Sequence record: ON185589.1
DNA length: 46,060 nt
Reading direction: 5' to 3' (one strand)
Origin: Escherichia phage EC147
This document shows positions 1-46,060 of this stretch, in pieces (positions within the stretch are counted from its first letter, which is position 1; each line of letters begins with the position of its first letter). A program made the translations under genes and the position numbers. Below the pieces are notes generated by a model. That model did no database searches, was not told where the DNA came from, and saw only the letters and a list, made by a program, of their open reading frames with translations.

Positions 1-522
1 ATGGCTAAAAACGTTGAGCCAGCAGTAAAGGCTTGCAATTTTAAAAAACTATATAATAAGCAATATGGCGATATTGCAAAAATGACAAAGGCGCACAAGT
101 ACACGCCGGAACAGGTATTTGATCTTGCTGTTCGTTACTTTACGTGGGCCGAGGAAAATCATATACAGGCTGCGGAAACGGCATCCTTTCAGGGTGATGT
201 ATACGAAAGCAAGATTCACAAGCCGCGCGTGTTCACCTTAAATGGATTCCGCTTATTCGCTGGCCTTTCTGCTTCCGTGCTTGAAAAATGGCGACGCGAG
301 CCAGGATTCAGCGATGTTATGGACTTTATCGACGGCGTTGTTTACGAGCAAAAATTCCAGCTTGCTGCAAACAATATTGTTAACGCCGGATTCATTGGTA
401 AAGAGATCGGCATTGAAAAGTCAGCCACCGTTACCATTGAGAATAACACAAGCGCCAGCGTTGACGCTGTAACGGCGGAGGAAGTCAAAGAGGCGGTAAT
501 TGACATTCTGGAGAAGATATAA
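1..522 (+). CDS. putative terminase small subunit
   Basis: 173-aa ORF starting at window base 1, directly upstream of HNH and TerL; size and position fit a T1-like TerS; no diagnostic motif, call rests on synteny. Confidence 0.5.
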   Translation: MAKNVEPAVKACNFKKLYNKQYGDIAKMTKAHKYTPEQVFDLAVRYFTWAEENHIQAAETASFQGDVYESKIHKPRVFTLNGFRLFAGLSASVLEKWRREPGFSDVMDFIDGVVYEQKFQLAANNIVNAGFIGKEIGIEKSATVTIENNTSASVDAVTAEEVKEAVIDILEKI

Positions 523-1013
523 TGAACTACTCAGATTACTTTGTCTTATCTGACGAGTCGCCAAGCGGCTTGAAATGGAAGGTTAACAAAGGTAGATCTA
601 AGGTTGGAGATAACGCGATAACTGCTATCGGTGGCGGCTACTATAAAGGCCGCCTTAATCAAAAAACTGTATATGCGCACAGAATTGTGTTTGCACTTTA
701 CTATGGCTTTGAGCCTGATGTTGTTGATCATATTGATGGTGATAGTTTGAACAATAATCCGTTAAATTTAAGGGATGGCACAAAGGCAACGAATAATCAA
801 AACCGCGTGGTGTTTGGGGCTTACTATCATAAAAGGGATGGTGTTTTTTATTCCTCGATATGTGTTAACGGTGAAAGGCATCATTTAGGAACATTTAAAA
901 GTGAGGTTGAGGCAAGGGCGGCGTACATTTCAGCAAAGCCAAAGTTTCACGAGTTCGCAAATATGGAGAGGTATAAACATGCTAATTTGGGAAGACTTGA
1001 CGCCAGCGCATAA
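522..1013 (+). CDS. HNH homing endonuclease with AP2-like DNA-binding domain
   Basis: HNH motif VDHIDGDSLNNNPLNLR..NNQN followed by AP2-like GVFYSSICVNGERHHLGTFKSEVEARAAY; ATG overlaps TerS stop (TAATG). Confidence 0.85.
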   Translation: MNYSDYFVLSDESPSGLKWKVNKGRSKVGDNAITAIGGGYYKGRLNQKTVYAHRIVFALYYGFEPDVVDHIDGDSLNNNPLNLRDGTKATNNQNRVVFGAYYHKRDGVFYSSICVNGERHHLGTFKSEVEARAAYISAKPKFHEFANMERYKHANLGRLDASA

Positions 1014-2547
1014 AAGAGCAATCAAGGAAATGAGTGAGCATTCATTCGAAAAGATGATCAGAATATGGTTTTCTCTTTTGCAAGGTCAGAAATTCTTAGG
1101 AAACTGGCATTTCAGCTACCTATGTAGCGAAGTTGAAAAAATCATCAAAGGCGAGTCACAGAACGTAATTTTCAACATAACGCCAGGCAGCGGTAAAACA
1201 GAGATATTCTCGATCCATATGTCACCTTATGCGTCATTGAAAAGTAAGAAGGTGCGAAATCTTAATCTTTCGTTTAGTGATGGCCTTGTCCAGCAGAATA
1301 GCAACCGCATCAAAGAGATTATTGGTTCTCCAGAATGGCAGGAGCTATGGCCTGGAAAGCTGGCAAAGGCGAGCGCAAAGGATTTGATTGTAACCGATGG
1401 CGGCAAGGTTAAATTGCAAGTTAACTCGCGTTCTATCGGTGGTCAGGTTACTGGTCTGCGTGGCGGCTACATGGATGATGGATTTACTGGTATGCTGGTT
1501 CTTGACGATCCAGACAAGCCGGATGATATGCTTTCTAAGGTGAAGCGCGAAGCCGGACACATGCGCCTAAAGAACACGGTGCGATCACGTCGAATGAAGG
1601 ACACCACGCCAATCGTAATGGTCCAGCAACGGCTACACGTCAATGATTCAACATGGTTCATGACAAACGGCGGCATGGGCGGCATCCAGTTTAAGGTGGT
1701 CAGTATTCCGGCGCTCGTTACTAAGGAATATCGCGAAACGCTTCCTGATTGGTTAAAGCCTGAGTTTGATCGCGATGTTTTGTCCAGTAAGCCAGTAATG
1801 ATTGATGGTGTTGCTCATTATTCATTCTGGCCTGCTAAGGAAAGCGCGGAGGAATTACTTGCACTTCGAAATGCTGATCCGTACACGTTTGCTAGTCAGT
1901 ATCAGCAACAGCCTGTTGCGCTTGGCGGCAACGTGTTTAAAACAGAGTGGTTTCAGTATTACGGAAGCAGCGAGAAATGCACGCTACCAAAACCGGATCG
2001 CTTTGAATATACATTTATCACGGTTGATACCGCGCAGAAAACAGGGGAGCTTAACGACTACTCCGTGATCTGTTATTGGGGGATGTATAAAGATCGCGTT
2101 TACTTCATTGATGGTGTTCGCGGAAAATGGGAAGCGCCAGACCTTGAGACTAATTTTGTTGCGTTCGTTAATCAGTGCTGGAAGCGCAATAAAGAATGCG
2201 GAACGTTGAGAAGGATTCATGTTGAAGATAAATCGTCTGGCACTGGCTTGATTCAGAGCGCAGCGAAAAAAATCATGATCAAGATCAATCCCGTTCAGCG
2301 CGATAAAGACAAGGTTACTCGTGCAATGGACGCAGCGCCAGTAATGCGCGCCGGACGCGTAGCACTTCCAGAATCGCATCCTATGCTGGCTGAGATACTA
2401 GCTGAAGTTGCGGCGTTCACATTCGATGATTCGCATCCTCATGATGATATTGTTGATAACATCATTGATGCGGTTAACATTGAAATGAACATGGCAGATG
2501 ATCCGGTTGGAAGAATGAAAAAATTGGCAGGTTTGCGGAACAAATAG
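979..2547 (+). CDS. terminase large subunit
   Basis: ORF track frame 901..2547; first ATG with RBS GGAGAGG is at 979 (MLIWEDL..); P-loop-like ITPGSGKTE and acidic VLDDPDKPDD; 522 aa; overlaps HNH 3' end by 35 nt. Confidence 0.85.
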   Translation: MLIWEDLTPAHKRAIKEMSEHSFEKMIRIWFSLLQGQKFLGNWHFSYLCSEVEKIIKGESQNVIFNITPGSGKTEIFSIHMSPYASLKSKKVRNLNLSFSDGLVQQNSNRIKEIIGSPEWQELWPGKLAKASAKDLIVTDGGKVKLQVNSRSIGGQVTGLRGGYMDDGFTGMLVLDDPDKPDDMLSKVKREAGHMRLKNTVRSRRMKDTTPIVMVQQRLHVNDSTWFMTNGGMGGIQFKVVSIPALVTKEYRETLPDWLKPEFDRDVLSSKPVMIDGVAHYSFWPAKESAEELLALRNADPYTFASQYQQQPVALGGNVFKTEWFQYYGSSEKCTLPKPDRFEYTFITVDTAQKTGELNDYSVICYWGMYKDRVYFIDGVRGKWEAPDLETNFVAFVNQCWKRNKECGTLRRIHVEDKSSGTGLIQSAAKKIMIKINPVQRDKDKVTRAMDAAPVMRAGRVALPESHPMLAEILAEVAAFTFDDSHPHDDIVDNIIDAVNIEMNMADDPVGRMKKLAGLRNK

Positions 2548-2576
2548 CACGAATCGACAAACCAATATATAATCAA

Positions 2577-2602
2577 AGGCTGGTTAATCCAGCCTTTTTT
2601 AT
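2577..2602 (+). terminator. rho-independent terminator-like hairpin after TerL
   Basis: AGGCTGG-TTAAT-CCAGCCT stem-loop followed by TTTTTT. Confidence 0.5.
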
Positions 2603-2615
2603 TGGAGGAAAGATA

Positions 2616-3896
2616 ATGAGTAAATCACGAATCGTTAAGGCCGATGGCTATAACGAGATCTTTAAAGGCGAGAATTGCAAATCTCGAGTAGAGCAACCAT
2701 TCTACATGCAATCAATGCCATACAAGACGCTTGCTGACTTTTACGAAAAAGATGGCCTGGCAAAAAGGGTTATTGACGTAGTACCAGAGGAAATGGTTTC
2801 CCCTGGCTTTACTGTTGACGGCGTGGCAGACGAGGCAGCATTCCGTTCTTTGTGGGATGAGAAGCGATTGAATGCAAAAATTATTGATGCGCTTTGCTGG
2901 TCGCGTTTGTTTGGCGGATCTGCAATCATTGCTCTTGTTCAGGATGGGCGGGCGCTCAAATCACCTGTAAAGCCTGGTGCCATGCTGGAAGATGTGCGCG
3001 TTTATGATCGTTATCAGATTCGCGTTGAAGCGCGAGAAACTAATCCCCGCAAGGTTCGCTATGGTGAGCCAGTGCTTTACACTGTAACGCCAGGTGGAGA
3101 CTTGCCAGAATACCAGGTACACTACACGCGCGTTTGCATTATCGACGGTGAGCGGATACCTAACGCAAAGCGACGCAGCAATGATGGCTGGGGTGAGTCA
3201 GTTCTTAACAAGCGACTTGTCGAGGCTATTGTTGATTATAACTATTGTGAAACATTAGCGACGCAATTATTGCGAAGAAAACAACAGGCAGTATGGAAAG
3301 CTAAAGGTCTTGCGGACTTGTGTGATGATGAGGAAGGTGTTAGCGCGGCACGCCTGAGACTTGCGCAGGTTGACGACGAGGGCGGCGTAGGCAAGGCCAT
3401 TGGTATTGATGCTGAGGATGAGGAATATGATGTTCTTAACTCTGACATTAGCGGCGTTGATTCTTTTCTGGAAAAGAAAATGGATCGCATCGTTTCCCTT
3501 TCAGGTATTCATGAAATCATCCTGAAAAATAAAAACGTTGGCGGCGTTAGCGCAAGCCAAAACACGGCGCTTGAAACATTCTATAAGCTGATTGAACGAA
3601 AACGCGTTGAGGATTACAAGCCTATCCTTGAATTTCTATTACCGTTCATTATTAGTGAGCAGGAGTGGAGCATTGAGTTTTCACCTTTGAGCGTGCCTAG
3701 CGATAAAGATCAGGCTGAAATTCTGAATAAGAATATCGACTCAATCAGCAAGGCTATTGATGGTCAGTTCCTTGATGTTGAAGAAGCGCGAGACACGTTG
3801 CGAGCAATCGCCACAAGAGTTAAACTAAAGGACACTAATAAAATCAAGCTGCCGGAGCCAACTGAGCAGGAGCCAGGCACACAGGGGAATGAGTAA
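2616..3896 (+). CDS. portal protein
   Basis: 426-aa ORF immediately after TerL, RBS GGAGG; size and position typical of siphovirus portal. Confidence 0.7.
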   Translation: MSKSRIVKADGYNEIFKGENCKSRVEQPFYMQSMPYKTLADFYEKDGLAKRVIDVVPEEMVSPGFTVDGVADEAAFRSLWDEKRLNAKIIDALCWSRLFGGSAIIALVQDGRALKSPVKPGAMLEDVRVYDRYQIRVEARETNPRKVRYGEPVLYTVTPGGDLPEYQVHYTRVCIIDGERIPNAKRRSNDGWGESVLNKRLVEAIVDYNYCETLATQLLRRKQQAVWKAKGLADLCDDEEGVSAARLRLAQVDDEGGVGKAIGIDAEDEEYDVLNSDISGVDSFLEKKMDRIVSLSGIHEIILKNKNVGGVSASQNTALETFYKLIERKRVEDYKPILEFLLPFIISEQEWSIEFSPLSVPSDKDQAEILNKNIDSISKAIDGQFLDVEEARDTLRAIATRVKLKDTNKIKLPEPTEQEPGTQGNE

Positions 3897-4660
3897 TGAA
3901 AGTGAAGGGCGTCGTTAAACAATGGCGCTTTCCTGAAGCAAGCGAGCGGCAATTTAGCCGCTCAATTCAGGAGGCAATTAGAGATCTTGTAGTTCTCATG
4001 CGCAAGCGAACAAAAGCGATGAAGTTTGACGCAACAGATAATGAGATCAACAGCGCAGAAGATGAAATTAACAGCCTGGCAACTGACCTTATAGCTGGCA
4101 TTGTTTCCACTCTTCCTGCAATCGCGTTGACCATTTATAAATTCAATGCGAAGCAGTTTATCAATGTTGCCAAGTCAACTGGCGGAAAGGATAACACGGC
4201 GGTAATTGTTTTGATCGCGGTTGGAGCTAACGCTAACGAGGAATGGTATCAGACGCTTTACGGGCAATGGCACGGACTCACAGAATCATCGCTAAGAAAA
4301 TTGTTCACAAATATTGTGTCTGACTGGTCAACAAACATTCGCAATGCAAACTTTCGCGGAAGCGATGATAAACAGGTTAATGATCTTGCAGAAAAGAGAT
4401 TTGCTGTTTATAGCTCTTGGGGTAAGACGAGATCAGAAAACATTATCGGAGCGTGGAATAGTCGCCTGATGCGCCAGCGTCTTTATGATGCTAAGGTAAC
4501 TCATTATTTCTGGCATGGAATGTTAGATGACAGAGAGCGTTTGCAACATGTGTTATGGGAAGGTAAAAGAATAGCGCTTGATGCAATTCATGATTTCCCT
4601 GGTGAGCCGTGGGGTTGCCGTTGCTGGGCGATTCCAGATTGGAATAGTAAAGGAGAGTAA
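3896..4660 (+). CDS. putative head morphogenesis (minor head) protein
   Basis: 254-aa ORF translationally coupled to portal (TAATG); position typical of SPP1 gp7 / Mu F-like head morphogenesis protein. Confidence 0.5.
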   Translation: MKVKGVVKQWRFPEASERQFSRSIQEAIRDLVVLMRKRTKAMKFDATDNEINSAEDEINSLATDLIAGIVSTLPAIALTIYKFNAKQFINVAKSTGGKDNTAVIVLIAVGANANEEWYQTLYGQWHGLTESSLRKLFTNIVSDWSTNIRNANFRGSDDKQVNDLAEKRFAVYSSWGKTRSENIIGAWNSRLMRQRLYDAKVTHYFWHGMLDDRERLQHVLWEGKRIALDAIHDFPGEPWGCRCWAIPDWNSKGE

Positions 4661-4663
4661 TTA

Positions 4664-5776
4664 ATGAAGGCAAAACAAAGATTTGATAGCGTCCAGGTTA
4701 AGGCGCATTTTGATGATAATGGCTTTTTAGTTGATCGCCCAATTGTGGCGCGAATTGGCTTGCAGGAGTATCACACGCCGTATGGAATCAGACGAGAGTT
4801 CAGACCAGCGTCCGAGGTGTTCAAGGCTGATTCCCTTGCTACTTTCGCAGGTAAGCCGATCACTATCGGTCACGTCACGGTAACACCGGACAATGCGGAT
4901 CAGGTTGTTGTTGGTTCATGCGCTGGTGCTGGTGTTCCAAATGGTGTTGGCGTTGAAGTTCCGTTAAGCATTTACTCAAAGCGAGCAATTGAGAGCGCAA
5001 AAAAGAAAGACACGGCTGAAATTTCAGTTGGTTACACATCGGTTGATATTGATAAGCCAGGCTGGGGTAATAATAAAACTGGTGACTACTTGTTTGAGGA
5101 AGACATTAAGGAAGACTGGAGGCCTGATTCTCCTGATTGGGTTAAATTTGACGTCATTCAGACGAATATTCGCGTTAATCACATTGCGCTTGTCTTTCGT
5201 GGTCGTGCTGGCATTGCCAAATTAAATCTTGATAGTGAACAAGAATTTCCGTATAGTGACGAGATTCTAAATGACAAAGGAGATGAGGAAATGACAGTAA
5301 AAATTAAACTTGATGGCGCGGTAGAATTTGATGTTCCAAAGGCCGTTGCTGATCATATTGAGGCGTTAAAGGCAGATGCAAAAGCTGCAACCGAAAAAGC
5401 TGATGGCCTTGAGGCCGAGCGCGACGCCCTGAAAACTAAAGTCGATGGCATTCCGGCGCAGATTGCAGAAGCTGTTAAGAAGGCAAAGACTGACGCAGAA
5501 GAACACGCCAAGCTGGTTGCAGATGCAACTGAAATTGGCATCAAGTGTGACGGCTTGGACGCTAAAGCGATCAAGGTTGCTTACGTCAAAGAAGTCACTG
5601 GCGCTGATATTTCAGAAAAAGCCGATGCATATATTGAAACAGCTTTTGACCTTGCGAAGCAGTCTGATAAAATGGCGGCGCAGCGTAAATCTGTTAAGGG
5701 CGATTCTTTCGGGTCTGGCAAGAGTGAAAAAACCGACTCCCTTGATCCGACTGCGCGTTTGAAAAAACTTAAATAA
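4664..5776 (+). CDS. putative scaffolding / prohead-associated protein
   Basis: 370 aa; C-terminal half is Ala/Lys/Glu-rich and predicted coiled-coil (KADAKAATEKADGLEAERDALKTKVDG..); lies between head morphogenesis and capsid genes. Confidence 0.5.
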   Translation: MKAKQRFDSVQVKAHFDDNGFLVDRPIVARIGLQEYHTPYGIRREFRPASEVFKADSLATFAGKPITIGHVTVTPDNADQVVVGSCAGAGVPNGVGVEVPLSIYSKRAIESAKKKDTAEISVGYTSVDIDKPGWGNNKTGDYLFEEDIKEDWRPDSPDWVKFDVIQTNIRVNHIALVFRGRAGIAKLNLDSEQEFPYSDEILNDKGDEEMTVKIKLDGAVEFDVPKAVADHIEALKADAKAATEKADGLEAERDALKTKVDGIPAQIAEAVKKAKTDAEEHAKLVADATEIGIKCDGLDAKAIKVAYVKEVTGADISEKADAYIETAFDLAKQSDKMAAQRKSVKGDSFGSGKSEKTDSLDPTARLKKLK

Positions 5777-5788
5777 GGAGAAATAAAC

Positions 5789-6301
5789 ATGGCTACAATT
5801 GGAGAAAGTTATTTTGATGTAATGTCTCGTGCGTTACCTGGTCAGGTTTCTGACACTTCAGCTTATAATATTGATGGCGCTTGTGTTCTTGAGAATGCAG
5901 AAGGCAATCAGAATAAGTCTGTTTTTGTTGGTGTGGCGGTACAGCATGGCGGCGTTGATGCTATGGGTAATAAGCTAATTAAGCCGATGGCGGCAAGCGG
6001 CAAGGCTTACGGCGTTGCAATTCGATCTCACTTTCAGACAACTTCGTCTGACGGTCGAATGATTTATGAATCTGGCAGCGTAATCAACGTAATGACTGAG
6101 GGGCGTGTTTGGATGTTGGCTAAAGACGCCTCCGCGCCAGCTTTCGGCACTGCAATCAAACTGTCTGATGATGGTCAGGTCGATACCACGTCTGGCACTA
6201 TCGAAACAAACTGGATCGCGACTGGTGATTTCACCAAGTTTCAAGACTTGAAGCTGGTAGAGGTTCAGGTGCAAAAAATTCCGGCAGTTTCAGCAGGTTA
6301 A
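5789..6301 (+). CDS. capsid-associated structural protein, paralog A
   Basis: 170 aa, RBS AAGGAG; shares motif EGRVWMLAKDASAPAFG with the next ORF (RGNVWCLTSESEAPEYG). Confidence 0.5.
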   Translation: MATIGESYFDVMSRALPGQVSDTSAYNIDGACVLENAEGNQNKSVFVGVAVQHGGVDAMGNKLIKPMAASGKAYGVAIRSHFQTTSSDGRMIYESGSVINVMTEGRVWMLAKDASAPAFGTAIKLSDDGQVDTTSGTIETNWIATGDFTKFQDLKLVEVQVQKIPAVSAG

Positions 6302-6308
6302 TAAATAT

Positions 6309-6333
6309 GGCGCTCAGTGAGCGCCTTTTTTAT
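6309..6333 (+). terminator. terminator-like hairpin
   Basis: GGCGC-TCAGTGA-GCGCC followed by TTTTTT. Confidence 0.5.
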
Positions 6334-6346
6334 ATTTGGAGTTCTC

Positions 6347-6781
6347 ATGAGTGATTATTCAGTCATTGTTGGCGCTGAGTCGCCAGGGTGCATGGTCGAT
6401 TCTTCAATAATGGTGATTAACGGATCTTTCGTGTGCGGAGATGAATTTATTGCGCCAGGTAAGATTGTGCGACTATCACATATAACAAATGGATACAAAA
6501 TAGCAAGTGTTAATGGGGATCTCGTTATTGGCGTGGCAGTAAGGCCGCCGGACTCGTGCATATATGAAGAGGGCGATCCAGTTAATGTGGTTAGTCGAGG
6601 TAATGTTTGGTGCTTAACTTCTGAGAGCGAAGCGCCAGAATATGGAGATAAAGTATTTGTAACGCAAGATGGAGATGTGGCATACAGTGAAGGCGACTTG
6701 CTGATTGGTTGGATCTTTACTGGCGAACATGTAAAGGTTGATAATGATTCATATATTGTCGGGGTAAGCATTGACCCATAA
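6347..6781 (+). CDS. capsid-associated structural protein, paralog B
   Basis: ORF track start 6317 is a GTG inside the terminator stem; ATG at 6347 has RBS GGAG; 144 aa; paralogous to 5789..6301. Confidence 0.5.
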   Translation: MSDYSVIVGAESPGCMVDSSIMVINGSFVCGDEFIAPGKIVRLSHITNGYKIASVNGDLVIGVAVRPPDSCIYEEGDPVNVVSRGNVWCLTSESEAPEYGDKVFVTQDGDVAYSEGDLLIGWIFTGEHVKVDNDSYIVGVSIDP

Positions 6782-6799
6782 CACAAAATTATGTTGCAC

Positions 6800-6820
6800 G
6801 TTTAACAAAAAATGCTATCA
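6800..6820 (-). promoter_or_regulatory. copy of conserved 21-bp element, reverse orientation, without a good -10
   Basis: GTTTAACAAAAAATGCTATCA on plus strand (revcomp TGATAGCATTTTTTGTTAAAC); on minus strand followed by CATAAT after only 6 nt instead of 18. Confidence 0.35.
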
Positions 6821-6864
6821 TTGGTCAGTTACATACTAACGACCTTTATATATGGAGGAAGAAA

Positions 6865-7839
6865 ATGGAAAAAGAAAAATTTGATCAGCTAGATGCGGAC
6901 ATTGTTTCTAGCTATCTGGCTACTCGCGGCGTTAAAGGTGATGCGTCCGATATGGGTATTTGGGCCGCTCAAGAACTGCATAAGATTCGCTCTAATGCTT
7001 ACGAGAAAGAATATCCGGCAGGTTCGGCGCTTCGCGTATTCCCTGTAACTAATGAGCTTTCTGATACTGATAAGACTTTTGAATATCAGGTGTTTGACAA
7101 AGTTGGTTACGCAAAAATTATCGCTGAGTACACCGACGACCTGCCGACCGTTGACGCGCTGATGTCTAGCGAATTCGGTAAAGTATTCCGCCTGGGTAAC
7201 GCGTTCTTGATCTCCATTGACGAAATCAAGGCTGGTCAGCGCACTGGTAAGAGCCTTTCCGCTCGCAAGGCAAACGCAGCGCAAAACGCTCATGATCAGG
7301 AAGTTAACCGCCTGGTGTTTAAGGGTTCAAAGCCGCATAAGATTCTTTCGGTGTTCGAACATCCTAACCTGCCAAAGATCGCGTCTTCTGGCTGGTTAAG
7401 TAAAGATGAAAACACTAAGTTCCCACAGGCGGCATCTGATGAACTGGAAAAGGCTATTGAAATCATTCATACCATCACCAATGGTCAGCACCGAGCAACC
7501 AACATCCTGATTCCGCCGTCTATGCGCAAGGTTCTTTCCGTTCGAATGGAAAACACCACTGAAAGTTATCTGGAATACTTCCAGAAACAAAACAGCGGAA
7601 TCACCATCGACTCAATCGCAGAGCTTGAGGATATTAATGGCACTGGAACGAAAGGTTGCCTGGTATATGAGAAAGACCCGATGAACATGTCGATCGAAAT
7701 TCCAGAAGCATTTAACATGCTTCCGGCGCAACCAAAAGATCTGCATTTCAAAGTTCCGTGCACTTCAAAATGTACTGGCCTGACGATTTACCGTCCGTTT
7801 ACGCTAGTGCTTATTACTGGCTTGAAAAAATCAGGTTAA
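6865..7839 (+). CDS. major capsid protein
   Basis: 324 aa, strong RBS GGAGGAAG, flanked by terminators on both sides (monocistronic high-expression unit); position after scaffold. Confidence 0.65.
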   Translation: MEKEKFDQLDADIVSSYLATRGVKGDASDMGIWAAQELHKIRSNAYEKEYPAGSALRVFPVTNELSDTDKTFEYQVFDKVGYAKIIAEYTDDLPTVDALMSSEFGKVFRLGNAFLISIDEIKAGQRTGKSLSARKANAAQNAHDQEVNRLVFKGSKPHKILSVFEHPNLPKIASSGWLSKDENTKFPQAASDELEKAIEIIHTITNGQHRATNILIPPSMRKVLSVRMENTTESYLEYFQKQNSGITIDSIAELEDINGTGTKGCLVYEKDPMNMSIEIPEAFNMLPAQPKDLHFKVPCTSKCTGLTIYRPFTLVLITGLKKSG

Positions 7840-7851
7840 TCGTATAACATT

Positions 7852-7882
7852 GGGGAATCCTTAACTGGATTCCCTTTTTTAT
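7852..7882 (+). terminator. rho-independent terminator
   Basis: GGGGAATCC-TTAACT-GGATTCCC stem followed by TTTTTT. Confidence 0.65.
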
Positions 7883-7895
7883 TGGAGGTTATGAA

Positions 7896-8168
7896 ATGGC
7901 TAAAGAAAAAACTGTAACGCTAAAGGTTTCCGGCGTGTGCCTTATCATTGTTGATGGTGAGCATTATCATCCAGGCAAAGAGTTTGACGTAGAAGAATCA
8001 AAATTGAAAACAAGCGCGTTTGAATATCTAATTGCAAAAGGCGATCTGGAGGTTAAAGACAACTCCGCATTGAACGAAGAAATCAAACAGAGCGCAGCAA
8101 GCAAACGTAAAAAAGACCCACGAGAGGGCAAGAGCAAAGCCGAACTTGAAGACGGCGGCATCTATTAA
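7896..8168 (+). CDS. hypothetical head-associated protein
   Basis: 90 aa, RBS GGAGG; Lys/Glu-rich C-terminus. Confidence 0.45.
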   Translation: MAKEKTVTLKVSGVCLIIVDGEHYHPGKEFDVEESKLKTSAFEYLIAKGDLEVKDNSALNEEIKQSAASKRKKDPREGKSKAELEDGGIY

Positions 8169-8174
8169 TAAAGA

Positions 8175-8196
8175 GGGCGCTATAAGCGCCCTTTGT
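8175..8196 (+). terminator. weak terminator-like hairpin
   Basis: GGGCGC-TATAA-GCGCCC followed by TTTGT. Confidence 0.35.
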
Positions 8197-8215
8197 CATA
8201 TCTGGAGGAAACACA

Positions 8216-8632
8216 ATGGTTGATGAATTTTTCACTGACGCAGAAATCACGCAGCAAATCGTGAAATTAGCGCCACCGATGAAGCAGATTGATCCAGATT
8301 TAATGGTGGCATGGATTGAGCTTGCAAAGGAATTTGTTTGCAAGAAGCGGTTTAAAGAATCATATCCTAAAGCGGTTGCCCTTTATACTTTGCACCTTAT
8401 GACGCTTGATGGAGCCATGAAGCAAGAAGGGGAAAGCGTAGAGAGTTACTCACGGCGCGTGGCGTCATTTTCCCTGACTGGTGAATTTAGCCAGACATTT
8501 GATCGCGTGTCCGGCGATTCAAGCGGAAAAGAGATTAGACAAACTCCGTGGGGTAAAATGTATGAGACGTTAAATAGAAAAAAAGGCGGTGGATTTGGCC
8601 TTGTGACTGGATTTCGGAGGCGCTGCAAATGA
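8216..8632 (+). CDS. hypothetical head-tail joining region protein
   Basis: 138 aa, RBS GGAGG; position between capsid and tail genes. Confidence 0.45.
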
Positions 8633-9000
8633 ACTATAACGAGATCGCAAGAATGGCAACCGAAGGAATTAACTTCTTTAGTGATAGCAACGGTGAGTTT
8701 AAGTGCATAACGCAGCGTGGAAGCGTTGAAATCATCGGAGGCGAAGAAGTAGAAAAGCCAGAGATTAGTGTAATGATTAAGGGTTTAATTAGATCACCCA
8801 AAGTCCGAGAGGTTGACGGCGAGACAATACGAGTAACCGACAAGTTGGGAGTTTTTAACAATAAAGTTGAAATTAAGAACGGGTATCATATTGATGTTGA
8901 TGGTGAGTTATATGTTGTAGTTGAAGCAAGACCAATCAGGCAAACCAATGTCACTGTTGCTTATCGGCCTATTTTGAGAAGGATTTCTGTACATGGCTAA
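8629..9000 (+). CDS. hypothetical head-tail joining region protein
   Basis: 123 aa; ATGA start/stop overlap with upstream ORF. Confidence 0.45.
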
Positions 9001-9436
9001 AAACTACACGATAAGGGAATTTCACGGCAACATTGATGCGTGGATAAACGCCGTTGATAGTGGATTAAAAGATTGCGTGGAGTTGTTCGCCGAAAAAGTA
9101 CACACAGATTTGGTTAAGCGTTCTCCGGTAGATACTGGTCGTTACCGTGGAAACTGGCAGGTAACAGCAAATAAGCCGCCATTGTATGCGCTTAATCAGT
9201 ACGATAAGCACGGAGACAAAACGATCGCGGAAGGAAAACGTGCCATATACGCAATATTACGAGGTGGCGGCGCAGTAAGAGCTATTTATTTTTCTAACAT
9301 GCTTATTTATGCTAACGCGCTTGAGTACGGTCATTCAAAACAAGCGCCAGCGGGTGTGCTTGGTATTGTTGCCGTGAAATTGCGTTCATATATGGCTGAG
9401 GCAATAAAAGAGTCGAGGGCAAAAAATGCACTATGA
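8993..9436 (+). CDS. putative neck / tail completion protein (HK97 gp10-like)
   Basis: 147 aa; motif PVDTGRYRGNW resembles HK97 gp10-family tail-completion proteins; overlaps upstream ORF. Confidence 0.6.
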   Translation: MAKNYTIREFHGNIDAWINAVDSGLKDCVELFAEKVHTDLVKRSPVDTGRYRGNWQVTANKPPLYALNQYDKHGDKTIAEGKRAIYAILRGGGAVRAIYFSNMLIYANALEYGHSKQAPAGVLGIVAVKLRSYMAEAIKESRAKNAL

Positions 9437-9824
9437 ATTAATGCTATCGGCGCGTAAGGCGCTGGCGACTGAATACGAAAGCAGATTCAAGATCGCTTAT
9501 GAAAACGTAGAGTTTACGCCACCTGGTGACGGTTCGCCGTGGTTGAAGTTTGACTATGCCGAAGTTGATACAGAATACTTGTCATTGGATCGAAAATGCG
9601 TTTCCTGTATCGGAATGATTCAGGTTGGCATTGTGTTTCCACCAGGTTACGGAACTGACAGGCCGCGCGTTCTCGCTAAAGAGATTGCGCAATTCTTTTA
9701 CGATGGTAAAATGTTGGAGCATGGTTATATATATGAGGGTGCAAGAGTTCACAAGCCGCTCAAGAGTGAAAGCGGTTGGCTTCTCCCTGTAAGATTTTAT
9801 GTTCGAATTGAAACAAAGGAGTAA
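9426..9824 (+). CDS. putative tail terminator protein
   Basis: 132 aa ORF directly upstream of major tail protein gene; call by synteny. Confidence 0.4.
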   Translation: MHYELMLSARKALATEYESRFKIAYENVEFTPPGDGSPWLKFDYAEVDTEYLSLDRKCVSCIGMIQVGIVFPPGYGTDRPRVLAKEIAQFFYDGKMLEHGYIYEGARVHKPLKSESGWLLPVRFYVRIETKE

Positions 9825-9829
9825 AAATT

Positions 9830-10492
9830 ATGCATTTACCAAATGGATCGCAAATTTTCGTTGAGAGAAATCGCGGCAGCGAAATCCAAGCAAAGGCAGT
9901 GTCAAACGATAAAGATCCTGTATTCACAGTTGCATCTGGTGGAACTGCGTACAAGAAAGGTGATTATGTGATCATCACTGCGTCTTCTTGGGGTAAGCTG
10001 ATTGATCGCGTTATGCGTGTAAAGGCTGACGGTAAAGAAACAAGCGTGACTCTTGAAGGCGTAGATACTAATGATCCGAACGTTTTCCCGACTGGAGGTA
10101 CTGCATCTTTTGCCAAAATTGATGCATGGACTGAGATCCCTTGCGTTCAAGATTTGTCGCAGGACGGCGGCGAACAGCAATACTACACTTATCAGTGTTT
10201 GGCAGACGATCAGGAGCAACAGTTGCCTACCTATAAGAGCGCCGTTTCTCTTACCTACACTTTTGCGCACGAATACGATAACGCGATCTATCCGCTATTA
10301 CGTTCAGCAGATGAATCAGGCGAAGTAACGGCGCTTCGCATGTATGTACCAAAAGCAAAAGAGATGCGTTGCTGGGCTGGTGTACTTTCGTTTAACGAGA
10401 TCCCACAAACGACCGTTAACGAAATTGAAACTGTTTCCCTTTCTGTATCCCTGAAAAGTCGATTCACCTTCCTACCTTCTCAAGTAGCATAA
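9830..10492 (+). CDS. major tail protein
   Basis: 220 aa, RBS AAGGAG, followed by strong terminator and then chaperone/tape-measure genes. Confidence 0.6.
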   Translation: MHLPNGSQIFVERNRGSEIQAKAVSNDKDPVFTVASGGTAYKKGDYVIITASSWGKLIDRVMRVKADGKETSVTLEGVDTNDPNVFPTGGTASFAKIDAWTEIPCVQDLSQDGGEQQYYTYQCLADDQEQQLPTYKSAVSLTYTFAHEYDNAIYPLLRSADESGEVTALRMYVPKAKEMRCWAGVLSFNEIPQTTVNEIETVSLSVSLKSRFTFLPSQVA

Positions 10493-10498
10493 TCACAA

Positions 10499-10522
10499 GG
10501 GGCGTTGCGCCCCTTTTTTTGT
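10499..10522 (+). terminator. rho-independent terminator
   Basis: GGGGCG-TTG-CGCCCC followed by TTTTTTT. Confidence 0.7.
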
Positions 10523-10534
10523 TACTGTACAATC

Positions 10535-10579
10535 ATGATACACGATTCATAATCAATTCTTTTAACAAAAAGTGCTGTT
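10535..10579 (-). promoter_or_regulatory. copy of conserved 21-bp element with -10-like TATCAT, antisense to tail genes
   Basis: minus-strand reading AACAGCACTTTTTGTTAAAAG + 18 nt + TATCAT; sits between terminator and tail chaperone RBS. Confidence 0.35.
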
Positions 10580-10591
10580 AAGGAGAAAGAA

Positions 10592-10909
10592 ATGTCAAAA
10601 ATGAAATTGACGCTTGGGCCGCTTCCTGACTTTAAATTACCAGTGAAATTTGCAATGCCCAACGGAGAAGATCAAACAATTGTATTTACGGTTCGTCATC
10701 GCAAAACAAGTGAGATTCACGAGCGATACACTTCGGACAATCCAATGAGCGATGTTGAAATGATCACCTTCCTTGCTTCCGGTTGGAATCTTGATGATGA
10801 ATTTAACGAAGAAAATATTAAACAGCTTCTTGATTACTACCCAGCAACAGCAATCGGATTAACTAGCGCATACATGAAAGCGCTTGCGGGGCAGCGAGTA
10901 AAAAACTAA
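10592..10909 (+). CDS. tail assembly chaperone (lambda G-like)
   Basis: 105 aa, RBS AAGGAG; ends at slippery heptamer A_AAA_AAC; directly upstream of tape measure gene. Confidence 0.75.
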   Translation: MSKMKLTLGPLPDFKLPVKFAMPNGEDQTIVFTVRHRKTSEIHERYTSDNPMSDVEMITFLASGWNLDDEFNEENIKQLLDYYPATAIGLTSAYMKALAGQRVKN

Positions 10910-11220
10910 AAAGGGCGGTTTACCTGTTTTATCAGAAACCGCCGACAGATGCAGAGCTTGAGGCCGTTGGCCTTACAAGGGCAGACTATGAAGGAGAATA
11001 TCCGCCAGAGGTTATATTTGATGAAAGCATGATGCAATCATGGGATATATTTTGCGCAATGCAAACGCAATGGAGATGTTCTGGCGGTGGCGCTTACGGA
11101 TTTGATTATAATGTCTTGCCTATGCTTTTTGAGATTTACAAGGTTGAGGATCGCGAGATGGCGCTAAACGACTTGCGAATCATGGAACAAAAAGCACTTG
11201 AAATGATGCATTCAAAATAA
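10592..11220 (+). CDS. tail assembly chaperone G-T fusion via programmed -1 frameshift
   Basis: -1 frame is open from the slippery site (10900-10906) through 11220, covering ORF 11029..11220; stem-loop 7 nt downstream; conserved G/GT arrangement before the tape measure gene. Confidence 0.65.
10900..10943 (+). promoter_or_regulatory. -1 frameshift site: slippery A_AAA_AAC plus downstream stem-loop
   Basis: heptamer 10900-10906 in X_XXY_YYZ register of the upstream ORF; 7-nt spacer; 8-bp stem GGCGGTTT / AAACCGCC (10914-10943). Confidence 0.65.
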
Positions 11221-11242
11221 GCGCCTACGGGCGCTTTTTTAT
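11221..11242 (+). terminator. terminator-like hairpin before tape measure gene
   Basis: GCGCC-TACG-GGCGC followed by TTTTTT. Confidence 0.5.
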
Positions 11243-11259
11243 TACCTGGAGGATTAATA

Positions 11260-13932
11260 ATGTCAGAACAATACGCAGGCTTGACGCTTGGGGTTGATGT
11301 ATCTCAACTCAACAATGCTGTAAAGTCTTTGCAGCAATTCAAGAAGGCAAACGACGACGCAAAGGGAAGCGTTGAGGGTTTTGTTGATTCAGAGGTTGTT
11401 GCAAGACAAAGATCCAAACAACTGGCTGAGGAATTGGCAAAGCAGAAGCAAGAATTTAAAGCAATTCAGTCGGCAATAGATCCGACAGCAAGCAAAATGG
11501 ATAAGTTGCGCCAGGCTGCGACACAGCTTGATGCGCTTTGGAAAAAAGGAATTGTGCCGGATGATACATTCTTTGAGTTAGGATCAATTCTTGAGACGCA
11601 GCAAAACAAACTGATCGCAACTAAAAAGGCTCTAACTGAAGAAGGCCGCGCGGCGCTTGAGGAAGCAAAAAACAAGGCAAGGGCAGAGGCTGAGGCAAGA
11701 AAGTTTATTGCGGCATTGCAGGCGCAAGCTGACGCAGCGGAAAAAACAAAATCAGAGCTTGTCGAAATGAGAGCCGCACAACTTGGAGTTAGTGCAGAGG
11801 CCGCGCCATTTATTGCAAAAATGAAGGAGCAGGAAAAACAAGCCTCAAAACTTGGCGTTTCTATGGGGCAGTACAAGCAAGCAATGGCGCAATTGCCAAT
11901 GCAAATCACTGACGTTGTTACTTCTCTTGCTTCAGGTATGCCAGTATGGATGATCGCAATCCAGCAGGGGGGACAAATCAAGGACTCATTCGGCGGTGTT
12001 GCTAATACGTTTAAAGCGCTAATGACATTTGTCACGCCTTTAAGTGTAGGAATGACGGCACTGACTGGTGCTCTTGGTTATGCTGCATATAATGCATACA
12101 AAGCAAATGCACAATTGAAGGAGATCACAAAAACCGTTCAGGAGGCAACTGGTCTTTCTGGTGATTTTGCGGAGAGGATTGCAACTGGAATCCAGGCGCT
12201 ATCTGACAAGACAGGTGAGAGCGCCGATAATCTGGCAAAGGCATACATAAGCACTAAGGATGGAGCAACCGAGGCCATACAAAAACTCGTCGATGTTGGA
12301 TTTACCTATGACGAAGCAAAGGCAAAAGTAAACGAATACAAAAACGCATCAAGTTTTGTAAGTCTTAACAATGAAATCGCTGATCATAAAAACAAAGTTC
12401 TTGAGCTTGGCGATTCATGGTATGCGGTCTTAAAAGCAAAGCGTGATTATGCTTCACCTTCCGGCGGGCTGTTGGGGAAAGAGCTTGGTTATGTGAATCC
12501 AATGCTGCAATTTGCAAAGAACACCTATGAGGATATAGGAAAGATCGTAAAAGATGCGAATAAGGATATGGCGGAACGAGCAGCACGCATCGACAGAGAA
12601 AACCTTTCCTTAAACAGAGTTCGAGCGGCGCAAGAGGCTTTAAACAAAGCCATAGAGGATCAGAAGAACGTAGCAAGGACAGCAGACGAAGAGTTGAAAA
12701 AACGAGCGGCTGAGAACGTTGAGTTCAGGCGAAAAGAGCTTGAAGAGGCGAAGAAGGCACAGCAGCAAAAGGAAAAAGTTGGTGGAGTTGTAAAAGCACC
12801 AACAGAGCAGCTTGATAAGGAGTTATATGTTCTCAAAGCGCAACTTGAAACACTAAAAGAGCACCGAACTGTAAATGATGTTATTTCACGCCAGAGGCAA
12901 TCTTTGTGGAGCATTGAAAAGCAGATCCAGATCCTGGAGGAAGCGCAAAGCAAACGTAAGCTGACAAAAGCGGAACAGGCGTTACTAAACGAGCAAAAAG
13001 CAGTTATTGCTATGGCAAAAGAAAAGGCCGAGATAGGCGATCAGATTGTTTTGCAACAGAGAAAGAATAAGCAATACCAGGAAGGTCTTAAATTCATTCA
13101 GCAAACATCAGATGCTATTGACGCTATGAACTTGCGACAGTCTGGAGCTACAGATCTGCAAATCCAGCGAGAGCTTGAGTTGAAGAAGTTGCGAACTGAT
13201 TATGTTGCTGGCGGAGGTAGTATCGACGATGAAATTTATCAGCAGATGGAAGCAAAGCTGAAAGAGTATTACGCCACTGAGGATCAGCTAAGAAATAACT
13301 GGATTGCAGGAGCAAAAAACGCATGGGAGGTTTACGGACAAGATGCAATGGATATGTACGGAAACGTGCAAGATATTGCAAGCCAGGCGCTCAACGGTCT
13401 AACCAACCAAATGGCTACATTCCTTGCAACAGGCAAGGCAAACTTTAAGAGCTTCGCAACGTCAATCATCCAAATGATTATCCAGATGATCACGAAGATG
13501 GTTATCTTTAATGCCATATCTGGTGCGATTGGCGGTGACACTTGGACGATTGGAAGCCTTCTTAAGAATGTTGGATTTGCAACTGGTGGATACACTGGCG
13601 ACGGCGGGAAGTATGAGCCAGCAGGTGTTGTCCATAAAGGCGAGTTTGTCATGACGAAGGAGGCCACGAAGCGGATCGGAGTTGGAAACCTTTACAAAAT
13701 GATGCGCGGTTATGCAAATGGCGGCGTTGTTGGCGGAACTTCATACACTGGCGGCGGCGTTTCATCAGGAGCAACAAACCTTAATATTGGTGGGATTAGC
13801 GTTGATATTAACAACGGAAACGATCCGAAGGGGTTAGAGACTGGCGTAAAAATGATTTTCACTGATATGATTAAGCGTTCCTGTACGCAGGGTGGGGAAG
13901 TTTACGAATTTGTTATGTCTAAGCGGGGGTGA
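11260..13932 (+). CDS. tail tape measure protein
   Basis: 890 aa; long Ala/Lys/Glu/Gln-rich coiled-coil region; Gly-rich C-terminus; RBS GGAGG; follows G/GT chaperone. Confidence 0.9.
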
Positions 13933-13988
13933 TAGTGAAACTTGAGCAATTCAAATGGTGCACGCAAACGCAAGGAGGCGGCGGCACT

Positions 13989-14285
13989 ATGACCACATCA
14001 AATAACGACAGGGAAATCTCATTTGGTAATGGTTACACGCAGGTTGCTTCAGGAGGGTTTAACACGGTACGCAGGGAGTTTTCCATTGTCTATGTTGGCA
14101 AGGATTACAGAGACGTTGTTGACTTTCTGAATGGACACAGGCTGAAGCCGTTTTTATGGTTTATGCCTGACGGTCAACCTGGTCTATTCAGGATAAAATC
14201 TGGTAGCGTTGGATTAACTCCAATATCAGCAACCGTTCAGGAAGTGAAAGCAACATTTACTGAGCAATTTACATCAATGCAATAA
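13989..14285 (+). CDS. minor tail protein (lambda M-like)
   Basis: ORF track start 13929 is GTG overlapping tape measure; ATG at 13989 preceded by AAGGAGG; 98 aa; first gene after tape measure. Confidence 0.7.
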   Translation: MTTSNNDREISFGNGYTQVASGGFNTVRREFSIVYVGKDYRDVVDFLNGHRLKPFLWFMPDGQPGLFRIKSGSVGLTPISATVQEVKATFTEQFTSMQ

Positions 14286-14290
14286 TTCAA

Positions 14291-14314
14291 GCCGCCTTTG
14301 TGCGGCTTTTTTAT
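14291..14314 (+). terminator. terminator-like hairpin
   Basis: GCCGC-CTTTGT-GCGGC followed by TTTTTT. Confidence 0.5.
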
Positions 14315-14346
14315 TGATGATACAATGCACGAAAGGAGGTGCAATT

Positions 14347-15108
14347 ATGGCTAATGAAACAACAGGTCGCGCGGATCTTGAAAATTGTCTGCAAAGCCTT
14401 TACCCTGGCGAGATTATCACGCTAATTGAAATTGACGGCACAAAGTTTGGCGCAAACATTTACCGCATACACAATGAGAACATCTCATACACTGCGGAAG
14501 AATTATTGCAGGCGCGAGAAACTGGAGTTCTTCCGCCGAAAGAGATTACATTCCGTGGTGAGGTTTACGGCGCGCGCCCGTTCGGAATATCTGGAATCAA
14601 CTTCACAAGCAACGGAAAGGCTGATAAGCCACAATTGATACTATCAAACCTTGATAGCCAGGTGAGCGCGATGATTCGCAACTTTAACGGCATGATGCAA
14701 GCTAAGGTTACAATCTGGATTACGCCAGCGGAATTAATGGGGAAAGATGGCAGCATTAAAGATGGAGCTTCAAGAAAGCTGGTTTACTACATTGAGCGCC
14801 CAAGCCACTACAATAGGATGATGGCAAAATTTGATCTGACATCGCCTTATGATATGGATGGAATAATGATTCCTCCTCGAATAACTCAAAGCGTTTGTTA
14901 TTGGGCGCAGCGTGGATGGTATCGAAGCGGAAAAGGTTGCGGATACAATGGATCGCGAATGTTTGACAAAGACAACAATCCTGTAACCGATCCATCTCAA
15001 GACTTTTGCGCCGGAACTGTAACCGCGTGTAAACTTCGGTTTGGTGCAGATCAGCAGCTTGATTTTGGCGGTGCACCAGTAGCAAGCCTGTTAAGGAGAA
15101 ATCAGTGA
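14347..15108 (+). CDS. minor tail protein (lambda L-like)
   Basis: ATG at 14347 after AGGAGG (ORF track 14314 is TTG); 253 aa; C-terminal Cys cluster (CYWAQ, GKGCG, FCAG, TAC) consistent with the gpL Fe-S site. Confidence 0.75.
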   Translation: MANETTGRADLENCLQSLYPGEIITLIEIDGTKFGANIYRIHNENISYTAEELLQARETGVLPPKEITFRGEVYGARPFGISGINFTSNGKADKPQLILSNLDSQVSAMIRNFNGMMQAKVTIWITPAELMGKDGSIKDGASRKLVYYIERPSHYNRMMAKFDLTSPYDMDGIMIPPRITQSVCYWAQRGWYRSGKGCGYNGSRMFDKDNNPVTDPSQDFCAGTVTACKLRFGADQQLDFGGAPVASLLRRNQ

Positions 15109-15839
15109 TGATTAGTGCAAAAATAAAACTTGAAATAATGCAGCACGTAAAAGATGAATACCCGCGAGAGGCGTGCGGTGTTATCACTCAAAAATCACGC
15201 GCGCAAAAATACCACCGCATAAACAACGTGCATAATGATCCTGAAAATCATTTTGAGATGGACGCAATTGAATACGTTGAGGCTTGTGAAAGTGGTGAGC
15301 TTATTGCTGTTGTGCATAGCCACACAGGAGACGGGGCAAGTACAATTCCAAGCGCCCATGATACATGCATGTGTGATGAAATGGGTGTTTCATGGGTTAT
15401 TTTGTCATGGCCAGAAGGTGACATGAGAATCATAGAGCCTGAATCTCGTCCCCTGATTGGTCGCCCGTGGTCGCTTGGTTCTTATGATTGCTGGGGTCTT
15501 ATTATGGCATGGCACAAGCAACATGGGGTTATCCTGAATGATTTCAGGAAACCATATGAATGGTGGAAGCCTGAGCACGGTGAAAATCTTTATCAAGAAA
15601 ATTATCTGAAAGAGGGTTTTGTTGAAACAGGAGAGCCGCCAAAACCTGGTGATATGGTTATCTTTCAGCTTTCCGCGCCAGTTTGGAATCATGCAGGCAT
15701 TTATCTTGGCAACAATCAGTTGCTTCATCATGCCTTTGGTAAGTTGTCGAGGGTTGATTTGTATTCTGGATGGTATCAGGAACATGTAAAAATGGTTTGT
15801 AGACATAAGGATCTGAAATATGACTTTGAAGGTGATTAA
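15105..15839 (+). CDS. tail tip assembly protein (lambda K-like; MPN/JAMM + NlpC/P60)
   Basis: JAMM motif HSHTGDGASTIPSAHD and NlpC/P60-like DCWG..H..H; start is GTG 15105 or ATG 15108. Confidence 0.85.
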   Translation: MMISAKIKLEIMQHVKDEYPREACGVITQKSRAQKYHRINNVHNDPENHFEMDAIEYVEACESGELIAVVHSHTGDGASTIPSAHDTCMCDEMGVSWVILSWPEGDMRIIEPESRPLIGRPWSLGSYDCWGLIMAWHKQHGVILNDFRKPYEWWKPEHGENLYQENYLKEGFVETGEPPKPGDMVIFQLSAPVWNHAGIYLGNNQLLHHAFGKLSRVDLYSGWYQEHVKMVCRHKDLKYDFEGD

Positions 15840-16416
15840 ATTATCTGGATCTTTAGGGCGAAGATTTGGTGTATTTCATAAGATGGCTGTTGACTCATAC
15901 CCTGAAGCAATCCGTGCGCTATCTTCGCAGGTGGAAGGATTCAAGGAATACATGCAAAGCGAAGTAGGATCGCGAATGCGTTATGCTGTATTTGTTGACG
16001 GCAATAATGTAGGACAGCACGATGAAAAAGCGTGGCAATGCGCAAAGGAAGTGAGGATTATTCCAATCCCAACAGGTTCAAAGTCTGGCGGGTTGTTTCA
16101 GGTTGTTCTTGGCGCGGTTATTATGACGACTGCATTTTTCACTGGCGGCGCTTCACTTGCGTTGATGGGTGCTTTTGCATCGTCTGCTTTTATGATGGGT
16201 GGCGCTATGGTGCTGGGTGGCGTAATGCAGATGATTTCACCACAGCAAGGAGGGTCGCGGTTATCATCCCAATCAGCAGAGAATAAGCCGTCTTACGCTT
16301 TCGGTGGCGCTGTTAACACAACGGCGGCAGGATACCCAATACCATTGCCATATGGTCAGAGGACCGTTGGCGGTGCTATCTGGTCGGCTGGAAGCTATGC
16401 AGAGGATAAGGCTTAA
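15820..16416 (+). CDS. tail assembly protein (lambda I-like)
   Basis: 198 aa; Gly/Ala-rich hydrophobic C-terminal half; overlaps K-like gene; directly precedes J-like gene. Confidence 0.75.
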   Translation: MTLKVIKLSGSLGRRFGVFHKMAVDSYPEAIRALSSQVEGFKEYMQSEVGSRMRYAVFVDGNNVGQHDEKAWQCAKEVRIIPIPTGSKSGGLFQVVLGAVIMTTAFFTGGASLALMGAFASSAFMMGGAMVLGGVMQMISPQQGGSRLSSQSAENKPSYAFGGAVNTTAAGYPIPLPYGQRTVGGAIWSAGSYAEDKA

Positions 16417-16425
16417 TATAAAAGA

Positions 16426-16452
16426 GTCGCGCGTTGCGCGGCTTTTTTTTTG
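16426..16452 (+). terminator. rho-independent terminator
   Basis: GTCGCGC-GTT-GCGCGGC followed by a 9-T run. Confidence 0.6.
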
Positions 16453-16496
16453 CCCGTATAATTCAACAAATCAAATAGCACAAAAGGTGAAAAAGT

Positions 16497-19400
16497 ATGA
16501 CTGAAAATATGATAACGGGCAGTAAGGGCGGATCATCAAAACCTTATGTTCCGAAAGAGATGGAAGATAACCTGATCTCAATCAACAAAATCAAAATCCT
16601 TCTTGCCGTTTCCGATGGCGAGTGCGATCCAGATTTTACACTTCGCGATCTGTATCTTGATGATGTTCCGGTAATTGCAGACGACGGAACTGTTAACTAC
16701 CAGGGTGTGAAAGCTGAATTTCGACCTGGAACGCAGACGCAAGATTACATCCAGGGGTTTACTGACACATCAAGCGAAGTGACGCTGGCGCGTGACATTA
16801 CTACATCAAATCCTTATGTAATTTCTGTAACCAACAAAACATTATCGGCTATCAGAATCAAAATGCTAATGCCAACAGGCATTAGACAAGAGGATAACGG
16901 CGATCTTGTCGGCGTTAAGGTTACTTATGCTGTTGATATGGCTGTTGACGGAGACTCTTACAAAGAGGTATTGCTAGACACTATCGAAGGTAAAACGCGT
17001 TCCGGTTACGACAGAAGCCGGAGGATTGACCTTCCGGCATTTAATGATCGCGTACTACTTAGGGTTAGAAGGGTTACGGCAGACAGCACATCTTTTCGTG
17101 TTACTGATCTGATTAAGCTACAAAGTTACGCTGAGGTTATTGATGCAAAATTCCGTTATCCTCTGACTGGTCTTGTATACGTTGAATTTGACAGTGAGTT
17201 GTTCCCTAACCAGATCCCTAACATTTCAATCAAGAAGAAATGGAAGTTGATTAATGTTCCGAGCAATTACGATACGGTAATGCGAGAGTATCACGGTTCA
17301 TGGGATGGTACATTCAAGAAAGCGTGGTCGAACAATCCGTCGTGGGTACTTTATGACATTATCACAAACCAGCGATACGGATTAGATCAGAGAGAACTTG
17401 GTGTGCATGTTGACAAATGGAGTCTTTACGAAGCGGCGCAATACTGCGATCAGAAAGTGCCTGACGGAAAAGGAGGCACAGAGCCACGCTATCTATGTGA
17501 TGTTGTTATCCAGAGTAAGATTGAGGCTTATCAGCTTATTCGTGATATTTGCTCAATCTTCCGAGGCATGAGCTTTTGGAATGGCGAGAGCTTGTCAATC
17601 GTCATTGATAAGCCGCGCGATCCGTCGTACATCTTCACCAATGACAACGTTGTTGATGGTGATTTTCAGTACACAACAGCAAGCGAAAAGAGCATGTACA
17701 CGCAGTGCAACGTGACGTTCGACGACGAACAAAACATGTATCAACAGGACGTTGAGGGCGTATTCGACACCGAGGCAGCATTGCGATTTGGATACAATCC
17801 AACAAGCATAACAGCTATCGGATGTACACGCAGGAGTGAGGCTAATCGGCGCGGTCGATGGATACTAAAAACCAACTTGCGCAGCACTACGGTAAACTTT
17901 GCTACTGGACTGGAAGGCATGATCCCATCAATAGGTGATGTGATTGCTATTTCTGACAATTTTCACAGCAGCAACCTTAAATTAAACCTATCAGGTCGCG
18001 TGATGGAAGTTTCCGGCTTGCAGGTGTTCGCTCCGTTTAAGATTGACGCGCGACCAGGTGATTTCATTATCATCAACAAGCCTGACGGAAAGCCAGTTAA
18101 GCGCACAATCTCAAAGGTAAGCGGTGACGGAAAAACCATTGAGTTAAACATTGGGTTTGGATTTGAAGTTAAACCGGACACGGTTTTTGCAATCGACCGC
18201 ACTGATATTGCATTGCAGCAATACGTTGTAACGAGTATCGGCAAAGGTGATGATGATGATGAATTTACATACTCCATCACAGCTGTTGAATATGACCCGA
18301 ACAAATACGACGAGATTGATTATGGAGTAAACATTGACGACAGGCCAACTTCAATTGTCCAGCCTGACACAATGGCAGCGCCTGAAAATGTGCAAATATC
18401 CTCCTACTCGCGAATTGTCCAGGGTGCAAGCGTTGAAACAATGGTTGTGTCGTGGGATAAAGTACCTTACGCATCGCTGTATGAAATGCAGTGGCGAAAA
18501 GGTGATGGCAACTGGCTGAATACACCACAGACTGCAAACAAAGAAATTGAGGTTGAAGGTATTTATTCAGGAAACTACCAGGTAAGGGTAAGATCTGTTT
18601 CTGCTTCCGGTTCTACGTCGCCGTGGTCCAGAATTGTGACAGCTTCACTGACTGGTAAGGTAGGAGAGCCAGGCGCGCCAGTTAACTTAACTGCATCCGA
18701 CAATGAGGTGTTTGGCATTCGTGTTAAGTGGGGGATGCCAGAAGGGAGCGGAGACACGGCATACATTGAGCTTCATCAGTCGCCTGATGGAACGGCTGAA
18801 AACTCAAGCCTGTTAACGCTGATCCCATATCCACAATATGAATACTGGCACGGTACGCTTCCGGCTGGTCATGTTGTATGGTATAGAATCCGCAGCGTTG
18901 ACAGAATCGGCAACGTTTCCGGCTGGACTGATTTTGTTAGAGGTATGGCTTCAGATGATGTGGAGGCTGTTTTAGGAGATATTCTTGATAAGATTTTTGA
19001 TACTGAAGCAGATCAGGATCTGAAAGAGAACGCCATTGACAGTGCAAACAAGATAAAGGACCAGGCGCAAAGCATCATTCAAAACGCATTAGCGAATGAT
19101 ACTGACGTTAGGATTATGAGGAAGGAAAACGGCAAGCGCAAAGCCGAGTTTAAACAATCAATCCAATTGATCGCAAATGAAACGGAAGCGCGCGTTACCG
19201 CAATGACGCAACTAAAGGCTGAATTTGACGAGGAGATAACTAGCGAAGTAACGAGACTTGATCAGGCAATTGCAACAGAATCGGAAACGCGAGCCACAGC
19301 CATTGAGGAATTGAAATCACAGATTGGTGATGATATTCAGGGGCAATTAACGAGAGTTGAGGAGGCGATTGCAAGCGAAACAGAGGCGCGCGTTTCGGCT

Positions 19401-19922
19401 GATACAGCATTAACAGCGAAGTTTGGAGATGTTGAATCAGCGCTGACTGAGAAACTTGATTCATGGGCTGGCGTTAATGGAGTTGGCGCACAGTACGCAA
19501 TGAAACTTGGATTGACATACAACGGGCAGAAGTACAGCGCCGGAATGGTCATGCAGTTATCAAACAGCAATCAAGGGTTGATCTCACAAATCCTGTTTGA
19601 TGCTGGCAGATTTGCGATCATGACGAGTTCTACTGGAGGATCGTATACATTGCCTTTCGTGGTCGAAAATAACCAAGTTTTCATTAACAGCCTGTTAGTG
19701 AAAAACGGATCAATCACAAACGCCATGATCGGTAACTTCATCCAATCAAACAATTATGTTTGGAATCAAACAGGATGGAGGCTGGATAAAAACGGCACGT
19801 TTGAAAATTATGGTTCTACTCCTGGAGAAGGGGCCATGAAGTTGACAAACGAAACGATAAGTGTACGAGACGCAAACGGGCGCTTGCGTGTTCAGATTGG
19901 TAGGCTTACTGGTACGTGGTAA
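16497..19922 (+). CDS. tail tip / central fiber protein (lambda J-like host specificity protein)
   Basis: 1141 aa; follows the M/L/K/I-like genes in lambda order; RBS AAGGTGA. Confidence 0.85.
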   Translation: MTENMITGSKGGSSKPYVPKEMEDNLISINKIKILLAVSDGECDPDFTLRDLYLDDVPVIADDGTVNYQGVKAEFRPGTQTQDYIQGFTDTSSEVTLARDITTSNPYVISVTNKTLSAIRIKMLMPTGIRQEDNGDLVGVKVTYAVDMAVDGDSYKEVLLDTIEGKTRSGYDRSRRIDLPAFNDRVLLRVRRVTADSTSFRVTDLIKLQSYAEVIDAKFRYPLTGLVYVEFDSELFPNQIPNISIKKKWKLINVPSNYDTVMREYHGSWDGTFKKAWSNNPSWVLYDIITNQRYGLDQRELGVHVDKWSLYEAAQYCDQKVPDGKGGTEPRYLCDVVIQSKIEAYQLIRDICSIFRGMSFWNGESLSIVIDKPRDPSYIFTNDNVVDGDFQYTTASEKSMYTQCNVTFDDEQNMYQQDVEGVFDTEAALRFGYNPTSITAIGCTRRSEANRRGRWILKTNLRSTTVNFATGLEGMIPSIGDVIAISDNFHSSNLKLNLSGRVMEVSGLQVFAPFKIDARPGDFIIINKPDGKPVKRTISKVSGDGKTIELNIGFGFEVKPDTVFAIDRTDIALQQYVVTSIGKGDDDDEFTYSITAVEYDPNKYDEIDYGVNIDDRPTSIVQPDTMAAPENVQISSYSRIVQGASVETMVVSWDKVPYASLYEMQWRKGDGNWLNTPQTANKEIEVEGIYSGNYQVRVRSVSASGSTSPWSRIVTASLTGKVGEPGAPVNLTASDNEVFGIRVKWGMPEGSGDTAYIELHQSPDGTAENSSLLTLIPYPQYEYWHGTLPAGHVVWYRIRSVDRIGNVSGWTDFVRGMASDDVEAVLGDILDKIFDTEADQDLKENAIDSANKIKDQAQSIIQNALANDTDVRIMRKENGKRKAEFKQSIQLIANETEARVTAMTQLKAEFDEEITSEVTRLDQAIATESETRATAIEELKSQIGDDIQGQLTRVEEAIASETEARVSADTALTAKFGDVESALTEKLDSWAGVNGVGAQYAMKLGLTYNGQKYSAGMVMQLSNSNQGLISQILFDAGRFAIMTSSTGGSYTLPFVVENNQVFINSLLVKNGSITNAMIGNFIQSNNYVWNQTGWRLDKNGTFENYGSTPGEGAMKLTNETISVRDANGRLRVQIGRLTGTW

Positions 19923-19929
19923 AATCAAA

Positions 19930-19952
19930 GCGGGGCGTTTGCCCCGCATTTA
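19930..19952 (+). terminator. terminator-like hairpin
   Basis: GCGGGGC-GTTT-GCCCCGC followed by ATTTAT. Confidence 0.45.
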
Positions 19953-19965
19953 TGGAGGTTTAATA

Positions 19966-20271
19966 ATGGCTGAGTATGGAATTTCAACGTGGGATGCAAA
20001 CGGTAATTATAATAACTATGGGATCAAACCTGTTTCAGTTGTTGGTATCATTTCTTTAAGTCAAGGCCAAACAAGTGGATCTTGGTCCTTTACAATACCA
20101 AGCGGGATGAAAGTCGGATTCGCAATTGCCCTTGATCAAGGTGATGTTGGAGTTGGGAGGAATATAGTAGCATCAGGAAATACAATAAAAGTTTCACCTG
20201 CAAGTAACGTTGGGCCTGGAAATTATGCTGCGTCTGCTTGTGAATTGATAGTTTTTGTGGAGAAATCTTAA
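19966..20271 (+). CDS. hypothetical protein (tail fiber-associated by position)
   Basis: ATG at 19966 after GGAGG; 101 aa; directly downstream of J-like gene. Confidence 0.45.
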   Translation: MAEYGISTWDANGNYNNYGIKPVSVVGIISLSQGQTSGSWSFTIPSGMKVGFAIALDQGDVGVGRNIVASGNTIKVSPASNVGPGNYAASACELIVFVEKS

Positions 20272-20272
20272 T

Positions 20273-20944
20273 ATGAGTTACGGTGCTTTATTAAATCTTA
20301 ATAACGGAAATCCATTTGTTACGCCAAATTCAACGCCTTTTGTATTATATAAAAAAGTAAATGTATCATCTTCCGCTAACGGAGTTTTTCAATCAGCATC
20401 AACTAATATTCCAATCAGTTCAAGTTATCCGGCAATAGCATTTTTGAAAACAACTTACACAGCACAACCAACAATGGTTGGTTCAAGAAGAAATGGAGAC
20501 AGTATAGTTGTTAGCTCAAGCAATCCATTTGGTAAATCACACACTTTAACAGCTTATGTTTTTGCAAGATTCCCTCAGCCATTGCCAAAATATGGAATGG
20601 CAATTTGGGATGAAGGAGGTACGTGTATATTAACAAATGAATCAAAGGTTTTAACAGATCTAGTGACCATTGGGGCACCTGGAGTTAATGGTGGTATAAA
20701 TATAGATGAAACGTTATCAGGAAGTTATGCAGTATCACCTGGAATATTGGGTTCTACGCTAATTAGATTTTTTGTTCAAGGTCAACCACAGGTTATTTCT
20801 ATTACTGCATTCACAGGCGCCAGGTTTAACGGGTCAACAACAAGAATATCAGCAGCAAGCGGTAATAATGCAACCGGATCTGTTGTTGGATATACAAATA
20901 ATGGCAATGCAATAACAGCCATCAAGACTGATATTTACGACTAA
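20273..20944 (+). CDS. hypothetical protein (tail fiber-associated by position)
   Basis: ATG at 20273 after GGAGAAA; 223 aa; Ser/Thr/Asn/Gly-rich; last gene of the structural operon. Confidence 0.45.
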   Translation: MSYGALLNLNNGNPFVTPNSTPFVLYKKVNVSSSANGVFQSASTNIPISSSYPAIAFLKTTYTAQPTMVGSRRNGDSIVVSSSNPFGKSHTLTAYVFARFPQPLPKYGMAIWDEGGTCILTNESKVLTDLVTIGAPGVNGGINIDETLSGSYAVSPGILGSTLIRFFVQGQPQVISITAFTGARFNGSTTRISAASGNNATGSVVGYTNNGNAITAIKTDIYD

Positions 20945-20980
20945 TGAAAAAAGGGGCTTTCGCCCCTTTATTTTTATTTA
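20945..20980. terminator. bidirectional terminator between tail operon and cor
   Basis: AGGGGC-TTTC-GCCCCT flanked by an A-run upstream and a T-run downstream. Confidence 0.65.
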
Positions 20981-21205
20981 CAGACTGCAATCAGCGTTTT
21001 TAAAGTTATCAATACTTACCCACTGAAAATTAAACGGATAGCCAGCCTTAACAAGAGTGCGGTCGCCAACTCGTTTTACTCCAAAAATAGCAACTGAATA
21101 CTGCATACCGCTATTTTCATAAATAGCCGTGCATTCACGTTTAGGCATATTTGCGCAACCAGTCAGGGTTACGGCTGCAATCAAAACGGCGATTAATTTT
21201 TTCAT
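20978..21205 (-). CDS. cor: Cor-like superinfection-exclusion lipoprotein
   Basis: 75 aa; signal peptide with lipobox LTGC; small minus-strand lipoprotein gene right after the tail genes, as in T1/phi80. Confidence 0.7.
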   Translation of the reverse strand: MKKLIAVLIAAVTLTGCANMPKRECTAIYENSGMQYSVAIFGVKRVGDRTLVKAGYPFNFQWVSIDNFKNADCSL

Positions 21206-21236
21206 CTTGGTATCTCCTTCGTTGTTGTTGGTTGCA

Positions 21237-21281
21237 ACTATACACGATCTTACAGCAGGCGTTTAGCAAAAAGTGCTATTC
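21237..21281 (-). promoter_or_regulatory. conserved 21-bp element + N18 + TATAGT (cor promoter)
   Basis: minus-strand reading ATAGCACTTTTTGCTAAAC + 18 nt + TATAGT, about 30 nt upstream of the cor ATG. Confidence 0.55.
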
Positions 21282-21339
21282 TGTTCTTTTTGCTCTCATG
21301 TGTTCTCAAATCTGCGGAGGCGTAAATTTAGAGCAAAAA

Positions 21340-21520
21340 GTAAACAACAATAGAGAGCAATATATACAGATAAATATATATAAATACATATAAATCAATA
21401 AGTTAGTGGTATATGTATTTATATCTGTTCTTTATTGTTATCTATGTTTTGTGTGATTTTGCGTGTCTGGTGATTTTTCTGTGATTATGCATGTGTCAGT
21501 GGTTATGTGTGTATATATCT
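21340..21520. repeat. AT-rich region with ATAAAT/ATATATA tracts and GTGATT-type direct repeats
   Basis: about 500 bp non-coding between cor and exonuclease; GTGATTTT-like repeats near 21453, 21470, 21481, 21499; TGTTATC at 21436. Confidence 0.5.
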
Positions 21521-21647
21521 ATATCCTGCGCAAATGGAGGAACAAGAGAACAAAAAGACAACTCGGATATTTATCAATAACTTACATGTAAGTTTTGTTA
21601 TCCAGGTTGGTGAGAACGTTGTTAGAACATAAAAAACAAAATAGCTA

Positions 21648-21675
21648 TTGACTAAACGCATCAAATAGCTACAAT
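21648..21675 (+). promoter_or_regulatory. sigma70-like promoter for the recombination operon
   Basis: TTGACT (21648-53), 16-nt spacer, TACAAT (21670-75), about 30 nt upstream of ATG 21705. Confidence 0.5.
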
Positions 21676-21704
21676 GCAGGCATACCAACAAACGAGGGCA
21701 AATC

Positions 21705-22766
21705 ATGAATAAGTTTATGGCGTACACCAGCGAAGAAATGAGCAACGAGCTTTATCACGATCCAGAAGCGTGGACGGCTGATTATGTTAGCGGTTCAAGC
21801 CTGGCGGAGATTTACAGCACATGCCCGGCAGCGTGGAAGTTCAAGCCGCGTGACGACAAGAGCAAGGCGCTAGTTTTTGGTACGCAGTCGCATACCAACT
21901 TTGAAAGCAAGGAGCTTTTCGAAAAAACCTATCGCCGTGCGCCAGCGCCAGAAGACTTTAAGGATCTGATAACCAGCCAAACGGCGCTTGCTGCAAAGCT
22001 GAAATCATTTGGCCTGAAAGGTACAACCGGAAAGACTTACCCCGAACTTATAAAAATGATGGTCGACTGCGGAGAAGACCTTAACGTCATGTGGTTAATC
22101 GACATGATCGCAGAAAGTCAGGCCAGGGCCGATGGGGTTCAGTTAATCGAAGCTAAAGATTACGATTCGTGCGTTGCAATGCGCCAGGTTCTGGAATCAA
22201 TACCGGAACATAACGCATGTATGAATAGCAAGACAGCACAACGTGAATTATCGTTGTTCGGTGAAATCAACGGCGTAAAAGTCAAAGTGCGATGCGATCA
22301 CGTTGACGTAACAAAGAACGTCACCGCAACGCTGATTGATGGTTACGATGAAAAAGGTCAACCGATTTGCCGCGATATTATTTATCCAGAGGCGATTGTG
22401 ATTACTGACTACAAAACAACAATGAGCGCTAATCCGGTTGAGTTTATGCGCCTGGCTTACAATCACGGCTATTATCTGAAAATGGCGTTGCAATGTGATT
22501 TATTCAGGAAAGCGTATCCAGAAGAAAAGCGACCTATAGTTGTGCGCCTGTTAGCGCAAGAGAAGAAAGAGCCTTACTTGCCGTTAGCTTTCCGCATGAA
22601 CAGCGAGCAATTGAAGATCGGGCGCATTCAGTACATGAGCGTAATTAACCAGTTTGCCATGTGCCAGCAACATGACGTTTGGCCTTCGTATTCAAACGGC
22701 GAGCCGGAGGTTTGCCTTGATACTCCTGATTGGGTGCGACGCCAGTTTAAGCAATATCTTATTTAA
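21705..22766 (+). CDS. PD-(D/E)xK family exonuclease (RecE-like)
   Basis: 353 aa; motif VRCDHVDV..ITDYKT fits a D..(D/E)xK nuclease core; first gene of the exonuclease-Erf-SSB cluster. Confidence 0.55.
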   Translation: MNKFMAYTSEEMSNELYHDPEAWTADYVSGSSLAEIYSTCPAAWKFKPRDDKSKALVFGTQSHTNFESKELFEKTYRRAPAPEDFKDLITSQTALAAKLKSFGLKGTTGKTYPELIKMMVDCGEDLNVMWLIDMIAESQARADGVQLIEAKDYDSCVAMRQVLESIPEHNACMNSKTAQRELSLFGEINGVKVKVRCDHVDVTKNVTATLIDGYDEKGQPICRDIIYPEAIVITDYKTTMSANPVEFMRLAYNHGYYLKMALQCDLFRKAYPEEKRPIVVRLLAQEKKEPYLPLAFRMNSEQLKIGRIQYMSVINQFAMCQQHDVWPSYSNGEPEVCLDTPDWVRRQFKQYLI

Positions 22767-22794
22767 ACAGCACAAATAGCTAAACAAATGAAAA

Positions 22795-22818
22795 ATGCGG
22801 TGTTATAATTCACCGCAT
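22795..22818 (+). other. stem-loop with TTATAATT loop
   Basis: ATGCGGTG-TTATAATT-CACCGCAT, 8-bp stem, no T-run; possible RNA processing/stability element or -10-containing site. Confidence 0.35.
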
Positions 22819-22847
22819 AAGTTAACAATAAGCGTAAGGAAATAAAC

Positions 22848-23135
22848 ATGGAAAACAAACAAGTGTCAAAGGTAGCAGTTCATATCAACAATTTTGCAAC
22901 TGGCATGGCTATGTTGCTTCGTGACTTTGTAGAGCCACTTGATCCAACAGCAGGCGAAGAAGAAATGGAGTACATCAGAAAAGTAATAGATGCAGTCGAT
23001 AACGTCGTGCTCATTGCGACAATGAGTGAAGACAACGAGGAAGCAATCAAGGCGGTAAAAGAAAGTTCTGATCGCATGATGGAAAATCTTATTAAATTAC
23101 ACACTAAAGAAGAAACAAAACACCAACAGCAATAA
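22848..23135 (+). CDS. hypothetical acidic protein
   Basis: 95 aa, RBS AAGGA; about 19 acidic vs 11 basic residues; between exonuclease and Erf. Confidence 0.5.
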   Translation: MENKQVSKVAVHINNFATGMAMLLRDFVEPLDPTAGEEEMEYIRKVIDAVDNVVLIATMSEDNEEAIKAVKESSDRMMENLIKLHTKEETKHQQQ

Positions 23136-23171
23136 GGCGGCGAAAGCCGCCATGAGTTACGGGAATTAATC

Positions 23172-23828
23172 ATGAAACTATCAGAGCAATTCGACAAGGT
23201 TTTACCAGCACTGCACAAGGCGCGCAGTTTGTTTGTAAAGGTTAAGAAGGATAAACAAAATACACACTTAAAAAACCGTTACGCTACACTTGATGCCGTT
23301 CTTGATGCAATCACTCCAGCATTGAATGATAACGAGCTAATGTTGATGCAGGATATGATTGAAAGCGAGCAACCCAACCGCATCAAAGTTGAAACAACAG
23401 TTCTGCATGTTTCCGGTCAGTGGGTGAAATTCTACGCTGAATTACCAATAGTTAAAAACGATCCTCAAGGTGTAGGATCTGCATTCACATACGCGCGTCG
23501 TTATGCAGCCGCCGCAGCATTTGGCTTAAGCCAGGCAGACGATGACGCACAGATTGCCGTTAAATCTGCAAACGACTGGAAACGTGACATTGAGAAATGC
23601 GAAAGCGTAAACGAATTACAAGAAGTGCTTAAATCAGCATGGAAGGCAAGCGATCCGGCAAGCAAACAGGTAATTAAAGAGCATTACGAAAAACGCAAGG
23701 CAGAGCTTGAGATAGGCAAAGCACGAGGATTTAATCCAGCGCAACCAAAGCAAAATCTTGCCTCGCCAGAAGTTGACACAAAAAACGACGAGCAAGTAAA
23801 ATCACAAAGTATCACTGATTTTGAATAA
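23172..23828 (+). CDS. erf: Erf-family single-strand annealing protein
   Basis: 218 aa; motif [25 protein letters not shown] matches the Erf core as remembered from P22 Erf (GATSSYARKY..FGIDDAKDAD). Confidence 0.8.
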
Positions 23829-23835
23829 TTGACAT

Positions 23836-23858
23836 GGGGCGCTTGCGCCCCTTTCTTA
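23836..23858 (+). terminator. terminator-like hairpin
   Basis: GGGGCGC-TT-GCGCCCC followed by TTTCTT. Confidence 0.5.
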
Positions 23859-23872
23859 CAGGAGAATAAATA

Positions 23873-24325
23873 ATGCATATTATTACTGGTGAGATCCGAA
23901 AAGAGCCGCGAGTAAAGCAAATGCCTAACGGCAGCACACTTTATGTGGTTGAACTTTCAGAGCGATACAAAGATAAAGATGGAAACTGGCAATATACAAA
24001 CTACAGTTTCTTTTTTAATGCTAAAACAGAAGGTCTTAAGGGTTGGTATGATGAGGCATTCCAGGTTGGCAAGGTTATTTCTGTATCTTGCGACACGCTG
24101 CGCATTGAAACGCGCGAATATAACGGAAAGATGTATTCAAGTTTAATTCCTGGTGGATTTGCAAACCTGCTATTTAGCCAGCGCGGTGAAAGCCAGCAAC
24201 AATATCAGCAGCGCACGCAAGGAGGATGGGGGCAGCCACAACAACAGAATCAACCGCAACAACCGCAACAGCCAAGACAAAGCAATCAACCTCCTATGGA
24301 CTTTGACGACGACATTCCTTTCTGA
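23873..24325 (+). CDS. ssb: single-stranded DNA-binding protein
   Basis: 150 aa; OB-fold N-terminus, Gln/Pro-rich linker, canonical acidic tail DFDDDIPF. Confidence 0.95.
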   Translation: MHIITGEIRKEPRVKQMPNGSTLYVVELSERYKDKDGNWQYTNYSFFFNAKTEGLKGWYDEAFQVGKVISVSCDTLRIETREYNGKMYSSLIPGGFANLLFSQRGESQQQYQQRTQGGWGQPQQQNQPQQPQQPRQSNQPPMDFDDDIPF

Positions 24326-24332
24326 TCAACAA

Positions 24333-24355
24333 AGGGGCATTACGCCCCTTTTTCA
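24333..24355. terminator. bidirectional terminator between ssb and minus-strand module
   Basis: AGGGGC-ATTAC-GCCCCT with flanking T/A runs. Confidence 0.6.
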
Positions 24356-24597
24356 CTTTCAGCCATCCCAAGCACGGCAATAACCTTAACAGCAATTCGC
24401 TTTGCAAGTTCAGTTTGATGAGCATTAAGTTTTCCAGTGGTCATTATTGACAACATTCCGCTCATACTACCTAGACCGTTAAAATCTGACATTGCAGATT
24501 TCATTATTGATATTGGTGAATGACCATCATCAGATATTGTGTGCGCTCTCTCTGACAGGTCTTTAACTACCTGATCAATTCCTTCACTTTTCGTCAT
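24340..24597 (-). CDS. hypothetical protein
   Basis: 85 aa, RBS AAGGA; Ser/Met/Gly-rich; last gene of the minus-strand module. Confidence 0.45.
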   Translation of the reverse strand: MTKSEGIDQVVKDLSERAHTISDDGHSPISIMKSAMSDFNGLGSMSGMLSIMTTGKLNAHQTELAKRIAVKVIAVLGMAESEKGA

Positions 24598-25075
24598 TTG
24601 CTTTTCCTTCAGGCGTTGATTTCTGTTCTGGCATTACAGGCCACGGGCTAATTGATTCCCTTTCTGCTACTGGCTTTTCAGGTTCAATTCCTAAAAACTT
24701 TCCTACAAACTCACCAACAAAATTTGAACTATCGCTTACATAAACGTGCATCCTGTCGAGATCTGCAACCGTAACGCTATTTGGTGCGATCATAATTCGC
24801 TGTTGGTGAAAACCGATATACATCACATTAGCAGGACGCTCAAGAGTTCCCATATTTGGCGCAATTACGCCCATTATCCAACAATAATGAATGTTGCCAT
24901 CAAGCGGCTCACATCCAGCGTTAAGCCAGTTTACTTTCTGGTGAGGAAACGCCATTGATGAATCAGTAGCATCACGCCGTAACGACCATTTAACGCCGCC
25001 AATCTCAATGATTTGTTTCGGCCTCATCCCGTTGAATTGAGTCACGCCAGCGCCATTTTGATTAATGTTTTGCAT
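24584..25075 (-). CDS. hypothetical protein
   Basis: 163 aa; RBS AAAGG; overlaps downstream ORF by 14 nt. Confidence 0.5.
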   Translation of the reverse strand: MQNINQNGAGVTQFNGMRPKQIIEIGGVKWSLRRDATDSSMAFPHQKVNWLNAGCEPLDGNIHYCWIMGVIAPNMGTLERPANVMYIGFHQQRIMIAPNSVTVADLDRMHVYVSDSSNFVGEFVGKFLGIEPEKPVAERESISPWPVMPEQKSTPEGKANDEK

Positions 25076-25089
25076 ATCGGTTAACCTTT

Positions 25090-25413
25090 TTACATTGATT
25101 TCATTTTACGCAATGCGCAGATACAAGCGGCAGCAAGATCGGTTAATTCTTTCTCAATGCCATGATGCGAGCCGTCTGCCTTTTCGGTCATTAGCTCTTT
25201 GTATTCCATTTCTACAATCGACATTAAGCCGCCTGGCTTGTCAATGTGCGCGTCCCAGGTTTTAGGATAGTGCTTAGTTCTTTCAATAACACTTCCCATA
25301 ACTGAATCATGTTCATGATCTCGATCATAATCTCCATCATGATCCTTTCCTCCAATTACTACTCGCGGCAAATGCACGCGCGGTAAATGATAGCCAGCGA
25401 CACGAATTTTCAT
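25090..25413 (-). CDS. hypothetical His/Asp-rich protein
   Basis: 107 aa; RBS AAGGGG; stretch HDGDYDRDHEHD suggests metal binding. Confidence 0.5.
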   Translation of the reverse strand: MKIRVAGYHLPRVHLPRVVIGGKDHDGDYDRDHEHDSVMGSVIERTKHYPKTWDAHIDKPGGLMSIVEMEYKELMTEKADGSHHGIEKELTDLAAACICALRKMKSM

Positions 25414-25429
25414 GAGTATATCCCCTTAT

Positions 25430-25451
25430 AAAAAAGCGCCCCGAAAGGCGC
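25430..25451 (-). terminator. minus-strand terminator after the Gly-rich protein gene
   Basis: minus-strand hairpin AGCGCC-TTTCGG-GGCGCT followed by a U-run. Confidence 0.55.
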
Positions 25452-25459
25452 TTGATTTA

Positions 25460-26155
25460 TTAGCAACCGCAGCAGCCAGTCGGCGGAGTCGCCGGAGTAG
25501 GCAACTTGAAGTTTACCAGTTGCTCGACTTGGTTGATTTTGCAATTCAGTGCGGCGGTCTGGTTTGCCTGAGAAAGAGCAAAACGAGCCTCCTGCAACTG
25601 AGCTTTCATATCGCAAATCAGAACAGCCTGAGAATCAGCGAACTGTTGACGAATCAGATCTCGCGTTGCATTGCCTTGTCGCTCAATATTCAGGTTTGTA
25701 TCACAGCAACATCTCTCCGCTGCAATCTGTGCCTGATAGGAACGCTCAAGAGCATTAACATCGGCAGCATTAATCGCAGCAACTGTATGGTTAGTACCGC
25801 TAACAATCGCGGTATTCAGTCCGGCGAAACCTTGCACCGATGCAAGCAGGTTTTGCGTATTCTGGCTGGTAATGCCGTTAAAGGTTGACGCGGCGGAGCG
25901 CTCAACGGCAAGGTTTGTGGAGTTTTGACCTTGCAGAGTTTGCAGCCCCAGGTTGTTTACTCCTGTCTGGATGTTATTAATACCATCAAGAACAGCGTTA
26001 GCACCGACAGCACCATCACCACCATAACCACCACGACCATTAAAGCCGTTACCAAACCATGACCCAATCAGGCCACCAACAGCACCGCCAAGACCAGCCG
26101 CGCCAGCTTCGCCACCAAAACCACCACCAGTAGGGAGTAAAGTCATATCTGACAT
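25460..26155 (-). CDS. glycine-rich protein with C-terminal Cys cluster (possible fiber/structural protein)
   Basis: ATG at 26155 after GAGGA (ORF track extends to 26203); 231 aa; N-terminal GGGFGGEAGAAGLGG..GRGGYGGDG; internal CCC; ends PTGCCGC; terminators on both sides. Confidence 0.6.
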   Translation of the reverse strand: MSDMTLLPTGGGFGGEAGAAGLGGAVGGLIGSWFGNGFNGRGGYGGDGAVGANAVLDGINNIQTGVNNLGLQTLQGQNSTNLAVERSAASTFNGITSQNTQNLLASVQGFAGLNTAIVSGTNHTVAAINAADVNALERSYQAQIAAERCCCDTNLNIERQGNATRDLIRQQFADSQAVLICDMKAQLQEARFALSQANQTAALNCKINQVEQLVNFKLPTPATPPTGCCGC

Positions 26156-26291
26156 AGTAAATTCCTCTTTGACGTTAAAAAAATTAAAAAAAGTTTGCAA
26201 CATTTATGTTACGACAAAGAGTATGCGCCCAATTACCAGGAATAGATATAAAATGTTTGTAAGCGATATGTCAGCAAATGGCATAAAGACG

Positions 26292-26317
26292 AAAAAAGGC
26301 GCAGCCGTAGCCGCGCC
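26292..26317 (-). terminator. minus-strand terminator
   Basis: minus-strand hairpin AGGCGC..GCGCCT followed by TTTTTT. Confidence 0.55.
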
Positions 26318-26333
26318 TTGTGATTATTTTTTG

Positions 26334-26855
26334 TTAACTTTCCAGCGTTGTTGGCTTGTCGAGTAACGCCGCCACCGCCTCTTTGAGATCTGCAATTTCA
26401 GATTTAAGTGTTTCGATCTCCTCTTGTTGCTTGTCAACTTTTGCCTTTTGCTCCTTGATTGCGTTAGTGTCTGCTTTAACCTGATTAGCCAGATCTTGCA
26501 ACTGTTTTAGGTCAAAGTTTTTGAAAAATTCAATAGCTTCCTCGATCTGAGTTTCTTTGCTTTGATAGTAACGCAGAGTTTCCGCAACATCTTGCGCAAG
26601 GCCGTCAACCGTGATTGAGTCATGCAGCAAAATAATGTAATTGCTTCGCCCAATTTCAGCGCCTCCAGTTGTGATGGCGCGGATTTGTGTATCGCTGATA
26701 ACTTCACTGATCACAGCCGCTTGAAATGGCGCATCAATGAAAAAGATTGTTGCACCAGGGCGAATGAGCGTTAGTTGCTCTCGCCATTTCGTGTCGTATC
26801 CAGTAATATAACCTTGAGCGTCCATTGACGCTTGTCCGGTTCTGTAAATTGCCAT
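26334..26855 (-). CDS. hypothetical coiled-coil protein (possible fiber/structural protein)
   Basis: ATG at 26855 after GGGAG; upstream part of ORF track frame lies inside a terminator; 173 aa; C-terminal third predicted coiled-coil. Confidence 0.55.
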
Positions 26856-26910
26856 GCGTTTTCTCCCATGTTGCATGTTAATGTCAATGCAGATAATAGC
26901 ATTTGCTAAG

Positions 26911-26938
26911 GCAAAAAAAAACCCCGCAATGCGGGGTA
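26911..26938 (-). terminator. minus-strand terminator after primase gene
   Basis: minus-strand CCCCGC-ATT-GCGGGG followed by a 9-U run. Confidence 0.7.
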
Positions 26939-26954
26939 AAAGTAGCAGTGACAT

Positions 26955-27887
26955 TTAGAGAATAGATTCAGGTTTGAAAACCTTCCTCTCTATCCCTTGT
27001 CTGTAATTATCATTAATCGGCATCATAATTTCAAGTCCTCTTTCCTCGGCAGCAATGATCGCGTCACGATCTGTGCTCTTACAGACAACTCGCATTCTTC
27101 TGTTGCCTTTATACCTGTAAGCCACAATCTCAATGTTAGTTGCATCAAAACAGGCCCAAACCTCCTGACCAGTTGCAAGATGAATATGTTGCGCATCAAT
27201 CCAGTCAACGCAAAGATAGATAGTCTTATCTGTACTTCCGGTTCTAACAATCGACCCTCGCGTGTAGTCCTTTGCTAGAAAAGACTGTTTACCTTCTTCA
27301 TCAATGAAAAGCACATTGCACATTTCATCATCAATATCATCTGAATGCACAAGGTAACATGATAACGCGTGAATGTATCGACCATCTTTTACGCCGCAAT
27401 CATAATGACCATCTTCAGGCGGGCATATTCCTTCATATGTGCTTAACGGCGTGCGATCAAATTTTAGTGTTTTTGACATAACGCGCTCGCAGCATTCATG
27501 GCTTGCCTGTTTCCCAAACGAATAACCAGAATCACGAGATACTCGCTTATTTGCCTTGATTCTATAGCCCTGCGGAACTTTTCCAAGAAAGCGGCCCAAA
27601 ATATTGATCACTTCGCTGTAAGGTTCTCCGGTTAGCTTCATGATCCAACCTATTCCAGTATCGTTTCCGCACACGTTGCAGATCGCACCGCCATCGCCTT
27701 TTTTATCTCCAAGTTTATCCGTCCATCTAAAGCGATCCTTTCCGCCGCAGTGGGGGCAAGATTGATGCTTGCCGTTAAAAACTTCATTTGGAAGACCGCA
27801 AATACTTTGTAGCGCCTCACGCCATAATCCCTGCATATATGGGAGAACATCTTCCTTTTGATAAACCATAAAGTTTTCGTTGTTCAT
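26955..27887 (-). CDS. DNA primase (zinc-ribbon + Toprim-like)
   Basis: ATG at 27887 after GAGGTG; zinc ribbon CPHCGGKDRFRW..CNVCG typical of phage primase Zn-binding domains; 310 aa. Confidence 0.65.
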   Translation of the reverse strand: MNNENFMVYQKEDVLPYMQGLWREALQSICGLPNEVFNGKHQSCPHCGGKDRFRWTDKLGDKKGDGGAICNVCGNDTGIGWIMKLTGEPYSEVINILGRFLGKVPQGYRIKANKRVSRDSGYSFGKQASHECCERVMSKTLKFDRTPLSTYEGICPPEDGHYDCGVKDGRYIHALSCYLVHSDDIDDEMCNVLFIDEEGKQSFLAKDYTRGSIVRTGSTDKTIYLCVDWIDAQHIHLATGQEVWACFDATNIEIVAYRYKGNRRMRVVCKSTDRDAIIAAEERGLEIMMPINDNYRQGIERKVFKPESIL

Positions 27888-27942
27888 ATGCACCTCAAAC
27901 AAAAAAGCCTGACAGATGATAACATCATGCCAGGCATTGTTT

Positions 27943-28416
27943 TTAGCAATTAGTGCTTTCAGGTTTATACAGGAATCCGCCAGGTTCATAATCTGACATT
28001 CTTACCACTCGCAACATTTCACGCTTATCACATCTCTTTGTGAGCGGTTTTCCATTGGAATCAAATCGCAGATCTGGACGGCAGAATGAAGCGCGATAGC
28101 CTTGACAGTCATACTTTTTGTAATCGTTATGCACCTTTTGAGCACCAGCGGCTGAAATCATACCACGAACGCGCCACTGATTTACAGTTTGCTGGCTAAC
28201 GTTAAGACGTTTTGCCATTGCTGACACACTTCCGTAATACTCAATAAGGATTTCAAGTCGCGCTTTTAGTCCGGCTCGCACTTCATCTTTTAAAACATAG
28301 TATCCTGTAGGGCGCTTGCGCTTCTTCTTATCCTTGCCTCGTCTTGTTCCGTTATTGCCATTAATTGTGCGCTTGTCAATCTTGCCTGTTGATGCTGCAA
28401 TTCGTTGCTCTTTCAT
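27943..28416 (-). CDS. putative HTH DNA-binding regulator
   Basis: 157 aa; basic N-terminus (KDKKKRKRP) and helix-turn-helix-like VSAMAKRLNVSQQTVNQWRVRG; diverges from the helicase promoter. Confidence 0.55.
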   Translation of the reverse strand: MKEQRIAASTGKIDKRTINGNNGTRRGKDKKKRKRPTGYYVLKDEVRAGLKARLEILIEYYGSVSAMAKRLNVSQQTVNQWRVRGMISAAGAQKVHNDYKKYDCQGYRASFCRPDLRFDSNGKPLTKRCDKREMLRVVRMSDYEPGGFLYKPESTNC

Positions 28417-28428
28417 TATTCATTCTCC

Positions 28429-28472
28429 AATAGCATTTTTTGTTAAACGATGATTTAATGATTGTGTATTAT
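28429..28472 (+). promoter_or_regulatory. conserved element + N18 + TATTAT (helicase promoter)
   Basis: AATAGCATTTTTTGTTAAAC (28429-48), 18 nt, TATTAT (28467-72). Confidence 0.55.
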
Positions 28473-28476
28473 ACAC
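28464..28476. promoter_or_regulatory. perfect 13-bp palindrome overlapping both divergent -10 elements (candidate operator)
   Basis: GTGTAT-T-ATACAC; overlaps TATTAT of the plus promoter and TATAAT of the minus promoter. Confidence 0.5.
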
Positions 28477-28495
28477 GCCAAATGGCATTACTCAA
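28468..28495 (-). promoter_or_regulatory. sigma70-like promoter for the HTH regulator gene
   Basis: minus-strand TTGAGT, 16-nt spacer, TATAAT. Confidence 0.45.
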
Positions 28496-28505
28496 AGGTT
28501 TTAGA

Positions 28506-30551
28506 ATGATTCCAAACATTGAAAAGCAAATATCAGCACTTGGTGAAGCGGTAATTAAATCCATTCAGGAGAGATTCACTGTTGGCGATATTGTGCCTTA
28601 CCCTTACCAGTGCGTTGCATACGCTGAGATCGCAAAGCGTATGAAAAATTATGATCATCCATTCTTTGTTAAAGCGTCCGTATCGGCTGGCAAAACATTG
28701 ATGTTTGCAATGGTTGCTCACCAGTGCCGGAAAATGGGCTTGAAAATGATGGTCCTTGCTCGCCAGGCTGAGATTGTGGATCAGGATTCTGAAGAGATAA
28801 CAAATCTTGGTGTGCCGAACTCCATCTATTGTGCAGGACTGAAGACAAAAAGAGCATACTTTCCGATCGTTGTTGGTTCTGAGGGAACTGTAGTTAATGG
28901 ACTGTTTAAAGCGCTTGGCGACTATGTTCCGCACGTTATCGGGATTGACGAGTGTCACCAGGTGGATTGGGAAGACCTTGCCGACGCAATAGAGAAAGAC
29001 GAATCATTTTTACAAATGACGACGAAGAAAGGCGAAAAAGTACCAAATCCAGATTATGACATAACAAAGGGAAGCAGGAACAGAAATACAGAGTTCCTGA
29101 TTGGTGATGATGGCTTGCCAATGGAGGGAACAGGACGCACACAATACACTGTCATTATTATGGAAATGATGCGCCGTTGCCGGAAAACATATGGTCATGA
29201 ACTACGCATATTTGGCATGACTGGATCAGAGTTTCGCGGTGTAGTGCCAATACTGGTAGAAGATAAAAAGCAAAAAGGATTCTGGCGTGAGCAGGTTACT
29301 AATATTGACACCAACTACCTGATCAAGTTCGGATCTGTTGTTCCGACTAATTTTGGCGACGTTGGCGATCTCGGGTATGACCTTTCAGAGTTTGAGGCAT
29401 CAAGTGAGGATGGAGTTGCAGACTTTGACGCTAAAACGCTTCGCAGGATGGAACAAAAAATTCATGAAGAAGCGACCATGACAAAGCGCATCATGGCGAA
29501 AGTTCACGAGATCTGTAAAAACCGCAATGGCGTACTTGTGACATGTGCAGGAGAAAGGCATTGCAAAGAGGCAGCGGCAGCGTTGCCACCTGGAACTACT
29601 TACAGGATCATTACTGGTAAGACTGGCGATAACCAGCGCAAGGAGTGGTTGAAAGAAGCATACGAGGGAAAGGTTAAATACATCTTCCAGGTGCAGGCGC
29701 TAACTACTGGCGTTAACGTGCCGTTTTGGGATACGTCTGTTATTCTGCGTAAGATTGGATCTCTTACGTTGCTGATTCAGCTTTTAGGTCGCGGAATGCG
29801 ACTACTTAAGAAGTGGCATAAGGAGCAAGGATTCCAGAAGGATGATCATCTAGTCATGGATTTTTCAGGAACGATGGACGAGCTAGGGGAGCTTTATTTT
29901 GATCCGATACTGGAACAGGCGCAGCATCAGAAGCGATTCAGAAATGGTAAAGATCCGAAGCCTTGCCCTATTTGCGGAACTCTTAATAGCTATTATGCTC
30001 GTCGTTGTATGCACGTAGACGAAAACGGCAACAGATGCGAATGGTTCTTTAAATTCAGGACATGTGATGATCAGATTGACCCGCGCACTAAAAAGATTAT
30101 TCAGCGCGGTTGTGGAACGAAAAATGATATTGCGGCCAGGGTATGCAGACATTGTGACATGTCATTGATTGACCCCAACGAGAAGTTAAGCGGAAAGCAC
30201 TACACAAAAAACGACTGGTTCCAGGTGCAATCTTTCGCGGTTGATATGACGAAAAACCAGAAAGGGATAATATTTAATTATGAGCTTTCCGATGGCATAG
30301 ACACTTTCAGGGCGAGAGAGATATTTTTCCCTGAATCTGAGAGCCAAATTTGCCGCGCAAAATGGCGAAGCGTTGCTCTTAAGCACATACCGGATCGCCG
30401 TGTCGCTGGTATGGTGGCGAGCTATCGCAATGCGCGTAAAATCATGCAATATGTGAATCACATCATGCCGCCATCGCGTGTGACTCACCGCAAGACTAGC
30501 AAGGGCGAAGATAATTTGTACAAGAAGGAATTTAATTATGGCAATGACTGA
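28506..30551 (+). CDS. superfamily 2 DNA helicase
   Basis: Walker A SVSAGKT and DExH box GIDECHQ; ORF track start 28440 is TTG inside the promoter element; ATG 28506 has AAAGG 7 nt upstream; 681 aa. Confidence 0.8.
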   Translation: MIPNIEKQISALGEAVIKSIQERFTVGDIVPYPYQCVAYAEIAKRMKNYDHPFFVKASVSAGKTLMFAMVAHQCRKMGLKMMVLARQAEIVDQDSEEITNLGVPNSIYCAGLKTKRAYFPIVVGSEGTVVNGLFKALGDYVPHVIGIDECHQVDWEDLADAIEKDESFLQMTTKKGEKVPNPDYDITKGSRNRNTEFLIGDDGLPMEGTGRTQYTVIIMEMMRRCRKTYGHELRIFGMTGSEFRGVVPILVEDKKQKGFWREQVTNIDTNYLIKFGSVVPTNFGDVGDLGYDLSEFEASSEDGVADFDAKTLRRMEQKIHEEATMTKRIMAKVHEICKNRNGVLVTCAGERHCKEAAAALPPGTTYRIITGKTGDNQRKEWLKEAYEGKVKYIFQVQALTTGVNVPFWDTSVILRKIGSLTLLIQLLGRGMRLLKKWHKEQGFQKDDHLVMDFSGTMDELGELYFDPILEQAQHQKRFRNGKDPKPCPICGTLNSYYARRCMHVDENGNRCEWFFKFRTCDDQIDPRTKKIIQRGCGTKNDIAARVCRHCDMSLIDPNEKLSGKHYTKNDWFQVQSFAVDMTKNQKGIIFNYELSDGIDTFRAREIFFPESESQICRAKWRSVALKHIPDRRVAGMVASYRNARKIMQYVNHIMPPSRVTHRKTSKGEDNLYKKEFNYGND

Positions 30552-30957
30552 TAAAGGCGATTATCTGGAGTTTTACGAAAGAGATCCGACAGATACGCTA
30601 AAAGAGGAATCGCACCAGATCGGGGCGTTTCAATGGTTGACTTATGCATACCCTGAATTGCTGGCATGGCATACGAAAAACGAGGGCGACAAGGGGATCG
30701 CTACAGCAATGATGGATCAGCAAGCTGGGCTTGTTAAGGGCGTAAGTGATTTTATCATCCTGATTGGATTAAAAGGCCGTTACCCGTTCGCGGCAATTGA
30801 GATGAAGCGCGTCAATAAGTCCGGCAATGGTAAGGCTTCACCAGTCAGCAAAGAGCAAAAAGCCTTCTTGCGACGTGTGCGTGAGCTTGGCGGATTCGCC
30901 GCCGTAACATACGGATATAAGCAATTCATGATCGCTGTAGAATACATGATGAAATAG
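30538..30957 (+). CDS. VRR-NUC domain nuclease
   Basis: 139 aa; PD-(D/E)xK-type core (VSDFIIL..AIEMKR) typical of VRR-NUC; overlaps helicase 3' end. Confidence 0.65.
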   Translation: MAMTDKGDYLEFYERDPTDTLKEESHQIGAFQWLTYAYPELLAWHTKNEGDKGIATAMMDQQAGLVKGVSDFIILIGLKGRYPFAAIEMKRVNKSGNGKASPVSKEQKAFLRRVRELGGFAAVTYGYKQFMIAVEYMMK

Positions 30958-30997
30958 CACTTTTTGTTAAAACAGGCGCGAAGGATTGCGCCATAAT
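30953..30997 (+). promoter_or_regulatory. conserved element + N18 + CATAAT (dam promoter)
   Basis: AATAGCACTTTTTGTTAAAAC (30953-73) overlapping the VRR-NUC stop TAG; CATAAT at 30992-97. Confidence 0.55.
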
Positions 30998-31031
30998 AAC
31001 ACCAGTTCAACAAGCAACAGGTAATTAAGAA

Positions 31032-31733
31032 ATGAGCAAAGAAACCGAAGTGACATTTGAACAAATAGAACGCGAAACATTCATTGGCAATGCTCTTGCT
31101 ACTGGTGGTCATTACCAGGCTGTTAAACCAAATCAATATTTCAAAGTGACTGGCAACCGCTATAACGGCAGCAATACGCCGGACGTTGTGCGCGATTTGT
31201 GGTCTACGCCGTCTGAGGTTGTCACATGGATGGAAAGCGAATACGGTGATTATGACATCGACGCGGCTGCAAGCAAAGAAAATTCTGTATGTGAAAAATT
31301 CTACAGCAAGGAAACAAATTGCTTAAAGCGTTGGTGGGGTAGTAACAAGCATATATGGCTGAATCCGCCGTACAGCAATATAACGCCTTTCGTTAAGAAA
31401 GCGATTGAGCAAATGGAGCACAATAACCAGATCGACATTCTGTTACCTTGCGACACATCTACAGGATGGTTTTATGAGGCACAACAGAAAGCAGCGGAAA
31501 TTATCTGGATCACTGGCGAAGTTTATCAGGAGGAAGGAACAGAATATTCCCGCACAGGACGCCTTGCGTTTACCTCGGCTCTTACAGGTAAACCAGTGCA
31601 GGGCAACAACAAAGGAAGCGTTATTTTCATCATGCGCGAACTTAAAGAAGGTGAGCAGCAGAAAACGCGATACGTTAAAATCAGCGACATTTGCCCTTCG
31701 GTGGCAGACCGTCGCGCACGGAAACGGAGCTAA
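31032..31733 (+). CDS. dam: DNA N6-adenine methyltransferase (phage Dam-type)
   Basis: 233 aa; catalytic NPPY motif (WLNPPYSN); overall pattern of phage Dam-type methyltransferases. Confidence 0.8.
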   Translation: MSKETEVTFEQIERETFIGNALATGGHYQAVKPNQYFKVTGNRYNGSNTPDVVRDLWSTPSEVVTWMESEYGDYDIDAAASKENSVCEKFYSKETNCLKRWWGSNKHIWLNPPYSNITPFVKKAIEQMEHNNQIDILLPCDTSTGWFYEAQQKAAEIIWITGEVYQEEGTEYSRTGRLAFTSALTGKPVQGNNKGSVIFIMRELKEGEQQKTRYVKISDICPSVADRRARKRS

Positions 31734-31737
31734 AGCC

Positions 31738-31995
31738 ATGCAAAAAGAAAGAAGCATTTATTTAAATGAAACTGGAAAGTGGTTGTTATTTCGCGCTATG
31801 GTATGCGATGCACTTGATAAAAACCCTAACGTGAAAAAGATGATTGATTGCGATCCGTGGGAATTTTCAAGCGCATTAGATATGAGCTTTGAGGAGACAA
31901 AAAAACTACCGCTTGAAAAATGGAGCGAGCAAATCAGAAATGACATGCAAGAATTTGTCGATTCGTGGAATTTTCAGCACGGAATAATCCACTAA
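31738..31995 (+). CDS. hypothetical protein
   Basis: ATG at 31738 with GGAG 8 nt upstream; 85 aa; ORF track 31405..31995 is an upstream extension overlapping dam. Confidence 0.5.
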   Translation: MQKERSIYLNETGKWLLFRAMVCDALDKNPNVKKMIDCDPWEFSSALDMSFEETKKLPLEKWSEQIRNDMQEFVDSWNFQHGIIH

Positions 31996-32038
31996 TAGCA
32001 CTTTTTGTTAAAACGCCAGACCTTGTGTCGGGCATAAT
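31994..32038 (+). promoter_or_regulatory. conserved element + N18 + CATAAT
   Basis: AATAGCACTTTTTGTTAAAAC (31994-32014) starting inside the stop codon of the upstream gene; CATAAT 32033-38. Confidence 0.55.
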
Positions 32039-32070
32039 TATTTCATCAAAACGAACAAGAGGAAAATAAA

Positions 32071-32250
32071 ATGGTTGTTTACGATCCACGCGCTTTTAAA
32101 ATTGCTCAAGAAGTTTCACGCGAATCTGTTGCTGGCGGTTCGGTTAACGGCTATCAGTTTGATTGGTCGGCAGCAATGACCCTGCTTAAGGTTGCATATG
32201 GTCACGCGCCAATTGAAACAGCGGAGGAATATTATAAGCATGAAGGTTGA
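32071..32250 (+). CDS. hypothetical small protein (59 aa, below ORF-track cutoff)
   Basis: ATG 32071 after AGAGGA; MVVYDPRAFKIAQEV..; stop overlaps next start (ATGAAGGTTGA). Confidence 0.45.
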   Translation: MVVYDPRAFKIAQEVSRESVAGGSVNGYQFDWSAAMTLLKVAYGHAPIETAEEYYKHEG

Positions 32251-32482
32251 ACAAGGTAGGCAGGCCGTATGGGATCACGCAAAGGAATGCGGGATAGCAG
32301 AAGACATAGCCAGGATAGCGAAATATTTTGATATTGCTGACATAAGCATTATCAGCGGCGACAAAATGACATTTCTCAATGAACGACCGCGCAAGATGCA
32401 TCGCGTACCAGCAATACCAACAAAGATTGATTTCAAAGAGGCTATGGCGAAAATTCGCGAGCCGCGCAAATACTACAAATGA
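32240..32482 (+). CDS. hypothetical protein
   Basis: ATG 32240 (in-frame internal Met of ORF 32192..32482) with GGAGG 11 nt upstream; 80 aa. Confidence 0.45.
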   Translation: MKVEQGRQAVWDHAKECGIAEDIARIAKYFDIADISIISGDKMTFLNERPRKMHRVPAIPTKIDFKEAMAKIREPRKYYK

Positions 32483-32493
32483 GGATTATTATC

Positions 32494-32568
32494 ATGTGGC
32501 GTTTGTTACTTTTGCCATTACCTGTTATGATGGCGATCTCTATTGTATATGTTGTCATAATGAGATAA
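32494..32568 (+). CDS. possible 24-aa hydrophobic peptide
   Basis: ATG 32494 after GAGGA; MWRLLLLPLPVMMAISIVYVVIMR; stop overlaps RBS of next gene; not in ORF track. Confidence 0.3.
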   Translation: MWRLLLLPLPVMMAISIVYVVIMR

Positions 32569-32580
32569 GGAGAATTTTTG

Positions 32581-33696
32581 ATGAAGCAAATCAAAATCAC
32601 AGATGAACAATTTATCAATGAGCGCAAGCAGGGAAAGACATATAAGCAGATCGCTAGTGAGTATGGCATGAACGTTCGCAGCATTGAGCGACGCGCGGCA
32701 CGATTAGCAAAGCAAGGTAAAGTTACAACCATCGGATCACCTGGTTTTGGTGTTACTGGAGAATCAAAGCTAATTGATAAAGATGGCAATGTGGTTATGA
32801 TATGGATTAAGACAAGCAAAGACCGCGAACAGTTAGAAGCATTAATGCAGGCCGCTATGGATGCATTTAGCGAAGAGGTTCCTCGACTTGATCCACAGAC
32901 AGAATCACAAAAGGATTATAGCGAGACGCTATCACTGTATCCGATCTTTGACATGCACTTGGGCGCAATGGCGCATAAGCATGAATGCGGCGAGAATTGG
33001 GATACAGCAACAGCAGAGCGCGTAATGAATAATTTCATTGATTATTCCATCCAGTGTGCGCCGGATAGTGAAAAAGCTGTTTTGCTGATTGGTGGTGATA
33101 TGCTTCACAGCGACGGACTGGAAGCGGTGACACCTGCAAGCGGTCACGTATTGGATCAAGATAGTAGATATGCAAAACTTGTTTATGTTGCCATCCGGTC
33201 AGTGCGTCGAGCAATTACAAAGCTGTTATCAAAACACAAAAACGTCGAGATTCAGATCATTGAAGGCAACCACGACCAAAGCGGCATGATCTGGTTGCGC
33301 GCAGCAATGGCGGCAGCATATGAGAATGAGCCACGAGTGCATGTTGATGTGTCTCCGCGAGTGGTTCATCACACACAATATGGCAAAACGTTCCTGGCAT
33401 ACCATCACGGGCATACTATCCGCAAACCTGAAACATTGCTAATGATGTGCGCGGCAGACTGGCGCGAAGACTTCGGCAATTCAAAAATGATGTATGCTCA
33501 CGTAGGGCACTGGCATCATCAAACAGTAACTGAAACAAGCCTGGGAATTGTTGAAGTGCATAGCACTATGGCGGCAAAAGATGCATATGCTGCGCGCGGT
33601 GGATGGCGTTCTCGTCGCCGTGCGGCTGTTATTGTTTATGATAAAGAATACGGAGAAGTAGGGCGATTTATGCATTATCCAGAAATGGCTGGTTGA
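32581..33696 (+). CDS. calcineurin-like metallophosphoesterase with N-terminal HTH-like region
   Basis: motifs DMH, GGDMLHSDG, EGNHD, HHGH, GHWHH; N-terminal KTYKQIASEYGMNVRSIERRAARL; ATG 32581 after AGGAG. Confidence 0.65.
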   Translation: MKQIKITDEQFINERKQGKTYKQIASEYGMNVRSIERRAARLAKQGKVTTIGSPGFGVTGESKLIDKDGNVVMIWIKTSKDREQLEALMQAAMDAFSEEVPRLDPQTESQKDYSETLSLYPIFDMHLGAMAHKHECGENWDTATAERVMNNFIDYSIQCAPDSEKAVLLIGGDMLHSDGLEAVTPASGHVLDQDSRYAKLVYVAIRSVRRAITKLLSKHKNVEIQIIEGNHDQSGMIWLRAAMAAAYENEPRVHVDVSPRVVHHTQYGKTFLAYHHGHTIRKPETLLMMCAADWREDFGNSKMMYAHVGHWHHQTVTETSLGIVEVHSTMAAKDAYAARGGWRSRRRAAVIVYDKEYGEVGRFMHYPEMAG

Positions 33697-33739
33697 ACTT
33701 TTAATCATTAAAATATAAATATAAATCATCAATTTAATT

Positions 33740-33771
33740 GGGCGTGGCATTTTGCTTCGCCCTTTTTTTAT
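33740..33771 (+). terminator. terminator-like hairpin before lysis cassette
   Basis: GGGCG..CGCCC followed by a 7-T run. Confidence 0.5.
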
Positions 33772-33842
33772 TCCTTTTTGTGCGTTCAATGGTTAGGATA
33801 CAATCAATTAATTGTTGACTTTTATCTACAGGAGATCTAATC

Positions 33843-34058
33843 ATGAAAGATTTTTTAAACACTGCAACTTCCGGCACTGGCGGCGCGTCAATCACTGGCG
33901 CTGTAACTGGTCAAACAACTATTGCAATAGCCAGCTTCGTTTTGATGGCTGCATTTGGTATGTGGGGCGCTTATCTTCGCTGGCGTGATAGTAAGGCGCT
34001 ACGTGACGCGCTTGAATGCGGTGATATTAAGAAAGCTATTGAGATCAGAGGTAAATAA
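33843..34058 (+). CDS. holin
   Basis: 71 aa, hydrophobic core [19 protein letters not shown], charged C-terminus; directly upstream of and overlapping endolysin (TAATG). Confidence 0.65.
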
Positions 34059-34546
34059 TGAGTATAAAACAAAGAGTGACAGCTGCGGCTTTTGGCGTTG
34101 CTCTTGCCCTTACTTCTCCGCTACTGGAGGAAATAGAAGGAGTAAAACATAAGCCGTACAAAGATATTGCTGGGATATGGACGGTTTGCGCCGGAATAAC
34201 TGGACCTGACGTAATACCAGGCAAAACGTACACACAGAGAGAGTGCGATGCGCTACTGGCAAAGCATATCAAGATCGCAAAGGATGAAGTTGATAAACGT
34301 GTGAAGGTTGAGATTCCTGATACAATGCGCGCAGCGATGTATTCATTCACATACAATGCTGGCACTGGTGCTTTTAGAAATTCAACCATGCTTAAGCTGA
34401 TTAATAACGGTCGTTATATGGAAGCGTGCAATCAGTTATGGCGATGGACAAAATACACCAATCCAAAAACAGGAAAGAAAGAAACGTCTAAAGGACTGCG
34501 CAACCGCCGCGCGGTGGAATTTAAATATTGCATTAAGGATCTGTAA
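34058..34546 (+). CDS. endolysin (lysozyme-family, likely SAR-type)
   Basis: T4-lysozyme-like pattern ([33 protein letters not shown]); weakly hydrophobic Gly/Ala-rich N-terminus suggests a signal-anchor-release domain. Confidence 0.85.
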
Positions 34547-34548
34547 TC

Positions 34549-34947
34549 ATGAGAAAGTTATCAGCAATCGCGATCGCTGTTATTTTGTCTGGATGTTCAA
34601 GCGTTACGCCACTGACCGGATTAATCGGTAGTAAGCCGGAAATCACAGCACAGGCAGGAGCGGAGAACGTAAAGCAGACCGTTGGCGTTACCGCAAAGCA
34701 GGACACCAGCACGAAACAGGAAACTACAATAAAGGAATCTGCGGTTGATAAGGTGGACACTTCCAGCAAGAAGGATTTCACTACGTCAACCATTCAGGCA
34801 AACACCATCAAGGCTGATAAAATCCAGGTTGTGCATGGTGAGCAAAGGAAGTGGTACGATCCTATAATCTATTGCGCTGCAATTTTCAGTGGTCTTTTGA
34901 CTATGCTTTACTTTTCCTACCGCAAAGATAACAAAAAGGAGGCTTAA
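34549..34947 (+). CDS. unimolecular spanin (lipoprotein with C-terminal transmembrane domain)
   Basis: lipobox LSGC at N-terminus, Thr/Lys-rich periplasmic region, C-terminal TMD IIYCAAIFSGLLTMLYF; third gene of the lysis cassette. Confidence 0.7.
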   Translation: MRKLSAIAIAVILSGCSSVTPLTGLIGSKPEITAQAGAENVKQTVGVTAKQDTSTKQETTIKESAVDKVDTSSKKDFTTSTIQANTIKADKIQVVHGEQRKWYDPIIYCAAIFSGLLTMLYFSYRKDNKKEA

Positions 34948-34964
34948 TGCCTCCTTTATTTTTA
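34937..34964. terminator. bidirectional terminator between lysis cassette and minus-strand operon
   Basis: AGGAGGC-TTAAT-GCCTCCT followed by TTTATTTTTAT. Confidence 0.65.
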
Positions 34965-35180
34965 TGCATCGGGCCATTCGTGGGAATGGTTTGTTAATTG
35001 TTGGTTTTCTTGAAACTCAATATCGTAATTACCAGCCATCACGCGCATTGCCATGTTTTCAACATATTCTACAGCTTGCTCACGAGTCCATGAGTCGGCT
35101 GGGAACTTTGTAGGAATTTCAGTAGTAGTTCCGTTTTCATGCTTGACAACCAGCGCCACGGTGAAAAATTTGTTGCTCAT
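34962..35180 (-). CDS. hypothetical protein
   Basis: 72 aa, RBS AAGGAAG; has its own copy of the conserved promoter element. Confidence 0.5.
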   Translation of the reverse strand: MSNKFFTVALVVKHENGTTTEIPTKFPADSWTREQAVEYVENMAMRVMAGNYDIEFQENQQLTNHSHEWPDA

Positions 35181-35216
35181 GGTAACTTCCTTTTGTTGTT
35201 TCGTTTCGATGAAACA

Positions 35217-35261
35217 AATATACCCGATACGAGATCGGGAGTTTTAACAAAAAGTGCTATT
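35217..35261 (-). promoter_or_regulatory. conserved element + N18 + TATATT
   Basis: minus-strand AATAGCACTTTTTGTTAAAAC + 18 nt (contains GATC) + TATATT. Confidence 0.55.
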
Positions 35262-35377
35262 CAATACGCTTTACAGTAACCAACAAAACGCCGTCCTCAT
35301 CACACAAATTATGCTCTGATATATCAAACGCTCGCATGTCAGAATGAATGAGCGTTAACATTGCGTGCATGAAGTCG

Positions 35378-35770
35378 TCATGTGAGATTGAACTTACGGC
35401 GCAGAACTTCAATATTTTGTCTATTAGCATTTGACGTAAACAATTCTTCATCGCTCATTTCTCCGATCCTTAAAACATCCCTTACCCATTCGTTTTGCAT
35501 ACCTTCCAGACTGTAAAGTTCAAACGAGAAAGGTCGATTTGCAGACCCTTTCTTACACCAGAACTTTCCACCAACTCCATCAAGATAACCAGCGGTCATC
35601 ATTCTTGCGCAAAACTCTTTTGAAACGGCGGTTGCAAACATTCTCGGCGTAAATCCTGCGGCCCTTGCGAGCCGCTCACATTCTCTATGCTGAAATATAA
35701 ATTTTGCGATATGTTGACGTGTAAACCATTCGAATGACTCACACCAGCGATACAGATCCAGAAGAAACAT
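35378..35770 (-). CDS. hypothetical protein
   Basis: 130 aa; start 2 nt after the stop of the upstream gene (translational coupling); preferred over overlapping ORF 35257..35451. Confidence 0.45.
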   Translation of the reverse strand: MFLLDLYRWCESFEWFTRQHIAKFIFQHRECERLARAAGFTPRMFATAVSKEFCARMMTAGYLDGVGGKFWCKKGSANRPFSFELYSLEGMQNEWVRDVLRIGEMSDEELFTSNANRQNIEVLRRKFNLT

Positions 35771-35772
35771 AA

Positions 35773-37356
35773 TTACCCCAGCAATGTTGGATTTACGAAA
35801 ACAACGCCATTAATCACACAAATATAATTTCTTTCTTCAAGCATCGGCAGCAGTTGCGTTTCCATACGCTTCATTACGCCAGCCTGACCAACAAACGGCT
35901 TAACTTTTCGTGCAGCCTCATATATGGCGCGAACATTCAAGATTCCCTTGTTAGCCTTACCGTGTCGAGTGATAATCTCGATTAGTTTACCCATTTCAGC
36001 ATCATCACCAGCATAGCCAGAAGCGTTGGCGGCGCTAATGTATGTTTTGCTCAACTCGCTAAACATCAGCAACGCCTCTTGAACGGTTTCAACCTCAATC
36101 TCTTTCGACTTCTGAGGGTATCCACCAGGATTAAACCAGTTGCGGATAGTGTGCAAAACTGAAGCAATCCTGATCACCTGCTTATCCATTTTGCCAAGCG
36201 CGCCGCGCAGCATTGTATGCGAATACTTTCCGCCATCGGCAAGGTGCGGTTCCATCTCCTGACGAGCCATGTTAAGAACTCGCATTGCTGATTTGCTGAT
36301 CTTAAGCTGGATGTTTGATTCACTCATGATGTTATGGATCAGCTTAAAATATTGACTTTTCAGTTCTCCATCAACAGGCTCATAAGTCGAATCACCGTTA
36401 TCATCAACAAACTTTCGACGACCTAAAAATGATTCCTCACGCACAAGCAAATAACGCTCACTTACACCGATACCGCGCGATCCTGCATCCATGATGGCAT
36501 TGATTGTTTCATCCTGAGCAATTACCGCCATACAGCCAAGAGCTTTAAAACTCATATTGTTGTCAGCGTTTGCACGAGCTATAGAAACATGACCATGATC
36601 CCATGCTTTTAGCACAAGTTCGCTGTTGGTTTTACGTTCGCTATTGGCATATGTCAGACCTAAAAGGCTGTTAATACTGGTTGCCTCGTCTGAAATCACA
36701 GCAAAGTTACCCTGGCGATTGTTGATTCTTGCAAGTCCTTCCGGCGTTGTGTCGGAGACAGGGAAAACAATGTCACACATCTTTTCCAGCTTTTCTTCAA
36801 GATCTTCTTTCTCCTGGTATAGCGATTCCATATCAGCGCCAGATCGCTCGCTTTTCATCTCTTTTGCAAGACCTGCCAACTTTGCCTGAATCTTTTTTCG
36901 TTCCTTCTTTCGCTGATCATTAATTCTTTCCACTTCAGCAACCATAGGAGCAATAGCCAGGCTGTTAACGGCAGATTTACCAGTTGAAGGAGGCTGACTT
37001 GTGACAACATAAAGAGCGGTTGGCTGATCCGTTCCGTGATACTCAACCGTGAAGCGTCCAAGCATTGCAGCAGACACGCAGCCGATGAAATGCATATAGG
37101 CCGATGATTCAGGGAATTGAACAGAGCGAGCAATGTTTCGCGCCAACTTACCAACAACATCAACATCATTGCCAAGAGAAATTACAGGGTAGCGATCGTT
37201 TCCGTTATTAACATCATTAACCTCACCCCAAAAGCTGGACGATTGACGGTATCCGTTAGCCTGAATGGACACGCGCACCGGAGACAGTCCTTGTGCATCA
37301 GCTAATTCGATAATTTGTTTTGGTGTTAGTTTATTTGTTTCAAACGAAAAATTCAT
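35773..37356 (-). CDS. putative P-loop ATPase (replication-associated)
   Basis: ATG 37356 after AAAGGAG (ORF track extends into the promoter); Walker A-like QPPSTGKS and Walker B-like VISDEA; 527 aa. Confidence 0.45.
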   Translation of the reverse strand: MNFSFETNKLTPKQIIELADAQGLSPVRVSIQANGYRQSSSFWGEVNDVNNGNDRYPVISLGNDVDVVGKLARNIARSVQFPESSAYMHFIGCVSAAMLGRFTVEYHGTDQPTALYVVTSQPPSTGKSAVNSLAIAPMVAEVERINDQRKKERKKIQAKLAGLAKEMKSERSGADMESLYQEKEDLEEKLEKMCDIVFPVSDTTPEGLARINNRQGNFAVISDEATSINSLLGLTYANSERKTNSELVLKAWDHGHVSIARANADNNMSFKALGCMAVIAQDETINAIMDAGSRGIGVSERYLLVREESFLGRRKFVDDNGDSTYEPVDGELKSQYFKLIHNIMSESNIQLKISKSAMRVLNMARQEMEPHLADGGKYSHTMLRGALGKMDKQVIRIASVLHTIRNWFNPGGYPQKSKEIEVETVQEALLMFSELSKTYISAANASGYAGDDAEMGKLIEIITRHGKANKGILNVRAIYEAARKVKPFVGQAGVMKRMETQLLPMLEERNYICVINGVVFVNPTLLG

Positions 37357-37383
37357 TGGTGATAACTCCTTTTTGATGCGGCA

Positions 37384-37428
37384 ATAATACCGCACCAATG
37401 CTACCCGCATTTAACAAAAAATGCTATT
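37384..37428 (-). promoter_or_regulatory. conserved element + N19 + TATTAT
   Basis: minus-strand ATAGCATTTTTTGTTAAAT + 19 nt + TATTAT; element overlaps stop TAG of the upstream gene. Confidence 0.55.
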
Positions 37429-37645
37429 TGATCCGCTCTATGCTAACTAAGATTTTTTCTGGTTCCTTTGCACTATGGCAATGCGCGGTTACAGAATCAA
37501 CAAAATCAAAGTAAAGTGATTTGTGATATGAGAATCCAATCAGCCACCCAACCATCGTTTTCTTTATTGGCCTGACTATATCGCCAGGCTTAAAGGTTTT
37601 TGTTGCCGAATGAGTCACCTTATAGCGATATTCAGCCTTGATCAC
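37424..37645 (-). CDS. hypothetical protein (GTG start)
   Basis: 73 aa; GTG start overlaps stop of upstream gene (GTGA). Confidence 0.4.
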   Translation of the reverse strand: MIKAEYRYKVTHSATKTFKPGDIVRPIKKTMVGWLIGFSYHKSLYFDFVDSVTAHCHSAKEPEKILVSIERIK

Positions 37646-38028
37646 TTATACATAGCCTCAAACAAATGACAGCCACCAGCGGAAAATCCAACTTCTTCGC
37701 GGTATAGCGTCCAGCGGTCGCCAGCTTCATCAAACACATAACCAGCAACAGCACCAAGCGCGCGCCCTTGCTCAATCTGGTAACGCTTTCCTTCTTTGAA
37801 ATGCTTTTTGCACGGGATCTTGTGATCTACAAATGTGCATTTAATTGTTTTTGTCTTGATATGACGATAGTCAGACTCAACAGCGTTTTGCCACTTGCTA
37901 CCCTTTGTAATGCTCTTTACCTGGAATTGTTCCAACTCGATCACATCATCGCTACCAGCAATTTTTTCGTATACAGCTTTATAACGACCGTTCATCAAAA
38001 CGTTGGTTTTATTGCAGATAACTTTCAT
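37642..38028 (-). CDS. hypothetical protein
   Basis: 128 aa, RBS AAGGAG. Confidence 0.5.
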   Translation of the reverse strand: MKVICNKTNVLMNGRYKAVYEKIAGSDDVIELEQFQVKSITKGSKWQNAVESDYRHIKTKTIKCTFVDHKIPCKKHFKEGKRYQIEQGRALGAVAGYVFDEAGDRWTLYREEVGFSAGGCHLFEAMYK

Positions 38029-38059
38029 CGTTTATTTCTCCTTTCGTTTCGGTGAAGTG

Positions 38060-38104
38060 ATTATGCCAGGCTTTTACACCTGGCTTTTAACAAAAAGTGC
38101 TATT
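38060..38104 (-). promoter_or_regulatory. conserved element + N18 + CATAAT
   Basis: minus-strand ATAGCACTTTTTGTTAAAAG + CCAGGTGTAAAAGCCTGG + CATAAT; element TAG is the stop codon of the methyltransferase-like gene. Confidence 0.55.
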
Positions 38105-38810
38105 TTGCGTTTGCTTCAAAGACGGCGCGAGCAAAGCCGCGCGGAGTGAGGGAGCGGATCATCTTTGTGCGCGATGATTTTCCGCCAGTTTTGGCCCAGC
38201 CAGGATTATCCTTGTCGTCCTCTTTCGGAAGGATTGTTGCGCGCGGAGGAATAACAAAGCCGTTGCCAGTCCAAAGGCATGTTTTCTTAAAGTAGCGATC
38301 CCGCGCCGGAATAATATCAGGGAAGTCGGGATGTTTATCATCTTCCGGCAGATAGCCAGCGTAATCGCACGGATGGAACGTATAATCAGGCTTACGCCAT
38401 AACGTTGACAGCTTGCCTACAGGATTTTCGATCATGTAAGGAACGCCGAAATAATCAGCGATATGCGCCGCGATTCTGCAAGTGTCGGCGGCCTCATCCT
38501 GGAAAGAGGGGTTCTCAAGGCGTTTTTTGGACCAATGGCGAGATCCGCTATTTGCAAGGTCAGTGCACGGCGGAAATGCCATAATGAAATCAGGCTTACC
38601 CCAATTTTCAAGTTTTGCGGTATATTTGAATAGCTCATCAATCCACACATTAACGTAAAAAATATTATCATGGATTATGCGCACTGATTGGTAATCTCCG
38701 TGATCGGCATCATCGTAATTAAAGCAAATGCATTTATATCCAGCATCAGCCCAATCTTTAACGGCTTTACCAGATCCATCAAACAAAGAGAATATTAAAC
38801 CTTTATACAT
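38100..38810 (-). CDS. compact DNA (cytosine-5) methyltransferase-like protein
   Basis: 236 aa; motif I-like FSLFDGSG, motif IV-like FPPCTD (Pro-Cys), motif VI-like IENPVG; too short for a canonical target-recognition domain. Confidence 0.5.
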   Translation of the reverse strand: MYKGLIFSLFDGSGKAVKDWADAGYKCICFNYDDADHGDYQSVRIIHDNIFYVNVWIDELFKYTAKLENWGKPDFIMAFPPCTDLANSGSRHWSKKRLENPSFQDEAADTCRIAAHIADYFGVPYMIENPVGKLSTLWRKPDYTFHPCDYAGYLPEDDKHPDFPDIIPARDRYFKKTCLWTGNGFVIPPRATILPKEDDKDNPGWAKTGGKSSRTKMIRSLTPRGFARAVFEANAK

Positions 38811-38819
38811 TTCATCACC

Positions 38820-39011
38820 TCAAAACGGAAAGCATCGCGGGCAGTTAGGATCAAAATTGCAGCCGCAATCATTGACAATCATAGTTGGATCTGCAAATGC
38901 AGCGCCGCATTCATGATCCATATCCATTTCACCCAACGCATCATCAAGCGTCCTGATCTTATATGCAACTTCAAGCGCTGCCTCTTTATTTAATCCGGCA
39001 TCTTCAGCCAT
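38820..39011 (-). CDS. small Cys-rich protein (possible zinc-binding)
   Basis: 63 aa; HECG..DCGCNFDPNCPRC; stop lies 7 nt before the start of the methyltransferase-like gene. Confidence 0.45.
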   Translation of the reverse strand: MAEDAGLNKEAALEVAYKIRTLDDALGEMDMDHECGAAFADPTMIVNDCGCNFDPNCPRCFPF

Positions 39012-39040
39012 TTGCAGGCGCTCAAAAAATCCGTCCTAAC

Positions 39041-39154
39041 TCATTTCATAAACTCCTTGATAACAACAATAATAATAGCAAGACCAGCAGTGACAACCAA
39101 AAGACCAGCAAGGCCAATCATCACTCCAAATAAAATATCAAGAAATTTCATCAT
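39041..39154 (-). CDS. possible 37-aa hydrophobic membrane peptide
   Basis: MMKFLDILFGVMIGLAGLLVVTAGLAIIIVVIKEFMK; RBS AAGGTGA 6 nt upstream; below ORF-track cutoff. Confidence 0.4.
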   Translation of the reverse strand: MMKFLDILFGVMIGLAGLLVVTAGLAIIIVVIKEFMK

Positions 39155-39201
39155 TATTATCACCTTTATTTAAAGGGAGGCGAAAACCTCCCGTTCATTA
39201 A

Positions 39202-39429
39202 TTAGACAGCCTTCCAGCTTTCAATGAACATGCTGTTCTCTTCAAGAAGTTTAATCAATTCTTCGCGTGTATATTTGCGGATTTTACTACCAGGATGCGA
39301 GCCAACAACAAACACGCCTTTACCGCTTGTTATTGTCAACTGGTTGATTCCGCAAGATTTATCCATTTTCACAGCGACGCGGTGATGTGCATCAACAGTG
39401 TGCATGATGTTAGTGACTTTAGCTTTCAT
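39202..39429 (-). CDS. hypothetical protein
   Basis: ATG 39429 after GAGGA (ORF track extends into the promoter); 75 aa. Confidence 0.5.
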   Translation of the reverse strand: MKAKVTNIMHTVDAHHRVAVKMDKSCGINQLTITSGKGVFVVGSHPGSKIRKYTREELIKLLEENSMFIESWKAV

Positions 39430-39459
39430 TATGCAATCCTCATTATATTCGGTGTGGTA

Positions 39460-39502
39460 ACTATACCAAGTTTGCGAAATATTGTTTAACAATTCGTGCT
39501 AT
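39460..39502 (-). promoter_or_regulatory. conserved element variant + N18 + TATAGT
   Basis: minus-strand ATAGCACGAATTGTTAAAC + 18 nt + TATAGT. Confidence 0.5.
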
Positions 39503-39603
39503 CAGTTGAAATAGCTATGGCGCTTTGCTCGCTTGTCGTCTCCGCCATAATGATCATTAGAAACGGCAATCATCCAGGCATTATGGAATATTATTAACTT
39601 CAT

Positions 39604-39885
39604 CTAATTAATACCCACCACGTTAAAACTTACAGCTTTTGTTGCGCCAAATACATACGCCTCAACAGCGCCGCCAAATACGCGAATTTTTCCCTGGCCG
39701 TACTGCGCATTCATATTGCGCCAAACCGTTCTATTACAACAGAACGCGTGACCAGTCTTAATAAGCGTATCCATATCTTTTCTTAGATCGCGATAGTCAA
39801 GCCAGAATGTAAAAGCGCGTTGTTTAATTCGCGCCGCCTTGATTGTTTCGATTGCGCTATTGAAATCATTCTTTTCGTATGCCAT
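39604..39885 (-). CDS. hypothetical protein
   Basis: 93 aa; start overlaps stop of upstream gene (TAATG). Confidence 0.45.
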   Translation of the reverse strand: MAYEKNDFNSAIETIKAARIKQRAFTFWLDYRDLRKDMDTLIKTGHAFCCNRTVWRNMNAQYGQGKIRVFGGAVEAYVFGATKAVSFNVVGIN

Positions 39886-40124
39886 TAGATTTTCTCCAAA
39901 TTCTCGATCTTGTTATTGCCAATTGAAGAATGAACGCAACGCTCTTGCGTCTCCTTGTTGCCATGAACATCAATATAATACCCTGGTATAACAGTAAAAA
40001 ACCAATTGCCACGCCAGAAGAAATAAAGGCCGTGCTTGCTTCCTTTCGCGCATTTATTCGCATTTTTAGGTATTGGAAGTCCGTGGACTCGCCGCAATTC
40101 TACATTCTTGTTAAAATTTGGCAT
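39885..40124 (-). CDS. hypothetical protein
   Basis: 79 aa, RBS GGAGG; Trp/Phe-rich. Confidence 0.45.
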   Translation of the reverse strand: MPNFNKNVELRRVHGLPIPKNANKCAKGSKHGLYFFWRGNWFFTVIPGYYIDVHGNKETQERCVHSSIGNNKIENLEKI

Positions 40125-40318
40125 TATACAACCTCCATAAATGTATTAAACCCGCGAAGTTTGAAAGCATCGCCATGTTTAACAACGTTCCATGTCAGGC
40201 CGGAGTGATACGCAACCATATCCTCAAGATCAATTGTGATGATAGCGCCTTTCTTAAAGATTCCTTTCTCGTGAGTGGTGTCACGCTGTACAACTTTAAC
40301 ATCAACCTGTGTTTCCAT
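40124..40318 (-). CDS. hypothetical protein (first gene of minus-strand early operon)
   Basis: 64 aa, RBS GAGGA; promoter element directly upstream. Confidence 0.5.
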   Translation of the reverse strand: METQVDVKVVQRDTTHEKGIFKKGAIITIDLEDMVAYHSGLTWNVVKHGDAFKLRGFNTFMEVV

Positions 40319-40349
40319 TTTTAAATCCTCGTTCGTTGTCGATGCGCTT

Positions 40350-40394
40350 AATATACCAATCAGAGGCGCATCGGTTTTAACAAAAAGTGCTATT
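40350..40394 (-). promoter_or_regulatory. conserved element + N18 + TATATT
   Basis: minus-strand AATAGCACTTTTTGTTAAAAC + 18 nt + TATATT. Confidence 0.55.
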
Positions 40395-40430
40395 TCTCAA
40401 CTGGCGATTATTCCATCTATTCAATTAATC

Positions 40431-40928
40431 AGGAATAACAGGAATAACTTATTCGAGATCACCTTGATTGTGAGATCTTGAGTTTGATCAATTTTAATCA
40501 GTTGATTAACTTTTTGTGTGGAGGGGATAGAGAAACACGGTCCTCTTGCATCCTTTCCGGTAATCCTAGCGCGCGCATCTGTTATCTTCTGTTATCGCTG
40601 TTATGCGTGTTATTCCGGCGTGGAATCGCATAACAAAAAATAACAAGAAAAATCCATATAACATACTAAAAAATAAGGATTATTTATTTATATGTATCTA
40701 TAAATTATTATCTGTTATGTGTGTTATGTGGGTGTATTGATAACTGATGTATTTTTGGTGGTTGTGTGTGGTTGTGTGTTGGTTGGTATGTATATATAGG
40801 GGTGGGGCGTATCCGCGCATTTTTAGATAACACGCAAAAACAACATTGATTTATAAGAAAAAAAACGCGAATCTTGTTATCTTCTGAAAAGATAACATCG
40901 GAAAACCGCCAGTAACAATAAAAAACAG
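40431..40928. repeat. iteron-rich, AT-rich intergenic region (candidate origin / control region)
   Basis: tandem AGGAATAAC x2 (40431-48); GATC x3 (40457-89); palindrome TAATCAGTTGATTA (40495-508); TGTTAT x4 at 9-10 bp period (40580-614); more TGTTATC/GATAACA copies; GTTGTGTGTG x2 (40761-80). Confidence 0.6.
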
Positions 40929-40958
40929 TTGACACGCCAGGTGGCGGTAAATGATAAT
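40929..40958 (+). promoter_or_regulatory. sigma70-like promoter for plus-strand early operon
   Basis: TTGACA (40929-34), 18-nt spacer, GATAAT (40953-58). Confidence 0.5.
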
Positions 40959-40989
40959 GCAGTCACTGAGTCACGAGGGGGTATAAAGC

Positions 40990-41460
40990 ATGAGTGAATC
41001 TGTATTTACAAATGAGCTTCGCAAGGTTGCGATTGCGCTCGCATCTGGATTGCACGAATCGATCCAGATACCTGAAAGATGGGTAAGGCAGCACCTGGAG
41101 GGCAAGAAGTCAGCCAGCAATGCTGGATCATATATCCGTCAGATTATGGGGCGCGTTCCAGAAGTGGCGGAGAAGGGGAGAGTTTCAGTTTCAAAGAAAC
41201 CTTACGGCCCTGATAGCGAATATTTCGGAGAAAATTACTTTGATGTGGCGATTGTTAGTGCGCCGAATCGCAGGGTGTACAATAAGGCCGCGCTTGAGAA
41301 GGCTGTAGCGAAAGCAAAACGCCAGGTTGCTGAGTCGATGCTTAAAGTCTCACCAAACCTAGCGAACTACTCGCCAGATGAATATGAAACACTTGCTAAG
41401 GCGATCGCAGACTTTCACGCGATCATTAAAGAAACATATCTTAACGATGAGGGGCAATAA
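40990..41460 (+). CDS. hypothetical protein
   Basis: 156 aa, RBS GAGGGGG. Confidence 0.5.
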   Translation: MSESVFTNELRKVAIALASGLHESIQIPERWVRQHLEGKKSASNAGSYIRQIMGRVPEVAEKGRVSVSKKPYGPDSEYFGENYFDVAIVSAPNRRVYNKAALEKAVAKAKRQVAESMLKVSPNLANYSPDEYETLAKAIADFHAIIKETYLNDEGQ

Positions 41461-41461
41461 A

Positions 41462-41710
41462 ATGAGCAAACTTACTCTTGATGAACTGATGGAAAAAATT
41501 GATGAAGTGGGCTTTAACAAACTGGTTGATTTCCACTTGACCGCATGTGAAATCACCGCACAGGAGTTTAGCGACATGCTATCTGATGCGAGCGAGATTT
41601 ATACAAGCCTATGCGGAAGAGAAATCAAAGTCATTGAAATTGAAATGCCTGGAGATCCGGTATTTGCAAGGCTTGTGGCTGCATTCGATGAGGAGAATGT
41701 TGGACTCTGA
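41462..41710 (+). CDS. hypothetical protein
   Basis: ATG 41462 after GAGGGG, 1 nt after upstream stop; 82 aa (internal Met of ORF 41378..41710). Confidence 0.5.
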   Translation: MSKLTLDELMEKIDEVGFNKLVDFHLTACEITAQEFSDMLSDASEIYTSLCGREIKVIEIEMPGDPVFARLVAAFDEENVGL

Positions 41711-41715
41711 GCGGA

Positions 41716-41760
41716 AATAGCACTTTTTGTTAAAACGCCAGGCGCAAAACCTGGCATAAT
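41716..41760 (+). promoter_or_regulatory. conserved element + N18 + CATAAT
   Basis: AATAGCACTTTTTGTTAAAAC + GCCAGGCGCAAAACCTGG + CATAAT. Confidence 0.55.
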
Positions 41761-41792
41761 AGCCTCATCGAAACGAGATTGAGGAAACAAAA

Positions 41793-41978
41793 ATGGCACG
41801 TCGCATCACCAAAGACCTTAAAGTCCTGAACAAAGAAAACGTAGTTAAAATCCTGGTTATCTGGGGCTACAACGAAGAAGCAGCAAAGCAGAAGGTAGAG
41901 GCAGGTTATGAACTGGCTGTAAAAGCAATGCCAAACGACGACGCCAAAGGCATTGCAAACTATGTGGCTTTCTTTTAA
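41793..41978 (+). CDS. hypothetical protein
   Basis: 61 aa, RBS GAGGAAA. Confidence 0.45.
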   Translation: MARRITKDLKVLNKENVVKILVIWGYNEEAAKQKVEAGYELAVKAMPNDDAKGIANYVAFF

Positions 41979-41993
41979 TTAGCAGGTGAATAA

Positions 41994-42179
41994 ATGAAAA
42001 CGAAATTAGTCCATAAATCAGAAATCAAGATCGGCGATACTGTGATTCACAACGGCGAGCTTAGAACGGTTGGCAAAGAGTCAATAAGCAAAGATGAATT
42101 TATGGGGATCTTGTTGTTCGGTGACTCTTATCGTCTTGGTTATAAAATGGTTGAGCTTGTGGAAGAGGTAAAATTCTAA
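41994..42179 (+). CDS. hypothetical protein
   Basis: 61 aa, RBS AGGTGA. Confidence 0.45.
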   Translation: MKTKLVHKSEIKIGDTVIHNGELRTVGKESISKDEFMGILLFGDSYRLGYKMVELVEEVKF

Positions 42180-42223
42180 ATAGCACTTTTTGTTAAAACT
42201 CAAAAACGATAACCAGGCATAAT
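42179..42223 (+). promoter_or_regulatory. conserved element + N18 + CATAAT
   Basis: AATAGCACTTTTTGTTAAAAC starting at the last base of the upstream stop; CATAAT 42218-23. Confidence 0.55.
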
Positions 42224-42278
42224 AAATCACATAGGGCGGCACGGCATCGCCCAGTTAAACCAATCAGGAGAAAGCACC

Positions 42279-42596
42279 ATGTTAAAACTTGCTGACATTA
42301 AATACCCGATCACATTCGAATCTCGCGGCGTTGGTCATTTCATGTTTACCGACGAGAAGACATGCACTAAGTTTAACGAATACGGAAGCCCAAACGCTTC
42401 AACAATGGAGATTGAACACTTCATTGAAGCGCACAATAAACACTACAACTCACTCAGAGACTACGCTTACGCAATGCCAGGATACACATGTTTTCACTAC
42501 AAGCCATATAAAGGCCAGGTGTTACCAGTGCGCTCACCGGAACGCGCAGAGATTCCGATGGTCAATATGAAAACCTGCGACTACAAAAAGCTGTGA
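42279..42596 (+). CDS. hypothetical protein (N-terminal domain paralogous to next ORF)
   Basis: 105 aa, RBS AGGAG; ADIKYPITF..AHNK resembles DNIKYPIVF..AHNK of ORF 42622; stop TGA is created inside a 16-bp tandem duplication. Confidence 0.5.
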   Translation: MLKLADIKYPITFESRGVGHFMFTDEKTCTKFNEYGSPNASTMEIEHFIEAHNKHYNSLRDYAYAMPGYTCFHYKPYKGQVLPVRSPERAEIPMVNMKTCDYKKL

Positions 42597-42610
42597 CTAC
42601 AAAAAGCTGT
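42579..42610 (+). repeat. perfect 16-bp tandem duplication (GACTACAAAAAGCTGT x2)
   Basis: copy 1 at 42579-94, copy 2 at 42595-610; spans the stop codon at 42594-96; 16 is not a multiple of 3. Confidence 0.9.
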
Positions 42611-42621
42611 GGTGCTTAAGC

Positions 42622-43176
42622 GTGGATAACATCAAGTATCCGATTGTTTTTCATTGTGGCGGTGGTTCAACAATCAGGTTCACATCGCGCGACAATGGCG
42701 TTTATAGCAATGGTCAGAAATCAGAGTTGAAAGTTGATTTCTTTGTCAACGCTCATAACAAATTCAATCCACACAATAAAGAAGATAAGGTGTACTACGT
42801 GGAAGACATTACAAAACACTTGTTTGGAGAAACACCATTCGGCGGCGGTAAGTCATATTTTGCGCAGGCGATAGATAACGCTGCGCGACGCATTGGTGAG
42901 CAGATTCACAGTCAAACAATTAAGGCGTCTGGTCTTGTTGCGAAAGACGTCGTAAGTCAGGGCGCTATTGAATACATGCCAGTTGCCGCCACGCTAAAAG
43001 GCGTCCAAATTGCGGATGGCACATGGTTTGAATTAACGGCAAAACCAAAGACTATCGAGATTCATGATGACGTTGTTATCCTCCTACTTCACTATGGCGG
43101 CGCTAAAAACCGGACTGTTGCAGGTGAGATCAGCATCAAGCGCGGGACGATGGTTAAGTGGAAGGTCAAAGTGTAA
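42622..43176 (+). CDS. hypothetical protein (GTG start; paralogous N-terminus)
   Basis: 184 aa; no in-frame ATG near the start; GTG at 42622 with GGTG 7 nt upstream; reading frame is continuous with the upstream ORF if one repeat copy is removed. Confidence 0.5.
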   Translation: MDNIKYPIVFHCGGGSTIRFTSRDNGVYSNGQKSELKVDFFVNAHNKFNPHNKEDKVYYVEDITKHLFGETPFGGGKSYFAQAIDNAARRIGEQIHSQTIKASGLVAKDVVSQGAIEYMPVAATLKGVQIADGTWFELTAKPKTIEIHDDVVILLLHYGGAKNRTVAGEISIKRGTMVKWKVKV

Positions 43177-43219
43177 ATAGCACGAATTGTTAAAACTCAA
43201 ATGTGGGGCCAGGTATAAT
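43176..43219 (+). promoter_or_regulatory. conserved element variant + N17 + TATAAT
   Basis: AATAGCACGAATTGTTAAAAC + 17 nt + TATAAT (43214-19). Confidence 0.55.
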
Positions 43220-43249
43220 GGCCCTACTTTCAACGAAGGAGATAAAACG

Positions 43250-43480
43250 ATGTACATTAACAAGAAGATGAAATGCATTTCCGTTAACTATGGTTGCTCT
43301 GGCATGTTCAAGCCTGGCGAAATCTATATGGCGCAAAAGTTGAAATCATCAACCGGATCTTTTTACGTCAGCAACAGTAAAGGACATCGCATGTTCCTGA
43401 ACGGTGGTGAAGGCAATAAGGTTATGGCACACGCTATGGTAATTGCTGAATTTGAAGAGGTGAAAGATGGAAACAAATAA
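43250..43480 (+). CDS. hypothetical protein
   Basis: ATG 43250 after AGGAG (ORF track start 43187 lies in the promoter); 76 aa. Confidence 0.5.
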   Translation: MYINKKMKCISVNYGCSGMFKPGEIYMAQKLKSSTGSFYVSNSKGHRMFLNGGEGNKVMAHAMVIAEFEEVKDGNK

Positions 43481-43688
43481 GCGCGTTAAGCACAAGTTTA
43501 TTGATAATCATCGCGATGCACTTGAGGTATATAAGGTTGGTGATCTCGTGTTTATTGATGGCACGTTTGAAGGTGGACGCAGGCCTGATTTTAGGTCGAT
43601 ACTTACCGTTGACCAAGTGCGCAAGCTGGCGGATAAGTTAAATGATCTGGCAGATGAAATCGAATACAAGCAAATCCATTTTAATTGA
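43467..43688 (+). CDS. hypothetical protein
   Basis: 73 aa, RBS GAGGTGA; overlaps upstream ORF. Confidence 0.45.
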   Translation: METNKRVKHKFIDNHRDALEVYKVGDLVFIDGTFEGGRRPDFRSILTVDQVRKLADKLNDLADEIEYKQIHFN

Positions 43689-43699
43689 TAGGTTTGATA

Positions 43700-44173
43700 A
43701 TGAAAAAATACACTTTCGAACTGTGGGGCAAGAAGTACGAATTAATGACCAGTAAGCCGATTGTTATCGTTGACCTGGACGGCACACTATCGGACGGATC
43801 GCATCGTTTGCATTTGCTGCCAACTGAAAACTTGCACCTTACGGAATCGTGGCGCGAGTTTAACAGGGCCGCCGCCGGAGATTCACCGATTAAAAGCTAT
43901 CGTAAAATGTTGATTAACGCATTCGAAAAGGCAGCGCTTGAGCGTGGTTGGAATGACTCATTTCACACAGCAAACTGTATCCGCCGTTACGGATTCAAGA
44001 ATTGCCGCTCATGGGCGCGTGAAATGGCTTCATGGTATGATCTTGATGCGCATTACCTTGATATGGATTGCGCCCTGGTTGAAATGATTGAACAGGCAGC
44101 ATTAGAGGATCGACCATTAACGCAATCTGATTTTGACGATTTTGTGCGCGATGAAATTTATTATATGAGCTAA
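43700..44173 (+). CDS. HAD-superfamily phosphatase (polynucleotide 3'-phosphatase-like)
   Basis: HAD motif I VIVDLDGTLSDG (DxDGT); ATG 43700 (ORF track 43685 is TTG); 157 aa. Confidence 0.55.
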   Translation: MKKYTFELWGKKYELMTSKPIVIVDLDGTLSDGSHRLHLLPTENLHLTESWREFNRAAAGDSPIKSYRKMLINAFEKAALERGWNDSFHTANCIRRYGFKNCRSWAREMASWYDLDAHYLDMDCALVEMIEQAALEDRPLTQSDFDDFVRDEIYYMS

Positions 44174-44216
44174 TAGCACTTTTTGTTAAAACTTCCGCGA
44201 GGGCATTTGTTAAAGT
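44172..44216 (+). promoter_or_regulatory. conserved element + N18 + TAAAGT (weaker -10)
   Basis: AATAGCACTTTTTGTTAAAAC overlapping the upstream stop TAA; TAAAGT at 44211-16. Confidence 0.45.
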
Positions 44217-44248
44217 GTCCTCATTGAAGCGAAACAGAGGAAATCAAA

Positions 44249-44461
44249 ATGAAAATTCGAATCACCAGGGTTGACATTGACCGCAACGACGGAAGCATTA
44301 CCCTTGAGCAATGCGGGTTCAAAGTTGGTGACATTGTAGAGGTTGACGGATTCTTTTGCGATGGTTCTTACTGCGTGTTAGCAATCCGCAACACAGAAGA
44401 AATTCGAATCGGTGATAACATCGGCGTAAATCATGACGAATGCGAGGTAGTAGAAGAATGA
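44249..44461 (+). CDS. hypothetical protein
   Basis: 70 aa, RBS AGAGGAAA. Confidence 0.45.
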   Translation: MKIRITRVDIDRNDGSITLEQCGFKVGDIVEVDGFFCDGSYCVLAIRNTEEIRIGDNIGVNHDECEVVEE

Positions 44462-44691
44462 TCACGATTAACCTTTCAGAGAAGCAAGCATATCAAGTGA
44501 TGCGCTACATTTCTGGCTTTGGTATGGAAGGCGCTATGGGTGAAGTTGCGGATCAGATTTGCCGTCAACTTACACCAGCACCAACGCGAGCGGCAGAAAC
44601 TGCCGCATGGCGCAACGAGGCTGGATACATCCAGAAAGCTATTGAAGACTGGAAGCGCAAAAACGAGACTGCGGAGGATGCAGGATTATGA
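44458..44691 (+). CDS. hypothetical protein
   Basis: ATG 44458 after GAGGTAG, ATGA overlap with upstream stop; 77 aa. Confidence 0.45.
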   Translation: MITINLSEKQAYQVMRYISGFGMEGAMGEVADQICRQLTPAPTRAAETAAWRNEAGYIQKAIEDWKRKNETAEDAGL

Positions 44692-45002
44692 TTTACATTC
44701 ACTACTACCAGATCGGGACAAACGAAAACAAGCAGGAGCGCAGAGCAATTTGTGACACGCTCGACGATGCGAAAGCACAGCAACGCGTTTTGGGTGGCGT
44801 AATTCAGGCTTTTGAGTCAGTGGAAGACATAGAGCACCGAGAGCATTTGAAAGAGATTGTTGTTGATGAAATTTCATCACTAATCGACGACATGACAAAT
44901 CACGGGCCTGGTTCTCCGTGGGAAGAAGCCGGATCGACGGAGTGGGATTGCGCTAAAGTTGCAACGCTTAACAACTTTCGTGAGTTGCTCGACGATTTTT
45001 AA
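44688..45002 (+). CDS. hypothetical acidic protein
   Basis: 104 aa; ATGA overlap with upstream gene. Confidence 0.45.
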   Translation: MIYIHYYQIGTNENKQERRAICDTLDDAKAQQRVLGGVIQAFESVEDIEHREHLKEIVVDEISSLIDDMTNHGPGSPWEEAGSTEWDCAKVATLNNFRELLDDF

Positions 45003-45011
45003 TTAAAATTG

Positions 45012-45058
45012 AATGCCTCATACAGCGAACAGGACGCATTTTGACGAGGCATTTTTTA
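45012..45058 (+). terminator. terminator-like hairpin
   Basis: AATGCCTC..GAGGCATT (8-bp stem, long loop) followed by TTTTTT. Confidence 0.45.
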
Positions 45059-45064
45059 GGTAAG

Positions 45065-45190
45065 GTGATTCACATAAAACCGTCGCAGTGGTGCGCACAG
45101 AAGCAAGAGGAAGCATTAGAACGCGGCGACACTGAAACGGCAATGCACTATTTCGAAATGTACAACTTGTGGAAGGGTAGAGGTCTGTAA
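45065..45190 (+). CDS. possible small protein (41 aa, GTG start)
   Basis: GTG after AGGTAA; stop overlaps ATG of next gene (TAATG); below ORF-track cutoff. Confidence 0.25.
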   Translation: MIHIKPSQWCAQKQEEALERGDTETAMHYFEMYNLWKGRGL

Positions 45191-45420
45191 TGTTTGGAAT
45201 GAACGAGACACAATTCAACGCTGCAAAACGCCAGGCCAAGAAGTGCGGCGAGGCAATGAAGGCGGATGTTGAAAAGCGCGGGAAGTATGTTGATGAAGTT
45301 ATGAAGGGCATTATTGCCGAACATTATCAGCCAGTTGCGCCAATGCTGACAATTACCCAATTCATCTGGTTGTGTGGTTATCTTCGTGGGCGATGGGGAA
45401 ACGCATTTGACCGCGAATGA
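45190..45420 (+). CDS. hypothetical protein
   Basis: 76 aa, RBS GGTAGAGG; preferred over overlapping minus-strand ORFs. Confidence 0.5.
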   Translation: MFGMNETQFNAAKRQAKKCGEAMKADVEKRGKYVDEVMKGIIAEHYQPVAPMLTITQFIWLCGYLRGRWGNAFDRE

Positions 45421-45449
45421 TTGACAACGATTTCCTGATTGGATAGCAT
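45421..45449 (+). promoter_or_regulatory. sigma70-like promoter (TTGACA-17-TAGCAT) at the start of a structured leader
   Basis: TTGACA at 45421-26 immediately after the upstream stop; 17-nt spacer; TAGCAT at 45444-49; near-palindrome GATTGGATAGCATATCAATC in the spacer/-10. Confidence 0.4.
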
Positions 45450-45510
45450 ATCAATCGTTTACATAAGAGCGGCTAAGGCCGAACGGGTGGCGCGGTTGCC
45501 ACGCAACAAC

Positions 45511-45552
45511 GGCGATATGCAGGTTTTTACCGTAAGACGTATCGCCTTTTTA
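45511..45552 (+). terminator. terminator / attenuator-like hairpin in the leader
   Basis: GGCGATA..TATCGCC followed by TTTTT, ending 13 nt before ATG 45565; contains a 12-codon mini-ORF (45517..45555). Confidence 0.45.
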
Positions 45553-45564
45553 TGAGGATAAAGA

Positions 45565-45747
45565 ATGAAGTGGAAAGTTATCCTTACCATACGGAAAATG
45601 GGCAGGAACTGCGCGACATGTAAACAAGAATTTGAAACAACTGTTACGGCATGTAGCGCCGAGATGGCAGTAAGACTGGCAAAAGATTACTCCGGAGCCA
45701 ATCAAGAAACGCACCAGTTTTCAGTTAATTTAGTGAGGAAAATATAA
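45565..45747 (+). CDS. hypothetical protein
   Basis: 60 aa, RBS GAGGA; basic; Cys pair CATC. Confidence 0.5.
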   Translation: MKWKVILTIRKMGRNCATCKQEFETTVTACSAEMAVRLAKDYSGANQETHQFSVNLVRKI

Positions 45748-45980
45748 TGTTAAACTTAATTTCTGCCTTTGTTGTTGGTTTTGTTTTTGCTGTAATTATT
45801 TTGCTTATAGCGTCGGAAAAGATTTGCAAATTTTTTGCTAAGAACGGGAAGTTTGCAAGCGCGACATGGAATAACAAGATGCAGCGATGGGATGTGCGCG
45901 GTCACTATCTGACGATTGGTAGCAAAATCCATCAGCATCTGAAGAATCAAGAAGATGAAAAAGTAAAATACAAGTGTTGA
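45747..45980 (+). CDS. hypothetical membrane protein
   Basis: 77 aa; N-terminal TMD LISAFVVGFVFAVIILLIA; RBS GAGGAAA; TAATG overlap with upstream gene. Confidence 0.5.
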   Translation: MLNLISAFVVGFVFAVIILLIASEKICKFFAKNGKFASATWNNKMQRWDVRGHYLTIGSKIHQHLKNQEDEKVKYKC

Positions 45981-45986
45981 ACAACT

Positions 45987-46011
45987 ACCCGCCAAATGGC
46001 GGGTTTTTTAT
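45987..46011 (+). terminator. rho-independent terminator
   Basis: ACCCGCC-AAAT-GGCGGGT followed by TTTTTT; then TATAAT and AAGGAGG at the window edge point to a gene starting just past 46060. Confidence 0.65.
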
Positions 46012-46060
46012 TGCCTGCAATTTGTCTATAATGATGCTTTGTTATAAAGGAGGGCGCATT

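Follow-up and report, generated by a model that had tools for sequence, protein, structure and literature searches.

A gene for a non-coding RNA of ∼95 nt, with three hairpins, its own promoter and its own terminator, is predicted at positions 45457–45551 (plus strand) of the phage EC147 window, by which we mean the whole 46,060-nt stretch of DNA analysed here; the gene is single copy and was previously unannotated. The window is that of a T1-like phage of the Drexlerviridae, of the Hanrivervirus type, and Hanrivervirus phages such as JakobBernoulli are 95–98% identical to it. We regard it as very probable that this interval holds a conserved, structured, non-coding RNA unit. For the fuller reading, namely that the unit is transcribed autonomously from a sigma-70 promoter and would by default give, in this phage, a terminated small RNA that doubles as the leader of the downstream genes, we estimate a probability of roughly 0.45, which applies to the whole statement with its mechanism, while the firmer grade applies to the conserved structured non-coding RNA unit only. 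The decisive evidence for real features is comparative and consists of conserved geometry and compensatory base changes. Comparison of the sequence with about 50 distinct relatives establishes that the RNA is non-coding, structured, strand-specific, fixed in position and constrained more than its neighbours, and because the same position is held in all sampled T1-like lineages, we take it to be a real functional RNA. The features are listed in Table 1.

Table 1. Sequence features in and around the predicted RNA gene of the EC147 window
Feature	Position	Strand	Remarks
Upstream 76-aa gene	45190–45420	+	Ends in TGA, abutting the −35 hexamer
−35 hexamer TTGACA	45421–45426	+	Directly after the upstream TGA; from promoter scan
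Inverted repeat AACGATT / AATCGTT	45426–45432 / 45453–45459	+	Brackets the octamer and the −10 hexamer; read from the sequence
Octamer CTGATTGG	45435–45442	+	Inside the promoter spacer
−10 hexamer TAGCAT	45444–45449	+	17-nt spacer from −35; 10/12 match in promoter scan
Predicted start G45457 (±2) and single-stranded 5′ tail GUUUACAUAAGAG	45457–45469	+	Conserved pyrimidine-G step
Hairpin H1, CGGC-UAAG-GCCG	45470–45481	+	4/4 pairs changed on both sides in 48 sequences; 96% paired
Linker AACGG	45482–45486	+	AACG nearly invariant; AAAG in TLS type
Hairpin H2, GUGGC-GCGGUU-GCCAC	45487–45502	+	100% paired; compensatory changes in 4/5 pairs
Linker GCAACAAC	45503–45510	+	A-R-N-like repeats; conserved within Tempevirinae
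Hairpin H3	45511–45546	+	Outer stem 45511–45519/45538–45546; inner stem 45522–45524/45529–45531
Mini-ORF MQVFTVRRIAFL	45517–45555	+	ATG at 45517 to TGA at 45555; judged a chance ORF
U-tract T5	45547–45551	+	With H3, an intrinsic-terminator-like 3′ end
RBS GAGGA	45553–45557	+	Begins 2 nt after the T-tract
60-aa CxxC protein gene	45565–45747	+	First gene after the RNA
77-aa membrane protein gene	45747–45980	+	Second gene after the RNA
Canonical intrinsic terminator	45987–46009	+	−13.8 kcal/mol; ends the small operon just before terS

The structure was assessed on two alignments. In a MAFFT alignment of 21 distinct sequences that was not fitted to the structure, H2 and H3 were 100% paired and 9 pairs had changed on both sides, whereas slid controls on the same alignment gave 0–3 doubly changed pairs and 26–53% pairing; moreover, RNAalifold predicts the same helices unaided. 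The second alignment, of 48 distinct sequences, took in Tempevirinae, Tunavirus (T1) and Kyungwonvirus (CS01); in it 97% of cells pair (27–52% when slid) and covariation is seen in 17 of the 20 pairs, although this larger alignment was fitted to the structure of the model and is hence biased towards it, and the unfitted one covers fewer lineages. From the 48 sequences RNAalifold recovered H1 and H2 with 8 of 9 pairs covarying, and it recovers H1 by itself; at the position of H1 at least seven different stem sequences are found (CGGC, GCUC, GCGC, CCAC, GCCC, GCGG and UGUG). The loop of H2 has the form RCGnUn, a consensus retained in T1, TLS, CS01 and Rtp. In the outer stem of H3 seven of nine pairs covary (five of nine on the unfitted alignment), the unpaired GUAAGA at 45532–45537 is conserved, and Rtp-type phages have a GUAAGAC motif too, in a hairpin resembling H3; some lineages carry an additional covarying hairpin within the H3 interior. 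Read on the opposite strand, the U-G and G-U pairs of H3 would become A-C mismatches, and the RNA was for this reason assigned to the plus strand. The 121-nt region folds better than chance (z = −2.96; 2 of 200 shuffles as good), and in comparison with JohannLBurckhardt the RNA of the window shows 79% identity while the flanking genes show 58–64%.

A match to promoter consensus is in itself insignificant here, as a scan of a 3-kb region gave 7 promoter-like sites with 5.5 expected, and the pattern TTGAC-N18-TAnnnT occurs once in the 46-kb window with 1.7 expected. Homologous promoters were collected with a search pattern which allowed TTG[AC][CA]N at −35 and required TAnnnT at −10. TTGAC is present in 56 of the 60 distinct promoters found, the Rtp type having TTGCAT, and the −10 element takes the form of 11 different hexamers with variable middle positions; conservation of TAnnnT is not independent evidence, because the search pattern itself demanded it. 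Independent support comes from geometry: the two hexamers are 17 nt (52 sequences) or 18 nt (8 sequences) apart, and a pyrimidine-G step lies 6–7 nt past the −10 in 59 of 60 (exactly 7 nt in 54), which is where we predict, rather than map, the start of the RNA. The spacer reads CTGAnnGG in 59 of the 60 promoters, and the octamer within it is a genome-wide repeat, with 17 copies of CTGATTGG in the window where 1.5 are expected, and with 15 copies of CTGACTGG and 11 of CTGATTGG in the T1 genome. The inverted repeat around the octamer and −10 is weak as RNA (z = −1.05); repeats of other sequence occupy the same promoter position in several lineages and are absent in T1 and XY3. A second such bracketing repeat lies at 40363 on the minus strand of the window. 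The 5′ tail is unpaired in the minimum-energy fold and has the consensus GUnnACAnAmGAG in most lineages, shortened to GUAGAC in Rogunavirus AHP24. A re-annotation of TLS lists three sigma-70 promoters, and the homologue of the present promoter is not among them.

At the 3′ end, H3 alone has a folding energy of −15 kcal/mol (z = −4.4; 0 of 200 shuffles as good), and its GGCG/CGCC base abuts the U-tract, giving the GC-rich stem and U-run of an intrinsic terminator. The loop is not compact, however: the interior of H3 measures 22 nt and holds a sub-hairpin and a 6-nt asymmetric loop, and because this exceeds the rule of a 3–8 nt loop, a scan for consensus terminators missed it. This interior and a run of only five U set H3 apart from textbook terminators, and termination there is predicted, not mapped. 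Many relatives are homologous exactly up to the last T of the U-tract (45551), after which different genes follow. The last hairpin lacks a U-tract in T1, TLS, several other Tempevirinae and Rtp-like phages, where transcription would continue into the next gene or a tRNA; thus in T1, TLS and Rtp the RNA would be a leader. Blocking the 3′ arm of H3 in the folding produced a different structure that was 7 kcal/mol weaker and whose pairs use non-conserved segments with no supporting covariation, and no conserved antiterminator alternative to H3 was found among the homologues. Termination at H3 may or may not be regulated. The elements that a preliminary description of this DNA had named are for the most part present: TTGACA, a 17-nt spacer and TAGCAT follow the upstream stop as it had them, the hairpin of GTGGC and GCCAC around GCGGTT is H2, and its terminator of GGCGATA and TATCGCC followed by TTTTT is H3, which reads GGCGATA(TG)...(CG)TATCGCC and runs directly into T5. 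It had overlooked H1, and the 13 nt that it placed between the T-tract and the next RBS are in fact the distance to the next ATG (45565), since the RBS starts 2 nt after the T-tract.

The same description had drawn attention to a 12-codon ORF overlapping the terminator and had proposed attenuation or a small RNA of ∼95 nt. The small ORFs at issue exist in the window, and the 12-codon one overlaps the terminator stem as leader-peptide attenuation would have it; the JakobBernoulli record annotates a 35-aa CDS, bas07_0089, at the position of the RNA. Among 27 distinct homologues that keep H3, however, MQVFTVRRIAFL is found solely in the type shared by the window and JakobBernoulli, and in most the start is absent or displaced. 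Its ATG lies inside the H3 stem with no Shine-Dalgarno sequence, changes of a single base in the length of the loop or T-tract shift or abolish the frame, indels of 1–2 nt in loops and T-tract break every frame among the homologues, and substitutions across the ORF are of the compensatory type that is expected of RNA stems. The ATG of bas07_0089 arises from one A-to-G change inside the discriminator, where the window has ATA, and the small CDSs annotated at the RNA in JakobBernoulli, G29-2 and SFP17 use frames that differ between phages >95% identical. A 35/38-aa ORF was thus rejected as a gene on account of indels, missing starts and compensatory substitutions, and because neither the mini-ORF nor the 35-aa CDS is conserved, leader-peptide attenuation was rejected as well; it is hardly credible that the element is to be explained by the mini-ORF or by a genuine small protein gene, for example bas07_0089. 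What survives of the earlier proposal is a structured RNA running from promoter to terminator, on the evidence of promoter geometry, covarying helices and G-U asymmetry, without a role for the mini-ORF. That the element leads into the last two genes, as the description also said, agrees with the family at large, where the element precedes the conserved 60-aa and 77-aa genes.

Homologues of these two genes are found in T1 (ST56 and ST55), TLS, CS01, Webervirus and Rogunavirus, and belong to PHROG 2919 and Pfam DUF7299, families without assigned function. The terminator behind them is conserved in T1, TLS, CS01 and Webervirus, and terS has its own conserved −10 (TATAAT, TATACT or TAAAAT) directly past it. 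In 80 of 80 loci sampled across the family, all of them found via the downstream 60-aa protein, the promoter, 5′ tail and H1 are present, always upstream of the 60-aa/77-aa pair that precedes the terminase; 48 of the loci were found by the covariance model, 27 have a short Webervirus form without H2 and 5 are from Rogunavirinae. Each genome has one copy of the element. In many lineages the interval between it and the 60-aa gene holds inserted unrelated genes or a tRNA, and such insertions always lie downstream of the RNA element. In Rtp-like and CS01 phages it stands before 300–500 nt of untranslated RNA that includes a tRNA, in Rogunavirinae the homologous 5′ domain shares its transcript with tRNA-Arg, and in Webervirus the region of the 60-aa gene that holds the Shine-Dalgarno sequence and the start can form pairs with part of H1.

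The element is without counterpart in the collections searched. Rfam 15 gave no match in the window at gathering thresholds and, at E up to 10, one match, a chance rox1; on nine relatives it found only the Rogunavirus tRNA, and ARAGORN found no tRNA or tmRNA in the window. There was no match to the RNA in 5,426 E. coli genomes, and species-representative bacterial genomes gave 16 pattern matches, all by chance, and zero covariance-model matches. In the Drexlerviridae literature we found no description of an sRNA, of a transcriptome or of this promoter. Several further candidates were dropped. Pseudoknots or closing helices of the 5′ tail with the GUAAGAC loop, of the 5′ CGU with the AACG linker and of the 5′ tail with the U-tract were discarded on inspection because they were confined to a single lineage or trivially U-rich, and uncompensated elsewhere. 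The H2 loop was rejected as an antiterminator, because the pairing with the H3 3′ arm that the window and XY3 would allow is not possible in the Samwise or L021 types. A lambda boxA, CGCTCTTA, on the opposite strand of 45461–45468 was judged a coincidence, being on the non-folded strand and not conserved in T1 or Webervirus, and none of RfaH ops, k-turn, CsrA GGA motifs, CRISPR-repeat mimicry or an IHF site was conserved by eye.

Under our preferred reading, host sigma-70 RNA polymerase would initiate at the TTGACA-17-TAGCAT promoter, and the nascent RNA would emerge with a 13-nt single-stranded 5′ tail and then fold into H1, H2 and H3. Because U5 follows H3 in this lineage, most transcripts are expected to stop at ∼45551 and would be released as free small RNA; transcripts that read through would carry the structure as 5′ leader of the 60-aa and 77-aa genes and stop at the strong operon terminator before terS. 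The unit would thus be a small-RNA gene and a terminator-attenuated leader at once, in which the mini-ORF has no part. Since the 5′ two-thirds of the RNA, made up of the tail, H1, the AACG linker and H2 with its conserved loop, are kept even where the terminator is lacking, a common function, as far as it can be inferred, lies most likely in the 5′ domain, which may bind a protein, or RNA polymerase on its own transcript, and such binding may alter transcription elongation or termination, or the fate of the RNA. A role in trans of the released RNA would be an additional possibility in this lineage.

That role may also be taken as the whole explanation, which we consider a tentative alternative. 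The 95-nt terminated product would then be a trans-acting small RNA with the 5′ tail GUUUACAUAAGAG as seed, or with its loops as a protein sponge; Hfq or ProQ would sit on the A-R-N-like linkers and U-tail, and host or phage mRNAs would be targeted in early infection. A strong sigma-70-type promoter of its own, a terminator and a size typical of sRNAs agree with this, as does the 5′ tail as the best-conserved unpaired segment, and the module boundary at the U-tract with variable neighbours downstream points the same way. Both the CAACAAC linker and the U-tail are similar to features that Hfq binds, and there is a precedent in Stx phages, whose StxS RNA is terminated close to its promoter and acts in trans. 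On the other hand, because T1, TLS and Rtp-type homologues lack the terminator, a free small RNA cannot be the product family-wide, and conservation of the H2 loop and AACG linker is unusual for sRNAs that act purely by base pairing. Moreover, complements of the 5′ tail and of GUAAGAC on both strands of the window and in each lineage's operon gave duplexes at chance level with no shared position, so that no phage target stands above chance or is conserved across lineages. The element could instead be a plain structured 5′ UTR with a leaky insulator, its promoter serving only the 60-aa and 77-aa genes, its hairpins stabilizing or tuning the mRNA, and the U-tract here being a partial terminator with no regulatory or trans function. 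The conserved position before the same two genes, the leader role in lineages without U-tract and the Webervirus pairing with the 60-aa start region speak for it. Intervening genes or a tRNA in many lineages, however, make control of one particular ribosome-binding site unlikely; a 5′ end with 13 unpaired nt is the reverse of what a stabilizer there would look like, and conserved loop and linker sequences point to specific recognition. We thus find the plain UTR distinctly unlikely.

Processive antitermination in the style of HK022 put, lambda nut or PR′-qut-tR′ is also unlikely, in which the 5′ domain, by itself or aided by a phage or host protein, would modify RNA polymerase so that it passes H3, the operon terminator and the many terminators of the late operon, while unmodified polymerase would stop at H3 and yield the short RNA. 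This would fit an element that is always promoter-proximal with inserted genes always beyond it, and a family that conserves the 5′ domain and not the terminator. terS lies ∼640 nt downstream on the same strand, the T1 record annotates >10 intrinsic terminators along the late operon, the long untranslated RNA and tRNA of Rtp-like and CS01 phages would need protection from termination, and the near-invariant spacer site is placed as in the lambda Q-binding element. However, the −10 of terS itself means that the late genes need not rely on read-through, and built-in antitermination behind a strong constitutive promoter would switch on the late genes immediately. No antiterminator is annotated in the complete JakobBernoulli and T1 records in an annotation-level search, PHROG and Pfam scans of the neighbouring small proteins gave only families without assigned function and no Q homologue, and no Q-, N- or put-related gene or RNA was annotated or detected. 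Reading of the alignments showed no nAnnnT hexamer conserved in the first 20 transcribed bases and no qut pause signal, and in the sequence of the window the first transcribed stretch has no clear pause element of the −10-like kind. H1 and H2 are short and simple, unlike the two long bulged stems of put (PMC9378689). We hold it improbable that the 5′ domain, by itself or together with a small phage protein, reprograms host RNA polymerase as a promoter-proximal RNA of a new class, which would be the counterpart of put or nut in the T1 family, and similarly doubtful that the CTGAYYGG promoter site, an octamer over-represented more than tenfold genome-wide, is where a phage factor times the switch.

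T1-like phages, which are classic model phages, are frequent in collections for therapy and for defence screening such as BASEL, and their transcription programme has hardly been described so far; to our knowledge they encode no RNA polymerase or sigma factor. What is new here is a family-wide RNA supported by covariation, currently unannotated or mis-annotated as small proteins, and driven by the only TTGAC-N18-TAnnnT site of the window. Action in trans would mean that a strictly virulent phage family has a conserved small RNA, and since unmodified host polymerase suffices to make it, its synthesis would plausibly begin in the first minutes after infection. Action in cis on RNA polymerase would make the element a new device for antitermination or attenuation, and reprogramming of the polymerase, if true, would explain how the late operons of T1-like phages are transcribed through a dozen or more terminators. 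Either way, the element offers an easily mutated handle on gene regulation in these phages, and the annotation of several deposited genomes is corrected.

Among known systems, lambda PR′-tR′, the source of 6S RNA, and StxS of Stx phages combine a sigma-70 promoter with an intrinsic terminator within 100–200 nt, and longer RNA needs read-through. The EC147 unit is like them in its constitutive sigma-70-type promoter, its predicted short default RNA, the phage genes beyond on the same strand and a conserved DNA site between −35 and −10; the arrangement of promoter, short terminated transcript and downstream genes that marks lambda Q/PR′-qut-tR′ is present as sequence layout only. Unlike lambda PR′-tR′, the EC147 RNA body is under strong structural selection and shows no sequence similarity, and the next genes are two small ones ending at another terminator, with terS having its own −10. 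The HK022 put element is a promoter-proximal cis-encoded RNA of ∼70 nt with two long bulged stem-loops and a triplex (PMC9378689). Promoter proximity, two hairpins and phage operons with many terminators are shared with it, whereas H1 and H2 are simple 4–5-bp hairpins, a comparison made by description only (PMC9378689), and no homology to put is evident. The put RNAs make RNA polymerase resistant to terminators by way of its β′ zinc-binding domain, and a put-like action on RNA polymerase is purely hypothetical here. Riboswitch and attenuator leaders likewise have a conserved 5′ domain and a 3′ part which, here depending on lineage, is a terminator or a plain hairpin beside the Shine-Dalgarno sequence; they differ in that the EC147 element has no Rfam aptamer match, no ligand, no switch helix, no mutually exclusive pairing that we could find and a variable gene immediately downstream. 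Hfq-dependent sRNAs with 5′ seeds of the RybB or MicC type, and the phage sRNAs lambda OOP and P22 Sar, are a further group for comparison. The EC147 RNA is not antisense to any gene and its loop and linker sequences are conserved, unlike those of Hfq-type sRNAs, yet it resembles this group in its size of ∼80–100 nt, own promoter, Rho-independent terminator and conserved unpaired 5′ end; the promoter and terminator with U-tail that characterize the Hfq type are recognizable here by sequence and not in the T1, TLS and Rtp orthologues. The species 1 and 2 RNAs of T4 are small stable RNAs co-transcribed with tRNAs, and although the window is without a tRNA and no sequence relation is known, the EC147 RNA is like them a structured RNA encoded by a phage, and its 5′ domain homologue in Rogunavirinae is carried on the transcript of a tRNA-Arg.

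Comparison with related phages identifies the region 45457–45551 as a conserved, structured, non-coding RNA. The promoter hexamers, the GTGGC hairpin (H2), the terminator-like hairpin with its five Ts (H3 and the U-tract) and a 12-codon mini-ORF, all noted in the preliminary description, lie where it placed them, and a hairpin that it missed (H1) precedes H2. The 13 nt which it counted from the T-tract to the next RBS is the distance to the ATG, but not to the RBS, which is only 2 nt away. Folding of the region was beyond chance (z = −2.96; H3 alone, z = −4.4), and the minimum-energy fold of 45457–45551 (−32.8 kcal/mol) has a free 13-nt 5′ tail followed by three hairpins. In a first alignment of nine phages from three genera, H2 and H3 carried compensatory changes, the −35 hexamer was invariant and every reading frame was broken by indels. 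Further relatives were added by a pattern scan of viral contigs, and in a plain, unfitted MAFFT alignment of 21 distinct sequences 100% of the cells of H2 and H3 were paired and 9 pairs had changed on both sides, compared with 26–53% pairing and 0–3 such pairs when the partners were slid by 1–3 columns as a control; RNAalifold, unaided, predicted the same two helices. The covariance model made from this alignment found one copy of the RNA per genome, with clear matches in JohannLBurckhardt, CS01, T1 and TLS. An alignment of 48 distinct sequences to the model, which leans towards that model, had 97% of cells paired and covariation in 17 of 20 pairs; from it RNAalifold independently recovered H1 and H2, 8 of their 9 pairs showing covariation. 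H3 contains U-G and G-U pairs, which are permitted on the plus strand only. Moreover, the window's copy of the RNA shares 79% identity with that of JohannLBurckhardt, against 58–64% for the three neighbouring genes.

Coordinates of features in the window and at loci of related phages (L numbers)
Feature	Position	Strand	Basis or remark
Upstream stop TGA	45418–45420	+	sequence
−35 TTGACA	45421–45426	+	sequence; followed by 17-nt spacer
−10 TAGCAT	45444–45449	+	sequence
H1	45470–45481	+	absent from preliminary description
H2, GTGGC/GCGGTT/GCCAC	45487–45502	+	sequence
H3	45511–45546	+	sequence
T5 (U-tract)	45547–45551	+	sequence; directly after H3
Mini-ORF	45517–45555	+	sequence
RBS GAGGA	starts 2 nt past T-tract	+	ATG of next gene at 45565
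CTGATTGG	1745, 5133, 6701, 15453, 22726, 29097, 30760, 33085, 38684, 45435	+	
CTGATTGG	8939, 16276, 20418, 26071, 37543, 40363, 42267	−	
Second copy of promoter arrangement	40330–40393	−	CGATGCGC, 2 nt, CTGATTGG (40363), TATATT, 2 nt, GCGCATCG
ATAGCACnnnTTGnTAAAA, examples	28430, 30954, 31995, 41717, 42180, 43177, 44173	+	
ATAGCACnnnTTGnTAAAA, examples	35260, 37427, 38103, 39502, 40393	−	
35-aa CDS bas07_0089 placed on RNA	L002 (JakobBernoulli) 2972–3079		deposited annotation
Downstream-gene N-terminus extended through terminator (LPRNNGDMQVFTVRRIAFF...)	L001 (G29-2) 3055–3357; L004 (SFP17) 710–1021		
Rogunavirinae loci with tRNA-Arg	L049 2214–2289; L089, L092, L100, L107 (Rtp) ~1200–1480		
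(A/U)UUGC-N3-GCAA(A/U) hairpin	L003 ~725–745; L008; L045 ~1845–1860; L066		

The mini-ORF was rejected as a conserved gene, being present in only 1 of 27 distinct homologue types; the earlier proposal of a small RNA and leader is retained, but not that of attenuation through mini-ORF translation. The 35-aa CDS of JakobBernoulli was likewise rejected, its ATG being due to a single A-to-G change beside the −10 hexamer, and in G29-2 and SFP17 one extra T in the U-tract accounts for the long N-terminal extensions of the annotation. Both kinds of entry in the deposited records are very likely annotation artefacts. No matching family was found in Rfam, no homologue in E. coli genomes or in the species-representative bacterial genomes searched, and our literature search found neither an sRNA nor the present promoter described for T1-like phages; the re-annotation paper on TLS does not include the orthologous promoter among those it gives. 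The element is real, conserved and previously undescribed.

In window scans the promoter match by itself was no better than chance; within the 46-kb window, TTGAC-N18-TAnnnT occurs at this site only. We gathered 60 distinct homologous promoters with a search pattern requiring TTG[AC][CA]N and TAnnnT. The −35 hexamer was TTGACn in 56 of them (TTGCAT in the Rtp type), the −10 took eleven different forms with variable middle positions, and a pyrimidine-G step was conserved 7 nt after the −10 in 54. Because the pattern had already fixed T1, A2 and T6 of the −10, it is the consistent spacing (17 nt in 52, 18 nt in 8) that provides independent evidence. This layout is what a functional sigma-70 promoter should show, and transcription from it would be expected to start at G45457 and yield a 95-nt RNA through the end of the U-tract.

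The spacer also holds a near-invariant CTGAnnGG motif, which is a copy of an octamer strongly over-represented genome-wide: CTGATTGG occurs 17 times in the window versus 1.5 expected, a count reached in 0 of 100 shuffles, on both strands and mostly within genes. Its density, ~1 per 2.7 kb, is similar to that of Chi. JakobBernoulli has 16 copies, T1 has octamers CTGACTGG (15 copies), CTGATTGG (11) and CTGAGCGG (7), and nothing on CTGATTGG was found in the literature. Since its distance to the −35 and −10 differs between lineages, the octamer behaves as an overlapping putative binding site and not as a core promoter element. The minus-strand site around 40363 is built like the promoter, with CTGATTGG and then TAnnnT enclosed by the two arms of an inverted repeat, and lies 11 nt past a 21-nt repeat and ~35 nt ahead of an ATG; a similar site is present in T1 at 2860 (GGGGAT ... 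CTGACTGG TATAAT CCCC). From this recurrence we infer that an octamer-recognising factor perhaps controls the promoter. The 21-nt direct repeat, ATAGCACnnnTTGnTAAAA, has been reported for phage TLS. It occurs 19 times in the window (2.6 expected), oriented with the genes, with a −10-like hexamer (CATAAT, TATAAT or TATAGT) ~19 nt downstream of most copies and, in many, a short inverted repeat in between whose sequence varies (CCAGG-N7-CCTGG, for instance); with these downstream features the repeats look like a phage-specific promoter class.

Several further elements were observed. A terminator-like hairpin at 45011–45057, after the 104-aa gene (AAUGCCUC, 27 nt, GAGGCAUU, U6; −12.9 kcal/mol, z = −2.8), was missed by the consensus scan, as was H3, because the loop is too large. 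At 46004–46060, directly past the operon terminator, a conserved TTTTTTATTGCCTGCAATTTGTCTATAAT is probably the terS/late promoter with a T-run at the −35 position; T1, TLS, CS01 and Webervirus retain both its −10 element (TATAAT, TATACT or TAAAAT) and a CCTGCAAT block. The complement of the RNA 5′ tail (45457–45474, minus strand) is GCCGCTCTTATGTAAAC, which contains the lambda boxA octamer CGCTCTTA; this lies on the non-folded strand, shows no conservation in T1 or Webervirus, and is probably a coincidence. In several lineages a small palindromic-stem hairpin, (A/U)UUGC-N3-GCAA(A/U), is inserted at differing points of the 3′ half of the RNA (inside the interior of H3 in Warwickvirus; in TLS, after H2 and before the last hairpin), with compensatory changes from UUGC/GCAA to UCGC/GCGA.

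Hanrivervirus phages of Escherichia (Drexlerviridae, Tempevirinae), such as JakobBernoulli/Bas07 and G29-2, are 95–98% identical to the window over its final 2 kb. About 20 records (MG0656xx) titled Campylobacter phage, with Campylobacter jejuni as host, are 96–97% identical to this E. coli T1-like window over the region, and that host label is doubtful. In Hanrivervirus genomes the region closes a run of small genes on the same strand, and the small terminase gene, terS, comes next; its start codon is just beyond the window end. Upstream of the RNA is a 76-aa gene that 834 phage records contain, virtually all of them Drexlerviridae; downstream is a conserved pair encoding a 60-aa CxxC protein (ST56 in T1) and a 77-aa membrane protein (ST55 in T1; DUF7299), then a strong terminator and terS. 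Through the 60-aa protein we gathered 80 loci, of which the covariance model matched 48; 27, from Webervirus, have a shortened version in which the promoter is followed by GUAGACACAAGAG, H1 and a GC hairpin whose U-tract may be present or absent, and 5, from Rogunavirinae, have promoter, tail, H1, AACG and H2. In the last group a tRNA-Arg (UCU or CCU) lies 150–300 nt past the promoter and 5′ domain, ahead of the 60-aa gene; the slot after the promoter can therefore house another RNA gene. In many lineages unrelated genes separate the RNA from the 60-aa gene, always inserted downstream of the RNA, and homology of the window to relatives often goes no further than the final T of the U-tract. Hanriver-, Warwick- and Henuseptimavirus and some Webervirus have this tract; it is degenerate in several Tempevirinae and missing from T1, TLS, related Tempevirinae and Rtp. 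In the phages without it the last hairpin keeps CCGUAA, and a Shine-Dalgarno sequence or further untranslated RNA follows directly.

It is safe to conclude that the element forms a transcription unit of its own, which specifies a structured RNA. We rank highest its reading as both attenuated leader and released RNA: in the Hanrivervirus lineage most transcripts are predicted to stop at H3, giving the ~95-nt RNA, and in transcripts that read through the RNA would form the leader of the conserved gene pair. The released RNA may act in trans, and an sRNA dedicated to such action is ranked next; because the 5′ domain is conserved where the terminator is absent, the shared function cannot depend on small-RNA release. 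Nor is control of a single ribosome-binding site likely, since the adjacent gene varies and may even be a tRNA. A possible role in cis is on transcription or RNA fate, through a protein or RNA polymerase recognising the tail, AACG linker and H2 loop. An antitermination element of the put, nut or Q type, which we place third, would suit the T1 late operon with its >10 annotated terminators, but terS has a conserved −10 element of its own immediately past the operon terminator, and no antiterminator gene is known from annotations or from PHROG and Pfam scans of the neighbouring small proteins. The unit resembles lambda PR′-tR′, HK022 put and the enterobacterial 5′-seed sRNAs in layout only: no Q-family gene was found in the annotations, H1 and H2 are simple 4–5-bp hairpins unlike the long, bulged stems of put, and for the 5′ tail no target above chance was found in the phage. 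We class it among the structured small RNAs or leaders that phages encode.
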